DNA of 64,000 nt from Spirochaetia bacterium (GCA_965226055.1 CBDDCA010000006.1:736001-800000), one strand, 5' to 3'. Shown: positions 1-64,000, counted from the stretch's first letter. Notes: generated by a model not told the origin, from the letters alone. Numbers and translations: made by a program.

Positions 1-502
1 AGATTTGCAGGATACTAAAATGATAACTTTGCAAGGTTTGTACTATTGTCAAAGTATGTTACAGGTAAGTTCACAATTAGTCAAAGATATTGTGGTACAT
101 AAGAATACTATAGAGGCAGCATGTACTTCTGAGTTGTATGCAACGGATAAGGCATATGAGCTTGTGTTACAAGGTATGCCGTTTCGCAGTGCATATAAAT
201 ATATTGCTCAACAGTTAGCAACACAGCAAACAGAACAACAGCAATCAGATGAGCTTCCTGAAGCATATATTAAAAACAGATCTATGCTTGGTTCTGCAGG
301 CAACCCTCATTTTGAATATATAACAGAAACACTAGATCTATTACAAAAAGGGAGAGACAAAGAGAAAGTACGGTTTTTTGATGCAATATCGGGCTTGTTT
401 TCTTATGATGGAGAAAAAGCACAAGAGAAGCGAGGGCTAGAGCCTCTTGTATCACAAGTATCTGTTATTCCTAAAAAATTATTAGTGTCAGTAATACCAT
501 AA
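1..502 (+). CDS. argH: Argininosuccinate lyase, C-terminal part (5' truncated by window edge)
   Basis: Frame is open from the window start (DLQDTK...) and contains ELYATDKAYELVLQGMPFRSAY, typical of the ArgH C-terminus. Confidence 0.85.
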   Translation, partial: DLQDTKMITLQGLYYCQSMLQVSSQLVKDIVVHKNTIEAACTSELYATDKAYELVLQGMPFRSAYKYIAQQLATQQTEQQQSDELPEAYIKNRSMLGSAGNPHFEYITETLDLLQKGRDKEKVRFFDAISGLFSYDGEKAQEKRGLEPLVSQVSVIPKKLLVSVIP

Positions 503-549
503 TATGATGTATTATAGAAACAATATACTAGGGCAGTCTATAGTAAAGT

Positions 550-2082
550 ATGAGATATTTTATTTCGATAGATATTGGTACTAATTTCTTAAAAGCGACA
601 GCGTTTTCTTTTTCACAAGGGCATCATAGAGATACAGAAACATCTCTTGCTATGTGTTCTCCCATTATTGTACAGTCCGCTGAGCAGGATGATGTACAGA
701 GTATTCCTCGTATTGTCAGTATGGCACTTGTAAGGAGTATACAAAAAGTATTTGCTTCATTGCCATTACATCAAGATGATACCATTGATATTTGTATATC
801 GGGAAATAGTCCGACCTTAGTATTTCTTAATAAAAAAAAGGAGGCTATATACTGTACCTCATGGTATAGTTCGCAATATATTCAGTTAGAGAATGAGCGT
901 TCCTATTATCTTCCATATGTAATGGCAGTAAAAGAAAATAATAGAACAGTGTTTGATGAAACTCATTATATTGTTCCTCTTGCAGAATATGCAAGTTTTT
1001 TGTTATGTGGTACGCTTGCAACATTTGTTCCTCATATGGATTTTCTCCAATATTTATGGAGTACTGATAGTGTTGATACATATAATTTTTCTCGTGATAT
1101 GTTTCCACAAGCAGCTCTTTCTGGTTCGGTATTAGGAGCAGCTTGCAGTGATGCTATTGTGTCTCCTCTCACTCCTGTACTCTCCTCTTTGTTTTTGCAA
1201 AAAACTGATATAGCATTGACTTCCTTTTTTCTCCATCAGTGTAGGGTGTTATGTGGAGGCATAGATTACCTGAGTGCGCTTGTTGGATCTTCTACTGTAG
1301 AAGCAGGAGATATATGTATAAGAGGAGGTACTTCTACTGTTATGAATATATGTTTAGAGCAAGATGCTATGTCAGAGAATCTGTATAAGAAAGTGCCAGA
1401 TCACAGCACTTTTCCTGAATTTGTGCTTTCTCATCCTGTGCAGAATACCATAAACAAAGGTATTTCCATACCTTCTTTCACTACTTTATATCAACAGAGT
1501 AATGAAGCGCTGGAAATAATACAACATACTTCTACTCTGCAATCTTTGTTTTGGAAGCTATTTTTTGTTGTATACAAACAATGTGATATTACTAATTCAT
1601 TACATATGCATATGCGTAACAGTACCAGTCGAGATGACGCTAAGCATTATATTGATACTGTATTGAATTTTCTTGTGTCTACTCATACTACTATGCTTCA
1701 AGAGTATTTTTCTTCTTTTAATGCATCTGCTCATAGGAGTGTTATTGCTCTTTGTTATCTTTTCTATCTGATGAAAAAGGTATATGTACAATTAACTGAT
1801 ACACGTTCGGATTGCCATGTAAGAAAAATTGCAGTAAGTGGTGGGCAATGCAGTGCAAAAGGCTTTGCTCGTTTGTTGAGTGTGTTGTTTCAAAAAAATG
1901 TTATTGTTCATACAGTAGAATATTGTGAGTTAGTAGGAAATGTACTATTTGCTCTCGTGCAGGATACTCTTAATGAGAAGAGTATGGAAGCAAAAAATGG
2001 TGAGCATAGTAATATTGCTTCTGATATGCTTGTAGCGTATGCGAAACAGTTTTCTCAACCATCAGCTACCTTTGTTCCATAA
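550..2082 (+). CDS. Divergent FGGY-family carbohydrate kinase (xylulokinase-like)
   Basis: N-terminal ISIDIGT phosphate-1 motif, GGIDYLSALVG, IRGGTS and AVSGGQ motifs; 510 aa. Confidence 0.65.
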   Translation: MRYFISIDIGTNFLKATAFSFSQGHHRDTETSLAMCSPIIVQSAEQDDVQSIPRIVSMALVRSIQKVFASLPLHQDDTIDICISGNSPTLVFLNKKKEAIYCTSWYSSQYIQLENERSYYLPYVMAVKENNRTVFDETHYIVPLAEYASFLLCGTLATFVPHMDFLQYLWSTDSVDTYNFSRDMFPQAALSGSVLGAACSDAIVSPLTPVLSSLFLQKTDIALTSFFLHQCRVLCGGIDYLSALVGSSTVEAGDICIRGGTSTVMNICLEQDAMSENLYKKVPDHSTFPEFVLSHPVQNTINKGISIPSFTTLYQQSNEALEIIQHTSTLQSLFWKLFFVVYKQCDITNSLHMHMRNSTSRDDAKHYIDTVLNFLVSTHTTMLQEYFSSFNASAHRSVIALCYLFYLMKKVYVQLTDTRSDCHVRKIAVSGGQCSAKGFARLLSVLFQKNVIVHTVEYCELVGNVLFALVQDTLNEKSMEAKNGEHSNIASDMLVAYAKQFSQPSATFVP

Positions 2083-2115
2083 AGAGCAGAGTACTGCTAA
2101 GCAGAGGCAATACCA

Positions 2116-2901
2116 CTAGAATGTAAAGTGTAGCTCCAATGTTTTTTGATTCATCATGTCCATAAGAAAATAATCAATATATTGAGTATCTTCTGCCATA
2201 CTTTTTTTCCAATTTTTATCAGGAAGTTTTCCAAACCCTTTTTCTTTTTTCATTTCAATTCTTGCATAGGATGATTGTAATTGTTCTTTTATGGTTTGTT
2301 CGTTTCCGTAATCGCTTAATGCCCATGCAAGGTAGCTTGCATAATCATTGTCTGCAAAAGGATTTTTATCAGGAAAAAAGTTTTGTACAATTGCCTTGTT
2401 TTTGCTGTATTTTGGAATACTTGAAATTATCTCAAATAAATCTTTTCGAGAAAATGTTACAGTAAACTCTTGCATATTAGTGGATATAATTTTTTTATCG
2501 TCAATTACTTCAAAATCTTGTAATGTTGCAATAATATTATTTGAATGTAAATTGATAATAATAGTTTTAATATCTTCTTTGTATTCAATATCCACTTGTG
2601 ATATAGCGTCAACAGAACGTAAGTATGTGCGTAAATCTTCTTCTGGAAACACTTCTTCTACTGTTGTTGCTCCAAGCAAATCAAATAGATATTGAGCAAA
2701 AAAATCTTCAATATAAATATTCATACTAATTTTTGCTGAATAAAATTTCTGTACATGTACGGTAACAAGAGAGCTACATGAAGCAAAAAGTAATATGAAT
2801 ATACAACACATAAGGGAGCTAAGTATTGTTTTTCTTGCTTTAGGAGAAGAATGCTGTTTGTTTATAGATGATACATAAGTATGCTTTTTATTTGTTTTCA
2901 T
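2116..2901 (-). CDS. Hypothetical lipoprotein
   Basis: 261-aa ORF with a hydrophobic stretch ending in a spirochete-like lipobox (LFASC). Confidence 0.6.
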   Translation of the reverse strand: MKTNKKHTYVSSINKQHSSPKARKTILSSLMCCIFILLFASCSSLVTVHVQKFYSAKISMNIYIEDFFAQYLFDLLGATTVEEVFPEEDLRTYLRSVDAISQVDIEYKEDIKTIIINLHSNNIIATLQDFEVIDDKKIISTNMQEFTVTFSRKDLFEIISSIPKYSKNKAIVQNFFPDKNPFADNDYASYLAWALSDYGNEQTIKEQLQSSYARIEMKKEKGFGKLPDKNWKKSMAEDTQYIDYFLMDMMNQKTLELHFTF

Positions 2902-2927
2902 ACTATATTCCTTAAAAATTATACTCT

Positions 2928-3752
2928 TTATTGCTTTTTTTGTCTTTTACTTCTTCCTCTGTTCCAGATGGCTTGTTTTTGTGTAAGTTCTGCAATAGCG
3001 AGTTTTTTTTGTGCATCAGAAAGTGTATTTTTTTGTAATAATGCCATAAGTGCTTCTATTCTAAATTTTTCAATATAATTGTACTTATGTGATAGTTGTT
3101 TTTGTTGTCCAGAATATTTTACTATGCAAGGCTCATGCACATAGTGTACAGGTATATGGGCACAAATCCGTAGCCAATATTCATAATCTTCGGCTATTTC
3201 AAGTGTTTCATTAAACATTCCATATTGTTCTACTATAGATGCATGCATAAGTACTGTTGACGGACCAATAATGCATTTTTTTAATGAATCTTGAAATATA
3301 TTTCCGTCTCGGGCATACTGTTGTTTTTTCTGACTTACTATGGTTTCGTTTCTTTGCCAAATTTCTTTTGTATGACAAAAAAGACAGAGGGGGCTATGAG
3401 AGGACAAAGAGGTATTGTTTTGTTGAACATTGCTTATTGTGTTTACTTGCATTTCTAATTTATGAGGAAGCCAGTAATCATCAGAATCAAGGAATGCAAG
3501 CCAGCTATGTGTTGCTATTTCTATTCCTCTGTTTCGTACTGCCCCTGGCATACCACAATGCTGTATACGCTTTCTTACTATAGTAATAGTATCATAACGT
3601 AATGTTTGTATGAGCTCCCATGTACCATCATCTGATCCATCATCAATGATAATAAGCTCTTTTGCAGGATATGTTTGATCAACAACACTTTCTATCGCTT
3701 TTTTTATATATTGTTTGCGATTCCATACTGGTATTATGACTGAAATATCCAT
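2928..3752 (-). CDS. Glycosyltransferase family 2
   Basis: ISVIIPVWNR, IIIDDGSDD, FLDSDD and EDYEYWLR motifs. Confidence 0.92.
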   Translation of the reverse strand: MDISVIIPVWNRKQYIKKAIESVVDQTYPAKELIIIDDGSDDGTWELIQTLRYDTITIVRKRIQHCGMPGAVRNRGIEIATHSWLAFLDSDDYWLPHKLEMQVNTISNVQQNNTSLSSHSPLCLFCHTKEIWQRNETIVSQKKQQYARDGNIFQDSLKKCIIGPSTVLMHASIVEQYGMFNETLEIAEDYEYWLRICAHIPVHYVHEPCIVKYSGQQKQLSHKYNYIEKFRIEALMALLQKNTLSDAQKKLAIAELTQKQAIWNRGRSKRQKKQ

Positions 3753-3810
3753 TATTATTATATTGTAGATAATTTTCCTTATGTTTGTGTATATCCCCTA
3801 TACTGATTAT

Positions 3811-4716
3811 ATGCAATATATTATTCATTTTATGAAAGGAATAGTACTTGGTATTACGGCAATAACTCCAGGTATTAGTTTTGGCACTATGGCATTATTA
3901 CTAAATGTGTATGAACGAGCAATAACATTGTTTACTCATTTTTTTTCTGTTTCATTTTGGAAAGATGCGTCAAGACGAAAGGAGATTGTAGTATTTCTTG
4001 TTCCTCTGCTGATAGGGGGAGCGGTATCGGTATATGTAGGCTCCTCTATTTTGTTATTGTTTTTTGTATCGTATACAGTGTTTATACAAATGTTTTTTAT
4101 AGGTATTATAACTGCAAGTATTCCTTATTTTTATATACAATATATCCACCCTCAGTTTAAGAGATATGTATCTATCATTGCAAACAAAAATGGCATGTAT
4201 ATTCTGTGGATAATCTTTGGGTATCTTTTGGTGATACTGCTTGGTTCACGCCAAGAAAGTAGAGAAGCTGTGACAGTAAGTATTCCTTCGTCTTTAAGCG
4301 AATATATCATATGCTTTATAATTGGAGTATGTGTTGCTGGAGTAGGCCTTATGCCAGGCATAAGTGGATCTTATGTGTTGCTTCTTATCGGCTATTACAG
4401 TACATTTCTTGCTATTGTAAGTTCTGTTGCCCTTGTGCCTCTTATATGGCTTATGAGTGGTGTAGTGGTAGGGCTGGTGTCTACTGCTTTTTTAGTGCGA
4501 TTTTTATTTAGTCGTTATCCACAAGTGAGCTACTGTGTTATTTTTGGAGTAATTGTGGCTTCGTTACAAACGCTCTTTCCTTGGCAAGGGTTATTTGAGA
4601 GCAATGCACCTACTATATCTTTATGGCTTGGATCTATAGGGGCATGTGGGCTTGGAGTACTAGTAACAATATGTAGTATGAAAGTGAGTAAAAGTACAGT
4701 GAGTAAAGGGGTATAG
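3811..4716 (+). CDS. DUF368 family membrane protein (undecaprenyl-phosphate translocase-like)
   Basis: Twin PGISFGT / PGISGSYVLLLIG motifs and many TM segments; start placed at ATG 3811, 6 nt after TATACT. Confidence 0.88.
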   Translation: MQYIIHFMKGIVLGITAITPGISFGTMALLLNVYERAITLFTHFFSVSFWKDASRRKEIVVFLVPLLIGGAVSVYVGSSILLLFFVSYTVFIQMFFIGIITASIPYFYIQYIHPQFKRYVSIIANKNGMYILWIIFGYLLVILLGSRQESREAVTVSIPSSLSEYIICFIIGVCVAGVGLMPGISGSYVLLLIGYYSTFLAIVSSVALVPLIWLMSGVVVGLVSTAFLVRFLFSRYPQVSYCVIFGVIVASLQTLFPWQGLFESNAPTISLWLGSIGACGLGVLVTICSMKVSKSTVSKGV

Positions 4717-4773
4717 AAATAGCACAGTATTTATATGAGTTAAGAATGGAAGCAAAACAATATGTATGTATTC

Positions 4774-5907
4774 TTATTCTGAAACAAGCGTTTCTTCTGT
4801 TTCATTATCAAATACATGAATTTTATCCAGAACAAGCTCAAAATGAATGACTTCGTTTACTGCTATATCAATGTTGCGATCAAGTTTTATAACATAAAAA
4901 TCTTCACTTCCTTCTGATTCTTGTGTTTTGTCTGATACTTCATGAGGAACATACACATATGTTTCTGCTCCTAGATTTTCAACGACTTCCACTTTTCCAG
5001 TAAGAAAATTTTTAGGATTCTTTTTATTTGATTTAGAGAAATTTTCGGGACGAATACCCATAGTTACATCTTTTCCATCATAGTCTAAGAGTTTGGCAAA
5101 ACGAGGCCCCGAAATTTCTATATTGGTATATTCGTTACTGAGTATAATGTCTTTTCCTTTGATAGACACTTTCATATCAAATAAATTCATGGGAGGGGAT
5201 CCAATAAACCCTGCTACAAACTTATTTTTTGGTTTATCATATAAATCAAGCGGAGAACCTACTTGCTGTATGAGACCATCTTTCATAATAATAATTTTGT
5301 CTCCCAAAGTCATAGCTTCAATTTGATCGTGGGTAACATAAATCATAGTAGTACCAAGCCGATGATGAAGTGCTGCAAGTTCTGCTCGCATATGTCCACG
5401 TAATTTAGCATCTAAGTTGGACAATGGTTCATCGAAAAGGAAAACTTTTGGGTTTCGCACAATGGCTCGTCCAAGTGCTACACGTTGCCGTTGTCCTCCT
5501 GATAGCTGTTTTGGTTTTCTATCCAGCAATGTTTCAAGTTTGAGAATTTTTGATGCTTGTTCTACCCGCTCTTTGATTTTATCTTTTGGTATCTTTCGTA
5601 ACTTGAGTCCAAACGCCATGTTTTCAAACACAGTCATATGAGGATACAAAGCATAATTCTGAAACACCATTGCTATGTCTCTATCTTTTGGAGGGACATC
5701 ATTGACTTTTTTGTCATCAATGAGGAGATCTCCTCCTGATATTTCTTCGAGACCTGCTATCATTCTGAGGGTGGTTGTTTTTCCACAACCAGAAGGACCT
5801 AATAACACAACGAATTCTTTGTTATCGATCTCAACATTAAAATTATCCACAGCTTGAAAGCCGTTATCATACACTTTTGTTATATTCTTTAAGGTTACAG
5901 TAGCCAT
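4774..5907 (-). CDS. Carbohydrate ABC transporter ATP-binding subunit (MalK/MsmX/UgpC family)
   Basis: Walker A GPSGCGKTT, LSGGQRQR signature, FLFDEP Walker B, C-terminal TOBE region; start at MATVTLK. Confidence 0.95.
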   Translation of the reverse strand: MATVTLKNITKVYDNGFQAVDNFNVEIDNKEFVVLLGPSGCGKTTTLRMIAGLEEISGGDLLIDDKKVNDVPPKDRDIAMVFQNYALYPHMTVFENMAFGLKLRKIPKDKIKERVEQASKILKLETLLDRKPKQLSGGQRQRVALGRAIVRNPKVFLFDEPLSNLDAKLRGHMRAELAALHHRLGTTMIYVTHDQIEAMTLGDKIIIMKDGLIQQVGSPLDLYDKPKNKFVAGFIGSPPMNLFDMKVSIKGKDIILSNEYTNIEISGPRFAKLLDYDGKDVTMGIRPENFSKSNKKNPKNFLTGKVEVVENLGAETYVYVPHEVSDKTQESEGSEDFYVIKLDRNIDIAVNEVIHFELVLDKIHVFDNETEETLVSE

Positions 5908-6047
5908 ATATATATTATACCATATTTTTTTATTTTTGTGTAATAAATACTTAAATTTATTAATAAGTGGTGAGTAATAAGTGATACATAAGAAAAACAA
6001 TATTATCAGCTACATAGTTGCTGTTATATGCTGTATAGCAGGTAATT

Positions 6048-6707
6048 TCATTCTTCATCAATTACAAAATTACTACCACTATAGTATTTTATTGCTGCTT
6101 TCTTAAATTGTGTCATTGTAACATAATTGAATGTTCCTGCAACTATAGCACCTACTCCAAATGGAATTAGTTTTCCAAGTGCAATGCCACCTCTTTTTGT
6201 ACCATATTTGGTAAAAATAGTTGTTCCAACTTTCTGATTTATTTTTGCCAATACCTTTCCTGATACTCTTTTATTAAATTGGACAACTGCAACTCTTGTC
6301 CCTATTCTCTTTGTTGCCTGTTTAGCTATTCTGATCACACCGCACCAAACACCAAGCACTTTAACAAATTCTTGGTTGAATTCATCTCTAATGTTTTTTC
6401 CATATATCAATGCAATGCCATAACTAATTGCAGCCATCCATCGTAGCAGTAACAAGGCATCTCCACTGATTGCACCAACTTCAAATCCTACTTGAACTGC
6501 AGTCCCGACTCCAGGAATTATACTTGGCAAAGCAGATGCCACTCCGATTGATGTGTATTTCCTTCTAATTCTATTAGCAAATATATCAGCTAATTCAGAT
6601 TTATTTGAAGATTTATTGTCTTTTTTAATTTCCATAATTTCTTGTTCTAAAGAATCAAAGGATGGTGCTATTTTATTAACAATAGTTAAAAAAGTACTTT
6701 CTCCCAT
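6048..6707 (-). CDS. EcsC-like family protein
   Basis: ASALPSIIPGVGT and GKLIPFGVGAIVAGTFN motifs; RBS AAGGAG upstream. Confidence 0.7.
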   Translation of the reverse strand: MGESTFLTIVNKIAPSFDSLEQEIMEIKKDNKSSNKSELADIFANRIRRKYTSIGVASALPSIIPGVGTAVQVGFEVGAISGDALLLLRWMAAISYGIALIYGKNIRDEFNQEFVKVLGVWCGVIRIAKQATKRIGTRVAVVQFNKRVSGKVLAKINQKVGTTIFTKYGTKRGGIALGKLIPFGVGAIVAGTFNYVTMTQFKKAAIKYYSGSNFVIDEE

Positions 6708-6760
6708 TACTTCTCCTTTTTTGCGATTTATTATTAAATTCGCAAATGTTTTATATATAT

Positions 6761-6803
<43 letters not shown>

Positions 6804-6894
6804 GTAGTGGTAGACTTAGTCCACGAGTTCAAGTATTAAATGCAACAAAGAAACAGTGTATTAAGGGCTATTATTATCCCTGTAAACTACTACA

Positions 6895-8289
6895 TTACGA
6901 AGAAACATCAAAGATATATGCAGCAAAATAGGGGCTATTTTGCAAGGTAGTGTATATTTCTTTTAGTAATTCTTTATGCATGGTAATGGTTGTATCAACA
7001 TCTATATTAAATAGCTCTTGTAATACCGTCTGTACATAGTTGAATGTAAGCATGTTGGCTATGTGTTTTTTGTGTGTATGAGCATGTTGTTGTAGTGCTT
7101 GAAGGGCATTTTCTAGCAGTATAGTAGTAAGTTTTGCCTGTGGGTATGCAGCAAAGAAATCAGGAGAAAAAGTATTTTTTTTAAAGGAGAACATATAGTG
7201 CATATGCTCTGTGAGTGTTTGTTCAAAAAACAAAAGAAGGGAGAATTGTTTTTGTTGTATTGAGAGGGAGCTGTTTTGATTATAGAGAGTATCCTTTGTG
7301 TAATCTGTATGTACAAAGCTGAGGCAATGGGTACGATGAGGAGCATGCAGGAGCTGTGAGTGTAGTTGTTTGTATTCGTAAAATGCTCCGCCATATTCTA
7401 ATAGCAACAGTAAGCTATAGATATACTGTGTTTCTTTTATAGGAGCATTGCATAGAAATGATTGCTCCTGCGATGATATGAGTGATTGTGCAAGTGTATG
7501 CAGTGATTGATGAGTGTGGGTACATATTTCAGCTGTTATGCTAGTATGTGTTGTATTGTGCAGATCTTTGTGTTTGTGTGGAATAATGCTATGTATGATA
7601 GGAGGAATTGCAGTTGTATTGTGTTTTTTTTTGTTGTTATTCCTTTCTGTGTTTGTGCTGGAGTCTTGTGTTGTATAGGACGGTGCTATGTGTAAATATC
7701 CTGATGTAGACAGAGAAGGATGCGATGAAAAGGAAAAGTTTTGGAGTCGGGGAGCTTTGTGTTGTATTTTCATGCGTTCTTGAGAAGTATAAATAGCATG
7801 GTGCATATTGTATGCTGTATAATATGTCAGTATTGTATTGAGCTGTGTATTCCAATGACAGTCAAGAAAATAGGCATTAAATACGCATCGTTGCAATGCT
7901 ACCAATGCAAGTGAAGAACAGCAGAGTAAGGTATCGTACTTTTCTCCACTATAGGTTTGTTGAAAGTGATATTTTTCACTGGGAGCAGCACTATCTGTAC
8001 GTGAGGGAATAAAAATAAAATCACTATCATCAGGAATGTATATGTTTTTATTGAGACACATTACTGCCTCTGAAACATGGGTTACGAAAATAAATGGCAT
8101 ACAATGTTTTCTTTGTGCCGTTACAAATGCATCAATAATAGTACTCATTGTAATATACATTGTTTTTGCTTTGCTAATGCTAGCAAGGGGAGCTATTACA
8201 TGTAAATGTTTTAATGGGCTATCATTGTTTTGTTTGTGTGTTGTATGAGAATCAATAGTATATTTAGGAACTGTGGAATGTACTTTCAT
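6895..8289 (-). CDS. Hypothetical protein (orphan, His/Thr/Gln-rich)
   Basis: Long ORF; likely start MKVHST at 8289 with GCAGGAA upstream; no recognisable motif. Confidence 0.55.
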   Translation of the reverse strand: MKVHSTVPKYTIDSHTTHKQNNDSPLKHLHVIAPLASISKAKTMYITMSTIIDAFVTAQRKHCMPFIFVTHVSEAVMCLNKNIYIPDDSDFIFIPSRTDSAAPSEKYHFQQTYSGEKYDTLLCCSSLALVALQRCVFNAYFLDCHWNTQLNTILTYYTAYNMHHAIYTSQERMKIQHKAPRLQNFSFSSHPSLSTSGYLHIAPSYTTQDSSTNTERNNNKKKHNTTAIPPIIHSIIPHKHKDLHNTTHTSITAEICTHTHQSLHTLAQSLISSQEQSFLCNAPIKETQYIYSLLLLLEYGGAFYEYKQLHSQLLHAPHRTHCLSFVHTDYTKDTLYNQNSSLSIQQKQFSLLLFFEQTLTEHMHYMFSFKKNTFSPDFFAAYPQAKLTTILLENALQALQQHAHTHKKHIANMLTFNYVQTVLQELFNIDVDTTITMHKELLKEIYTTLQNSPYFAAYIFDVSS

Positions 8290-8478
8290 AATATTCCTGC
8301 TTATCTTTTTATTATACTGTGTAATGTTATAATAATTATATGAAAGATTATATATGAGATTATCATATTTATTATTCTTATTATTTTTATGAGTGGATGT
8401 GTAACTAATGGTGAGATGTATGTAAAAAGAAAGTATATCCCTAAAAAATAAAGCAAACTGTTTATCCGTGAGACAGAT

Positions 8479-8790
8479 TTGCACCTATTCAATGGAGATG
8501 TATCGCAATGGGATGTAAGCAATGTTACAGATATGGGAGCGACTGCCTTTAATGGGGATATATCAAACTGGAATGTAACGAAAGAGGTTAGGTATATTTC
8601 TATTTATGATATATTTGTAAATGCTAGTAATTTTAATCAAGATTTATCATCATGGATATTGTGTCAAGCGTCATGGGATTCTTCATATGTAACTGATTCG
8701 GCTATAAAAGGAATAACAACATACTACCCAACAATAATGAGTAATACTAATCCAGCATGTGTAATGTACAGAATATACAATTTGCTGTAA
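8479..8790 (+). pseudogene. Remnant of a DUF285/BspA-like 25-26-residue repeat surface protein
   Basis: FNGDVSQWDVSNVTDM, FNGDISNWNV and FNQDLSSW repeats; no signal peptide, TTG start, one repeat internally shortened. Confidence 0.7.
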
Positions 8791-8871
8791 AGACACACAC
8801 CTATAGCAAGAAAGGATGTGTTCTTTCTTGCTATAGAAACTCAATCATACAGCTAACTACACTTTTGTCTT

Positions 8872-9648
8872 CTATGGAGTACTGGAGCAATGCTTTGTTA
8901 CCGTATCAACGGATGGAGTCAGCTTTTGCGAAAATAGTGCATGTAAGGTAATTTTGGAGCTTTCTTCTAATCCACCGACACGACTATCTTGATATATAAG
9001 TGGTTCTTTGAGAGCATAAATATTGTATGCGCTTTGTGTTCGTGCTAATATTACATCATAGTTAAGTTTTTGATGTATACTTTCAAGTATTGCATTGCTA
9101 TGAAATACACAAGCTCTTAGACTACAAAATAGCATACCGTGGGTACTGAGCATATGGTGAATACGAACAATGGGCATGTAAGGATGATTACTAATTTCGT
9201 AGCCAAAATTCTTAAAGACATAGTAGGGAGGATGTTCTATTGTTGAAGCCTTTGAAATACCAATGTAGAGCATGTCAGTATCATCAGGAACACTGAGGGT
9301 TTTAGGAAATTCGCGGTATTTTGATACATCATCCTCAATGAGTGCAAAGGGTTGAAATGGTTTTTTTCTGTCTTGCTTTCTTAATGCCATATCAATTATT
9401 CGTAGTTGGGCGAAAGCACCAGAAGTTATTTTTTCTTCAGAAGGATGTTGTTGTTGTAAGGGCTTAGGAGTAGGAGCATGTACTCTTATGAGTGGCACAT
9501 CAGTAAACTCTGTTTCTATATGGGTATGTCGATGTTTGTTATGCAATGTACTTTGATAATAAAATGGGGTATGTAATAGACTAATGTTCACTAAAATTAG
9601 TATACCATAAGTATATATGCCTCTTTTTTTCTCTTTGTGTATATACAT
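8872..9648 (-). CDS. Putative GT25-like glycosyltransferase
   Basis: PFALIEDDV (LEDD-like), DMLYIG, MLSTHG and PLIYQD motifs; N-terminal hydrophobic segment. Confidence 0.5.
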   Translation of the reverse strand: MYIHKEKKRGIYTYGILILVNISLLHTPFYYQSTLHNKHRHTHIETEFTDVPLIRVHAPTPKPLQQQHPSEEKITSGAFAQLRIIDMALRKQDRKKPFQPFALIEDDVSKYREFPKTLSVPDDTDMLYIGISKASTIEHPPYYVFKNFGYEISNHPYMPIVRIHHMLSTHGMLFCSLRACVFHSNAILESIHQKLNYDVILARTQSAYNIYALKEPLIYQDSRVGGLEESSKITLHALFSQKLTPSVDTVTKHCSSTP

Positions 9649-9713
9649 TATGCAGGGCTATCATGTACAATAAGAGTATATATTCTGTGCTAGAGTAATA
9701 GTAAGGAAGGTTT

Positions 9714-10607
9714 ATGTCAATAGATTTACATGCACTTGATAGTTATTTGAAAACAAAATGTAATTTCGATATTTTTACTGATATTGACACAGTAAATGGA
9801 ATACAAGTTTCTCGAAAAAAACAGGATATTCACACTATTGCATGTGCAGTTGACAGTTCTTTTCCTGTCATACAGCATGCTGCTCACGCCTTTGCTAACT
9901 CAGATGCCAATATAAATACCAGTTCAGCAGATGTTCTTATGGTACATCATGGTATGTTTTGGGGAACATTTGATTCAGTAACAGGCCCTGTGCATAATAA
10001 ACTGTCATCGCTCCTCTGTAATGATATGGCATTATATGCAATGCATCTTCCCTTAGATGCTCATATGCAATTTGGCAACAATGCACAGATTGCCTCAATG
10101 CTTGGCTTAAAAGAAATTGCTCCTTTTGGAGAATACAAAGGAAGAAAAGTTGGAGTACAAGGCATATTTTCACAAGCAATGCACAGAGAATCTGTTATTG
10201 CTACTTTGTTTCCTCCTGCATATACATGGAAAGATGCTCCCTATCTTTCTCATTATACATTGCCTATACAAGAGGTAGGTACAAGTTATTATAATGCTAT
10301 TTTGTCATCCAGCATGTCTCCTTTAGGGAAGGCTTTTCATGGAAGAGAGGAAATTTCTTCAGTAGCGATTATATCAGGAGGAATGCCACGAAACGCTCTC
10401 TACGAAGCAAAGCAACAGAACATTGATATGCTGATATGTGGAGATGCTAGCCATATACTGTGGCTTGAAGCACAAGAATATGGCATAAATATTCTTTCTG
10501 CAGGGCATTACTATACTGAAACATGGGGGATTATGGCTTTGCTGCAACATCTTTGTGAGCAATTTTCATTAAAAGGAGTGTTTATTCATGCGCCAACTCA
10601 GCACTAA
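9714..10607 (+). CDS. Nif3-like dinuclear metal center protein (YbgI family)
   Basis: NGIQV, VHHGMFW, HLPLDAH..GNN and AGHYYTE motifs. Confidence 0.93.
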   Translation: MSIDLHALDSYLKTKCNFDIFTDIDTVNGIQVSRKKQDIHTIACAVDSSFPVIQHAAHAFANSDANINTSSADVLMVHHGMFWGTFDSVTGPVHNKLSSLLCNDMALYAMHLPLDAHMQFGNNAQIASMLGLKEIAPFGEYKGRKVGVQGIFSQAMHRESVIATLFPPAYTWKDAPYLSHYTLPIQEVGTSYYNAILSSSMSPLGKAFHGREEISSVAIISGGMPRNALYEAKQQNIDMLICGDASHILWLEAQEYGINILSAGHYYTETWGIMALLQHLCEQFSLKGVFIHAPTQH

Positions 10608-11238
10608 TGTTGTTCCCGAGAATACAACACGTAATAGTAATACAGGGCTTGCAGAAAAAGCTACATGGCTTTGGAGTCCATTGCTGTTATGTGTATTTAT
10701 TGTATTTATTGATCAGTTGAGCAAGTATCTTGTAGAAACTAATATTGGAAGAAATACAAAGTACGGTGAAATTATAGATCTATTCAATGGCTTTCTCTGG
10801 ATAGTGAAAGTGTACAATAAAGGCATTGCCTTTAGTTTAGCCTCTGATACAGATTGGTGGATTAGACTGATAATAGTGTATACAGTACCATTACTGTTAG
10901 TGATATTTCTCTTCAAGATAATTATTTATTCAAATTTTGATGCCTCATTTCGCTGGTATGCTTCGTTAGTGGCAGGGGGAGGAGTGGGGAATCTTATTGA
11001 TAGATTTTTTCGTGAAGAAGGAGTAGTAGATTTCATCAGTATAAATACATACGGTATATTTGGTATATCACGTTGGGCTACATTTAATTTTGCTGATGTT
11101 GCAGTAGTGATAGGTATGGTGTTATGGATGATTACTCTTTTGAAAGGACAGAAATCGCAGGCAATGTCGCAACAAGAGAGTGCTAGCACATCAGAGAGTA
11201 CACAAGAATCGCAAGATGCTGAAAAAAATAAACTATAG
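10588..11238 (+). CDS. lspA: Lipoprotein signal peptidase II
   Basis: DQLSK, NKGIAFS, GGVGNLIDR, VVDFI and FNFAD motifs. Confidence 0.96.
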   Translation: MRQLSTNVVPENTTRNSNTGLAEKATWLWSPLLLCVFIVFIDQLSKYLVETNIGRNTKYGEIIDLFNGFLWIVKVYNKGIAFSLASDTDWWIRLIIVYTVPLLLVIFLFKIIIYSNFDASFRWYASLVAGGGVGNLIDRFFREEGVVDFISINTYGIFGISRWATFNFADVAVVIGMVLWMITLLKGQKSQAMSQQESASTSESTQESQDAEKNKL

Positions 11239-11251
11239 GTACACATAAGCA

Positions 11252-11662
11252 ATGTCTAACGATATTTTTGATGAAACAAAAGAGAAATATAATACACTAG
11301 GAAAAGCCTCTCTTGATACGAAACCAGATATATATGAAAAAAGGAAATTTAAGAAGTGGGTTCTATCAAAAACAAAAAAGCATATATTAAGCGATCGTAT
11401 CAATACAAAAAAAAATTCTTTACAGCTCTTTTTTCACTGGGTATCTATCTCATTATTGCTAATGCTTAGCATTACTGTGTTATTTGTTGGTATTATTTTT
11501 ATCTTTTCTCGTTTTAAGGAAAGTATTCCTTCCTCTTTTATCCCGTGGATATATGCTAGTGCGTATATTGTTTCTTTGCTGCTTGTGTTTTTCCCTTTCT
11601 TTTTCTGGTATAAAAGAAAGCGTGTAAGGAAAGAAAAAAATAATGCTATGCATGATACGTAA
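11252..11662 (+). CDS. Hypothetical two-TM membrane protein
   Basis: 136-aa ORF following lspA, with two hydrophobic helices. Confidence 0.65.
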   Translation: MSNDIFDETKEKYNTLGKASLDTKPDIYEKRKFKKWVLSKTKKHILSDRINTKKNSLQLFFHWVSISLLLMLSITVLFVGIIFIFSRFKESIPSSFIPWIYASAYIVSLLLVFFPFFFWYKRKRVRKEKNNAMHDT

Positions 11663-11792
11663 TATGGGAGCTTCGTAGAGGCATGGGTGCTATTCTCTTT
11701 GTGTGAATTTTGTTTTTGAACTTTGTATTTTTGGGCAATACCTAAGCAGTATTTAAGTAATAACAGAGCAATAGACACTTATAGCAAATAAC

Positions 11793-13304
11793 TTACATTA
11801 ATTTTCTAAATATGCCTGAGCGGCTTTTTAGTTCTTTTTGTAATTCATCAGTAAAAGGAATATGTTTCCAAAACATTGATCGAATATCTTTGTGTAATTT
11901 AGAAATACCTTTGCTTTCCCATTGAATCCATTGTATGTAATCAGCAATAAAATTCTCTTTTAAGGAGCCTTTTACTTTATTGTCTTCTGACCATTGATAA
12001 TATAGCCCTGTAAGTCCCTCTAAAGTCCATCGATGTCCAGCTTCTTCTTTGCTAATTTGCCATCGGTAATCTCCAATAGCATAGCAAATACAATGAAAGA
12101 GTTTGCTTGAATACATAGGAATAATAATTTTCGCAGAACTAGCGTTTCTATTATAGAAATTAAATGGTTCCCAACACACTCCTTTTGTTCCATAACAAGG
12201 AAGTAGTAATATTTGAGGGAACATTCTTACTTTTGTTCTTTTAATATTTCTAAAAAAAATAGAATAATCAATAGTTTCTACTTCTTGTATGTATTTTAGT
12301 ACAACTTCTCTTGTTCCTAAGTTATGTATATTAGAAGAGAAGAATTTATTAAACAATAGGGGGATATGGTTGCCTGTTTTTCCTACAGACATCTTAAACA
12401 TTTGCTTTATACTGTTTAATTCTTCGTATATTATTTTAGCGTTTACTTCTTGATTGCTGTTATCAGTATCATCATCTTCTTTAGGAGAGGGTTGCTCGTA
12501 CACACTATCCAATGTATGTTCTATGTCTTGGGTATATCTTTCAATGGTGCTTTGAGTCTCTTTTAACTGTTTATTGTTCATACGGATAGTCTGGATTGTT
12601 TGTATACATGAAAATAGTTCTGCCATAGCATGTTCTGGAATGGGAAATGTATACCCGAACTCATTTTCTTCCATAGATGATTGCAGTGAATTTCCTACTG
12701 AGAGTATTTTTTGTAATAGTTCTTGATTTTCTTGTGAAATAGTTTGTGCTTTATGCAGTGAAGAATCTCGTATCTTCTGAATTTGATTTATTTTCTGTTT
12801 TTCATTAAGGGCAAGCATTTCTCTTGAAGTCTCTTGCATAGTATCAATCAATGATTGACTTATATCTCCTTTCATAACTCCATCAAACCATTCGTCTAAA
12901 TAGTAAATTGATACTTTTGGGGGAGCATATATGTCATTTTCTGTTATTATACGTAATATTTCTCTTGAAATAGCTGAGCTTACTATTACCCCGTAGCGTA
13001 ATAGTAGTTTTACAGAAACTTCATTCAAGGAAGGAGTGTGCGAGATAACACTTTCTAAAAATTGCCAATAACTGTTGCTTAATTGAGCTCGTGCTTCAGA
13101 GTCAGAAGAAGTGAAGTCGCTTTCTAAAAGAAGAGTAAGGTGCTTATGAAGAGGCCTTGCTTTATCTTCTGATTGAGACATGATGCTTTTGTAAAATTGT
13201 TCTGGCTGTAGCAGTATATCAATTTTTTTTTCGCTTTGAGGAGGAACAAATAAATTCTCCTCATAAAAGCTATGTATTTGGTGCAGATATTCTTCATTTT
13301 TCAT
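11793..13304 (-). CDS. Conserved hypothetical protein with central coiled coil (spirochete-type)
   Basis: 503-aa ORF; conserved-looking C-terminus (PCYGTKGVCWEP, WTLEGLTGLYYQW). Confidence 0.75.
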   Translation of the reverse strand: MKNEEYLHQIHSFYEENLFVPPQSEKKIDILLQPEQFYKSIMSQSEDKARPLHKHLTLLLESDFTSSDSEARAQLSNSYWQFLESVISHTPSLNEVSVKLLLRYGVIVSSAISREILRIITENDIYAPPKVSIYYLDEWFDGVMKGDISQSLIDTMQETSREMLALNEKQKINQIQKIRDSSLHKAQTISQENQELLQKILSVGNSLQSSMEENEFGYTFPIPEHAMAELFSCIQTIQTIRMNNKQLKETQSTIERYTQDIEHTLDSVYEQPSPKEDDDTDNSNQEVNAKIIYEELNSIKQMFKMSVGKTGNHIPLLFNKFFSSNIHNLGTREVVLKYIQEVETIDYSIFFRNIKRTKVRMFPQILLLPCYGTKGVCWEPFNFYNRNASSAKIIIPMYSSKLFHCICYAIGDYRWQISKEEAGHRWTLEGLTGLYYQWSEDNKVKGSLKENFIADYIQWIQWESKGISKLHKDIRSMFWKHIPFTDELQKELKSRSGIFRKLM

Positions 13305-13409
13305 ACTATACTTATTATTATAGGCATTTTTATCATATACTTAAAAATTTTCACTATTTTTATGCTAATATTATAGCAAAAATATTTTTTTTTCTTTACA
13401 ATGTAATAA

Positions 13410-14972
13410 ATGCAGGACGCAATCAAATATCTACATCCCTTAGAATTAAAAGTGTTATTCTACTTTGAATCTCAAGAATCTTCTCAGAAGGCTTCTCAAG
13501 AGTATGGTATATCGGTACATGATATTATAGAAGGGACAGGATTATTGGAAGGACAAGTAAATCAAGCTATTAGTTGGTTACAGGGAAAATCATATGTAGA
13601 AGAAAAAAGTAAGACTGCGAGTGTGTGGTATGAAAGAACTTCACTAGGAGCAGAATGGAATGATAAAAAAACTCCGTATAGAAGAATTGTGGAGTATGTA
13701 CAGGATAATGAAGAGAAGAGTGATTTACAGACCATTGCTAAAAAACTTGGTATAGAAGCAAAAGAGGTAGGCTCTGCCTTTGGTACTCTTTCAAAAGCAC
13801 AGGTGCTGCGTTTAAGTAATACTAAGCAGGTAGAGTATGTAGAGAATGCTGTGTATCCATCTGAACTTATGGCACTGGAGTTACTGTTACAACAAGAAGA
13901 AATTGATGGATCCCTCCTTACTACAGAACAAATGCAAGTTATTGAAAAATATGCAAAAAAGAGAGGCTCTGCTTCTGTTCCTTTCCGCAGAGTAGAACGT
14001 GAGGTAATACAGTATATAATAAGTGATGCAGGAAAGCAGAGCATAGAACAGGCAAAATTACTTGGTTTAACAGGGGAAGAAGTTGGTGCAGTAAACGCTC
14101 AGATGCTAAAGGATAAAAGCTGGAAAGAAAAAAAGTTTCGTTCGTATAATATTTCTTTGCCTCCTAACAGGGTAAGTGTAGGGAGAAGAAACTCCTATTC
14201 TCAATTTTTACAAGGAGTGAAGGATACATTAGTGGGACTAGGCTTTGAAGAATTTGATGGATCCCTTGTTCAAACGGAATTTTGGAATTCTGATGCTTTG
14301 TTTATGCCACAATTTCATGCAGCTCGTGATATACATGATGTGTACTATGTAGATGCCCCTACCCATGCAAAAAAAATAGATGAGCCTTGGTTGCATAATG
14401 TAGCGAAAGTACATGAGAATGGAGGGGATACAGGCAGTAGAGGATGGAGATATTCTTTTGATAAACATTTTACGAAACGTTTAATTTTAAGAAGTCAAGG
14501 TACGGTTATGTCAGCCAGGACCTTGCCGCATGCAAAAATTCCGGGAAAATATTTTGGTATTCTTCGTGTATTTAGGAGAGATCAAATAGACGCAACACAT
14601 CTTTCTGATTTTTATCAAACGGAAGGTATTATTGTAGGAGAGGATGTGAATTTACGAACATTGCTTGGTTTATTGCGAGTATTTGCAGAAGAAATTGCTC
14701 ATGCAGAAGAAATACGCTATGTGCCCGGTTATTTTCCTTTTACTGAACCTTCTGTAGAGGTGCATATTAAGCATCCAAACATTGGATGGATGGAGCTGGG
14801 AGGCTCTGGTATTTTTCGTCCTGAGGTAACAAAGCCACTTGGGATAGATGTTCCCGTTGCAGCTTGGGGGATAGGCATAGATAGAATGGCTACTATGCAG
14901 ATGAATATTAGTGATTTACGAGATCTATTTAGTTATGATTTAGAGAAAGTATTATATCAAAAGCAGGCGTAA
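13410..14972 (+). CDS. pheS: Phenylalanine--tRNA ligase alpha subunit (long archaeal/eukaryote type)
   Basis: FWNSDALFMPQFHAARD, FPFTEPS, GIFRPEV and AWGIGIDR motifs; N-terminal extension. Confidence 0.97.
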   Translation: MQDAIKYLHPLELKVLFYFESQESSQKASQEYGISVHDIIEGTGLLEGQVNQAISWLQGKSYVEEKSKTASVWYERTSLGAEWNDKKTPYRRIVEYVQDNEEKSDLQTIAKKLGIEAKEVGSAFGTLSKAQVLRLSNTKQVEYVENAVYPSELMALELLLQQEEIDGSLLTTEQMQVIEKYAKKRGSASVPFRRVEREVIQYIISDAGKQSIEQAKLLGLTGEEVGAVNAQMLKDKSWKEKKFRSYNISLPPNRVSVGRRNSYSQFLQGVKDTLVGLGFEEFDGSLVQTEFWNSDALFMPQFHAARDIHDVYYVDAPTHAKKIDEPWLHNVAKVHENGGDTGSRGWRYSFDKHFTKRLILRSQGTVMSARTLPHAKIPGKYFGILRVFRRDQIDATHLSDFYQTEGIIVGEDVNLRTLLGLLRVFAEEIAHAEEIRYVPGYFPFTEPSVEVHIKHPNIGWMELGGSGIFRPEVTKPLGIDVPVAAWGIGIDRMATMQMNISDLRDLFSYDLEKVLYQKQA

Positions 14973-15054
14973 CCTGATGAGAGATGCACATCTAAGTATA
15001 ATACTCCACATGTATACATAAAGAATAAAAAGGAAATATTTATTATCATTTATT

Positions 15055-16773
15055 ATGCCAAAAATACAAATTGATACAGAATTATTTTTTTCTCTGTTAG
15101 GACAGAGGCTTGACAAAGAGAGATTAGAGGATCTTTTAGTCGTTGCAAAAGCAGAGCTTGAAGAGTTTGCAGAAGGGGTTGGTGCAACACTGAAAATAGA
15201 ATTAAATGATACAAATCGCCCTGATTTATGGTCAGCTGCTGGTTTAGCACGTCAGCTTAAATGTTATCTTACCCATACTGTTCCGCATTTTTCATTTTAT
15301 GATCAAGCTCCTGCACAAGAAAAAACTATTATTGTAGATTCTCGTTTGCAAGATATTCGTCCCTATGTGGTGGGGCTAGAAATATCAGGCAAAGAAATTG
15401 ATGAAGCACTTCTTATAGAGCTTATTCAAAATCAAGAAAAGTTATGTGAAAATTTTGGACAAAAGCGTTATGCATTAGCTATGGGCATATATCGAGCAAG
15501 TGAAATACAATGGCCTGTGCATTATAGAGCCTGCGATCCTGATACCACTGAGTTTGTACCATTAGAGCATACTCATGCGTTAAGTTTACGCAAGATAGTA
15601 CATGAACATGCGAAAGGAAAAGAGTATGGTCATATCATAAAAGACTATTCTCTCTACCCTCTTCTTGTCGATGCAAAAGATGAAGTATTAAGTATGCCTC
15701 CTATTATCAATAGTGCACAGTTAGGGGCAGTACAGGTAGGGGATGATCATTTGTTCATAGAACTTACTGGTTGGGATTTAGAAATGCTTTTTTTAGCTAC
15801 CTCAATCTGTGCCTGTGATTATGCAGATTTAGGGTTTCAGATTACGAGAATACAGTCTTTGTATCAGTATGATACAGGCTATTCAAAAGAAGTTGTCTGT
15901 CCGCATTATTTTCAGACAACAAAAGAATGTAATATACTACAGGCAAATAAGTTGCTTGGAAACAATCATAGTGTTCAGGAAATATCCGATTCTCTTACAT
16001 GTATGGGGCTGGAAACCTCTTTGCAAGATGAACATACTTTGCAAGTGACAGTGCCTCCTTACCGTAATGATTTTTTGCATTCAGTGGATATTGTTGAGGA
16101 TATTATGATTGGCTATGGACTGTCTCAATATGAACCAGAAATGCCTAAAAGTTTTACAATAGGACGCGTAAGCACAAGAGAAAAAATGAAGCGAAGCATC
16201 TTACAAACGATGATAGGGCTAGGATTTCAAGAAATGATGTTTCCGTATCTTGGTTCTAAGCAACAACATATTGTGCAAATATATGAAAAAACAGAAATAG
16301 CAGACAAAGAAAGTACTTTTGTAAAGGTAGCTAATCCTATATCGGAAAACTATGAGTATGTGCGACAGTCCATTCTGCCAAATTTACTTGAAACAGAACG
16401 TGTGTCTGCTAATACTATGTATCCTCATAGGATATGTGAAGTTGGTGAAACAGTAACAAAAGATACAAATGAAAATTATGGATCTAAGACATTACAAATG
16501 CTTGGATTTTTGCTTGCAGATAATCAAGCAGGATTTACAGAAATAAATTCTATTGTGGCTGCAATACTTTTTTATCATGATATTGATTGGGAAGCAAAAA
16601 CAGTGAAAGATTCACGTTTTCTTGAAGATAGAGCTGCAGTAGTAGTACGAAAATCTGATAAAGTAGTGCTAGGAATATTTGGTGAGATACATCCACGAAT
16701 ATTAGAGCAGTTTGATATTACCATGCCATGTGCTGGTGGCGAGCTCTTTTTAGATATGTTTACGCTTTTATAA
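15055..16773 (+). CDS. pheT: Phenylalanine--tRNA ligase beta subunit (short type)
   Basis: NRPDLWS, SMPPIINS, PPYRNDFLHSVDIVED and FGEIHP motifs. Confidence 0.96.
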   Translation: MPKIQIDTELFFSLLGQRLDKERLEDLLVVAKAELEEFAEGVGATLKIELNDTNRPDLWSAAGLARQLKCYLTHTVPHFSFYDQAPAQEKTIIVDSRLQDIRPYVVGLEISGKEIDEALLIELIQNQEKLCENFGQKRYALAMGIYRASEIQWPVHYRACDPDTTEFVPLEHTHALSLRKIVHEHAKGKEYGHIIKDYSLYPLLVDAKDEVLSMPPIINSAQLGAVQVGDDHLFIELTGWDLEMLFLATSICACDYADLGFQITRIQSLYQYDTGYSKEVVCPHYFQTTKECNILQANKLLGNNHSVQEISDSLTCMGLETSLQDEHTLQVTVPPYRNDFLHSVDIVEDIMIGYGLSQYEPEMPKSFTIGRVSTREKMKRSILQTMIGLGFQEMMFPYLGSKQQHIVQIYEKTEIADKESTFVKVANPISENYEYVRQSILPNLLETERVSANTMYPHRICEVGETVTKDTNENYGSKTLQMLGFLLADNQAGFTEINSIVAAILFYHDIDWEAKTVKDSRFLEDRAAVVVRKSDKVVLGIFGEIHPRILEQFDITMPCAGGELFLDMFTLL

Positions 16774-16829
16774 GAATAAGGGTATTGAAATACTATATAT
16801 GATTACTATAATAACAATGGGAAATTATT

Positions 16830-17873
16830 ATGCAACAAAAGACTATACATAGTAAGCCACATATATTGCAGCATTATTCTGGAAAAGGAAAAGAAAATGA
16901 ACAGGACATTTTTATTCTTTTACGTCCTGCAACTAATTGTTATCAAATAGAAAGTATTATTCTTAGTGTACTACGATCGTCTCATTATTATAGAAAATCT
17001 CTGTGGTTAGAGTATATGGCAAATTTACCTGGTACTTTTCTTTCATTTTATAATGTTATGAACGCACATTATCGTCATCGTTATTATTTTTCTATACATG
17101 GAAAAGCAAGTTTTACTTCAAGCATGAGAAAAAAGTTTGAGCAACGGTTTCATAGAAAATTTGATGATAGTAACATTATCAGCCCTTTTGAAGCCCTTAG
17201 ATATTTGAATCTTAATGAAATTGAATTAGCACGATACTGGCTTTGTACAAAAGAAGGCATGAACGATTATATAGAAGGGCAAACAGTGAGTATGGTGTGT
17301 GATCATGATAATAAGGAACTTTTTATCATTAATTGTGATTTTCCCAGCTTAATGATGCAACATCATGAGGGTACTAATTGTGCAGTATTGCTATTTCGTA
17401 CGGTGCTTTCATATCAACAGTTTTATATACTCATTAGGGAAGTGATACACAATGTGTTCATGCATGTTTCTGAGTTTGCTGATATGTATAAACATGATAA
17501 AACATTACAAAATTATTTCATGCTCCCTCAAGAAATGCTATTGCGTGGAGGATATAAACGGTTTTTTCAATATTCTAACGGTCCTTTTGAGCAGTTACAT
17601 GATGGTATAGATTTTTTATATGATGAATCAGGCAACCATATAGCGCTTGAGAACATGACTTTTGCACATTATTTACGCTTACATAATGTTGATACAAATG
17701 AGCTGGAAGCCAGTTTACGAAATCCCATAGGGTTCTTTGATGTAAATAATACATGGGAAGAACATTCGTTGTATTCTATGACCTACCATATGAATTATCA
17801 GCAAGCTCTAAATGTGTTTAAGACAATGCGTTCGCAGTTTATTACCGATGAAAAAATCACTGAAGCGGTATAA
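16830..17873 (+). CDS. Hypothetical protein
   Basis: 347-aa ORF; no motif recognised. Confidence 0.7.
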   Translation: MQQKTIHSKPHILQHYSGKGKENEQDIFILLRPATNCYQIESIILSVLRSSHYYRKSLWLEYMANLPGTFLSFYNVMNAHYRHRYYFSIHGKASFTSSMRKKFEQRFHRKFDDSNIISPFEALRYLNLNEIELARYWLCTKEGMNDYIEGQTVSMVCDHDNKELFIINCDFPSLMMQHHEGTNCAVLLFRTVLSYQQFYILIREVIHNVFMHVSEFADMYKHDKTLQNYFMLPQEMLLRGGYKRFFQYSNGPFEQLHDGIDFLYDESGNHIALENMTFAHYLRLHNVDTNELEASLRNPIGFFDVNNTWEEHSLYSMTYHMNYQQALNVFKTMRSQFITDEKITEAV

Positions 17874-17914
17874 GTAGTATACAGTATACAATACAATTTC
17901 AATAGAGTACTCTA

Positions 17915-18517
17915 TTACTTGCATGTAAGTAATGCTTGACTGAGTGCCTCATAATGTTCAAATGCTGGTATAGATGGATATAGATCTGTAATTGTTTGTG
18001 GAGCACGAAAAAATGCACCATAGTTTGCCTGTTGTATCATTGTTATATCGTTATATGAATCTCCAGCTGCAGCAACAAAGATATTACATGCTTGTAATTG
18101 TTTTGTGAGATGAAATTTTCCATTGTGTTGACGAAGTATATACGATTGTATGTTCCCCTGAGTATCAATGGCAAGTGAATTACAAAAAATAACTGGATAT
18201 TGAAGCAGTGCTCGAAATGGGGTAAAAAACTCTACAAATGTATCAGATACAATAATGACCTCGCAGTGTTTACGAAGGTGCATGAAGAAATCCAATGCAT
18301 CAGGAAGCGGAGTCATGGTAGCTATGATGTCTTGCAAGGTATGTATAGTAATAGCATGCTTTTGTAATGCCTTAATACGTATTTCCATGAGTTGATCGTA
18401 GTCAGATATATCGCGAGTTGTAAGTCCAAGTTGTTCAATATTTGTAATTTTTGCTACTTCTTTCCATATTTCAGGAATAAGTACTCCTTCTAAGTCAAGG
18501 GCAATAGTTTTCTGCAT
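17915..18517 (-). CDS. thrH: Phosphoserine phosphatase / homoserine phosphotransferase (HAD family)
   Basis: LDLEGVLIPEIW, TTRD..DYD.LM, SDTF and GDSYND motifs; start at MQKTIALD. Confidence 0.92.
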   Translation of the reverse strand: MQKTIALDLEGVLIPEIWKEVAKITNIEQLGLTTRDISDYDQLMEIRIKALQKHAITIHTLQDIIATMTPLPDALDFFMHLRKHCEVIIVSDTFVEFFTPFRALLQYPVIFCNSLAIDTQGNIQSYILRQHNGKFHLTKQLQACNIFVAAAGDSYNDITMIQQANYGAFFRAPQTITDLYPSIPAFEHYEALSQALLTCK

Positions 18518-18741
18518 AAGAATATTATAATATTTTATCGTTTGTGATTTCAAGGACTAGGTGTGACATCAAAGGCTTTAGCAGGCATCAAAAAATAGTT
18601 TTAGCGATCTATTATTGATAAGTATTTGTACTTGTAATATATCATGTTGTTTTATTTTGTGAATCAATATTTTTTTAGAAAATGCGAAATAAAGAGATTA
18701 GTCAATAATAAAGCCTTTTATTTATTTGCTATAATGTATCT

Positions 18742-19371
18742 ATGCAAAAAGAAGTGGAAAAATTTTTTGCGGAACAAGACAAATCTGAAGTACTAGACTT
18801 TGTGTATGATAACGCAGTATGTATGGTAGATAAAATAATAAAGACATTAGATAAGATCAAGCAAAGGGCAACAATTTTCATGTCAGGGTACATATTAGTA
18901 ATATTGGGAATATATTCTTCTATTTCTACGGTAAGTACTATGATAAAAAAACTGTTTGTACTCAGGAATGTTTATATTTTTGTAGCACTAGTTATAGTCT
19001 TACTATTATTACTACTACTAATATGGTTTATGTTATCTGCATTTCTAAAATTTTACCAAGTACTAAAAACTCATAAAATTGTTGCTTCAAGTATACCTCC
19101 TAAGGAATTTGATAAAGTTCTTATGAATATGAATAAGAGAGAGATTATAAAATTAAAAATAGAGGCATTAAAATTTCTGGAGAAAGCTTATGATGCAAAT
19201 TATCAACAAATGAAACAACAGGCCAAATTACTCGATAAAGGAATGAAAGGCTTTAAATTAAGTTTGATATTTTTATCATTACTGATAGTAGTGGTATCAA
19301 TCCTGTATTTTATTGATAATGATTTACCCTCATTCATTATTTTGATCAGTATGTTCATCTTCGGAAAATGA
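18742..19371 (+). CDS. Hypothetical three-TM membrane protein (layout reminiscent of Pycsar-type TM effectors)
   Basis: Two N-terminal TM helices, a soluble helical region, then a C-terminal TM; very AT-rich; TGCTATAAT 6 nt before the ATG. Confidence 0.7.
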   Translation: MQKEVEKFFAEQDKSEVLDFVYDNAVCMVDKIIKTLDKIKQRATIFMSGYILVILGIYSSISTVSTMIKKLFVLRNVYIFVALVIVLLLLLLLIWFMLSAFLKFYQVLKTHKIVASSIPPKEFDKVLMNMNKREIIKLKIEALKFLEKAYDANYQQMKQQAKLLDKGMKGFKLSLIFLSLLIVVVSILYFIDNDLPSFIILISMFIFGK

Positions 19372-19455
19372 CTGATCATCTTCAAATAATGTTGATGAGT
19401 TTATATCAATCTCATCATCCTGATTTGTATCGTTTGTATAATTATTATTATCCAT
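19330..19455 (-). CDS. Putative 41-aa acidic micro-protein (MDNNNYTNDTNQDDEIDINSSTLFEDDQSFSEDEHTDQNNE)
   Basis: Manual translation; TATAAT 6 nt before the ATG and TTGACA at 19487-19492 (minus); overlaps the 3' end of the opposite-strand gene. Confidence 0.4.
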   Translation of the reverse strand: MDNNNYTNDTNQDDEIDINSSTLFEDDQSFSEDEHTDQNNE

Positions 19456-19520
19456 AAATCTATTATAGTATAATTATTCATTATTTTGTCAATAAATTTC
19501 CAATTTTTGTATTGATATAC

Positions 19521-19549
19521 TTGCAAATATTTTGTATTTTAGGTAACAT
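19521..19549 (+). promoter_or_regulatory. Putative groEL promoter (TTGCAA-17-TAACAT)
   Basis: Sigma70-like hexamers with 17-nt spacing upstream of groEL. Confidence 0.4.
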
Positions 19550-19654
19550 ATAAATACTGTATGAAAAATTACGATAGTTTATGCAGTGCATTCAGATTTA
19601 TAGGGGAATAAATACCTTGTAAATAGCGAAATAAATAAAAATAATAAAAAATAG

Positions 19655-21319
<1,665 letters not shown>

Positions 21320-21351
21320 TTACTATCATACATGGAATGATACAAAAGAAG

Positions 21352-21379
21352 AAAAGGGAGACTATAAGTCTCCCTTTTT
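21352..21379 (+). terminator. Rho-independent terminator after groEL
   Basis: AAAAGGGAGACT-ATA-AGTCTCCCTTTTT hairpin. Confidence 0.9.
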
Positions 21380-21422
21380 ATTAGGATACTTTATTATAGA
21401 GAGTACAAGGGAGAATTGTAAT

Positions 21423-21788
21423 ATGGCAAAGCATGTAACAAGAGAAGAGTATATTGGTATTATTGGGTTTTTTGGTAATACAGCACTTATTGATAGATCG
21501 GTACTTAAGAAAGTCAAAAAGCTTTCTTTTGAAAGGCTTCTTGATAAAAATATGATACGTGAATGTGTATGTGATGCATTATATACTAACGATGAAGACA
21601 AAAAAAGAAAGGTATGTACCCATTACTTTGCTCTTCGTCCTCATACCTCTGATGATGAATCGACTTCTTTACCAACACCGCACGATACTCAGCAGGATGA
21701 CTATATGGTACAGTTTAAGTCTCTTGTTCAAGAATATGGTGTTCTTGAAGAGGTATTACATAGAGAATTACGAAAAAAATATATGTAA
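21423..21788 (+). CDS. Hypothetical protein
   Basis: 121-aa ORF with GGGAG RBS upstream. Confidence 0.65.
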   Translation: MAKHVTREEYIGIIGFFGNTALIDRSVLKKVKKLSFERLLDKNMIRECVCDALYTNDEDKKRKVCTHYFALRPHTSDDESTSLPTPHDTQQDDYMVQFKSLVQEYGVLEEVLHRELRKKYM

Positions 21789-21862
21789 ATTATTGCTATC
21801 TTCTGTTATAATTTATTAATCGTATAGTTATGATATACTATATATAGTGAGTTTATTTTTGT

Positions 21863-22993
21863 ATGTCTAGTGAATTAAAAAGAGTGCCATTATATAATTT
21901 TCATCTCCAACAATCAGCAAAGATGGGAGCGTTTGCAGGATACTCTATGCCGTTATCCTATGCTCATGGAGCTACACAAGAGCATATACATACAAGAACA
22001 CATGTTTCTTTGTTTGATGTGTCTCATATGGGGCAAATACATATTATTGGAGATGATGTAGGAGCATTTTTAGAGTATCTGTTACCAATTTCTGTTTCCT
22101 CTATGCCTATTGCAAGTTGTAAATACACTGTTATGCTTAACGAGCAAGGCGGCATTATAGATGATGTTATTCTTACAAAGAAGGATGCGTCTCGATATCA
22201 TATAGTGATGAATGCAGCATGCCGAGAAAAAGATACTGATCATATTAAAAAAATAGCACAGGACTTTGCAGTTTCTATTCTGTTAGAAGATAATGTATTA
22301 TTGGCAATTCAAGGGCCACAGTCAGAAGAAGTGCTGTCTTTGCTTACCAAAGAAGTGTCTCAGCTTACTTTTATGCAAGGGATGCCTCTTAGTTATGAAG
22401 GAAAAGAGTTATGGATAAACAGAAGTGGCTATACAGGAGAAGATGGTTTTGAATTATCTATTGCAAGTGATCATGCCCTCTCTCTTGTGAAGAAATTATA
22501 TGAGCATACTGAATTACAGTGTGCTGGTCTTGGAGCAAGAGATAGTCTTCGTTTAGAAGCAGGGCTTCCTTTGTATGGCACTGATATGACTGAAGATATA
22601 AATCCTATTGAAGCAAACCTAAAGTTTGCTATTGCTAAAAAACGCAGAGAACAGGGAGGATTTGTTGGAGCTTCTGCTATTATGCCATTTTTTATACATG
22701 ATGATAATCGTGTTCCATTACAAGTAAAACAGCTTCGTGTAGGGGTGCGTATAGAAGAAAGAACTCTTATACGGTCAGGGGCAGAAATTTTTTCTGATGA
22801 ACATAGTGAGCATCCAATAGGATGGGTAAGTTCGGGAGCAATAACACCAAGTGTTGATTATCCCATTTGTTTTGCATATGTGCCTGTAGCATACAGTACT
22901 GTAGGTACTACATTATGGACCCAAAGAAGAGATAAGCGATATAGATGTAGTGTTACTTCATCTCCTTTTGTTCCCCATAACTATAAGCGATAA
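21863..22993 (+). CDS. gcvT: Glycine cleavage system T protein
   Basis: LFDVSHMG, RSGYTGEDGFE and GLGARDSLRLEAGLPLYG motifs. Confidence 0.97.
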   Translation: MSSELKRVPLYNFHLQQSAKMGAFAGYSMPLSYAHGATQEHIHTRTHVSLFDVSHMGQIHIIGDDVGAFLEYLLPISVSSMPIASCKYTVMLNEQGGIIDDVILTKKDASRYHIVMNAACREKDTDHIKKIAQDFAVSILLEDNVLLAIQGPQSEEVLSLLTKEVSQLTFMQGMPLSYEGKELWINRSGYTGEDGFELSIASDHALSLVKKLYEHTELQCAGLGARDSLRLEAGLPLYGTDMTEDINPIEANLKFAIAKKRREQGGFVGASAIMPFFIHDDNRVPLQVKQLRVGVRIEERTLIRSGAEIFSDEHSEHPIGWVSSGAITPSVDYPICFAYVPVAYSTVGTTLWTQRRDKRYRCSVTSSPFVPHNYKR

Positions 22994-23059
22994 TATTGTA
23001 TTATAAAAATAAAAATAGTATATAGTAACTGTAAAGATGAAAGGAAAGTGAGGATAAAA

Positions 23060-23425
23060 ATGTATTTTACAAAAAATCATGAATGGGTGTTAATAGAGGG
23101 AACTGTTGCTACAGTAGGGATTACTTCTTATGCACAAGATAATTTAGGGGATGTTGTTTTTGTTGAATTGCCATCTATTGATAGTACAGTATCACAATCT
23201 GATGCAGTAGCAGTAGTAGAATCAGCAAAGTCTGTATCTGATGTGTATGCCCCTCTTAGTGGCACCATAGTTGAGATAAATGATACGGTGATTGAGGAGA
23301 CTTCTATTATAAATACAAGTCCCCAAAAGGATGGATGGCTCTTTAAGATTAACATTGATCAGTTGAATCAGCTCGATGAAATGATGAATGAAAGTGAATA
23401 TAATGAATATATACAGACATTATGA
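23060..23425 (+). CDS. gcvH: Glycine cleavage system H protein
   Basis: HEWV, GITSYAQDNLGDVVFV and lipoyl-lysine ESAKSVSD motifs; start may instead be GTG 23048. Confidence 0.96.
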   Translation: MYFTKNHEWVLIEGTVATVGITSYAQDNLGDVVFVELPSIDSTVSQSDAVAVVESAKSVSDVYAPLSGTIVEINDTVIEETSIINTSPQKDGWLFKINIDQLNQLDEMMNESEYNEYIQTL

Positions 23426-23472
23426 GAATATGGCGATGAGTATTCTTGTTGTTTGTTTCTTTGTAAATAACT

Positions 23473-26397
23473 ATGTCAGATAAAAAAAATACTTTTGTAG
23501 ATGTAGCAGAGGAAATATCTCATTCTTTTGCAGAAAGGCATATAGGGGTACACGGTGATGATCGTAAGCACATGCTTGCGGCATTAGGGGTAGATTCTAT
23601 TGAACAGTTAATAGATCAAGTGCTTCCTGATAGCTTAAAAGATGCTACGCAGTTTGATTTTCCAAAAGCTGTATCAGAATATGCAGCACTTCAAAAATTA
23701 AAAAATATAGCTCAGAAAAATGTTGTAGTGAAATCTCTTATTGGACAGGGATATTATGATACTATTACGCCTGCTCCGATACTCCGAAATATTTTAGAGA
23801 ATCCTGGATGGTATACAGCGTATACTTCATATCAGTCTGAGATATCACAAGGTCGGCTTGAAGCACTTTTTAATTTTCAAACAATGATAAGTGATTTCAC
23901 AGGGTTATCGGTTGCAAATGCTTCATTGTTAGATGAATCTACTGCTCTTGCAGAAGCGGTGTTACTTGCATGCAGATATTCTAAAAAAGAGCGGGTTGTT
24001 GTTATAGAAGGTTTGCATGAACAGAATATGCAATTACTCTATACTCGTTTAGATAAACTGAACATACCTATTGAAATTGTATCGTTACAGGAATATGAAC
24101 AAGATACATTTCATCTAGCAGCCGATACGGCTGCTGTAGTAATGCAGTTGCCTACTACTGAGGGATTGGTATATGACATTTCTTTGTGTGTACAAAAAGC
24201 AAAGAAGCAAGAGGTTCTTTGCATAGCATCAATTGATCCATTATTGATGACTATTCTTGGTACTCCTGCACAGTGGGGAATTGATATTGTAGTGGGTTCA
24301 ACACAGCGTTTTGGGGTACCAATGGGCTATGGGGGACCACATGCTGCATTTTTAGCATGTGATGAAAAGTTCAGACGTTTGGTTCCTGGACGGCTTGTAG
24401 GACAATCGAAAGATGCTAAGGGACGTGTTGCGTATAGGCTTGCATTGCAAACAAGAGAGCAGCATATTCGTAGAGAGAAAGCAACATCAAATATATGTAC
24501 CTCCCAAGTGTTACTTGCTGTTATGGCTTCCATGTATGCAGTATATCATGGAGGAAAAGGGCTGCAACATATTACAAAGTATATTCATACATTAGCATGG
24601 TTGTTTTGGAATGTAGCAAAAAGACAAAAAAATAGTAAGGTGCTTTATGATACTTTTTTTGATACTATAACATGGTCTGTTCAAGAGAGTGCCCTTGCAC
24701 AGACACAACAGAAAGCTGCGTTACAGGCAGGGTATAACATACGATGTATAAATAAGACGACACTTTCTGTCTCATTTGATGAAGTATGTACTCTTGAGGA
24801 TGTAAAAGTTCTTTCACAAAATATATTTGATCTTTCATCGGAAGATATGAATATATTTGATATACTTTTACAAAAAAATCTTGGATCGTCAGTACCTTTG
24901 TCATTGCCAGCTCATATGTATCGAAATACTTCTTTGTTAAGTCAACCTATATTTAATGCATATCATACTGAAACAGAACTTATGCGCTATATGCGCTTTC
25001 TTATGGATAAAGATTTGGCTCTTGATAGATCTATGATACCGCTTGGTTCGTGTACTATGAAGCTGAATGCTGTATCTGAGCTTATGCCAGTTTCATGGCA
25101 AGAATTTTCTCATATGCACCCGTATGTGCCGTTAGATCAAACTGTTGGGTATCAAAATCTTATTACTCAAACAGAAAGTATGCTATGTAGCATCACTGGA
25201 TTTGATGCAGTGTCATTGCAACCAAATGCAGGAAGTCAAGGGGAATACGCAGGATTGCTTGCAATTAGTGCATATCATAGGAGTAATGGTGATATGCAAC
25301 GAAATATTTGTTTGATACCATCTTCGGCTCATGGCACTAACCCTGCAAGTGCAATTATGGTGGGAATGAAAGTAGTGGTAGTGCAGTGTGATGAGCAAGG
25401 GAATATTGATATTCAAGATTTACAAGCGAAAGCAGAGAAATATTCTGAGGTATTAGCGGCTTTGATGGTGACATATCCTTCCACCCATGGAGTATATGAA
25501 GAAAATATAAAGCATATATGTGATATTGTGCATACACATGGTGGACAAATATATATTGATGGGGCTAATCTTAATGCGCTTGTTGGCATAGTAACACTGA
25601 CTTCTTTAGGGGCAGATGCTGCACATATGAATCTTCATAAAACATTTGCTATTCCGCATGGAGGAGGAGGTCCAGGCATAGGACCTGTGGGAGTAAAGAA
25701 GCATCTTGTTCCTTTTTTGCCTGCTAATATGCTTGTACAAAAAAAGCCATATTCTGTAGGACCAGTGTCAGCTGCTCCGTGGGGATCAGCTTCAATACTT
25801 CCTATATCATGGATGTATATGACAATGATGGGAAAGGAGGGGCTACAGGAAGCAACAAAGGTTGCAGTATTAAATGCTAATTATGTGGTAAAAAGGCTGT
25901 CTAAGTATTATACTATTTTGTATACAGGAAAACACGGGAGAGTTGCACATGAGTGTATACTTGATACACGGCCTTTTAAGGAGAGTGCAAATGTTATGTC
26001 TACTGATATTGCAAAAAGGCTTATAGATTATGGGTTTCATGCTCCTACTATGTCCTGGCCTGTACAGAATACGCTTATGATAGAGCCTACAGAAAGTGAA
26101 TCGAAAGCTGAGCTGGATAGATTTTGTGATGCAATGATTAGTATTCGTGAAGAAATTCGAAACATAGAAAATGCTGTGTGGGCAAGAGATGATAATCCCC
26201 TTGTATGTGCTCCTCATTGTGCAGAAGATATATGCAGTGATAGCTGGGATCACAGTTATACAAGGCAAGAAGCAGCGTACCCGATACCTTCGCTCTACAA
26301 TAATAAGTATTGGCCTCCGCTCTCACGAGTAGACGATGCTTTTGGAGATAAAAATCTTATTTGCTCATGCCCTCCTATTGATGAGTACGAAGCATAA
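23473..26397 (+). CDS. gcvP: Glycine dehydrogenase (single-chain P protein)
   Basis: YQSEISQGRLEAL, TREQHIRREKATSNICT, LGSCTMKLN and HMNLHKTF motifs. Confidence 0.98.
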   Translation: MSDKKNTFVDVAEEISHSFAERHIGVHGDDRKHMLAALGVDSIEQLIDQVLPDSLKDATQFDFPKAVSEYAALQKLKNIAQKNVVVKSLIGQGYYDTITPAPILRNILENPGWYTAYTSYQSEISQGRLEALFNFQTMISDFTGLSVANASLLDESTALAEAVLLACRYSKKERVVVIEGLHEQNMQLLYTRLDKLNIPIEIVSLQEYEQDTFHLAADTAAVVMQLPTTEGLVYDISLCVQKAKKQEVLCIASIDPLLMTILGTPAQWGIDIVVGSTQRFGVPMGYGGPHAAFLACDEKFRRLVPGRLVGQSKDAKGRVAYRLALQTREQHIRREKATSNICTSQVLLAVMASMYAVYHGGKGLQHITKYIHTLAWLFWNVAKRQKNSKVLYDTFFDTITWSVQESALAQTQQKAALQAGYNIRCINKTTLSVSFDEVCTLEDVKVLSQNIFDLSSEDMNIFDILLQKNLGSSVPLSLPAHMYRNTSLLSQPIFNAYHTETELMRYMRFLMDKDLALDRSMIPLGSCTMKLNAVSELMPVSWQEFSHMHPYVPLDQTVGYQNLITQTESMLCSITGFDAVSLQPNAGSQGEYAGLLAISAYHRSNGDMQRNICLIPSSAHGTNPASAIMVGMKVVVVQCDEQGNIDIQDLQAKAEKYSEVLAALMVTYPSTHGVYEENIKHICDIVHTHGGQIYIDGANLNALVGIVTLTSLGADAAHMNLHKTFAIPHGGGGPGIGPVGVKKHLVPFLPANMLVQKKPYSVGPVSAAPWGSASILPISWMYMTMMGKEGLQEATKVAVLNANYVVKRLSKYYTILYTGKHGRVAHECILDTRPFKESANVMSTDIAKRLIDYGFHAPTMSWPVQNTLMIEPTESESKAELDRFCDAMISIREEIRNIENAVWARDDNPLVCAPHCAEDICSDSWDHSYTRQEAAYPIPSLYNNKYWPPLSRVDDAFGDKNLICSCPPIDEYEA

Positions 26398-26533
26398 AAG
26401 AATACGGCAATGGATGAGGAAAGTAGAAATTTAGATGAGAGGCTTATATCGTTTTACCGTGATATATTGTCTGTATTTGAGCGATATAATATCAATGGTC
26501 ATATAGAGTGGGAAGAATAAAGAGCATCTTTAA

Positions 26534-26941
26534 TTACTCAAGCGGTGATAATTTTGTATCTTTATCTTTGTAAAACTCTTTTACTTTCTCATTTACCCAA
26601 TCACTGTGTGTCCAGTCATGTAATTTTTTGAGTGTGTACCCTACTACTGCCAAATCGTCAAGCCATCCAACAAAAGGTATTGCATCTGGTATTAAATCAA
26701 AAGGAAATACTACATACCCTAACGCTGCAATGCAAAAAATCTTGCTTGTACTGTCAATATCAGGATGTTTCATTACAAAGTATAGTCGTACAAACGGCTC
26801 ACTTACTTTTCTTGGGAGTTTTTTTACTAATTTTTCAAACTTCCCTTCATCATAGTATTTTTCATATTTTTCGTGATTTTTCTCAAAATGATCTGTATGT
26901 TCTTTTTTCTTCTCTTCTGTGTATTCTTCTTCTTTATCCAT
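26534..26941 (-). CDS. YkvA/DUF1232 family membrane protein
   Basis: AALGYVVFPFDLIPDAIPFVGWLDD motif; start at MDKEEE. Confidence 0.9.
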   Translation of the reverse strand: MDKEEEYTEEKKKEHTDHFEKNHEKYEKYYDEGKFEKLVKKLPRKVSEPFVRLYFVMKHPDIDSTSKIFCIAALGYVVFPFDLIPDAIPFVGWLDDLAVVGYTLKKLHDWTHSDWVNEKVKEFYKDKDTKLSPLE

Positions 26942-26947
26942 AATAGT

Positions 26948-26977
26948 ATTATACTGGATGAGCATATGTGTTGTCAA
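26948..26977 (-). promoter_or_regulatory. Sigma70 promoter (TTGACA-18-TATAAT) of the DUF1232 gene, leaderless geometry
   Basis: Perfect hexamers; the -10 box ends 6 nt before ATG 26941. Confidence 0.75.
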
Positions 26978-27011
26978 TGTTTTTTTACTTTTTGAATGAT
27001 ATTTTTGACAA

Positions 27012-27739
27012 GGGGCTGACCCATTTAATGAAAATTAGACTAACCCAGCCTCCTGTACCCAATTATACAACACTTTATACATGTTTGTGATTGGTCTATA
27101 ATTAAACCGAAATTCACATTCTTTGAGATACAGCTCAAAATGGTTTTTCGGTATTCCATTGTATCTTCTCAGATGCCTCTTTGATTGATTCCAAAAATTC
27201 TCTATTCCATTTATATGATTTTGCTTGTGTGCAAATTCCTTTGCATGATTTATGCGATAGTGTTGAAAGTCTGATACATCCAATATATTATAACTCGGAG
27301 AGGTATCTGTATAGATAATACTCTGAGGAGCTACTTTTTTCTTTATGATACTATAGAGTGTGCAAGTTGTTGTATTACTTACTGTTAGTGCATGCACCAT
27401 AGCTATTTCTTTTATATAATCCAAACACTATTGTTTTTCCTCCTGCTCCTCTGCCTCGCTTTCCTTTTTGTTTTCCTCCAAAATAACTTTCATCTATTTC
27501 TATTTCCCCTGAAAGTGCTATTTCATATTCACTGAGCTTTTCTCTTATAATACACCGTAATTTATGATACCACGATATACTTGTTTTTTTATTTATTCCT
27601 AGAAGCAATGCTGCACTTCTTGCTGGTGTTCCTGCTACATAATGTTCTATTATTCTTTTTACTATGATATGTGATAATCTTGTTTTTCTCATGCCTATTC
27701 TTTTAGAATAGCCTTTTTTCTCTTATCTGGGTCAGCCCC
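27012..27739 (-). mobile_element. IS1595-family (IS1016 group) insertion sequence, 728 bp
   Basis: Terminal inverted repeats GGGGCTGACCC (27012-27022 and 27729-27739); 8-bp direct repeat TTTGACAA on both flanks (27004-27011 and 27740-27747). Confidence 0.93.
27035..27692 (-). pseudogene. IS1016-like DDE transposase, frameshifted near 27401
   Basis: ORF1 has EIEIDESYFGG...GKRGRGAGGK; ORF2 has IIYTD, INHAKEF, HINGIENFW and LYLKECEFRFN; one extra base between KRNS and MVH. Confidence 0.88.
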
Positions 27740-27740
27740 T

Positions 27741-27768
27741 TTGACAATATGTGGAAAGTCTGTATAAT
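27741..27768 (+). promoter_or_regulatory. Sigma70 promoter (TTGACA-16-TATAAT) of the first array gene
   Basis: Perfect hexamers; the -35 box lies within the IS target duplication. Confidence 0.75.
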
Positions 27769-27841
27769 TAAATAGGGAGTACTGTTTACTAATTTGCTTA
27801 AATGTAATCAGCTTCTTGAATTAAATACAGAGGAGGGTTTT

Positions 27842-28390
27842 ATGAGTAAACCTAAAAAAGAGATGTTATTGTTGGCTGTGCCTCCTAATTGTGGTAAAAC
27901 ATTCACGATTAATTTGCTATATAATAAATTGAAGCAATTTAATGAAAAAGAACAAGATACTTCTAAATGGAAGTATGATAAACTAGCTCCAAAATCTAAA
28001 GAAGAGTTTCAAAACATAGAGGATAAAAAATATGAAAATCAAGATGAAGAGGGAGATATTCAAGAAACAGTAAAAATCAATGGCATAACTATTGGTTTTG
28101 CTAGTGCAAGTGATGATCCTGATCTGATTGATGCGAATATGGAGTTTTTTGAAGAAAAGAAATGTAATATTTGTATTACAGCTTGTTCTTGTGATGGAAT
28201 ATTAGGTAAAAGACAAGGAAAATATCCAACAGAGAGCATACAAAAAATATTAAAATTTGCACAAAAACATGAATACTGTATCTCACCATTTGATTTCATG
28301 GGTATGGATAAAGAGCATGATAATGATTATTGTAACAACGAAAAAGCAAGAATGATGTTTGATAGATTAAAATATCTTTTATCCGTGTAA
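27842..28390 (+). CDS. Small P-loop NTPase-like hypothetical protein, array copy 1
   Basis: GAGGAGG RBS then ATG; VPPNCGKT Walker-A-like motif, INGITIGFAS, CITACSC. Confidence 0.85.
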   Translation: MSKPKKEMLLLAVPPNCGKTFTINLLYNKLKQFNEKEQDTSKWKYDKLAPKSKEEFQNIEDKKYENQDEEGDIQETVKINGITIGFASASDDPDLIDANMEFFEEKKCNICITACSCDGILGKRQGKYPTESIQKILKFAQKHEYCISPFDFMGMDKEHDNDYCNNEKARMMFDRLKYLLSV

Positions 28391-28584
28391 AGTCTAATCA
28401 GTATCCGAGAACAGTAAAGGAAAAATAAAAAACTCCATTTTTGCAAAAATTCTGCACTATATTCTTATATCTTTGATACGGTAACACGAGACAGTGAAAG
28501 TACAGTATAATTAAATAGGAAGTATTGCTTACTAATTTGCTTAAATGTAATCAGCTTCTTGAATTAAATACAGAGGAGGGTTTT

Positions 28585-29127
28585 ATGAGTAACCCTAAAA
28601 AAGAGATGTTATTGTTGGCAGCGCGTGATAGAAGTGGGAAAACATTCACGATTAATTTGCTATATCATAAATGTATGCAATTTAAACAAGATATGTCCAT
28701 ATCAGATTATGATAAACTAGCTCCAAAATCTAAAGAAGAGTTTCAAAAAATAAAGAATGCAGAGTATAAAAATCAAGATGAAGATGGAGATATTCAAGAA
28801 ACAGTAGAAATTAATGGCATAACTATTGGTTTTGCTAGTAAAGGTGATTATCCTAATGATATTAAAAAGAATATTAAGTTTTTTAAAGAAAATGGATGTG
28901 ATATTTGTATTACAGCTTGTTCTTGCCTTGGAATAATAGGTAAAGGACGAGGAAGGAAAAAAGAGATGATACAAAAAATATGGGATTTTAAGGAAAAACA
29001 TAAATACTGTATCTCACAATTTGATTTCACAGGTGTGGAATATCATGATGATGAGTATTGTTACGACACTAACAACGAAAAAGCAAGAATGATGTTTGAT
29101 AGATTAAAATATCTTTTATCCGTGTAA
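28585..29127 (+). CDS. Small P-loop NTPase-like hypothetical protein, array copy 2
   Basis: Same RBS; ARDRSGKT motif; paralog of copy 1. Confidence 0.85.
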   Translation: MSNPKKEMLLLAARDRSGKTFTINLLYHKCMQFKQDMSISDYDKLAPKSKEEFQKIKNAEYKNQDEDGDIQETVEINGITIGFASKGDYPNDIKKNIKFFKENGCDICITACSCLGIIGKGRGRKKEMIQKIWDFKEKHKYCISQFDFTGVEYHDDEYCYDTNNEKARMMFDRLKYLLSV

Positions 29128-29321
29128 AGTCTAATCAGTATCCGAGAACAGTAAAGGAAAAATAAAAAACTCCATTTTTGCAAAAATTCTGCACTATATT
29201 CTTATATCTTTGATACGGTAACACGAGACAGTGAAAGTACAGTATAATTAAATAGGAAGTATTGTTTGCTAATTTGCTTAACTGTAATCAGCTTCTTGAA
29301 TTAAATACAGAGGAGGGTTTT

Positions 29322-29867
29322 ATGAGTAAACCTAAAAAAGAGATGTTATTGTTGGCTGTGCCTTCTAATTGTGGTAAAACATTCACGATTAATTTGCTAT
29401 ATAATAAATTGAAGCAATTTAATGAAAAAGAACAAGATACTTCTAAATGGAAGTATGATAAACTAGCTCCAAAATCTAAAGAAGAGTTTCAAAAAATAAA
29501 GGATGCAGAGTATGAAAATCAAGATGACTGGGGAGATATTCAAGAAACAGTAACAATCAATGGCATAACTATTGGTTTTGCTAGTGCAAGTGATGAACCT
29601 TATCTGATTGATGCGAATATGAAGTTTTTTGAAGAAAAGAAATGTGATATTTGTATTACAGCTTGTTCTTGCCTTGGAATATTAGGTACAGGACGAGGAA
29701 AGAAAAAAGAAATGATACAAAAAATAAGGGATTTTAAGGAAAAACATAAATACTGTATCTCACAATTTGATTTCATGGGTATGGATAAAGAGCATGATTT
29801 TGACTACTCTAACAACGAAAAAGCAAGAATGATGTTTGATAGATTAAAATATCTTTTATCCGTGTAA
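29322..29867 (+). CDS. Small P-loop NTPase-like hypothetical protein, array copy 3
   Basis: Same RBS; VPSNCGKT motif. Confidence 0.85.
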   Translation: MSKPKKEMLLLAVPSNCGKTFTINLLYNKLKQFNEKEQDTSKWKYDKLAPKSKEEFQKIKDAEYENQDDWGDIQETVTINGITIGFASASDEPYLIDANMKFFEEKKCDICITACSCLGILGTGRGKKKEMIQKIRDFKEKHKYCISQFDFMGMDKEHDFDYSNNEKARMMFDRLKYLLSV

Positions 29868-30060
29868 AGTCTAATCAGTATCCGAGAACAGTAAAGGAAA
29901 AATAAAAAACTCCATTTTTGCAAAAATTCTGCACTATATTCTTATATCTTTGATACGGTAACACGAGACAGTGAAAGTACAGTATAATTAAATAGGAAGT
30001 ATTGTTTGCTAATTTGCTTAAATGTAGTCAGCTTCTTGGATTAAATACAAATGAGGTTTT

Positions 30061-30573
30061 ATGGATAAATCTAAAAAAGAGATGTTGGTATTGGCTATGC
30101 CTCCTAAACATGGTAAAACATTCACGATTAAATTGTTATATGATAAATTAGAGCGATTTAATAGATCTGAAAAAGATATTTCTAACTTGAACTATGATAA
30201 TCTAAAACCAGAATACGGATCGGAAGAATTTCAAGAAATAAAGTATAAAAAACATGGTCGAAACAAAGAGATTCTAGAAGCAATAAAAATCAATGGCATA
30301 ACTATTGGTTTTGCTAGTGTAAGTGATACCTGGTATGAGATTAGAGATAATATGAAGTTTTTTGAAGAAAAGAAATGTAATATTTGTATTACAGCTTGTT
30401 CTTGTATGGGATTACTAAGAGATGGAAATAAACAAAAAATAATATTAGATTTTGTAAAAAAGCATAGATACGGTATTTCGATATTTAATTTTAGAGGTGT
30501 AGATGATTACTATCGTAACAACGAAAGAGCGAGAATAATGTTCGATAGATTAAAGTATCTTTTATCTGTGTAA
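30061..30573 (+). CDS. Small P-loop NTPase-like hypothetical protein, array copy 4 (most divergent)
   Basis: MPPKHGKT motif; shares INGITIGFAS, CITACSC and MFDRLKYLLSV. Confidence 0.85.
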   Translation: MDKSKKEMLVLAMPPKHGKTFTIKLLYDKLERFNRSEKDISNLNYDNLKPEYGSEEFQEIKYKKHGRNKEILEAIKINGITIGFASVSDTWYEIRDNMKFFEEKKCNICITACSCMGLLRDGNKQKIILDFVKKHRYGISIFNFRGVDDYYRNNERARIMFDRLKYLLSV

Positions 30574-30764
30574 ATTTTGATGAGAAAGCCAAACAGTAGA
30601 GGAAAAATAAAAAGCTCCATTATTGCAAAAATTTTGCAGTATATTCTTATATCTTTGATACGGCAACAAGATGGTAAAATTACAGTATAATTAAATAAGG
30701 GAGTATTGTTTATTAATTTGCTTAAATGTAATCAGCTTCTTGAGTAAATATAAAGGAAAGTTTT

Positions 30765-31304
30765 ATGAGTAAATCTAAAAAAGAGATATTATTATTGGCT
30801 GTGCCTGCTAACAGTGGTAAAACATTCACGATTAATTTGTTATATAATAAATGGATGAAATTTAAACAAGATATGTCCATATCAGATTATGATAAACTAG
30901 AACCAAAATCTAAAGAAGCGTTTCAAAAAATAAAGAATGCAGAGTATAAAAATCAAGATAAAGATGGAGATATTCAAGAAACAGTAGAAATTAATGGCAT
31001 AACTATTGGTTTTGCTAGTAAAGGTGATGAACCTGATGCTATTCGAAAGAATATTAAATTTTTTAAAGAAAATAAATGTGGTATTTGTATTACAGCTTGT
31101 TCTTGTGATGGAATATTAGATAAAAGACAAGGGAAAGATACAAAAGAGCGTGTACAAAAAATATTAGATTTTGAAGAAAAACACAAATACTGTATCTCAA
31201 CATTTGATTTCATGAGTGTGGATGAAGAGCATGACAATGACTACTGTAACAATGAAAAAGCAAGAATGATGTTTGATAGATTAAAGTATCTTTTGTCCGT
31301 GTAA
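30765..31304 (+). CDS. Small P-loop NTPase-like hypothetical protein, array copy 5
   Basis: VPANSGKT motif; paralog of the other copies. Confidence 0.85.
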   Translation: MSKSKKEILLLAVPANSGKTFTINLLYNKWMKFKQDMSISDYDKLEPKSKEAFQKIKNAEYKNQDKDGDIQETVEINGITIGFASKGDEPDAIRKNIKFFKENKCGICITACSCDGILDKRQGKDTKERVQKILDFEEKHKYCISTFDFMSVDEEHDNDYCNNEKARMMFDRLKYLLSV

Positions 31305-31435
31305 ATTTTGATAAGAAAGCCAAACAGTAAGAGGAAAAATAAAAAATTCCATAGTTTAAATATATTTGCACTATAGTATTGTATGCTTATATAGACAACG
31401 AGATAGTAAAACTCCAAAAAAATCCTTATTTTTGC

Positions 31436-31465
31436 TTGACATAGCATAAACAAACACAATATAAT
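31436..31465 (+). promoter_or_regulatory. rplM-rpsI promoter (TTGACA-18-TATAAT)
   Basis: Perfect hexamers about 70 nt upstream of rplM. Confidence 0.75.
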
Positions 31466-31534
31466 ATATTCCATAGTGGAGACTTATGTTTAATGATATA
31501 GGTACACTAAATAGTAGATACAAGGTACAAGGAT

Positions 31535-31978
31535 ATGCTAGACCAAAAAACTATATTTATTCCCCCAAGCAAAGTAGTGCGTAAGTGGTATCTCATTGAT
31601 GCGAAAGATAAAGTATTGGGAAAAGTAGCAGTGGAAATTGCTCGATTAGTACGTGGAAAACACAAAGCTGAGTTTACTCCTCACCAAGAGATTGGTGATT
31701 ATGTGGTAGTTATCAATGCAGACAAGGTAAAGCTCACTGGTAACAAAGAAACACAGAAAATGTATCACCGACATAGTGGGTATCCCGGTTCTCTGAAATC
31801 AGAGAATTATAAAAGATTGAACGATAGAAAGCCTGGCTATCCCTTAGAGCTAGCAATTAAACGCATGTTGCCAAAAAATAAACTTGGCAATAAACTGTTT
31901 ACTAATGTTAAGGTATATGCAGGAGAGCCTAATCCTCTCCCTCATATAGCACAGAAACCAGAAAAATACGAGGTATAA
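31535..31978 (+). CDS. rplM: 50S ribosomal protein L13
   Basis: WYLIDA, LVRGKHK..FTPH..GDYVVVINA and HSGYPG motifs. Confidence 0.98.
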   Translation: MLDQKTIFIPPSKVVRKWYLIDAKDKVLGKVAVEIARLVRGKHKAEFTPHQEIGDYVVVINADKVKLTGNKETQKMYHRHSGYPGSLKSENYKRLNDRKPGYPLELAIKRMLPKNKLGNKLFTNVKVYAGEPNPLPHIAQKPEKYEV

Positions 31979-31979
31979 T

Positions 31980-32375
31980 ATGGAACAGAGTTCTTTTGGT
32001 GCAGTAGGAAAACGAAAGACATCAGTAGCAAGAATATATTTACGAAAAGGTACTGGAAATATAAAGATAAACAAAAATCGTAATATACAAGACTACTTAA
32101 AAAAACAAGAGCTTATTGACAAAGCACTTTTGCCACTATCAGTTACAAAACAAAAATCTCATTGGGATGTAATAATCAATGTATATGGCGGTGGTACTAC
32201 GGGGCAAGCAGGAGCAATTGCTCACGGCATTGCTCGTTCACTCTTAAAAAGTGATGAAGAGTTGCGTCATACGCTTAAACAGCATAGTTTACTCACGCGT
32301 GATTCAAGAATGGTAGAAAGAAAAAAATATGGACGTCGTGGAGCAAGACGATCTTTTCAGTTCTCTAAACGTTAG
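31980..32375 (+). CDS. rpsI: 30S ribosomal protein S9
   Basis: GKRKTSVAR, GGGTTGQAGAI and TRDSRMVERKKYG...QFSKR motifs. Confidence 0.98.
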   Translation: MEQSSFGAVGKRKTSVARIYLRKGTGNIKINKNRNIQDYLKKQELIDKALLPLSVTKQKSHWDVIINVYGGGTTGQAGAIAHGIARSLLKSDEELRHTLKQHSLLTRDSRMVERKKYGRRGARRSFQFSKR

Positions 32376-32380
32376 TATAT

Positions 32381-32938
32381 ATTTTACAGAATAATCTCCC
32401 AGAACAACAAGAATTACTGCATGGTGCATTTACAAAAGCACTCCGTTTACTATCTAAAAAAGGTTACGCTACACGAGCATTAGCACTAAAATTACTTGAA
32501 CACTATCCTCAAGGCATAGTAGAGGGAGTTATCTCACAACTACAACAAGAAAAGTATCTTGATGATAGTACTCTCTGTTATCAGTTTGCACAGTTTTTTC
32601 TTGATACAAAACCGCATAGTAAAGCACGGCTTGTACAAAAACTTGCTATACGAAAGTTTGAAGCATCCTGTATTGCCAATAGTCTCATACAACTAGAAGA
32701 AGAATTTTTACAGCATCAGTTTACTCCACATTACTGCATGGTATTTGAACATACATGTATACAGATAGAAAGGATTGATTTGTGGAGCTTCATTACTATG
32801 GTAGCGTTGTATCAACAGTATCAAAAAAATACAAAGCATGCATACGTAACATTGAAATCTCGTCTTGTATTACAAGGCTTTGTGTATATGCATATTGAAA
32901 CTGCACAGCAACAATTACTACAGCACAGCCTCATATAA
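32381..32938 (+). CDS. recX: RecX-like regulatory protein; no canonical start codon (ATT 32381 or CTG 32417 proposed)
   Basis: Open frame from 32369: ...AFTKALRLLSKK...LKL...VISQLQQEKYLDD...FA...RLVQKLAIRKF...RLVLQGF; the ORF track captured only the last 66 aa. Confidence 0.65.
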   Translation: MLQNNLPEQQELLHGAFTKALRLLSKKGYATRALALKLLEHYPQGIVEGVISQLQQEKYLDDSTLCYQFAQFFLDTKPHSKARLVQKLAIRKFEASCIANSLIQLEEEFLQHQFTPHYCMVFEHTCIQIERIDLWSFITMVALYQQYQKNTKHAYVTLKSRLVLQGFVYMHIETAQQQLLQHSLI

Positions 32939-32980
32939 AACTAATATGATAGTAGCGATAAGAGAAGAACAAAAGAGTAG

Positions 32981-33232
32981 CTATGATGCCTTGTTACTGT
33001 TTTCTTTTAATTTCTCTTTTAGTTTTTCCTCTTGTTCTTTTGCTGCTTTAGCATCGTATATGTCTGCTATACTAATGATGATGAAAAACAAAGCAAGTGA
33101 CATAAGAAATAAAGGGAGTACCCCTTGTATCACAAATAAAAATGCTTCTGTCCATCCTAATGCCCAATCAAAAGGCAATACCATATACAAAGAGACAATG
33201 AGAAGAATAATTCCAAGCAATATACCAGCCAT
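32981..33232 (-). CDS. Small two-TM membrane protein with charged C-terminal tail
   Basis: 83 aa from MAGILLG; TGCTACTAT 6 nt upstream. Confidence 0.7.
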   Translation of the reverse strand: MAGILLGIILLIVSLYMVLPFDWALGWTEAFLFVIQGVLPLFLMSLALFFIIISIADIYDAKAAKEQEEKLKEKLKENSNKAS

Positions 33233-33329
33233 AAGTATATAGTAGCATAGAAAATATTCCCTGTATAGTATGGCTAGTATACTGTTGCTTTTTACTGTAA
33301 GACAATTTATAGTGTGATAATTCCTTTTG

Positions 33330-34601
33330 CTAATGCTCAAAAAGAGTGCTATGTAATTGTATGAGGGCTTTTTGGAGATCTTGTTCAGCAATAATAATAC
33401 TAAGATTGCTTCCTGTTTGCCCTAAAGAGATAGTATTGATAGCAACAGTGTGTAGCGATTGTAGTATGTCGCCTGTTTTTGTAGGAGTAGTCCAACAATC
33501 TTTTCCAATAAGACTGATAATAGCTCGGTGTGTTTGGTAGAGTACTTCTCCTAGTTTTTTGAGTGATGTAACAAAAGAAGTGCTGAAATAGCTCTTATGA
33601 AATGTCATTGTTACTGATATTTCCGATGTTGTGAGAGTTTCTATTGATACTTTATGTTGATGACATATTGCAAAGATTTTTTCTAAATACCCATGTTGAT
33701 GAAACATATCGGCAGATCGTAATGTGAGTATGATAAAGTCTTTGCGATGGGTAATGGTAATGCAAGTAGTACTGTTGATTTTTGCTTGGTTGTGGATAGT
33801 AGTGATAGGAGCTTGGGAATGAAGAGAATGTATCATAATAGGGATATTGTGTTGAGAGAGTTCATATAGGGCACTAGGATGAAAAAATTTTCCTCCCAGA
33901 TACGATATTTCTAAGGCAGTGGTATAATCAAGTTCTTTTACTGTTTTTGCTTGTGAAATGATAGTAGGATCAGCAGTTTGTATTCCCATGAGGTTGTTCC
34001 AAATGGCTACTTTTTTTGCCTTATATTTTTTAGCAAGACGGGTAGCTACAAAATCTATAGTATGGGGAATATTTTCTATAGGTATGATGCATATAGGAGT
34101 GTGCTGTAATGTTTTCGATACAGATAACACATTGCTAATAGCACAGTGAAGCATAGGATACCTATTTTGTAGCATGGTAACTATAAGTACTGATGCTATA
34201 TGTGATGCTATTTTTAATAAAGAGGAGAATGTTTTTGCACTTATTTCTTTTACTGCACAGATTCCATGTAAAAGAGAAAGTATATCATTACAATCAGAAT
34301 GAAATGCATGGAGTACTTGTTTTTGTTGTGTTTCATCAGTAAACACATTTTGTATAGTGAGTGATATTATTCTTTTGAATTTTGAAAACTCATCTTCAAT
34401 ATATGCACGTGGCTTTGTAAGTGCTTGTGTGGCAAGTTGTTGTAAAGGTTCATGAGAACGCATATAACTTCCATTTAAGACAATAATATGAGAGTCTGGG
34501 CTATGATGTGCATGTTTCCATATTACTGTGCATATGTCTACAAGGTTATTTTTCTTTTCAAAATAAGTAGTGTCAAATACTAGTATAGATTTTGTATGCA
34601 T
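33330..34601 (-). CDS. lysC: Aspartate kinase-like protein with two ACT domains; catalytic motifs degenerate
   Basis: GIQTADP, ALEISYLGGKFFHP and ACT region (GYLEKIF...TSEISVTMT); directly downstream of asd. Confidence 0.75.
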   Translation of the reverse strand: MHTKSILVFDTTYFEKKNNLVDICTVIWKHAHHSPDSHIIVLNGSYMRSHEPLQQLATQALTKPRAYIEDEFSKFKRIISLTIQNVFTDETQQKQVLHAFHSDCNDILSLLHGICAVKEISAKTFSSLLKIASHIASVLIVTMLQNRYPMLHCAISNVLSVSKTLQHTPICIIPIENIPHTIDFVATRLAKKYKAKKVAIWNNLMGIQTADPTIISQAKTVKELDYTTALEISYLGGKFFHPSALYELSQHNIPIMIHSLHSQAPITTIHNQAKINSTTCITITHRKDFIILTLRSADMFHQHGYLEKIFAICHQHKVSIETLTTSEISVTMTFHKSYFSTSFVTSLKKLGEVLYQTHRAIISLIGKDCWTTPTKTGDILQSLHTVAINTISLGQTGSNLSIIIAEQDLQKALIQLHSTLFEH

Positions 34602-34608
34602 AATGAAA

Positions 34609-35652
34609 CTAAAAATAGGGTGAATGTAATCCTAAACGAACAAATGCTTCTGCATTTAAGATTGCTGCTCCTGCTGCTCCTCGAATGGTGTTATGTCCTA
34701 GTACGGTGAATTTATAATCGCATAGAGTACAAGGGCGTAATCTTCCAATACAAGAAGCCATGCCTTTTTCTTTCATTCTATCAAGTCGTGGTTGTGGACG
34801 ATTCTCTTCTGTAAAGTAGAGCAATGGATGGAGAGGGGCTGAGTGTAATTTTTGTGCTTGTGGAAATCCTTGAAAGTTTTGCCATGTTTGAATAATATCA
34901 TGTTCTGTGGGGGTTGTTTCAAAACTCAATGAGATGCAGGCAGTATGTCCATCAAGTACAGGAACTCTGTTACAATGAGCACTGATGTCAAAATGGGTGG
35001 AGACTATTCCTTTGCCTTGAATGTAGTCGCCAAGTATTTTTAAGGGTTCGGTCTCTATTTTTTCTTCTTCTCCATCAATATACGGAACAACATTATCGAG
35101 TATGTCAAGGGAAGGTACTCCAGGATACCCTGCCCCACTGATAGCTTGCATAGTATGTACCATGAGTTTTGTAATAGTGAAATTTTTATGCAATGGTCCT
35201 ATTGCAAGAGCTATTGCCATAGTGGAGCAATTTGAGTTGGTAATAATAGCTCCCTTTGTTTTTTGTTCTTGTACTGAAAATAAATGCTCATGGTTTAGTT
35301 CGGGAATAACAAGGGGTACAAGGGGATTCATTCTATGATTTTTAGCATTGCTTATAACAATATGTCCTTGACGTGCATACTGTTCTTCTACTTCAAGTGC
35401 AACAGTACTATCAAGCCCTGAAAATAAGAGAGGACTGCTAAGGGTATCTTGTGTAGAACGGATAATCATATCTGCAATGTTCTCTGGAATATTCTCTTCT
35501 TGTTTCCATACACAAGCATCTTTGTAGCGTTTTTTTGCACTTTGTTCTGATGCTACAAGTTCGGTTATACGAAATTGGGGGTGTCCTTGTAACAAGCTGA
35601 TACATTTTTGTCCTACAGTACCAGTAGCGCCAAGTATTGCAACATTAATCAT
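34609..35652 (-). CDS. asd: Aspartate-semialdehyde dehydrogenase (archaeal/fungal-like subtype)
   Basis: ILGATGTVGQ, NSNCST, QAISGAGYPGV and HNTIRGAAG motifs. Confidence 0.96.
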   Translation of the reverse strand: MINVAILGATGTVGQKCISLLQGHPQFRITELVASEQSAKKRYKDACVWKQEENIPENIADMIIRSTQDTLSSPLLFSGLDSTVALEVEEQYARQGHIVISNAKNHRMNPLVPLVIPELNHEHLFSVQEQKTKGAIITNSNCSTMAIALAIGPLHKNFTITKLMVHTMQAISGAGYPGVPSLDILDNVVPYIDGEEEKIETEPLKILGDYIQGKGIVSTHFDISAHCNRVPVLDGHTACISLSFETTPTEHDIIQTWQNFQGFPQAQKLHSAPLHPLLYFTEENRPQPRLDRMKEKGMASCIGRLRPCTLCDYKFTVLGHNTIRGAAGAAILNAEAFVRLGLHSPYF

Positions 35653-35737
35653 ATGTTTATAGTATCATAGGTGAGATTAATATGGTATACTAATAAAAAG
35701 ATTGTATAGAAAATAAAAGCAATAAAGGAGTATAAAT

Positions 35738-36799
35738 ATGTCTACACTTGATACTAACAAACCTGTTATGGTGAGTGGAGCGAATGGATATATTGCAAGC
35801 TGGATAGTAAAAAAGCTACTTGATAAAGGATGTACTGTTCATGCAACAGTAAGAGATCCTTCTGATAATGAGAGAGTAGGTCATTTGAGGGAAATCGCTG
35901 AGGGGAGTAAAGGAACACTGAAGTTTTTTCAGGCAAATCTCTTAGAGGAGGGTTCTTTTTCACAGGCCATGCAAGGGTGTGAAATAGTATTTCATACTGC
36001 TTCTGTTGTGATGTTTTCTTCAAAGAATCCCCAAAAGGATATTGTGGACCCTGCTTTGTTTGGTACTAAGAATATACTGCATTCGGTTGATGCATGCGAA
36101 AGTGTTAAAAAAGTGATACTTACTAGCAGTATAGCGGCTGTATACGGCTACTCTATAGATATGCAACGTCAGAATATAGAGAAATTTCGAGAAGAGCATT
36201 GGAATACCTCTTCTTCTCTTACGATGGGACCGTATTCGTATGCTAAGACAGTAGCAGAAAAAGCAGCATGGCAATATGCAGAACAACAAAAAGAGCAACG
36301 GTGGCAGTTGATAGTGATGAATCCTGGATTTGTGGTAGGACCAACATTAAATAAGAGAGTAGAAAGTTCTCTTATGTTGCTAAAGCAATTAGGAGATGGT
36401 TCTATGAAACTTGGTACTATGAATATGATGCTTGCAATAGTGGATGTAGAGGATATTGCTGATGCTCATATCATTGCTGCATATAAGCCTGGTGTTTCAG
36501 GACGACATATTTTGACAGCAAAATCATATTCTCTATTAGAGATGGCTAATATACTACGCAGTCATTTTGGGGATCAATATGCATTTCCTAAAAAAAATAT
36601 TCCTAAATGGATGCTCTCTCTTTTTGCTCCACTTATTGGTATGTCACGGGATATGGTACGATATTCTGTAAATTTTCCTCTTGAGTTTGATAATGAGTAT
36701 AGCAAGAAAGATTTAGGGCTAGAATATCGTTCAGTACAAGATGCTCTGATTGCTACATTTCAACAGATGATTGATATAGGGATAGTGCAAAAAAAATAG
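35738..36799 (+). CDS. NAD-dependent epimerase/dehydratase family (aldehyde reductase / DFR-like extended SDR)
   Basis: SGANGYIAS, TSSIAA and YSYAK (YxxxK) motifs. Confidence 0.9.
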   Translation: MSTLDTNKPVMVSGANGYIASWIVKKLLDKGCTVHATVRDPSDNERVGHLREIAEGSKGTLKFFQANLLEEGSFSQAMQGCEIVFHTASVVMFSSKNPQKDIVDPALFGTKNILHSVDACESVKKVILTSSIAAVYGYSIDMQRQNIEKFREEHWNTSSSLTMGPYSYAKTVAEKAAWQYAEQQKEQRWQLIVMNPGFVVGPTLNKRVESSLMLLKQLGDGSMKLGTMNMMLAIVDVEDIADAHIIAAYKPGVSGRHILTAKSYSLLEMANILRSHFGDQYAFPKKNIPKWMLSLFAPLIGMSRDMVRYSVNFPLEFDNEYSKKDLGLEYRSVQDALIATFQQMIDIGIVQKK

Positions 36800-36842
36800 T
36801 GAGAATGCAGAAGAAATAGTGATACTGTAAGTGCGTGTAGTA

Positions 36843-37982
36843 TCAAATACTTGCTAAAAGACTTGCTTTAGGGTGTGAGGTGAGTATTGTATTTAGTACC
36901 TGTTCTTTTTGCTCTGGTGCTACTGCTACTACTATTGAGCCACCAAACCCACCTCCAGTAAGGCGAGCTCCTAAAGCGCCAGCTTCTTTTGCAGTATTAC
37001 ACATTGCATCAATTTCTGGGAGAGAGGTATGGTAGAGATCTCTTTGTGATGCATGGCTTTCATCCATAAGGCGAGCAAATGTATGTATGTCTTTTTCAAG
37101 GAGTGCTGTGTACGCATCGTGTACCCGTTTATTTTCATATACCACATGATGAGCACGTTTTATAAGGAGTTCGTCTTTGAGTGATATGTTTTGTAAATCA
37201 TCAGGCTTTAGTTCACTAAGATGATTGATAGCGAGGAGAGAACATATTTTTTTGCATTGAGCAACACGAGTAGCATACCCTTCATCATCGGCAAATGCAT
37301 GTGTTATCCCCGATGAAATAAGCAGAAAATTAGCAGTATCAAATAGTGGAGCAAACTCATAGCTAGGGTGTTCGCTGTTAAAAAAGTTAATGTACATAGC
37401 GTGGCGTTGCATACCCATGCTTACCACCATTTGATCCATCAATCCACAGGGTACGCCTACATACTCATTGTCTGATCTCTGTGCCATCTTTGCAATGCGT
37501 AGATCACCAATGTCAATTTTCAAAAGAGCAGTAATTGCACGTATCGTAGCTACTTCTAGTGCAGCAGAACTTGAAATGCCTACTCCACTCAGAATATTTG
37601 AGTCAATGAAGATATGTATGGCAGGCAGAGGTGAGCGTATATGCTTTTTTATTTCTCGTACACTTCCAAGTACATAATCTGTCCAATGCTGTTTTTTTTG
37701 TTCACTCAGTAAACGGGTGTGTATAAGAGGAGCGGTATGTGTGTGAGTATCGAAAGTACTATATATGTTTACTGTGTCTTGTGTTTGGGTATGAGATTGA
37801 GCCACCGCTACAGTGGTGCTGTTATCAAGAAGTACAGGCATAACACAGCCGTTGTTATAGTCAGTATGTTCTCCAATAAGATTTGCTCGTGCATGTGCAT
37901 ATGCAGTATATTCTATTGTAGTATGAAATATTTTTTCAAAAGCAAGAGTATGATGAGATTGGTCTGTTTTCCCTTTATTCAT
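36843..37982 (-). CDS. galK: Galactokinase
   Basis: RANLIGEHTDYN, GISSSAALEV, CGLMDQ and GARLTGGGFGG motifs. Confidence 0.95.
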   Translation of the reverse strand: MNKGKTDQSHHTLAFEKIFHTTIEYTAYAHARANLIGEHTDYNNGCVMPVLLDNSTTVAVAQSHTQTQDTVNIYSTFDTHTHTAPLIHTRLLSEQKKQHWTDYVLGSVREIKKHIRSPLPAIHIFIDSNILSGVGISSSAALEVATIRAITALLKIDIGDLRIAKMAQRSDNEYVGVPCGLMDQMVVSMGMQRHAMYINFFNSEHPSYEFAPLFDTANFLLISSGITHAFADDEGYATRVAQCKKICSLLAINHLSELKPDDLQNISLKDELLIKRAHHVVYENKRVHDAYTALLEKDIHTFARLMDESHASQRDLYHTSLPEIDAMCNTAKEAGALGARLTGGGFGGSIVVAVAPEQKEQVLNTILTSHPKASLLASI

Positions 37983-38061
37983 ATTATTATGGTATCATAA
38001 ATATATATATAATAGAAATAGAGTTGTTTGTGTTATATACTAATACAAATAATTTCAAAGA

Positions 38062-40377
38062 GTGAGTGAAATGATGAACAAAAAAAGACTTATTACATCA
38101 GCACTCCCATATGTGAACAATGTGCCACATTTAGGGAATCTTATACAGGTGCTTTCTGCAGATGTCTATGCACGTTTTTGTAGGAGCAGAGGGTATGAAA
38201 CAGTATATATTTGTGGAACAGATGAATATGGTACTGCAACAGAAACAAAAGCACGTGAACAAAAGGTATCTCCTCAAGAACTTTGTTCTCGTTATTTTGC
38301 TATTCATCGAGATATATATCAGTGGTTTTGTATCAGCTTTGATATGTTTGGTCGTACTTCTACCTCTGAGCAAACTGCTATTGTGCAAGATATTTTTCTA
38401 AAGCTATATCATGCTGGTTTTATTGAAAAGCAGACTGTTCAACAATATTACTCTGAAGTATCAAAGATGTTTCTTGCTGATAGGTATATTTTAGGTATTT
38501 GTCCACATTGTGATTATGAGTATGCACGAGGGGATCAATGTGAAAACTGTGGTACATTGCTTGATCCTACTCAGCTAAAAAACCCAATATCTAAAATAGA
38601 CAATACTGCTCCAATATTAAAAGAAACAACGCATTTGTATATCAATCTTCCAAAAATTTTGCCAAAACTTGAGGGATGGTTAGAAAGCGTAAAGCATAAC
38701 TGGTCTAAAAATGCTATACGTATGACAGAGGCATGGATACGAGATGGTCTGAAGCCAAGAGCTATCACACGAGATTTACAATGGGGAATCCCTGTGCCTC
38801 TTGAAGAATTTACTGATAAAGTGTTTTATGTATGGTTTGATGCTCCTATAGGATATATTTCTATTACCGCTACCCATACGCAAGAGTGGGAGAAATGGTG
38901 GAAAAATCCTGAACAAGTAGAATTAGTGCAGTTTATAGGAAAAGATAATATTCCATTTCATACAGTGATGTTTCCTTGTTCTTTGCTTGGTGCAAGTCAA
39001 ACAAAGGAAAGCGAATGGACTTTGTTGCATCAGATATCTTCTTCAGAGTATCTTAATTATGAAGGCGGTGCATTTTCAAAAAGTCGTGGTGTAGGAGTAT
39101 TTGGCAATGATGTGATGGACATAGGGTTGCCATCTGATATGTGGCGTTTTTATTTGTTTTATAATCGACCTGAAAACTCTGATTTTATGTTTACATGGAA
39201 AGATTTTCAAGATTCGGTAAATGGTGAGTTGATAAATAATCTTGCTAATTTATATCATAGAACTCTTTCTTTTCAATGTAAATATTTTGGTAACACGCTT
39301 GTACAAGAAGAGTACTTTGGCGAAGAGACAGAAAAAATATGGAAAGATATAAAGGAAAGAGAGGATACAATAACGCACTATCTTGAAAAAACTGAATTAA
39401 GGAGTGCATATCGTAGTATTTTTGCTCTTTCTGATTATGGAAATAAACTGTTTCAAGATATGGAACCATGGAATTTGCGAAAGCAAGATACACAAAAAAC
39501 ACAGTGGTTGATCCGTAACCTCATATATCTTTTGCGTGATATTGCTATTCTTATAGAGCCGTTTACTCCAATAATGTCTCATTCCATGTTATCTTGTTTG
39601 TATCCACATAGCTTTAATCGCAAGGTAGTATCTGATAGAAGTGATGATACTAATAACACTCACTTTTATACAAAAAATTACACAACATTTAATTGGAGTA
39701 TGCTAGGAACGCTAAAAGGAATACATACGCTTACTTCTCCTACGCATTTGTTTGCTCGTTTAGAAGACAGTGTTATTCAAGAATTAAGCGTGAAATATCA
39801 TGGAAAACAGGAGAATTTTGCTATGAATGTGTCAGAAACCTCTTTAGGAGAGAACAATAAAGATACGCAGGAGCTATCTCTTGCTCAGCAGTTTGCTCAG
39901 AAAGTTGAGTTGCGAGTGGTAAAAATTCTTACGGTAGAAGTGCATCCCGATGCTGATAAATTGTATATTTTACGTCTTGATGATGGTTCAGAAGAAGGGC
40001 GTACTATTGTGTCTTCAATTCGTCCCTATTATACCGAAGAAGAACTTGTTGGTCGACATATACTTATTGTTGCAAATTTGAAGCCAGCTAAATTTCGAGG
40101 AGTGCCAAGTAAGGGAATGTTATTGGCCACTGATCCGATAAAGGAACATAATGATGCAATAGAGCTTTTATTTGCCGATGAGTGTGAAGTAGCAACACAA
40201 GTACTCCCAGAGAACTGTACTGCTCCTCAGGAGTATACAAAGTTAAAAATAGATACCTTTGCTAACTTTTCTCTTAAAGTTGTTTCTCATGTATTTATGT
40301 TGGGCGATAATACTTCATTAAAAGCTGGTGAAAAGAATATACATACCAAAATTATCGCAGATGCAAATGTACATTAG
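38062..40377 (+). CDS. metG: Methionine--tRNA ligase with C-terminal tRNA-binding domain
   Basis: SALPYVNNVPHLGN, Zn-knuckle CPHC...CENC and FSKS motifs; start may be ATG 38071 or 38074. Confidence 0.97.
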   Translation: MSEMMNKKRLITSALPYVNNVPHLGNLIQVLSADVYARFCRSRGYETVYICGTDEYGTATETKAREQKVSPQELCSRYFAIHRDIYQWFCISFDMFGRTSTSEQTAIVQDIFLKLYHAGFIEKQTVQQYYSEVSKMFLADRYILGICPHCDYEYARGDQCENCGTLLDPTQLKNPISKIDNTAPILKETTHLYINLPKILPKLEGWLESVKHNWSKNAIRMTEAWIRDGLKPRAITRDLQWGIPVPLEEFTDKVFYVWFDAPIGYISITATHTQEWEKWWKNPEQVELVQFIGKDNIPFHTVMFPCSLLGASQTKESEWTLLHQISSSEYLNYEGGAFSKSRGVGVFGNDVMDIGLPSDMWRFYLFYNRPENSDFMFTWKDFQDSVNGELINNLANLYHRTLSFQCKYFGNTLVQEEYFGEETEKIWKDIKEREDTITHYLEKTELRSAYRSIFALSDYGNKLFQDMEPWNLRKQDTQKTQWLIRNLIYLLRDIAILIEPFTPIMSHSMLSCLYPHSFNRKVVSDRSDDTNNTHFYTKNYTTFNWSMLGTLKGIHTLTSPTHLFARLEDSVIQELSVKYHGKQENFAMNVSETSLGENNKDTQELSLAQQFAQKVELRVVKILTVEVHPDADKLYILRLDDGSEEGRTIVSSIRPYYTEEELVGRHILIVANLKPAKFRGVPSKGMLLATDPIKEHNDAIELLFADECEVATQVLPENCTAPQEYTKLKIDTFANFSLKVVSHVFMLGDNTSLKAGEKNIHTKIIADANVH

Positions 40378-40406
40378 GATACAGTATACATAGTTTTTTT
40401 TGCTAT

Positions 40407-41375
40407 TTATAGTATTTCTCCTATGAACTGAGGAGTATGATCTTCCATAATTTCTTTGTATGTATGTGTTGCTTGTTCATGCAGTTGTAAGAGATGTGTG
40501 GTAACAAAATGAGATACTTGCTTTTTAAGTATAGTCGCTTTGTTTTGTTGTTTCTCATCTACAATATGTTCGGTATCGTTTATAGGATACTGCTGTGCTT
40601 TTTCTAATACTTCACTGCATTTCTGTGGAGCGTCTACATGATATACAAGAGTATCCATCTGTAACTCATCAACTGACATCTTAGTAGATGCATTTACTGT
40701 TAATACATTTCCTTTTATGCCTAAGAAACATACATAGTCAAACCGTTTAAGAAAACTCGCTGTTTGTTCAATGGCTTGTCTACTATTTTTATCATTTTCG
40801 CGAAATCGTGTTCCTGAAGGAAACATAAATATGATGTTTCCTTCATTTTTCAATTCTTGCATTTTTTGAAAAGAATTTTTTGCCAATGATGCAAGAAGCG
40901 TTGCTTCGTCTTGTGGTATATTTTCTTGTTGTGCTCGAGCTTGATGAATGATAAGTCGGCTCATTGATTCGGAAAAAGCAAGAACTGCTTTATGTTCAGT
41001 ATTTAGTTTTGATGCTGCTAAAAATATGAGATTTTCAAATAAAGGGATTAATGTGGGATATTTTTGTCGTATAATACAGTACAAGCCAATGGAATCAAAA
41101 TTGCTATAATGCTCAGACATTATAATGCAAGATTTTCCTTCTTTTGCTAATTGTAGTAATGTTTCAAGATGTTCAGGATGTACTATGGTACTTTTAGGGT
41201 AAATATAATCTTCGACAATTTCATATACTAACTCTCTGTTTTTAGGGTTATACGGCTCAAATACTTTCGTTGCATTCAGTGTTTGAGAATATTGCATGCT
41301 TTGTATCATTTGTGTAATTTTTTCTTTTCGTTTTATGTAGAGTTGTTCCAGCTTTTTTTTATCTAATATGTCCAT
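40407..41375 (-). CDS. Glycerol-3-phosphate/lysophospholipid acyltransferase
   Basis: EHYSNFD (HX4D) and FPSGTR motifs. Confidence 0.85.
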   Translation of the reverse strand: MDILDKKKLEQLYIKRKEKITQMIQSMQYSQTLNATKVFEPYNPKNRELVYEIVEDYIYPKSTIVHPEHLETLLQLAKEGKSCIIMSEHYSNFDSIGLYCIIRQKYPTLIPLFENLIFLAASKLNTEHKAVLAFSESMSRLIIHQARAQQENIPQDEATLLASLAKNSFQKMQELKNEGNIIFMFPSGTRFRENDKNSRQAIEQTASFLKRFDYVCFLGIKGNVLTVNASTKMSVDELQMDTLVYHVDAPQKCSEVLEKAQQYPINDTEHIVDEKQQNKATILKKQVSHFVTTHLLQLHEQATHTYKEIMEDHTPQFIGEIL

Positions 41376-41394
41376 GTCTTATTATATGATTATA

Positions 41395-42252
41395 CTATAG
41401 TTTTTGTTTATGGGTATTTGCAATATAAATGCCTATGGTACACAGTATAGCAGAGAGAATATCTTGAATATTTACTGTTTCTCCTAGTAAAAATGCAAAG
41501 AAAGTAGTGATTACAGGGACAAATGTGGTGCAAAAAGACATTTTTAAGCTCCCAATTTTACTAATTGCTTTGCTCATAAGCAATACTGCTATAATGGATA
41601 CTCCAATGCCTTGATAGGAAGCCTGTATCAATACAGAAACAGTATCAGTTTTTAGTGCGGATATATTTCCCCAAAGAAGATAGAAAGGAAATATAGCAAT
41701 TAAACTAAAAAGAGTAGCACTGCTTGCTACTTCTATAGGACTGAAGGCATATTTTCCTATATTCCAAATACCAAAACTATGGAGAAACGCAGAAATAAGG
41801 AGTAATAGTATGCCTACTATTTGTAAAAAAAGAGAGTTTGTATAAGATGAGCCTGAGAGGAATAGGAATACTGATGCCACAATGAAACATAATGCCAGAT
41901 ATGTTTGTTTTGGAAACTCTTTTTTTGATAGAAATGCATATAAAGATCCAAATATAGGAGTAAAGCCTGTGATAATAATTGCACCATGAGTAGAACGAAA
42001 TAGTATCAGTCCATACAGAGAAAATAAGTTATACATGGTTCCAATACAAATACTTATTAAAAGGCAAGGGAACACAAGACATCGTTTTAGTATAATTTTG
42101 TACGTAAATGGAAGAAGGACAATAGAAGCAGTCAAATGACGTAAAAAAATAATATCAATGGGAGATAGTGCAGAAGAGCTGACCCCTAGACGAGAAATAA
42201 CAAACCAAAAAGCCCAGATAAACACGGTGATTGTTGCATAGACATACCCCAC
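41395..42252 (-). CDS. DMT/EamA family transporter
   Basis: About 10 TM helices; IWAFWFVISR...FLRH EamA pattern; GTG start. Confidence 0.85.
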   Translation of the reverse strand: MGYVYATITVFIWAFWFVISRLGVSSSALSPIDIIFLRHLTASIVLLPFTYKIILKRCLVFPCLLISICIGTMYNLFSLYGLILFRSTHGAIIITGFTPIFGSLYAFLSKKEFPKQTYLALCFIVASVFLFLSGSSYTNSLFLQIVGILLLLISAFLHSFGIWNIGKYAFSPIEVASSATLFSLIAIFPFYLLWGNISALKTDTVSVLIQASYQGIGVSIIAVLLMSKAISKIGSLKMSFCTTFVPVITTFFAFLLGETVNIQDILSAILCTIGIYIANTHKQKL

Positions 42253-42383
42253 ATAACTATTATATAGTATTATTCAATAATAATTCTGTAGATTTTTTTG
42301 TTATATTATGGCTATATCTTTGAATTTTGTAAATTAATGTATTTACTTGTATATTTATTGGCTTTTTTGCTACAATTATGAAT

Positions 42384-44018
42384 ATGAGAGCTTCAGATAT
42401 ATTGATTAAAGCCCTTGAAAATGAAGGGGTAGAGTATATTTTTGGTGTGCCAGGAGAAGAAAATCTTGATTTTTTGGAGTCCTTGCATACATCATCAATT
42501 AAGTTTATTCTTACACGACATGAACAGGGAGCTGGTTTTATGGCTGCTAATTATGGTCGTATTACCGAAAAGCCTGGTGTCTGTTTATCGACATTAGGAC
42601 CTGGTCTTACAAATCTTGTAACACCTTCTGCATATGCCTTTTTGGGAGCAATGCCCATGATAATTATTTCGGGACAAAAGCCCTTAAAGACAAAACAAGG
42701 ACGTTTTCAAATTATTGATGCTATTAAACTTATGTCTCCTATTACAAAGTTTTCAAAGCAAGTAGTATATCCTGAGTCGATACCAGCCCTTATACGAGAA
42801 GCATTTAGAGTATCTATGGAGCGTAAAATGGGGCCTGTACATCTTGAGTTGCCTGAAGATGTTGCGGGCAAAGAAGTAGCATCATTTCATTTATTTGATC
42901 CAGTAGGGTATGAATATCCTCAAGCAACAGATGCATCTATTGCGAAAGCAGCAGAGCTCATACATCAATCAAGACAGCCTTTGTTACTTATTGGACGTAA
43001 TGCAAACCGTACGCGTATTCGTAAGTCTCTTAGTAAATTTATCAATAAAACAAAAATACCTTTTTTTACTACACAAATGGGAAAAGGAGTAGTTGATGAG
43101 CGCCATGTATCGTATTTAGGCACTGCAGCGTTATCCGATTTTGATTTTCTTCATCAATCAATAAAAAAATCTGATTTAATTATCAATGTTGGGCATGATG
43201 TTATTGAAAAGCCTCCGTTTCTTATGGAATATGGAAAATACGATGGAAGAAAGGTTATTCATATCAATCATGTTCCTTCGGAAATTGATGAGATATATTT
43301 TCCTCAACATAATGTTATTGGAAGTATTTCGCATTCAATGAAAAAGCTCGGAGAATTAGTTTCTCATAAAGAGGAATGGGATTTTACTCATTGTTTTGAA
43401 GTCAGAGAGAAATCAAACGCACAGTATAAAAAATATGCTGATGATACACGGTTTCCTATGCTTCCACAAAGGTTATGTGATATTATTTATAATAATTTTC
43501 CTATTGATGGTCATTTATGTTTAGACAATGGAATATATAAAATATGGTTTACAAGAAATTATCGCAGTCTCACCTCTCATAGTTTATTATTAGACAACGC
43601 CTTAGCAACAATGGGAGCAGGACTTCCTTCGGCTATTGCAGCAAAGCTCATACATCCTGATAAGAAAGTGATTGCTCTGTGTGGTGATGGAGGGTTTATG
43701 ATGTCTTTACAGGAGCTTGAAACAGCAAAACGTCTTAATCTTGACCTTACTGTCATTATACTCAACGATTCGGCATTTGGTATGATTAAGTGGAAACAAG
43801 AAAACATGGGATTTGCTGATTTTGGACTTAGTTTTGGTAATCCCAACTTTGTGCATCTTATTGAAAGTTTTGGTGGTAAAGGATATCGTCCCTCAAATGA
43901 TGATGAGTTTATTCAGTGTTTTAAGGAATGTATTCACTCTCAAGGGCTGCATCTTATTGATTTGGCAGTAGATTATACTCAAAATGTTTCTATGCTTAAT
44001 ATGACAACAGAAGTATAG
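42384..44018 (+). CDS. Acetolactate synthase large subunit-like ThDP enzyme
   Basis: FGVPGEEN, RHEQGAGF, TLGPG and GDGGF...ND ThDP motifs; start at MRASD (or 42378). Confidence 0.92.
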   Translation: MRASDILIKALENEGVEYIFGVPGEENLDFLESLHTSSIKFILTRHEQGAGFMAANYGRITEKPGVCLSTLGPGLTNLVTPSAYAFLGAMPMIIISGQKPLKTKQGRFQIIDAIKLMSPITKFSKQVVYPESIPALIREAFRVSMERKMGPVHLELPEDVAGKEVASFHLFDPVGYEYPQATDASIAKAAELIHQSRQPLLLIGRNANRTRIRKSLSKFINKTKIPFFTTQMGKGVVDERHVSYLGTAALSDFDFLHQSIKKSDLIINVGHDVIEKPPFLMEYGKYDGRKVIHINHVPSEIDEIYFPQHNVIGSISHSMKKLGELVSHKEEWDFTHCFEVREKSNAQYKKYADDTRFPMLPQRLCDIIYNNFPIDGHLCLDNGIYKIWFTRNYRSLTSHSLLLDNALATMGAGLPSAIAAKLIHPDKKVIALCGDGGFMMSLQELETAKRLNLDLTVIILNDSAFGMIKWKQENMGFADFGLSFGNPNFVHLIESFGGKGYRPSNDDEFIQCFKECIHSQGLHLIDLAVDYTQNVSMLNMTTEV

Positions 44019-44047
44019 GGAGCTAGCTATAAGTTATGGAGAATGAG

Positions 44048-44971
44048 TTATGATGATGTATCGCTAATTACAATTCTATTGACATACAGTCCATTTTTAA
44101 GTTGCACAATATCATCATTCTTTGGATCCAGAATGCCTTTTCCATCAATCTGAAAATAGTAATAATGTGTTCCTGGACTAAGGGTTACATCTGCTATATA
44201 TGCTCCGTCTATGATAGTATTTTGTTCCATTTTCAATAAAAAGGGATCCCAGCCTGTAAAGTTTGCGTTTAGGTATATGGCATGTGCCTTACTAAGATCT
44301 ATAGCTGCTCCTCTCATAGCAGTAGAATGGAGGTTGATTGCTGAGGTAGCAGAAGAGAGTACAAACCGTACGCGGTTATTGCCAAGTGGTATAAAAGAAG
44401 GAATATATTGACTATCAAGTGATGGGATAGTGATAGTTGATAATGGTATTCCATTAGGATCTATAATTGTATTAGGATTGCTAGTATCATAACTCCACAC
44501 ACCATTGATGACCATTCTGTATTGCAATGTTGTATCATAGGCTTTACGTTGTATTAATTGTACCAGTACTTTTTTATTTGATTGTAATCGAAAAAAAGGA
44601 AGAGGTTCTTTATAATTATTAGTAGATGATGCAATGGATACAGAACTATTTTCGTTAGTATCAAAATAGGTGAATACGGCATATTTGTCATATATGAAAG
44701 GAGGAATTTGTTCTTTTATTGAACTGAGAGCCTGAAATAGTAAGGTATCCTGTAATCCTTGTTGTGTCTCAACAGAATTTGGTGGTGATGGAGCTTTTCC
44801 TACAAAAAAAGAAGAAATGCCTGTAGATACATTTTGTATAAATGAAGTAATTATTTTTATGAATTGAGAATTTGTTGTTTGAGAAGGGACTTCGGTAGTT
44901 TGGGATCTTGCAGAAATAGTAAAAAAGCACAGTATACATATAACTATAAAGTGTTGTCTCAACAATTTCAT
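44048..44971 (-). CDS. Secreted glycogen-binding (CBM48/AMPK-beta-like) domain protein
   Basis: Signal peptide; YRMVINGVWSYD and NFTGWDP...GTHYYYFQIDG...DP repeats. Confidence 0.75.
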   Translation of the reverse strand: MKLLRQHFIVICILCFFTISARSQTTEVPSQTTNSQFIKIITSFIQNVSTGISSFFVGKAPSPPNSVETQQGLQDTLLFQALSSIKEQIPPFIYDKYAVFTYFDTNENSSVSIASSTNNYKEPLPFFRLQSNKKVLVQLIQRKAYDTTLQYRMVINGVWSYDTSNPNTIIDPNGIPLSTITIPSLDSQYIPSFIPLGNNRVRFVLSSATSAINLHSTAMRGAAIDLSKAHAIYLNANFTGWDPFLLKMEQNTIIDGAYIADVTLSPGTHYYYFQIDGKGILDPKNDDIVQLKNGLYVNRIVISDTSS

Positions 44972-45122
44972 ACTATCATTTTCGAACAAAAAAGGAAGGA
45001 GCATGATTAAAATTTATGGGTAGTGTAACATTATTATCGTTATTGAGAGTAATTTTATATTATGGCATAATAGCTTTATGCCGATTATAATAGGAATAAA
45101 AGTATAGTACTCTTACGTTTTT

Positions 45123-47852
45123 ATGCCTGATCGGAATGAATTGTTACAATTTGAAAAACAGCTTCTCACTATTGCAAATGAAGATAGGATATATACCGAA
45201 AACCATCCTTTTCAATCAATACTTGATGCAAAGCGACACTTACAAAAACAAAATAGCGTGCTATCAAGTATTCTTGACACTGCATTAGAACAACAAGAGC
45301 AACAGGAATCTGAGCATAGCACTTCTTCTCAAGTCATAGATGCTATTGATAGCACTGATATTAGTGATGTATCACAAGAGCAAGTTCCAATACAGGAAGA
45401 GAAAAAAGAAAATCAGAACTATGAGTTTACTGAATTTGTTCTCCCCAGCAAATACAAGAGCATTACTGTAAGTGATGACGATACTACACAAGAAGGTGTT
45501 ATAGATGCTCAAGACATGGGCTCTCTCTCACTCTTAGAGGATGAGGGTACAGAGGGAGATCTTACAGATGAAACTGATATTGAACTCAGTGATTTAGAGG
45601 ATATACATAATTTTAGTATAGAGCAGTATGAGGATCAGTTAGCACAATCTTCTGTAGAGATTAAAGATGAACAAATATTACAGTTTATAAAAGAGGAATT
45701 TACAGGAAATCAAGTACAAGAAACTATCATTGAAAGCGAAGAAGAGGATGGTATAGTAGTTCAGTTTGAAGAAGAGGAAGAGGCTGAATTTTTTAATAAC
45801 TTAAAATTATATACTATTTTTCTACAAAGAGCTATTATTGAAACTATAAATACAAAAGATGATAAAATAGTTGTTTCTCTTATTGCTGCTGTCATCAATA
45901 AGTTATCTTCTAGCTATATTCGTAGAGTGTGTGAAGGAGCGTTAGGGTATTCAGTTCCTCTTTTTGAAGATTCTCATGTATATAAATTTGATGAACTTTC
46001 TGTACAACTAAGCTCATTAAGTGATACAGTACTAAGAGCCACTCGTAATTTTTTTCTGCGTATATTTCCAAAAGTTGCTGTTGCTGTTGCGTTATTATTT
46101 GGTTCATATCTTTGGATAGTGCAGCCATTACGAGCATGGTTGTTATATAGAGAAGGATACTCTCATTTACAAGCACAAGAGTATGAACAGAGTGAGACTT
46201 TGTTTCTTAAAGCAAGCTCAATACGATATATGGCTTCCTATTATTTTCGATATGCTGAAGAATATATTCAGCAACAATTGTATCTTGACGCAGAGAAGAA
46301 ATATGAACAATTACTATTTGGGTTAAATGATTCTTTACGAAAATACATAAAGCAACGAGTAGCACAAAATGATTATTTTAAGAGAATTATTATTGACAAT
46401 AAAGAATATGTACTAGCCAAGAGTGTTAATTATAATCGTGAGGGGTTTTTACACCTTATTTCTTTTGTACGTAATTATCAGGGAAATAATGAGTTAGCAA
46501 TACATCTGTATAATATGTGGCTTTTTAATCATAAGGATGACACAGAATTTATATTAGGAAAAGCAGATACCTACATAGATATGTACGATATGTTCTTAGA
46601 TGATACATACTTACACTATGCAAAATATGAGTACAATAAAGTAGCAGATATTACGCACTATGCTGTGCGTCAACAGATACCTATGCTCCGTTGGGCAGTT
46701 CGAGATAAATCATATCATGCACAGCAATTTATTGAAGACATGGTTATGATAAGGAAAATACTTACAAATGAATCATTTCAATCACATTTTTTTCTTGCGT
46801 ATACTGATACTATTGAATATCTTTTACAATATGATTATTATGATTATGTTCCTCCTATATTGGAAACACTTCTCAGTTCATTTTCGGAAGATCCATTTCT
46901 ACATGTATTACAAGCAAAATATCTGTTTAGGAATAAGGAGTACGCCCTTGCTCAAGAGCAGTTTATGAGAAGCGAAGTATTATATGAACAAAAAAGCACA
47001 CTTACCTTAAAAGATATATATCGTATTATAGAATCAAAAGTAGTGCAGGCAGAAATGGCATTAGAAAATAATAATCAAATAGTACTTGCTGAACAGTTTC
47101 TTAACGAAGCACAACATATGTATGAAGCACAGGCAAGTAATAGTTTTATCACAAGAAAAAATGATATTGCTCGATTCTATTTTTATAAAGCTAAATTACT
47201 ATTTTATCGAAATGAATTAGAAAATGCAGGACACTATGTTCGTAAATCATTACAAGAGCAATACAATACAGCACAGGTACACTATTTATATGCACTTATT
47301 CAATATGTACAAAAAAATTGGAATAAAGCAAGTAGTATGTTTTTGGATTTATTATCTTTTTATCCCGAAGAGAATGAAAGTAGAAAAAGGTTACTTGTTT
47401 CTACTGCTAATAGTTTGTTTAAGAAAGAAAACTATGAAGCTGCTATAGTACATTATACAGAAGCAATACAATTACAGAAGAGAATATTTAAGAGCGAAGA
47501 GGCAGTGTCTTTAATAGATAAAAAGCTGGATATATTTTTTGTTGAAGCAGTTAGCACTTTAGCATACTTAAAGAACAATATAGGTGTAGCTTTCTTTGAA
47601 TTATATCAACGTGATTATTCTAACAAAGAATACCTGACACGAGCATTACAGGAATTACGAGAATCTCACACTATGCTTCAAAATATATATCGTCAAGATA
47701 CTATTCGTAGTGCGTATACTGATCTTCCGTACACTAACTTATCGATAGTACTGGGGAATGTAACTGATATTGATATGAAAATATTTGAAGCAGTAGCCAC
47801 AGAGCTTCCTGATGATGGGAACAATGAACAAGTAGTGGCACTCTTACAGTAG
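45123..47852 (+). CDS. TPR membrane protein, probable periplasmic flagellar collar protein FlcA
   Basis: Acidic cytoplasmic N-terminus, single TM, long TPR-like periplasmic region; architecture as I recall it for spirochete FlcA. Confidence 0.65.
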   Translation: MPDRNELLQFEKQLLTIANEDRIYTENHPFQSILDAKRHLQKQNSVLSSILDTALEQQEQQESEHSTSSQVIDAIDSTDISDVSQEQVPIQEEKKENQNYEFTEFVLPSKYKSITVSDDDTTQEGVIDAQDMGSLSLLEDEGTEGDLTDETDIELSDLEDIHNFSIEQYEDQLAQSSVEIKDEQILQFIKEEFTGNQVQETIIESEEEDGIVVQFEEEEEAEFFNNLKLYTIFLQRAIIETINTKDDKIVVSLIAAVINKLSSSYIRRVCEGALGYSVPLFEDSHVYKFDELSVQLSSLSDTVLRATRNFFLRIFPKVAVAVALLFGSYLWIVQPLRAWLLYREGYSHLQAQEYEQSETLFLKASSIRYMASYYFRYAEEYIQQQLYLDAEKKYEQLLFGLNDSLRKYIKQRVAQNDYFKRIIIDNKEYVLAKSVNYNREGFLHLISFVRNYQGNNELAIHLYNMWLFNHKDDTEFILGKADTYIDMYDMFLDDTYLHYAKYEYNKVADITHYAVRQQIPMLRWAVRDKSYHAQQFIEDMVMIRKILTNESFQSHFFLAYTDTIEYLLQYDYYDYVPPILETLLSSFSEDPFLHVLQAKYLFRNKEYALAQEQFMRSEVLYEQKSTLTLKDIYRIIESKVVQAEMALENNNQIVLAEQFLNEAQHMYEAQASNSFITRKNDIARFYFYKAKLLFYRNELENAGHYVRKSLQEQYNTAQVHYLYALIQYVQKNWNKASSMFLDLLSFYPEENESRKRLLVSTANSLFKKENYEAAIVHYTEAIQLQKRIFKSEEAVSLIDKKLDIFFVEAVSTLAYLKNNIGVAFFELYQRDYSNKEYLTRALQELRESHTMLQNIYRQDTIRSAYTDLPYTNLSIVLGNVTDIDMKIFEAVATELPDDGNNEQVVALLQ

Positions 47853-47935
47853 CTAGTAATACATTTCAGTCGTATATATTTTATTATTCTTGTAATATGA
47901 GCTGGTAATCTAGTTTGTACTTTATACCTGGTACT

Positions 47936-49030
47936 TTATACAAGGGTAAGCCAATTATGCTTGTCTTCTAAGAGTCCGTATTGAATTTTTTTAAGTGTTG
48001 ATTGTAATATATGAGAAATTTCCCCTATTGTACCATCCCCAAACTGCACAGATGTTCCATTATAATGAAGTGTACCAAAATATTCAACACCTACCGCAGT
48101 GCCTGTTGCAAAACATTCCTTCGCATTACTCATAACTTCTTCAATAGAGATTTTTCTCTCATCCACAACAAAGCCCATATCTTTTGCTATACAAATAATA
48201 CTATCCCTTGTTATACCGGGTAATATTGTGTCTCCAAGCTCAGGCGTTACTATCGTATTGTCGTTTAGTACAAAAAATACATTACAGGATGCACATTCTT
48301 CAACATAGGAACGACTGACATCTAAAAACAATGGCTCAGTATATCCTTTGTTTTTTGCTTCTTGTTTTGCAAGGATAGAAATAACATAATTGGAGTTACA
48401 TTTTATCCAGCCAGTACCATTTGGAGTAGCTCTTATTTTTTCACTTACTATAAGTGAATGCTGGGTACGTGTATCAAGGTATTTTCCAACTTCTGTAGCA
48501 TACATGATTACCCATGGATATTTTGAAATATTAAGTCCAATACCACCTTCAGGATATGTAAAAGGACGAATATATACTGCTGTTGCAGTAGAAAAGTGAC
48601 TGTCCTTCCATGTAGCATCATATTGAGGAAAAAACCCTTTACTACGTGATAAAGAAAGAAGCTGTCTTGTTGCATCAATAAACATATGTGTTTCAAATGG
48701 AGGCATATACAAGGCTTGCATAGAAGCAGTAAAACGTTTTGCATTTCTATCAGGACGAAATAATGCAAGGGCACCATCCTCTTGAGGATATGCTTTTAAG
48801 CCTTCAAAGCATCCCAAAGCATATTGGGTAGAATAATTTACTAAAGGAAATGCTCCTGCTTCTGATCTTTTGTGTATAAGATCTAATTTTTCTTGTTCAC
48901 TTACCATATGCTCTTCGCTTCCCTTGTTAGGAAGTTCTGTAAAATGCTCTTCCCATACTGCTGCGTTGTTGTTATCTTTGTATTTTGCAGAATAACGAAA
49001 AGGGTATGGGTTAAATGAAAATCCACTCAT
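47936..49030 (-). CDS. ilvE: Branched-chain amino acid aminotransferase
   Basis: FEGLKAY, LFRPD.N, YIRP, K.NSNY, ILPGITR and GTAVG motifs. Confidence 0.93.
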   Translation of the reverse strand: MSGFSFNPYPFRYSAKYKDNNNAAVWEEHFTELPNKGSEEHMVSEQEKLDLIHKRSEAGAFPLVNYSTQYALGCFEGLKAYPQEDGALALFRPDRNAKRFTASMQALYMPPFETHMFIDATRQLLSLSRSKGFFPQYDATWKDSHFSTATAVYIRPFTYPEGGIGLNISKYPWVIMYATEVGKYLDTRTQHSLIVSEKIRATPNGTGWIKCNSNYVISILAKQEAKNKGYTEPLFLDVSRSYVEECASCNVFFVLNDNTIVTPELGDTILPGITRDSIICIAKDMGFVVDERKISIEEVMSNAKECFATGTAVGVEYFGTLHYNGTSVQFGDGTIGEISHILQSTLKKIQYGLLEDKHNWLTLV

Positions 49031-49138
49031 ACTAATTAGTATACATATAATGGAGAGTATATGCAAATAATTTTTTCTCAGTTATATGGTATAATAAAGA
49101 TATTATAGTGTTGAATATTTTTTCATAAGGTATAATAT

Positions 49139-50197
49139 ATGATTGAAAGAAAACGCAAAGTCGTTCCAGTAATACTAGCAGGAGGGCAAGGCACTCGATT
49201 ATGGCCAGCTTCGTTACCTGCATTCCCTAAACAGTTTCTAAAAATAGGAGAGGAAACTCTTATAGAGCAAGCAGTCAAACGAGTACTGCCTTTGGGTGAT
49301 GAAATACTTATTCTTACCTCTCAGCAGTATTTTGATTTATTTCCTGTTCATATGTCATTACCAAAAGAGTATGTGAGCAAAATAACCCTTATAGGGGAAC
49401 CTAGCGCACGCAATACAGCTCCTGCTATTGCTCTTGCGCTTCGATATATTCAAGAAAAGTACCAAGACGCAATTATGCTACTTATTACTGCTGATCAGAT
49501 TATACACAGTACTGAACAGTTTATACAAGATGCACATATAGCAATAGAGCATGCTTTAGCAGGAAATATTGTAACCTTTGGTATTTATGCAAGCAAACCA
49601 GAAACTGGATACGGCTATATTGAATGTGGAGAAAAGAGAGGCAACGAAAAGGAAACAGTACTCAGCGTAGTATCATTTCGTGAAAAACCAGATTATGAAA
49701 CAGCCAAGCAGTATATTGCAAGTGGAAATTTTTTTTGGAATAGTGGCATGTTCTGTTTTTCTGTTACCACTATGTACAAAGAATACTCTCTCTATGCAAA
49801 AGAGCTATTTCATACTGTATTACACGATACATTTGAATGGAACACTGGAGCGGTAGGAGGCTTTGTTTCGTATACACCTGTATATCCTCAATTTATGACA
49901 CTTGAAAAAGTATCAATAGATTATGCCATTATGGAACATACACAAAAAGCAGTGGTAGTACCAGCCCGTTTTCATTGGAACGATGTAGGAAGCTGGGATG
50001 AAGTAACTCAGTATATTGAAGCTACGCAAAAAGTATATACACAGGATGCGTATAATGTAAGTGTCCGATCAGATATACCTGTTGCAATAAGTGGTGTATC
50101 GGATATAGTGGTAGTACATGAGAATAATCGATTGCTTATTCTTCGAAAAGGAACAGGACAGACTGTTTCCTATTTTGCCAAGCAAGATGTGGAATAG
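49139..50197 (+). CDS. manC: Mannose-1-phosphate guanylyltransferase
   Basis: ILAGGQGTRLWP, PKQF, EP..RNTAPA, PETGYGYI, FWNSGMF, SIDYAIME and WNDVGSW motifs. Confidence 0.95.
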   Translation: MIERKRKVVPVILAGGQGTRLWPASLPAFPKQFLKIGEETLIEQAVKRVLPLGDEILILTSQQYFDLFPVHMSLPKEYVSKITLIGEPSARNTAPAIALALRYIQEKYQDAIMLLITADQIIHSTEQFIQDAHIAIEHALAGNIVTFGIYASKPETGYGYIECGEKRGNEKETVLSVVSFREKPDYETAKQYIASGNFFWNSGMFCFSVTTMYKEYSLYAKELFHTVLHDTFEWNTGAVGGFVSYTPVYPQFMTLEKVSIDYAIMEHTQKAVVVPARFHWNDVGSWDEVTQYIEATQKVYTQDAYNVSVRSDIPVAISGVSDIVVVHENNRLLILRKGTGQTVSYFAKQDVE

Positions 50198-50416
50198 TAT
50201 ATATATAAATATATGAAAGGTATAAGGTGAATTAATGCTTTTATAGAGGGTATAAAAAAGAATACAGAATGGTTGTATGCCTGATTATTGGCTTTATGTA
50301 TAAGAAATAAAAAAATAATGATTGATTTTTTAAAAACTTACATTTTTTTATTGACAAAATCAATTAAAATGGTGATTATATATAATATAATTTAATAAAG
50401 TTTCGAAGGAGGAAAT

Positions 50417-52309
50417 ATGAAACGATTATTTACATTAGTAGTGTTATCATTAGTTGCAACTTCACTTTTTGCTGCTACTGATAAAACGCTAAACGAGAAG
50501 GCTTTTGTGGAATGGGAATTTAAGCCAGAAGTATCAACTTACTTTGGCTACAATTTAGATGTAGGAGGAGCTGGCTTAGAAGGAAAAGCAAAGCTAGAGA
50601 TTACTTCTACAATATTTGATAAAGCTGATATGGAATTTTCTGAAGATCAGAAACCATACGGATATGTTAAGATAGAAGACCTTGAGATTAAGGCTACTGC
50701 GAAACATGAAGGTGCTGGAAGTACATCAGAAAAATATAAGTCTACTGAGAATACTAACACAGAGCCTCTTTCAATTTCTTGGGGTACTATATCAGGTGTT
50801 ATTTATGCAGGACCCGTATATGTGAAACTTGCTCATGATGGTCATGGGGATCAAGGGTTTATTGAAAAAGGCTTAGATGATGGTGATTTAGATTATTCTG
50901 TTATAAATTACAGTATAATATCAGCATCAGATACAGCACAGTATGTAGGTGCAAGAAAAATAGATTCGGATAAATTACCAGTTGTTCCTCAACTATTTCA
51001 ATACAGAGTAAAGAATGTTGATGGTAAAATAGTATACAATGATATCACCGATGGTACTAACCAAGGATCAGATACACTAGCTGATAAATTAGCAGGATCA
51101 AACAATGCTATTTCTGTTGGGTTTAAGCAAGATAAGTTACTTGATATTCGATTAGGAGTTTCTTCTGCAGGAAGTTATAAAACATATCAGAAAAATAATC
51201 CAATTCAACTTTCGCTCTTTTTTGAACTTCTTGCTATTGAGAATGTTATATTGAAGTTACAAACAACTGCTATTGCTGGGGTACATCCTAGTGGAAGTAC
51301 TGGTGAGGATTATGATGACGAAGGGAAACTTTTATCAGAAGGGAACCCTCTTACTGTAGGACTACTCCTTGGGTATAAAATGCCTATGGGAATAAATACC
51401 CTCACTACTTCTCTTGGATTTGAAGTTTCTTTAGAAAATGAAGTAGATAAGTTTGGTGCATTTTCTTTGACTGTTCCAGTATCAGGTAGTGTAGTGGCTG
51501 CCCAACTTGCAGGAACAGGTGACGATACAGTAAATGTAACTGCATTTGAAGCAGCACTTGGGGTAAAATATGATTGGAAAAGTCTTGGATATGATGCAGA
51601 TGAAGATGATGATCACATTGATGCTACTGGTTCAGGAAAGGACATAAAAGTTACTGATGGTGCTTCATTAGGATTACTGTATGGTTCTATGCCAAATGCT
51701 GTGTTCAGAGATTTTAAGAACAACTATGTAGGAGCGAAGATATCAGTGTGGGATAGTCAAGATGACGATAAACCAGGACTGCTTCCATTAGAGCTTGCAT
51801 TGGTATTAAATTATAATTATGTGTTTGGTGGTGAGTATGAACCAGAAGGTTTTGAAGGTTCAGTTACAGGTGCTAATACTAAAGTAACAAATACGAAATT
51901 TACACTTGGTGCACGTCAAGATTTTGGTCTATTGCTAGAAACTGCTATGACATTTGGTTATATTAAGCCCTTCTTGAATGTTGCATGGCGTATGTTTAAC
52001 ATAACAGATGTTACTGAAGTTGAAGTTGATTATTCTATTGATGGCGGTACTAATGTTCAAAAAGGAGAACTGCAACAACTTGCTGATAAAAGTGATTTGA
52101 GACTTAAACTTGGATTTGATGTTGTAAACCTTGTAAAGAATGTAACTTTTTCTGCATGGTGGGAATCTGGAAACGTAATGAAGTCTGATGATATTGTAAA
52201 AGCAACATATAATGCTACTTCTTCGTTCTATACAACAAAAGATACCATTAATAAAGTGAATGGTGCAAAGTTAGGATTCATCGCTATAGGGGCAAAAATT
52301 GAATACTAG
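50417..52309 (+). CDS. Major outer sheath (Msp-like) beta-barrel outer membrane protein
   Basis: Signal peptide ending SLFA, amphipathic beta strands, C-terminal GAKIEY; strong RBS AAGGAGG; own terminator. Confidence 0.7.
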   Translation: MKRLFTLVVLSLVATSLFAATDKTLNEKAFVEWEFKPEVSTYFGYNLDVGGAGLEGKAKLEITSTIFDKADMEFSEDQKPYGYVKIEDLEIKATAKHEGAGSTSEKYKSTENTNTEPLSISWGTISGVIYAGPVYVKLAHDGHGDQGFIEKGLDDGDLDYSVINYSIISASDTAQYVGARKIDSDKLPVVPQLFQYRVKNVDGKIVYNDITDGTNQGSDTLADKLAGSNNAISVGFKQDKLLDIRLGVSSAGSYKTYQKNNPIQLSLFFELLAIENVILKLQTTAIAGVHPSGSTGEDYDDEGKLLSEGNPLTVGLLLGYKMPMGINTLTTSLGFEVSLENEVDKFGAFSLTVPVSGSVVAAQLAGTGDDTVNVTAFEAALGVKYDWKSLGYDADEDDDHIDATGSGKDIKVTDGASLGLLYGSMPNAVFRDFKNNYVGAKISVWDSQDDDKPGLLPLELALVLNYNYVFGGEYEPEGFEGSVTGANTKVTNTKFTLGARQDFGLLLETAMTFGYIKPFLNVAWRMFNITDVTEVEVDYSIDGGTNVQKGELQQLADKSDLRLKLGFDVVNLVKNVTFSAWWESGNVMKSDDIVKATYNATSSFYTTKDTINKVNGAKLGFIAIGAKIEY

Positions 52310-52335
52310 AAACTAGTATATACAATACAAATAGT

Positions 52336-52367
52336 AAAAAAGGCAGTGGTAATACACTGCCTTTTTT
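52336..52367. terminator. Bidirectional Rho-independent terminator
   Basis: AAAAAAGGCAGTG-GTAATA-CACTGCCTTTTTT between convergent genes. Confidence 0.92.
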
Positions 52368-52382
52368 ATGCATGTTGGTGTA

Positions 52383-53111
52383 TTATTTATTATGTTGAAT
52401 AATAAGAAGTGCATTGGCAGCACTTATGGTAGTAAAAGAGCGTATCTGTGATGATTCGTTTTGTAATACAGTGTCAAGGGTAGTTCCTACAGTATCAATA
52501 GGAGTTATTTTTATCTGAAGTTCAAGGGAATCGGCTATGATTTCCTTAAAACTAGCAAGCATAACCCATATGCTTTCGTTGAAAGAGCTTATCGCAATAG
52601 GAATAAGCCCTAAGGAAAGATAGTCATCGATTGATTTTGTGAGAGTTTCTTGTTTCTGTACCTTTATAAGACGAAAATTTTTCATTGTAAGCTGTGATTG
52701 TAAAAATAATACATAGGCACCGTCTTTTTGTACATCCAACCCTACAGGGTAGATACGTTCTTTTGATTTACTTTCAATGTCTTGTAGCATTTCTTTTTCA
52801 TTTTTATATGATTGTAATATCCAGTTACGGGCTAGCTGTGCTGGTGGTGTTGTTTGTGATAAAATTATCATCTCTCCTGCAACATTTCTGTCAAGTGCTT
52901 GTGGGGTAATATTATTTTCAAGCAAAGAGTTCATGAGCTCTACAAAGTTTTCAAAATTCTCTTTCTTCTCTTCTTGATTCATATCAATAGTGGGAGAAGT
53001 ACGAGATATAAGCCAGTTTCCTGTATTTTTTTCTTGTGTTTGAGAAAATGAGGGAAATAGCGTGCAGGTAATAAATATACCTTGTAATAAATAAGTAGTA
53101 AATTGTTTCAT
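52383..53111 (-). CDS. Hypothetical exported protein
   Basis: Signal peptide MKQFTT...PSFS. Confidence 0.7.
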   Translation of the reverse strand: MKQFTTYLLQGIFITCTLFPSFSQTQEKNTGNWLISRTSPTIDMNQEEKKENFENFVELMNSLLENNITPQALDRNVAGEMIILSQTTPPAQLARNWILQSYKNEKEMLQDIESKSKERIYPVGLDVQKDGAYVLFLQSQLTMKNFRLIKVQKQETLTKSIDDYLSLGLIPIAISSFNESIWVMLASFKEIIADSLELQIKITPIDTVGTTLDTVLQNESSQIRSFTTISAANALLIIQHNK

Positions 53112-53199
53112 ATGTTTTATAATAACAAAAAAACAAAAAAGGATATAATACATATATCTATGTTTTATTAAACTATACTATTTAAGGAGAGAGGAAAAA

Positions 53200-54018
53200 A
53201 TGGTACACAAAATAAAATACATTGTAGTAGTATGCCTATCATTGCTGTTGTATGCACCACTGTATGGTCAAAATACGGTTACTGAAGGTATAAACAAGCA
53301 AGTAGCACAAAATGCTAAAACGATATATGAGGATGAATCGTTGCGGGTTTTGTTAGGATTAGGATATAAGTATGTACATTGGTCGTACCGTCTTCAACGT
53401 TCGGCACAAGCTAGTTCATCTTCGGGTTCAACAGACTCTGTGTATCAATCTTCGTATTATAAATCTTTATCTCTTAATACCGCTGTAATGATAGAGCCTC
53501 CTATAGAATGGAGTAATATACATTTACTTGTTCTTATGGATATATATTTTCCTTTATCGACAGAAGGAGTAGTGTCCCCTGTAGTGAATGATAGTGAAGT
53601 AAAAATTGTTACATCAAAAGTGGATTATTTAGTAAACGATACTGAAGCACAAACTTTGAAAGGGCTTGGTTTTGAATGGTTATTTGGAATAACACAGACT
53701 ATTCCACAAGATTCTATGATATTTATAGTTGGTGGAGGGTTTGCAACCAATGTATTTGTTGAAAACCCTAGTAGCACTAATCCAAGAGGGACATGGGGGC
53801 TTGGGGTAGGACTACAGGCTTCGATACAGTTTCGGTTTATGCGTTATTTTGGCTTACAAGTAGGAGTGAAAGGGACATATTATCCTATTACTTTTATAGA
53901 TGGCCATACTATTGTATCATCAGCCAGTGATGATCCTTCAAATAAGGTAAAGTATGAAATAAAAACAACAAGTTTTATAAACTCAGGGATTGATGTATTG
54001 ACGATATGGTATTTTTAG
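53200..54018 (+). CDS. Putative small outer-membrane beta-barrel protein
   Basis: Signal peptide, alternating Gly/aromatic strands, terminal WYF. Confidence 0.65.
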   Translation: MVHKIKYIVVVCLSLLLYAPLYGQNTVTEGINKQVAQNAKTIYEDESLRVLLGLGYKYVHWSYRLQRSAQASSSSGSTDSVYQSSYYKSLSLNTAVMIEPPIEWSNIHLLVLMDIYFPLSTEGVVSPVVNDSEVKIVTSKVDYLVNDTEAQTLKGLGFEWLFGITQTIPQDSMIFIVGGGFATNVFVENPSSTNPRGTWGLGVGLQASIQFRFMRYFGLQVGVKGTYYPITFIDGHTIVSSASDDPSNKVKYEIKTTSFINSGIDVLTIWYF

Positions 54019-54052
54019 TGGAAAATGGAGCGTTACCATAAGAAAGGAAAGT

Positions 54053-54766
54053 ATGTATAAATATATTGATATGTCATTGAGACAATATGTTGCTCCTTGT
54101 GCAGATGCATTTTATGTGTATATATTTAGTAATACACAAGAGGAGCAATTTGTACATTCGTTGAGAAATTTACTGAGCTGTTTTAATGGTGATACATTAT
54201 GTGAACAAAAAGTGTTACGCAAAACAGATATATTACGAGAATATTTATTTGAAGATGCTTCAAGTCTCGCTTCGTTTGATCCTGCTGCTACTTCGTTACA
54301 AGAAGTACTCTTGTGTTATCCTGCTATGTACGCTATCGCTATTTTTCGTATGGCACATATATTATATACACTTAATGAACCGTTAGTAGCAAGAATGCTC
54401 ACTGAACATGCACATAGTAAAACAGCCATTGATATACATCCTGGAGCAACAATAGGAAGACGGTTTTTTCTTGACCATGGTACTGGGGTGGTTATTGGTG
54501 AAAGCACTGTTATAAAAGATAATGTCAGTTTGTATCAGGGGGTTACTCTTGGAGCAAAACGAGTGGAAAAGGCATTAAAAGGAGTAAAAAGGCATCCGAC
54601 AGTAGAAGAGAATGTTATTATTTATTCAAATGCTACCATTTTAGGCGGAGATACTGTCATTGGAAAAGATAGTATTATAAATGGTAATGTGTTTCTTACA
54701 GAATCTGTTCCTCCTAATTCTATAGTGTATGCTTTGCATGATATTAAAATAAAAAATAAAGGGTAG
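54053..54766 (+). CDS. cysE: Serine O-acetyltransferase (EpsC-type)
   Basis: DPAA...EVLLCYP, IDIHPGA, DHGTGVVIGE and KRHPT motifs. Confidence 0.93.
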   Translation: MYKYIDMSLRQYVAPCADAFYVYIFSNTQEEQFVHSLRNLLSCFNGDTLCEQKVLRKTDILREYLFEDASSLASFDPAATSLQEVLLCYPAMYAIAIFRMAHILYTLNEPLVARMLTEHAHSKTAIDIHPGATIGRRFFLDHGTGVVIGESTVIKDNVSLYQGVTLGAKRVEKALKGVKRHPTVEENVIIYSNATILGGDTVIGKDSIINGNVFLTESVPPNSIVYALHDIKIKNKG

Positions 54767-54768
54767 TT

Positions 54769-55449
54769 ATGGCGTATCTTTTAGTAGTAGAGGATGATAC
54801 ACAAATTCTTAGTTTTGTAGTAAAAGGGTTTGAGCAGCTTGGATATTCTGTTGAGCAAGCAAGCAATGCCTTTGATGCCAATAGATATATTGAAACAACC
54901 GATATTGAAATTGCCATTGTCGATATTATGCTTGAGGGGGCTATAAATGGCATAGAGATGGTGAAGGCATGGAGAAAAAAAGGAGTGAATATACCAGTGC
55001 TATTTCTTAGTGCTCGTGATAGGGTTGAAGATAGAATAGATGGGTTTAATGCTGGTGCTGATGATTATGTATGCAAGCCTTTTTCTTTTTCTGAGCTTTC
55101 TGTACGTGTACAAAGCCTTTTACGCAGAGCAGGAAAAGGAAATGTGGATAATATTTTATTGTATGAAGATTTACAGCTTAATTTGCTTAAACGAACGGTT
55201 ATACGCGGAGAAAAAGAGATTGAACTGCAACGAAGAGAATTTATGCTGTTGCAGTATTTTATGGAGCATGCTGAACTTGTACTTGGAAAGAATATGATTT
55301 TGGAGAGAATTTGGGGATATGATTTTGATCCTCGGACAAATGTTGTTGATGTATTAGTGTCTCGTTTAAGGGCAAAAATAGATAAAGGATTTAAGAATTC
55401 GCTTATTCATACAAATAGAGGAGTAGGCTATGTTCTTAAAAAAAATTAA
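54769..55449 (+). CDS. OmpR-family response regulator (CusR/CopR-like)
   Basis: VEDD, DIML, GADDY.CKPF and TNVVDVLVSRLRAKID motifs. Confidence 0.95.
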   Translation: MAYLLVVEDDTQILSFVVKGFEQLGYSVEQASNAFDANRYIETTDIEIAIVDIMLEGAINGIEMVKAWRKKGVNIPVLFLSARDRVEDRIDGFNAGADDYVCKPFSFSELSVRVQSLLRRAGKGNVDNILLYEDLQLNLLKRTVIRGEKEIELQRREFMLLQYFMEHAELVLGKNMILERIWGYDFDPRTNVVDVLVSRLRAKIDKGFKNSLIHTNRGVGYVLKKN

Positions 55450-56860
55450 ATTCAACATTTCTTTTTCTTTGGCAACACAGACAACGCTTATTAGTCTGTT
55501 AGGGTTTATTATTATTTTTATTGTTCTTTTTTGTAATATTTATTTGCAATATTTAGATGAAGAAGAAAAACAAGTAAATCAAAAATTGTTAAAATACTGG
55601 ACTCTATTATCTCATCTTTCTAGTGGAGCAAATATGGAAGCAAGAGCTACTATCACTACAATAGGAAATGAATATCAGAGAGATATAGATATTGATACAA
55701 ATGAGTATGCACTCCGTATAGAAAGAGACGATAAGGTGATACTTTTTTTATATCCACAGCTATGGAAAAATCAAGATATTACAGAAATTGATTTTTCTCG
55801 AAATTTTTCTCTTAATGCTAGAAATGTACTAGAAATTATTCAAGATGGAAACATAAACCGAACACAATTCATGTTATATGAGGTACAACAGGCAGAATAT
55901 AATATACAGATAATCGTATCTGCTTTAGAGAGAAATATATTTCTTGGGCGTATTTTACAAAGCTCTATTGGGGGGTTATTAGTAATTATTATTATAGGAT
56001 ATGTTGTTTCACGAATTATGATTGCTCGTGCATTGCGTCCACTGCAAAGAATCAATGAGTTTGCAGAAAAAATTATTTTAGAACAGAATATAGATCAACG
56101 GATTCCTATTGATACAGGAGGGGAGTTTACTCGTGTGCAACAAAATATCAATAAGATGCTTGATGTCATTGAACGTCAAGTAAACAGTTTACGTTCTTCT
56201 GCTATTAGTTTAGGACATGATATAAGAACTCCATTAACACGAATCTTAAATTATTTAGAAGATTCTCTTCTTGTGGGGCAAAATAGTCCCGATAAAACGA
56301 AAAGAATACAAGATAGTATTCAATCTATTAGAAATATACAGAATATAGCACGAAAAGTATTGGATCTTTCTGAGATAGAAGCAGGAGGAAACAAAATTCC
56401 TCGTAAGAAAGTGCATCTTGCTGCTGCACTTGAAAGTATAGTCGATATGTATGGTTTGATGGCAGAAGAAAAAGCAGTGACCTTTCATTATGATATAGAT
56501 ACGAGGTGCTATGTACTTATTGAAGAGGTACGAATACGTCAATTAGTAGGAAACTTGCTTGACAATGCTATTAAGTGTACAGTACAAGGGCAATCTATTG
56601 GACTATATGTATATCAAACAGATAGCTCTGTTGTTATAGTTGTAAACGATACTGGTTATGGTATAAGTGCAGGTGATATTCCTCATATCTGGGAGAGTAC
56701 ATGGAAAAAGCGGTATGGTGATAGCAATAGAACGCATCAAGGGGGAGGATTTGGCTTAAGTATAGTAAAGGGCATTGTGAATGCGTATAATGGCGAAATA
56801 TCTGTTCGTTCTAATGTAGGCAAAGGAACTATATTTACAGTGGTATTTCCTTCTATATAA
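55430..56860 (+). CDS. Sensor histidine kinase with HAMP domain
   Basis: Two TMs, GHDIRTPL H-box, NLLDNAIK, DTGYG and GFGLSIV motifs. Confidence 0.95.
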   Translation: MFLKKIKFNISFSLATQTTLISLLGFIIIFIVLFCNIYLQYLDEEEKQVNQKLLKYWTLLSHLSSGANMEARATITTIGNEYQRDIDIDTNEYALRIERDDKVILFLYPQLWKNQDITEIDFSRNFSLNARNVLEIIQDGNINRTQFMLYEVQQAEYNIQIIVSALERNIFLGRILQSSIGGLLVIIIIGYVVSRIMIARALRPLQRINEFAEKIILEQNIDQRIPIDTGGEFTRVQQNINKMLDVIERQVNSLRSSAISLGHDIRTPLTRILNYLEDSLLVGQNSPDKTKRIQDSIQSIRNIQNIARKVLDLSEIEAGGNKIPRKKVHLAAALESIVDMYGLMAEEKAVTFHYDIDTRCYVLIEEVRIRQLVGNLLDNAIKCTVQGQSIGLYVYQTDSSVVIVVNDTGYGISAGDIPHIWESTWKKRYGDSNRTHQGGGFGLSIVKGIVNAYNGEISVRSNVGKGTIFTVVFPSI

Positions 56861-56908
56861 TGGGTATGCTGTGTATAAGCCAATGGGAGAGATACTAACG
56901 TTTGTTAT

Positions 56909-56924
56909 ATTACAAAATTGTAAT
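56909..56924. promoter_or_regulatory. Palindromic CusR/CopR-type box (ATTACA-AAAT-TGTAAT) upstream of htrA
   Basis: Perfect 6-4-6 inverted repeat 86 nt upstream of the htrA ATG, just downstream of the two-component genes. Confidence 0.6.
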
Positions 56925-57009
56925 GATAAAGATATTATTATGTAATATGAGTTTGATATAGTATATATAAAGAGAAATTAAAATATTATAACATTAAGGA
57001 GAATAAATA

Positions 57010-58407
57010 ATGAAAAAGATAATCAAAATACTTTCTCTTAGTATTTTAGTAATATACATTGCAGTTCCTTCTGTATTTTCTCAAAGCAATCTATTACAAG
57101 CATTGCAAAAGGATACTCGTAATATCGCAGATACTGTGTTACCGTCTGTAGTAAAAATAGATGTATCAAGTACGGTGGAGGTAAGCAATAGAGAAAACTT
57201 TTTTTTCTTTTTTGATAACCCGTTTAATGGTCAAGATGATGAGGATAATAATGTACCAAAACGAGAATATAGTCAACAAGGATTAGGATCAGGCATTATT
57301 GTTCGTAAGGGAAATTCTAATACATATTATGTGCTTACAAATGAACATGTTATCAATAATGCTGATGAAGTATTAGTTTCTACCTATGATGGAGAACAAT
57401 ATTCTGCTCAATTAGTTGGAGTAGATGTAGGGCGTGATTTAGCTATTATTTCTTTTGAATCTAAAAAAGATCATACTGTTGCTAAATTAGGAGATTCTGA
57501 TTCACTCAATCCTGGTGATATAGTATTTGCTATTGGTAATCCCTATGATTTTCAATTTTCAATAACATTTGGAATTATTAGTGCTCTCAATCGTGAAAGT
57601 CGTGGAAGAAAAGATTCGGGAAATCTTAATAATTATATACAGACTGATGCTGCTGTCAATAGAGGTAACAGTGGCGGTCCATTAGTAAATATCAATGGGG
57701 AAGTTATTGGTATAAACACATGGATTTACTCTGAGAGTGGTGGAGGAAATGAAGGGCTAAGTTTTGCTGTGCCTATCAATAATGCTATTCTCTCTATTGA
57801 TTCGGTTATTGAAAAAGGAAAAGTAGAATATGGGTGGTTAGGGGTAAATATCAGTGATGTGGTATTTCGACAAATGTCTTCTTTAGGACAAAAGGAAGGG
57901 GCTTTTGTTGTTGGAGTGTACCCAAACTCACCAGCAGATAAAGCAGGAGTGCGTCCTGGTGATATTATTTATGCTGTTGATAATAAGAGTATTAAAGATA
58001 CAGGAGAGCTTATTACAGGAATATCATCTTTGCCTCCTAACAAAAAAGTAACAGTAGACTTGTATCGGAGTAATGTTTCTCTTTCTCTTTCTATACGTTT
58101 AGGTGATAGAGAAGAGGCTACCTCTGAAGAAGCAGAAGTATGGCCTGGGTTTAAGATATCTGAAATTACTGAGGGGGTAAAAGATAGAATACAAGTATCT
58201 GAGGGAGTCATCATTACATTTGTATATCCTGAAAGTATTGCTCAAACTGCAGGGTTGCGTGCAGGAGATGTCATTGAAAAAATTAATAATGTAAAAATAA
58301 GAAACTTAAAGGATTTTTATTCTAACTTAAATCTTGCAAGTAAAAATGAGGTGTTGTTTCGTCTTAAACGAGAAGGGGCTTCTCTCACTATTGGTTTAGA
58401 AAAATAG
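57010..58407 (+). CDS. htrA: DegP/HtrA periplasmic serine protease with two PDZ domains
   Basis: GLGSG, TNEHV, DLA and QTDAAVNRGNSGGPL motifs. Confidence 0.95.
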   Translation: MKKIIKILSLSILVIYIAVPSVFSQSNLLQALQKDTRNIADTVLPSVVKIDVSSTVEVSNRENFFFFFDNPFNGQDDEDNNVPKREYSQQGLGSGIIVRKGNSNTYYVLTNEHVINNADEVLVSTYDGEQYSAQLVGVDVGRDLAIISFESKKDHTVAKLGDSDSLNPGDIVFAIGNPYDFQFSITFGIISALNRESRGRKDSGNLNNYIQTDAAVNRGNSGGPLVNINGEVIGINTWIYSESGGGNEGLSFAVPINNAILSIDSVIEKGKVEYGWLGVNISDVVFRQMSSLGQKEGAFVVGVYPNSPADKAGVRPGDIIYAVDNKSIKDTGELITGISSLPPNKKVTVDLYRSNVSLSLSIRLGDREEATSEEAEVWPGFKISEITEGVKDRIQVSEGVIITFVYPESIAQTAGLRAGDVIEKINNVKIRNLKDFYSNLNLASKNEVLFRLKREGASLTIGLEK

Positions 58408-58433
58408 TCATAATATCCTCCTATATAATTTTT

Positions 58434-58458
58434 GCGGTGTGTAAACACCGCTTTTTTT
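58434..58458 (+). terminator. Rho-independent terminator after htrA
   Basis: GCGGTGT-GTAA-ACACCGC followed by T7. Confidence 0.88.
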
Positions 58459-58475
58459 ATATAATAGGCAAGTGT

Positions 58476-59444
58476 TTATGTTTTGTTTTGTGAAAGAAGC
58501 CATTGTTCAGCATCTAATGCTGCCATACATCCGCTCCCAGCTGAGGTGATTGCTTGTCGGTAATGGGGATCTTGTACATCTCCGCATGCAAATACTCCTT
58601 CAACTGAGCTTTTTGTGGTGCCAGGCTGAGTTATAATATATCCTGCATTGTCAAGATCAACTTGTCCTTCAAGAAGTGTGGTATTAGGAGTATGACCAAT
58701 AGCGTAAAATAGTCCGTTTACTGCTAGCTCTGATGTATTGCCTTTGTGAGTAATTATTACCGATTTTAGTACTCCTTGTAATCCTTCGCTTCCTTTTGCT
58801 TCTTGTACTTCGGTTTCCCAAAGTACTTCTATTTTTGGGTGTTGTAGTACTCTCTCTTGCATTGCTTTTGATGCACGTAATTCGTTACGACGAACTGCTA
58901 AGTACACTTTACTTCCAAATTTTGTAAGAAAAGTTGCTTCTTCACATGCAGAGTCTCCGCCTCCTATGACAATAAGCGGCTTGTCCCTAAAAATAGGAAG
59001 CGCTCCATCACATACGGCACAAGCAGAAATTCCTTTGTCCCAATAGGTTTTCTCTCCTTTTATTTCGAGTCGCTTTGCTATGGCTCCTGTGGCAAAGATA
59101 AGCGCATGTGTTGAAAGAGTAGTGGTGCTAGAACGAACAATAAAAGGAGATTGTTGTAGCTCTACAGATTCCACTGTTTCGGTAAGAATAGTAGTGCCAA
59201 AACGTAATGATTGTTTTCGCATGTTTTCCATAAGATCAGGGCCAGAAATTCCATCTGGAAATCCAGGAAAATTTTCTACTTCTGATGTAATGGTGAGCTG
59301 TCCTCCTGCTGCAATACCACCAGCTAACCAACCTTCAAACATTACGGGCTGTAAAAATCCACGTGATGCATATATTGCAGCGGTATGGCCTGCAGGACCG
59401 CTGCCAATAATAACTATGTTCTGAGTAGTTTGTTGTAAATTCAT
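58476..59444 (-). CDS. trxB: Thioredoxin-disulfide reductase
   Basis: GSGPAG, CAVC active site, GGGDSA.EEA and RQAITSAG motifs. Confidence 0.97.
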
Positions 59445-59516
59445 AGTTTTATTATGCTATATTTGCCTATTTTTTACAATGATTCTAATTTATTATAGTT
59501 ATAGTACAATGAAAGT

Positions 59517-60002
59517 ATGAAGCTAAAACTTGTTGTATATCCTCATGATGCTCTTCGTAAAAAAGCCGATGTGATACATGATTTTAACGTATCATTAAAG
59601 AGTGGGTTGCATCAAATGGAAAAAATTCTTGATAAGCAAAAAGGGGTGGGGTTAGCTGCACCTCAAGTAGATTGGAATGTCCAGTGTTTTCTTGTAAAGT
59701 ATGAGGATACCGTGCATACATTTATCAATCCTCAGCTATTGCATGTAGGAAAAGAAATGGTGACATATCAAGAGGGGTGTTTAAGTATTCCTGGAGTGTA
59801 CGCAGATGTTACTCGCCCTAAATTGTTACGTATTCGTGCTCAAAATCAACAAGGAGATTTTTTTGAAATTGAATCTGATACGTTTTTTGCTCGCATTATT
59901 TTCCATGAATATGATCATTTACAGGGAATATTGTTTGTAGATCATTTGCCTAAAAATATGTGCTCTCGTATACTGAAAGAGTATCAGTCATTACAAAAAT
60001 AA
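59517..60002 (+). CDS. def: Peptide deformylase
   Basis: GVGLAAPQ, EGCLS and HEYDH motifs. Confidence 0.97.
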   Translation: MKLKLVVYPHDALRKKADVIHDFNVSLKSGLHQMEKILDKQKGVGLAAPQVDWNVQCFLVKYEDTVHTFINPQLLHVGKEMVTYQEGCLSIPGVYADVTRPKLLRIRAQNQQGDFFEIESDTFFARIIFHEYDHLQGILFVDHLPKNMCSRILKEYQSLQK

Positions 60003-60026
60003 ATAATTAAAGAAAATGGGACATGT

Positions 60027-60989
60027 ATGAATATATTATTTGCTGGTTCATCTCAATTCTCTATTCCTTCTTTGGAAGCGTGTATACAGAGTGGTACTGT
60101 TGTGGCAGTGCTTACGCGAGCAGATAAGCCTGCTGGAAGAAAATTGGTTCTCCGTCCTACTCCTGTAAAATTGTATGCACAGGAGAAAGGTATTCCTGTT
60201 ATTGATACTGAAGTGTTACGTGCGGAGTGTCGGGATACGATAGCAAAGTATAGCCCTGATTGTATGATATGTGTAGCGTATGGAAAAATGTTTGGAGAGA
60301 AATTTCTTGCATTGTTTCCTAAAGGTACGGTAAATGTGCATCCTTCGTTATTACCCCGTTATAGAGGAGCTAATCCTATTTTGTCAACACTGCTATCGTA
60401 TGATACTCATACGGGGGTTACGTTACAAAAGATGGTACAGGAGATGGATGCAGGGGATATAGTATTACAAAGTAAACGAAAGATGCTCTCTGAATATGGG
60501 TATGAACAGTTAGAGTCTGTTCTTGCTCATGATGCAGCAGAATTGATTACAAAGCTATTTACGGAGTATGAGCAGTACTATGCAAATGCAGTTCCTCAGG
60601 TGAATGAGCAGGCAGTGTATACATTAAAGTATACTTCTCGGTATGGGTATTTGCTCTGGTGTGAAAGTGCAAAACAAATTGTTCATTTAACGCAAGCATT
60701 TTCTTTTCCGCTCTCGGGAGTAAAAGTGCATTTACATGGAAAGTTGGTAAAAATATGGAAAGCACAGGTAGTTTCAAACGAAATTATAGAAAAAGAAACT
60801 GGGATGCTGAGCAGAGAAAAAGCTATGCCGGGTACTGTGCTTGGTATTCATAGAAAATATGGTATTATAGTAAATACAGTGTGTGACTGTCTTGCAATAG
60901 AAGAATTACAATTAGAGCATAAACGAAAAATGCATTGGAAAGATTTTGTGCAGGGACAGAAACATCTTGTTGGGAGCATATTTCGGTAG
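60027..60989 (+). CDS. fmt: Methionyl-tRNA formyltransferase
   Basis: DKPAGR, NVHPSLLPRYRGA and MDAGD motifs; follows def. Confidence 0.96.
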   Translation: MNILFAGSSQFSIPSLEACIQSGTVVAVLTRADKPAGRKLVLRPTPVKLYAQEKGIPVIDTEVLRAECRDTIAKYSPDCMICVAYGKMFGEKFLALFPKGTVNVHPSLLPRYRGANPILSTLLSYDTHTGVTLQKMVQEMDAGDIVLQSKRKMLSEYGYEQLESVLAHDAAELITKLFTEYEQYYANAVPQVNEQAVYTLKYTSRYGYLLWCESAKQIVHLTQAFSFPLSGVKVHLHGKLVKIWKAQVVSNEIIEKETGMLSREKAMPGTVLGIHRKYGIIVNTVCDCLAIEELQLEHKRKMHWKDFVQGQKHLVGSIFR

Positions 60990-61072
60990 ATTATAGTGTA
61001 ACTGCTGTAATGTAAATTTTAAGAGAAAGTAGCAGAGAATATTATAATACGATAAAATTATAGAGATAAAAA

Positions 61073-62269
61073 ATGGAAGATAAAGATAACAATATAATGT
61101 TTAGCACAAATGTGTATCATACTGAAAATCAACAAGAAAAAAAATTACAAGATACCTTTGTTGTAGAAAAAACTGAGATACATGGGAATGAAAAGAAAAA
61201 ATCATTTATTGTTTCCATGTTCTTATTTTCAATAAAACTGTTACTGTACATGCTTATTATGGTAAGTGCTGCATGGGTAGTATTTCTTATATTTTTTGTA
61301 AGCTCAGAATCGGTGGTAGTACCAGATGTGGTAGGACAAGATTTAGTGGTTGCTATGCTGGAGTTACAGGAAAAAAGATTGAAAACAGAAATAATAGAGT
61401 TAGAATCTGATAATCCTGAAGATAGAGGAAAAGTGCTTTCTCAAGATCCTAAACATGGTATCAATGTAAAGCAGCACAGAACAATCAAGCTCACTATAAG
61501 TAAGGGAGGAATGGTAGAAAGTATTCCTAATTTTGTGGGTATTATGCTTAAAGATATTTATGAGGATTATGATAATACATTTAATGGGCTTGGGAGGTAT
61601 TTTGACATTTATTCAGTGAATAAAGTGTTTGATGAAAGTTTTCCCGGTACTGTGCTTGGGCAAGATCCTCCTTCTAATACTCTTCTTCATTCATCTTTTA
61701 CTGATGTACGGCTTGTTGTAAGTCGTGGTAATAAAGAGGATAAGAATATATTTCCTGATGTATTAGGGTTATCTTTTACAGAAGTATTTTCGTTTATACA
61801 AGAACATTCTCCTCAGTTTGAATTTTATTTTGTTGAAAATGATTCTCTTATTCTTGATAGTGAAAGAGAAAGTGAGCAGTTAGTAGCAGGTACTATTTTA
61901 GATCAAATACCTATTGCAGGAGAGAGTATACATTCAGAATCTTCTTTGTATATAGGGTTACGCAAGAATACAATAACTGTGCAAGAACCGATAGTGCCAA
62001 TAGAAGAATCTAATAGCACTGGTATAGGAGACATAAGTAAGGGATATGATGTAGAGTTGCTTACTATTCCGTTGTCAGAAATAGAACCGAAACACATGAT
62101 AACAATATATGTACAATTTGATAATGGGGGAGAGAAACAAATGTATATTCAGTTTGAATCAACAGGGGGAGAATTACGTATTCCTTATTATGTAATGCCA
62201 GACGCAACATTTTTTGTACATCGATTTGGAAAAGAGGTATGGTCATATACTATAAGAAATAATAAATAG
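61073..62269 (+). CDS. Membrane-anchored PASTA-domain protein
   Basis: Single TM, then VPDVVG...VLSQDP...SKG repeats; no kinase domain. Confidence 0.88.
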
Positions 62270-62283
62270 ATGGAAGGAATAAT

Positions 62284-64000
62284 ATGTATCGTGAAGTAAG
62301 TACAAGAGTACAGTTTGCAAAAATAGAAGAAAATATATTATCTTTTTGGAAACAACAGAATATTTTTAAGAAATCTCTTGAGAAAAATAGAGGGAAAGAA
62401 GAGTTTGTTTTTTATGATGGTCCTCCTTTTGCTACAGGGCTTCCTCATTTTGGGCATTTTGTTCCTAGTACAGTAAAAGATATCATTCCTCGATATCATA
62501 CTATGAAAGGGAAGCATGTGTTGCGAAGATTTGGTTGGGATTGTCATGGTTTGCCAGTGGAGTATGAGGTAGAGAAGGAAATGGGACTTTCTGGGAAGAC
62601 TGATATTGAGAAGTTTGGTATTGCACAATTTAATGAACGTTGTCGAAATATTGTGTTACGCTATACATCTGAATGGAGAGAGGTTATTGAGCGGCTTGGG
62701 AGATGGGTTGATTTTGACAATGATTATAAAACAATGGATCTTCCTTATATGGAATCAATTTGGTGGGTGTTTAAGACATTATGGGATAAAGGATATATTT
62801 ATAAGGGATTCTATATTCTTCCGTATAGTCCGTTGCTTGCTACCCCTTTGTCTAATTTTGAAGTGAATTTAGGAGGCTATCAACAGGTATACGATCCATC
62901 GGTTACTGTGCGTTTTAAGGTACAAAATGCACACAATGAATTTTTTCTTGCATGGACAACTACTCCTTGGACACTTCCTTCTAATCAAGGGTTAGCAGTA
63001 GGAGATGAAATTAAGTATGTAAAGGTACAAGATAAAGATGCAATCTATATTTTAGCTGAGGAGCGCCTTTCTTATTATTATAAAGATGCATCAGAGTACA
63101 GTATAGTACAGCGATATCAAGGGAAAGATTTAGTGGGATTGTCCTATGAGCCGTTATTTCCTTATTTTAGTGATTTGGCTTCACAAGGAGGGTTTGTTGT
63201 GCATAGTGCTGATTTTGTGAGTACTGACGAGGGTACAGGTATTGTGCATATGGCAGGAGGCTTTGGAGAAGATGACTATGCTATTGTTTGTAAGAAAGCA
63301 GGGCTTCCTGTAGTATGTCCTATTGATGCGGAATGTAAATTTACTAATGAGGTTCCTGATTATGAAGGGATGTTTGTAAAAGATGCTGATAAGCCTATTA
63401 TTCAGCGCTTAAAAGAAGAAGGAAACCTTGTAAAACGTGAGCAATATTTACATAATTATCCATTTTGTTATAGAACAAAGAAACCGCTTATTTATAGGGC
63501 GGTAAGTTCTTGGTTTGTTGATATAGCAAAAATAAAGCGGAAGATGATACAGGCAAATAATACAATTACGTGGCAGCCATCACACTTAAAACAGGGGCGT
63601 TTTGGAAAATGGTTAGACAACGCTCAGGAATGGGCTATATCGCGTAATAGATATTGGGGCAACCCTTTACCTGTATGGATGAATGAGGATGAGTCTTGCA
63701 TTGAGGTTATTGGTTCTGTAAAAGATTTGGAAATGAAATCAGGACAAAAGATTGATGATTTGCATAAACACAAAATAGATGAAATAACATGGGAAGCACC
63801 AAACGGAAAAGGTACAATGAGGCGTACTCCTGAGGTGTTAGATTGTTGGTTTGAGTCAGGAGCTATGCCTTATGCTCAAAATCATTATCCTTTTGAGAAT
63901 AAGGAATTTTTTGAAAATAATTACCCTGCCGATTTTATTAGTGAAGGATTGGATCAAACAAGAGGGTGGTTTTATACTCTTACTGTATTGTCTGCTGCTT
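62284..64000 (+). CDS. ileS: Isoleucine--tRNA ligase, IleRS2 type (3' truncated by window edge)
   Basis: Manual translation: MYREVS...[16 protein letters not shown]...GWDCHGLP...[12 protein letters not shown]...[10 protein letters not shown]...[11 protein letters not shown]; absent from the ORF track because it has no stop in the window. Confidence 0.96.

Follow-up and report, generated by a model that had tools for sequence, protein, structure and literature searches.

Mosaic tandem paralogs of an unnamed small P-loop family in a Spirochaetia genome

In Borrelia vls and Treponema tprK, promoterless silent cassettes donate sequence to one expressed surface-protein gene. The locus described here is a tandem array of five paralogous genes located at 27842–31304 in a 64,000-nucleotide stretch of Spirochaetia bacterium DNA (GCA_965226055.1, CBDDCA010000006.1:736001-800000), which is referred to below as the window. 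It resembles vls and tprK in being a spirochaete locus whose tandem copies exchange homologous segments, but it differs from them in that each of the five copies has a TATAAT box and a ribosome-binding site of its own and lacks an export signal. None of the features of programmed diversification, namely a reverse transcriptase or site-specific recombinase nearby, promoterless donor cassettes, and a template/variable repeat pair, is found at 23473–34601. As described in titles and abstracts, plant and fungal NLR clusters also consist of tandem P-loop paralogs with mosaic alleles and copy-number change; those genes, however, encode large multi-domain eukaryotic receptors with repeat-based recognition, whereas the array encodes single-domain bacterial proteins of ~180 aa. 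Among the papers listed on tandem P-loop NTPase paralogs and gene conversion, none deals with a bacterial case, as judged by title and abstract. SRP54/FtsY (SIMIBI) is the sole solved family that matches the profile of the array proteins' family over more than 90 positions (8–111 of 150; E 1.3e-4 to 4e-4), with a shared order of P-loop, strand ending in Asp, helix, and hydrophobic strand. In contrast to SRP54/FtsY, the array proteins lack the DTAGR (G3) and [NT]KxD (G4) motifs as well as the N and M domains. The window copies give no match to the Pfam SRP54 model at E<=1, and the profile match is too weak to establish homology beyond the shared P-loop.

The array comprises copy 1 (27842–28390, 182 aa), copy 2 (28585–29127, 180 aa), copy 3 (29322–29867, 181 aa), copy 4 (30061–30573, 170 aa), and copy 5 (30765–31304, 179 aa), all on the plus strand with intact frames of 170–182 aa. 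These five genes are the sole copies in the whole 2.25-Mb genome and are annotated as "hypothetical protein" throughout the source records. The array unit is about 737 bp, with a start-to-start spacing of 701–746 nt, and full-length alignment gives 60–85% identity to copy 1 and 86 invariant columns. Tandem Repeats Finder returned no match on the array because the unit is longer than the 500-nt period limit of the method, and an Rfam search of 26000–33000 gave no match at E<=0.1. The initial annotation had described five intact ORFs, each with its own ribosome-binding site, encoding cytoplasmic proteins without a signal peptide or transmembrane segment. The ORFs are confirmed, all units retain a TATAAT box and a GAGGAGG-like ribosome-binding site, and no hydrophobic segment is present (maximum 19-residue Kyte–Doolittle mean <=1.24).

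The spacer between copies 1 and 2 (28391–28584, plus strand) contains a conserved leader along with a TATAAT box and a GAGGAGG ribosome-binding site, and the spacers 3' of copies 1, 2, and 3 are identical nearly letter for letter. Upstream of copy 1, a consensus sigma-70-type promoter (TTGACA-16 nt-TATAAT, 12/12; 27741–27768, plus strand) begins at the first base past an IS1595-family element. This element (27005–27740, minus strand, 736 bp, transposase as two ORFs) lies just upstream of the first promoter and outside the array. Downstream, the array end (31305–31534, plus strand) begins with ~90 nt homologous to the inter-unit spacer, and a second consensus promoter (31436–31465, plus strand) is situated between the array and rplM, which starts at 31535. 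Consensus-promoter matches are not enriched (24 observed versus a shuffle mean of 28.6), and a terminator scan gave one weak minus-strand site, with shuffles giving no fewer. By ORFs and Pfam, the interval 23473–34601 contains gcvP, a DUF1232 gene, the IS1595 transposase, the array, rplM, rpsI, and an amino-acid kinase gene; the array flanks are housekeeping genes, among which no reverse transcriptase, site-specific recombinase, toxin, or defence gene and no toxin C-terminal cassette was found.

It had been claimed from the sequence that two N-halves and two C-modules are shuffled among the copies, and the motifs are distributed as quoted: N-type A in copies 1 and 3, N-type B in copies 2 and 5, C-type X in copies 1 and 5, and C-type Y in copies 2 and 3, together with a copy 4 of divergent type. 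The shorter patches FQKIKxAEY (copies 2, 3, and 5) and FMGMDKEHD (copies 1 and 3) are likewise as stated. The mosaic is statistically real. PHI permutation on the five genes gives p<=0.0005 (58 informative sites), and in AU tests the N-half and C-module partitions mutually reject each other's trees (p=4e-8 and 0.013), which excludes the congruence of the two halves that would have spoken against recombination. Copies 1, 2, 3, and 5 share 45 informative sites, the first 28 of which pair copies 1 and 3 against copies 2 and 5 in 27 cases, while the next 14 all pair copies 2 and 3 against copies 1 and 5; afterwards, the earlier pattern returns. The switch had been placed at CITACSC, and the exchange interval of copy 3 (29631/29639 to 29672) does span a 24-nt run, identical in the five genes, that encodes ICITACSC (29648–29671, plus strand) and has the main exchange point of copy 3 inside it. 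Copy 3 is copy-1-like to ~29631, copy-2-like from ~29672 to 29764, and copy-1-like again from ~29781, with a sliding identity of 98–100% to copy 1 (alignment columns 61–240) and 92–95% to copy 2 (columns 421–540). It also possesses 5 private sites and is therefore no mere paste of copies 1 and 2.

In G001, a genome of the same genus, three orthologous copies are located beside rplM in the order BY (g1a), divergent (g1b), and BX (g1c), corresponding to window copies 2, 4, and 5, respectively. The N-half tree groups copies 1 and 3, joins copy 2 with g1a (90) and copy 5 with g1c (81) in a common clade (99), and joins copy 4 with g1b (100), whereas the C-module tree unites copies 2, 3, and g1a (97). 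As copies 2, 4, and 5 each pair with their G001 ortholog in the N-half tree, exchange is required only for copy 3 (A+Y). The BY/divergent/BX array at the same place in G001 makes the B+Y and B+X combinations old, so that one exchange plus a few short tracts suffices for "all four combinations". Thus, AX, BY, AY, and BX are all present as had been proposed, but AY is the only one that needs an exchange, and most of the mosaic signal is one chimeric gene, copy 3. When copy 3 is removed from the A/B-type genes (with copy 4 and its ortholog excluded), PHI gives p=0.36, and the value for copies 2 and 5 with g1a and g1c is p=0.56; of the sets without copy 3, only those with copy 4 and its ortholog included retain a modest signal (p=0.0065–0.02). 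The Y-type part of copy 3 is g1a-like as well as copy-2-like, and the longest matching runs are found for copies 2 and 3 (p=0.0008), copy 3 and g1a (p=0.0006), and copies 1 and 4 (p=0.002), all before correction for 28 pairs. At the DNA level, a short patch of copy 1, FQNIEDKK, is similar to the divergent type. In the first copy of another run, 20 of the 26 listed differences from copy 1 are bases carried by paralogs, which speaks for ongoing exchange and against one ancient event alone.

The array is probably a lineage-specific tandem expansion in which ordinary duplication, together with homologous recombination among the repeats, drives the evolution of the copies. A small cytoplasmic protein of a sporadic P-loop family would have expanded to three copies in the sister species and five here, with gene conversion and/or unequal crossing-over as the mode of exchange. 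The invariant stretches are the candidate exchange points: the leader with the first codons, the INGITIGFAS and ICITACSC blocks, and the last 17 codons with the spacer. Copy 3 may have begun as a duplicate of copy-1 type into which a copy-2-lineage tract was introduced, or as a fusion that followed duplication of the copy 1–2 pair, and copy 1 may have received short tracts from the divergent type. The initial annotation had envisaged a diversification locus built of interchangeable modules; neither such a build nor a dedicated diversification system is upheld, since one exchange suffices and no reverse transcriptase or recombinase occurs in the flanks; the mosaic is real, yet it provides no evidence of a special diversity-generating system. 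If ordinary expansion and recombination are the right account, the array is a clean small example of tandem paralogs turning mosaic, in which one chimera with a 24-nt exchange block mimics "all four module combinations".

By sequence comparison, the array proteins are divergent members of a small P-loop family that carries no name; at E<=1e-3, 699 representatives of it (135–180 aa) are recovered. The window copies match the family profile at E 1.5e-54 to 9.8e-48 over positions 1–153 of 154, a match that is partly circular because the five copies seeded the first profile; independently, relatives at 23–41% identity align end to end. Members include the P0025/G084 gene, P0009, P0013–P0017, and a Porphyromonas MAG gene (L011 8001–8480). 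The relatives resemble the array copies in length and in the motif order of a strand with xxxxGK[TS], IGFASxGD, NxxFF, CxICITA..G, YxISxFDF, and NxEKAxMMxDRLxYL, whereas the array copies possess a longer charged insert past helix 1. The family is rare and patchy, occurring in 17/400 other Spirochaetota genomes and 4/400 Bacteroidota genomes, and in contrast to the array it is non-tandem elsewhere, with one match per genome in the 17 Spirochaetota and 1, 1, 1, and 2 unlinked matches in the four Bacteroidota. On the array proteins, none of the models in Pfam, NCBIfam, PADLOC, or PHROGs reaches its threshold, in agreement with their earlier description as uncharacterised. An alignment of ten family sequences, searched against viral contigs and JGI metagenome contigs, returned pattern matches but no relative, and tblastn gave no match for P0013 in phage and plasmid records or for copy 3 in plasmid records. 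Among longer fused forms, one weak match was obtained, to the 563-aa protein P0169, which contains a metallo-beta-lactamase domain (9% query cover). The family is the more useful by-product of this analysis, with ~700 representatives, the sharp signature GK[TS], GD, C..ITA.RT.G, and N.EKA, and no model of its own in Pfam, NCBIfam, PADLOC, or PHROGs.

The P-loop assignment, made earlier from the sequence, is based on motifs, with GK[ST] found in all copies, and on weak profile matches; GKT follows (M/I)L(L/V)LA in 5/5 window copies. In a census of 157 representatives, K19 is conserved in 152/152 aligned sequences and D74 in 157/157, followed by R99 (133/156), T100 (115/155), and G13 (121/151). 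All eight array genes have S for R99, C for T100, and V, A, M, or L for G13, so that the R-T-x-G after the CxIxITA strand is replaced by S-C-x-G in 8/8, whereas the closest outside relative retains CRTKG. The spirochaete array would constitute a natural variant set without the conserved Arg-Thr. The first Walker A position reads V, A, V, M, and V in copies 1–5, departing from the G/AxxxxGK[ST] pattern. The Asp invariant in 157/157 relatives follows IGFASx(G/S), and either this strand or ICITA is the candidate Walker B strand. The MMR_HSR1 model (PF01926) scores copies 1 and 3 at 13.8 and 12.7 bits against a gathering threshold of 21.9, gives no match to copies 2, 4, and 5, and is passed by 2/40 distant relatives (29.2 and 27.7 bits). 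As the Walker A lysine and the family-invariant Asp are kept, nucleotide is probably still bound, and the loss of Arg-Thr and the first Walker glycine suggests that the array copies may be binders or switches and not efficient hydrolases. Two other readings of the motifs were rejected. A lipoprotein reading of MSKPKKEMLLLAVPPNC fails because the Cys is confined to copies 1 and 3, and because this segment is the strand that precedes the P-loop. For CxxCxxxCxC as an Fe-S or metal site, only the first Cys is found family-wide (144/157), and the OorD model reaches 16 bits against a cutoff of 93.

The array could instead be a set of anti-phage or anti-mobile-element sensors or regulators in which recombination and fast amino-acid change in two surface segments have been selected for new specificities, an explanation that we regard as unlikely, although it draws some force from the relatives and from the substitution pattern. 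A Bacteroidota relative (G559, L044 847–1902) is a fusion with an N-terminal Abi_C domain (PF14355, 34 bits against a cutoff of 24) and a C-terminal region of 140 residues that is a family member (E 1.5e-27), and its gene has a Ppl-like ATPase on one side and a type I restriction enzyme on the other; unlike it, the window copies have neither a HEPN-type domain nor such a neighbour. Other relatives adjoin PD-Lambda-5 A/B (E 3e-128 and 1.6e-118), one lies upstream of GajA (E 4e-76), one lies between a radical-SAM gene and an AbiLi-like ATPase, and another is next to AbiEi/AbiEii. Control loci, however, are not separated from family loci: any PADLOC match at E<=1e-12 occurs at 8/16 family loci versus 6/15 controls (p=0.72), named defence systems, a class set after the matches were known, adjoin 5/16 versus 1/15 (p=0.17), and PADLOC-matching proteins account for 16/92 versus 9/101 neighbours (p=0.09). 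The neighbourhood survey of homologs advised earlier found no conserved partner gene among 11 relatives' loci, and the analogy with defence or immunity arrays loses ground, as the relatives' loci are not above control and neither a toxin nor a defence gene flanks the array. The best matches of the window copies in PADLOC-DB 2.0 are PtuA (E 3.6e-4) and GajA (E 3.5e-4) in the Walker A region, with copy 3 covering positions 26–91 of the 411-position PtuA model (E 8.5e-4). Against a conflict function also stand the viral, phage, and plasmid searches described above and the decay of the G001 copies, whereas the patchy family distribution and the paralog-matching bases of the other run's first copy would be in line with it.

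The substitution data bear on the same question. The dN/dS values are 0.42–0.55 for orthologs and 0.5–1.46 for paralogs, with 1.0–1.46 for copies 1–2, 2–3, and 1–3, and change is concentrated in two charged segments at residues ~29–78 and 118–165. As the frames are intact, paralog values around or above 1 could reflect positive selection, which is not predicted by ordinary concerted evolution. Over codons 1–169, however, pN/pS ranges from 0.48 to 1.42 and is in no pair significantly above 1; no paralog pair differs from 1 (Fisher p 0.15–1.0, with small counts), and the only value distinguishable from 1 is that of the ortholog pair copy 2–g1a (p=0.041). A defence role is only suggested, by the Abi_C fusion and the named systems near relatives. 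A more specific version, in which the array encodes Arg-Thr-less nucleotide-binding specificity subunits of an undescribed conflict-associated P-loop family, with segment exchange and copy-number change selected for recognition, is doubtful. If it were true, recognition of a phage, mobile element, or host would be altered by swapping the two variable segments, and the family elsewhere would be coupled to effectors, an Abi_C/HEPN domain being one example.

It is also improbable that the genes, as redundant duplicates in a small genome carrying IS elements, are drifting under relaxed selection, with neither the mosaic nor the fast change being adaptive and some copies heading for loss. The pN/pS values near 1, the loss of Arg-Thr and the first Walker glycine in 8/8 array genes, and the copy number of five versus three between species would fit such drift, as would the lesions in 2/3 of the G001 copies, which comprise a Walker G-to-A change, a 21-residue deletion, and an altered C-terminus. 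In contrast, all five window frames are intact and retain a TATAAT box and ribosome-binding site, orthologs have been retained since the species split, and protein sequence is conserved despite synonymous change in the three invariant blocks and the C-terminal 17 codons (Sd 48/S 186 versus Nd 11/N 831, summed over 21 pairs). In these 17 codons, which encode a helix-like, strictly conserved tail, dN=0 in 8/10 of the compared pairs, with dS up to 0.52, the exceptions being the two pairs that involve copy 4. Least probable by far is an assembly artefact, in which copy 3 or the five-copy order would be a chimeric join of copy 1 and copy 2 reads: long identical stretches are common to the units and no other-run contig spans the array, but copy 3 possesses its private sites and Y-type patches locally closer to g1a than to copy 2 (a run of 26 polymorphic sites, p=0.0006), the array lies on a 957-kb contig of a 6-contig assembly, and contigs of run X1, possibly the source sample, match parts of all five units with zero differences.

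Further observations were made on contigs from other runs. In three of them, 27004 is joined to 27741 and the IS1595-family element is absent. Contigs from runs X5, X6, and X7 leave 28410–29816 (copies 2 and 3) without cover, and none joins across; copies 2 and 3 are also single-member protein clusters. From the cover gap and these clusters, a three-copy array in other strains was considered. The contigs of three runs depart at 30866 into unrelated letters.

The five small P-loop genes of the tandem array (copies 1–5, c1–c5; 27842–31304) are intact + strand ORFs of 182, 180, 181, 170, and 179 aa, respectively, as measured from the ATG downstream of a GAGGAGG-type ribosome-binding site, and are alignable over their full length with 86 invariant columns and 60–85% identity to c1. 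The initial annotation had described them as reciprocal mosaics of interchangeable modules, in which an N half of type A (c1 and c3) or B (c2 and c5) is joined to a C module of type X (c1 and c5) or Y (c2 and c3), with c4 divergent. All of these motif assignments were correct in the protein alignment of c1–c5, and the mosaic is real. At the DNA level, c3 is 98–100% identical to c1 in alignment columns 61–240, 92–95% identical to c2 in columns 421–540, and once more c1-like in columns 541–600, and c2 and c5 are 88–98% identical in the N half and merely 65–83% in the C module. Among the 45 informative sites of c1, c2, c3, and c5, the c1+c3 / c2+c5 grouping is backed by 27 of the first 28, the c2+c3 / c1+c5 grouping by all of the next 14, and the former again by two of the last three. 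The exchange point in c3 lies between 29631/29639 and 29672, an interval spanning a 24-nt run that is identical in the five genes and encodes ICITACSC. Recombination, as proposed initially, was detected by the PHI statistic, which was lower for the real site order than for any of 2000 permuted ones (p≤0.0005) in three gene sets, namely c1–c5, the four A/B-type copies (c1, c2, c3, and c5), and all eight genes of the two species (c1–c5 and three from a same-genus genome, G001). Maximum-likelihood phylogenies built separately from the N part and from the C module were discordant, and each partition rejected the tree of the other in AU tests (p=4e-8 and 0.013).

In G001, three copies occupy the matching position beside rplM-rpsI in the order g1a (B+Y), g1b (divergent type), and g1c (B+X). 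The N-part tree paired c2 with g1a (90%), c5 with g1c (81%), and c4 with g1b (100%), leaving c1 and c3 as a separate A clade; X is common to c1, c5, and g1c, and Y marks the c2/g1a lineage. Because G001 has both B+Y and B+X and the N-part tree pairs each with its window counterpart, these combinations are older than the species split, so that exchange is required for c3 (A+Y) only. In agreement with c3 as the sole gene needing exchange, the PHI signal was not significant without it (p=0.36 for c1, c2, c5, g1a, and g1c; p=0.56 for c2, c5, g1a, and g1c). A weaker signal remained when the divergent type was included (p=0.0065–0.02), which is compatible with two short tracts in c1, namely a run common with c4 near EEKKCNICITACSC (p=0.002; 0.056 when corrected for 28 pairs) and the patch FQNIEDKK, the DNA of which is like that of FQNIKDKK in g1b and unlike that of KIK(N/D)AE in the other copies. 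The assembly of c3 by pasting present-day c1 to present-day c2 is ruled out by five private sites and by its match to g1a, which extends over 26 consecutive polymorphic sites (columns 139–209, p=0.0006). These data are read here as a minimum of one major exchange, with two or three short exchanges in addition, which may have occurred by gene conversion or unequal crossing-over between the 737-bp tandem repeats, with breakpoints where the copies are identical; the pattern is characteristic of such processes. Of the initial proposal, recombination at a conserved block therefore stands, and the interchangeable modules give way to one chimeric gene, a few short tracts, and an older three-gene array; nothing at the locus points to a dedicated diversification mechanism. 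The array is rated as an expanded, motif-divergent set of tandem paralogs that homologous recombination has both homogenised and reshuffled, within an unnamed P-loop family.

The array repeat unit is 701–746 nt, of which ~195 nt is spacer. The spacers behind c1, c2, and c3 are near-identical, and ~90 nt of spacer homology persists 3' of c5, ahead of the rplM promoter. All five units retain a TATAAT box, together with a conserved leader and ribosome-binding site, and the sole full consensus promoter among them (TTGACA-16-TATAAT; 27741–27768, + strand) belongs to unit 1; promoter-like matches as a class showed no excess over shuffled sequence, and neither an Rfam family nor a convincing terminator was found in the intergenic stretches. 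The initial annotation was accurate in assigning each of the five open frames its own ribosome-binding site and in predicting no transmembrane segment, as none of the proteins contains a hydrophobic segment (highest Kyte–Doolittle mean over 19 residues, ≤1.24). The whole 2.25-Mb, six-contig genome contains these five copies only. Upstream of the array lies a 736-bp IS1595-family element (27005–27740, − strand), whose transposase is split into two overlapping ORFs (27375–27692 and 27035–27424). Contigs from three sequencing runs that belong to three other studies and organism labels (X5, X6, and X7) join 27004 straight to 27741, with 7 ambiguous bases at the joint, and are otherwise collinear with the flanks; the element is thus an insertion in this genome. 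In the contigs of these runs that cover the element, one base is absent at 27397, and a single frame may thereby be restored. Further relatives of the element within the window's genome are limited to two long ones (79–85% identity) and short fragments. Between gcvP and the element, a 147-aa DUF1232 protein (26534–26977, − strand, E 1.5e-13) is encoded behind its own promoter with a 12-of-12 consensus (26977–26948).

Strain variation was also seen within the array. Among the 26 listed sites at which the first copy in X5–X7 differs from c1, the alternative base at 20 is that of a paralog at the homologous position; this is as expected from continuing exchange and is suggestive only, since relaxed sites would be enriched too. 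In the protein collection, c1 and c5 are matched by near-identical variants and c4 by an identical or near-identical protein from a second contig of 25.6 kb. In each of X5, X6, and X7, a contig matches the window to 30866, in c5, and continues with at least 255 letters unlike it, and other contigs of the same runs cross this point uninterrupted; the departure may reflect an alternative arrangement, or an insertion carried by some of the population.

The dN/dS values were 0.42–0.55 for orthologous pairs and 0.50–1.46 for paralog pairs (c1–c2, 1.39; c2–c3, 1.46; c1–c3, 1.00). Over codons 1–169, pN/pS did not differ significantly from 1 in any paralog pair (Fisher p 0.15–1.0) and was below 1 in one ortholog pair, c2–g1a (p=0.041). 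The last 17 codons are strongly constrained, with 48 synonymous differences per 186 sites versus 11 non-synonymous per 831 (21 non-independent pairs summed). The proteins thus seem to be retained and fast-evolving outside a few blocks, a pattern compatible with either diversifying or relaxed selection. The G001 array looks partly decayed: in g1b, the Walker glycine preceding the lysine is replaced by A and the C-terminus is altered, and g1c has lost 21 internal residues. Only 14 nt separate g1b from g1c (locus L009, 8720–9759), the standard ~195-nt spacer being absent along with the normal g1b end. Synteny with G001 is confined to the rplM side because the window has gcvP and the DUF1232 gene upstream instead; upstream of the G001 array is a 2466-aa ORF (L009 11513–18913, − strand) containing DUF285 as well as six or more fibronectin type III domains.

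The initial view of an uncharacterised protein was borne out, and the family is undescribed in the model libraries searched. Pfam thresholds were not reached by c1–c5 (best, MMR_HSR1 at 13.8 and 12.7 bits versus a cutoff of 21.9), and NCBIfam, PHROGs, and PADLOC gave only sub-threshold P-loop or chance matches. A word-indexed search of 5.8 billion clusters returned, besides the two spirochaete species and the second contig, just one protein, at 37% identity, and an exhaustive HMMER search of 1.84 billion representatives returned 699 proteins at E≤1e-3 (33 at ≤1e-10), nearly all of 135–180 aa. None of 40 scanned members matched a family-specific Pfam model, two passed the generic MMR_HSR1 threshold, and source annotation gave no name other than "hypothetical protein". 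In 157 representatives, counted over those aligned at each position, the signature comprises G13 (121/151), G18 (151/152), K19 (152/152), T or S at 20 (151/152), G73 (155/157), D74 (157/157), C91 (144/157), A97 (145/156), R99 (133/156), T100 (115/155), G102 (127/154), and N137 (123/139). The eight array genes keep the Lys and the invariant Asp; in all eight, R-T is replaced by S-C and the first Walker glycine by V/A/M/L, and in four G73 is replaced by S. CRTKG is intact in the nearest relative outside the genus. PDB profile searches matched many P-loop proteins at Walker A only; a match exceeding 90 positions was obtained solely with SRP54/FtsY (E 1.3e-4 to 4e-4), the G3 and G4 GTPase motifs of which are absent from c1–c5. 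Based on these profiles, the family is placed in the P-loop superfamily, and it may have a SIMIBI-like core. In one 246-aa family member (P0029), the segment from after Walker A to the TRT motif (strand, GDD, helix, ILVTxTRT) is duplicated.

The family was found in 17 of 400 other Spirochaetota genomes, with one match each, and in 4 of 400 other Bacteroidota genomes, one of which holds two unlinked copies. Among 40 relatives of the window's genome it occurs in G001 only, tandem arrays were confined to this genus in the genomes surveyed, and searches of viral contigs and of phage and plasmid records yielded no relative. The defence-like logic suggested initially was not supported at the array, the neighbours of which are gcvP, the DUF1232 gene, the IS element, rplM-rpsI, and an amino-acid kinase, and the survey of 11 Spirochaetota loci yielded no conserved neighbour. 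Some relatives lie in defence or mobile islands, with PD-Lambda-5 A/B immediately upstream, GajA as the second gene downstream, an AbiLi-like ATPase and a radical-SAM gene alongside type I restriction genes, or AbiEi/AbiEii together with a Bro-N protein and CI-type repressor; an integrase adjoins another. In 9-kb windows, any PADLOC match (E≤1e-12) was present at 8/16 family loci versus 6/15 controls taken 40–100 kb off on the same contigs (p=0.72), named defence systems, a class defined post hoc, at 5/16 versus 1/15 (p=0.17), and matching neighbour proteins numbered 16/92 versus 9/101 (p=0.09). Since the family loci were not separated from the controls, a role in conflict is a lead rather than a finding. 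In the Bacteroidota genome G559, the family domain is fused C-terminal to an Abi_C domain (34 bits, cutoff 24), and the fusion gene has a Ppl-like ATPase on one side and a type I restriction enzyme on the other; the family itself and this fusion are the parts most worth following. In genome G237 (L042 3582–7229, − strand), a weak family member (E 2e-8) heads a same-strand gene run that continues with a 462-aa protein matching neither Pfam nor PADLOC and a GajA-like OLD nuclease (E 4e-76), possibly a Gabija variant with an unrecognised second gene.
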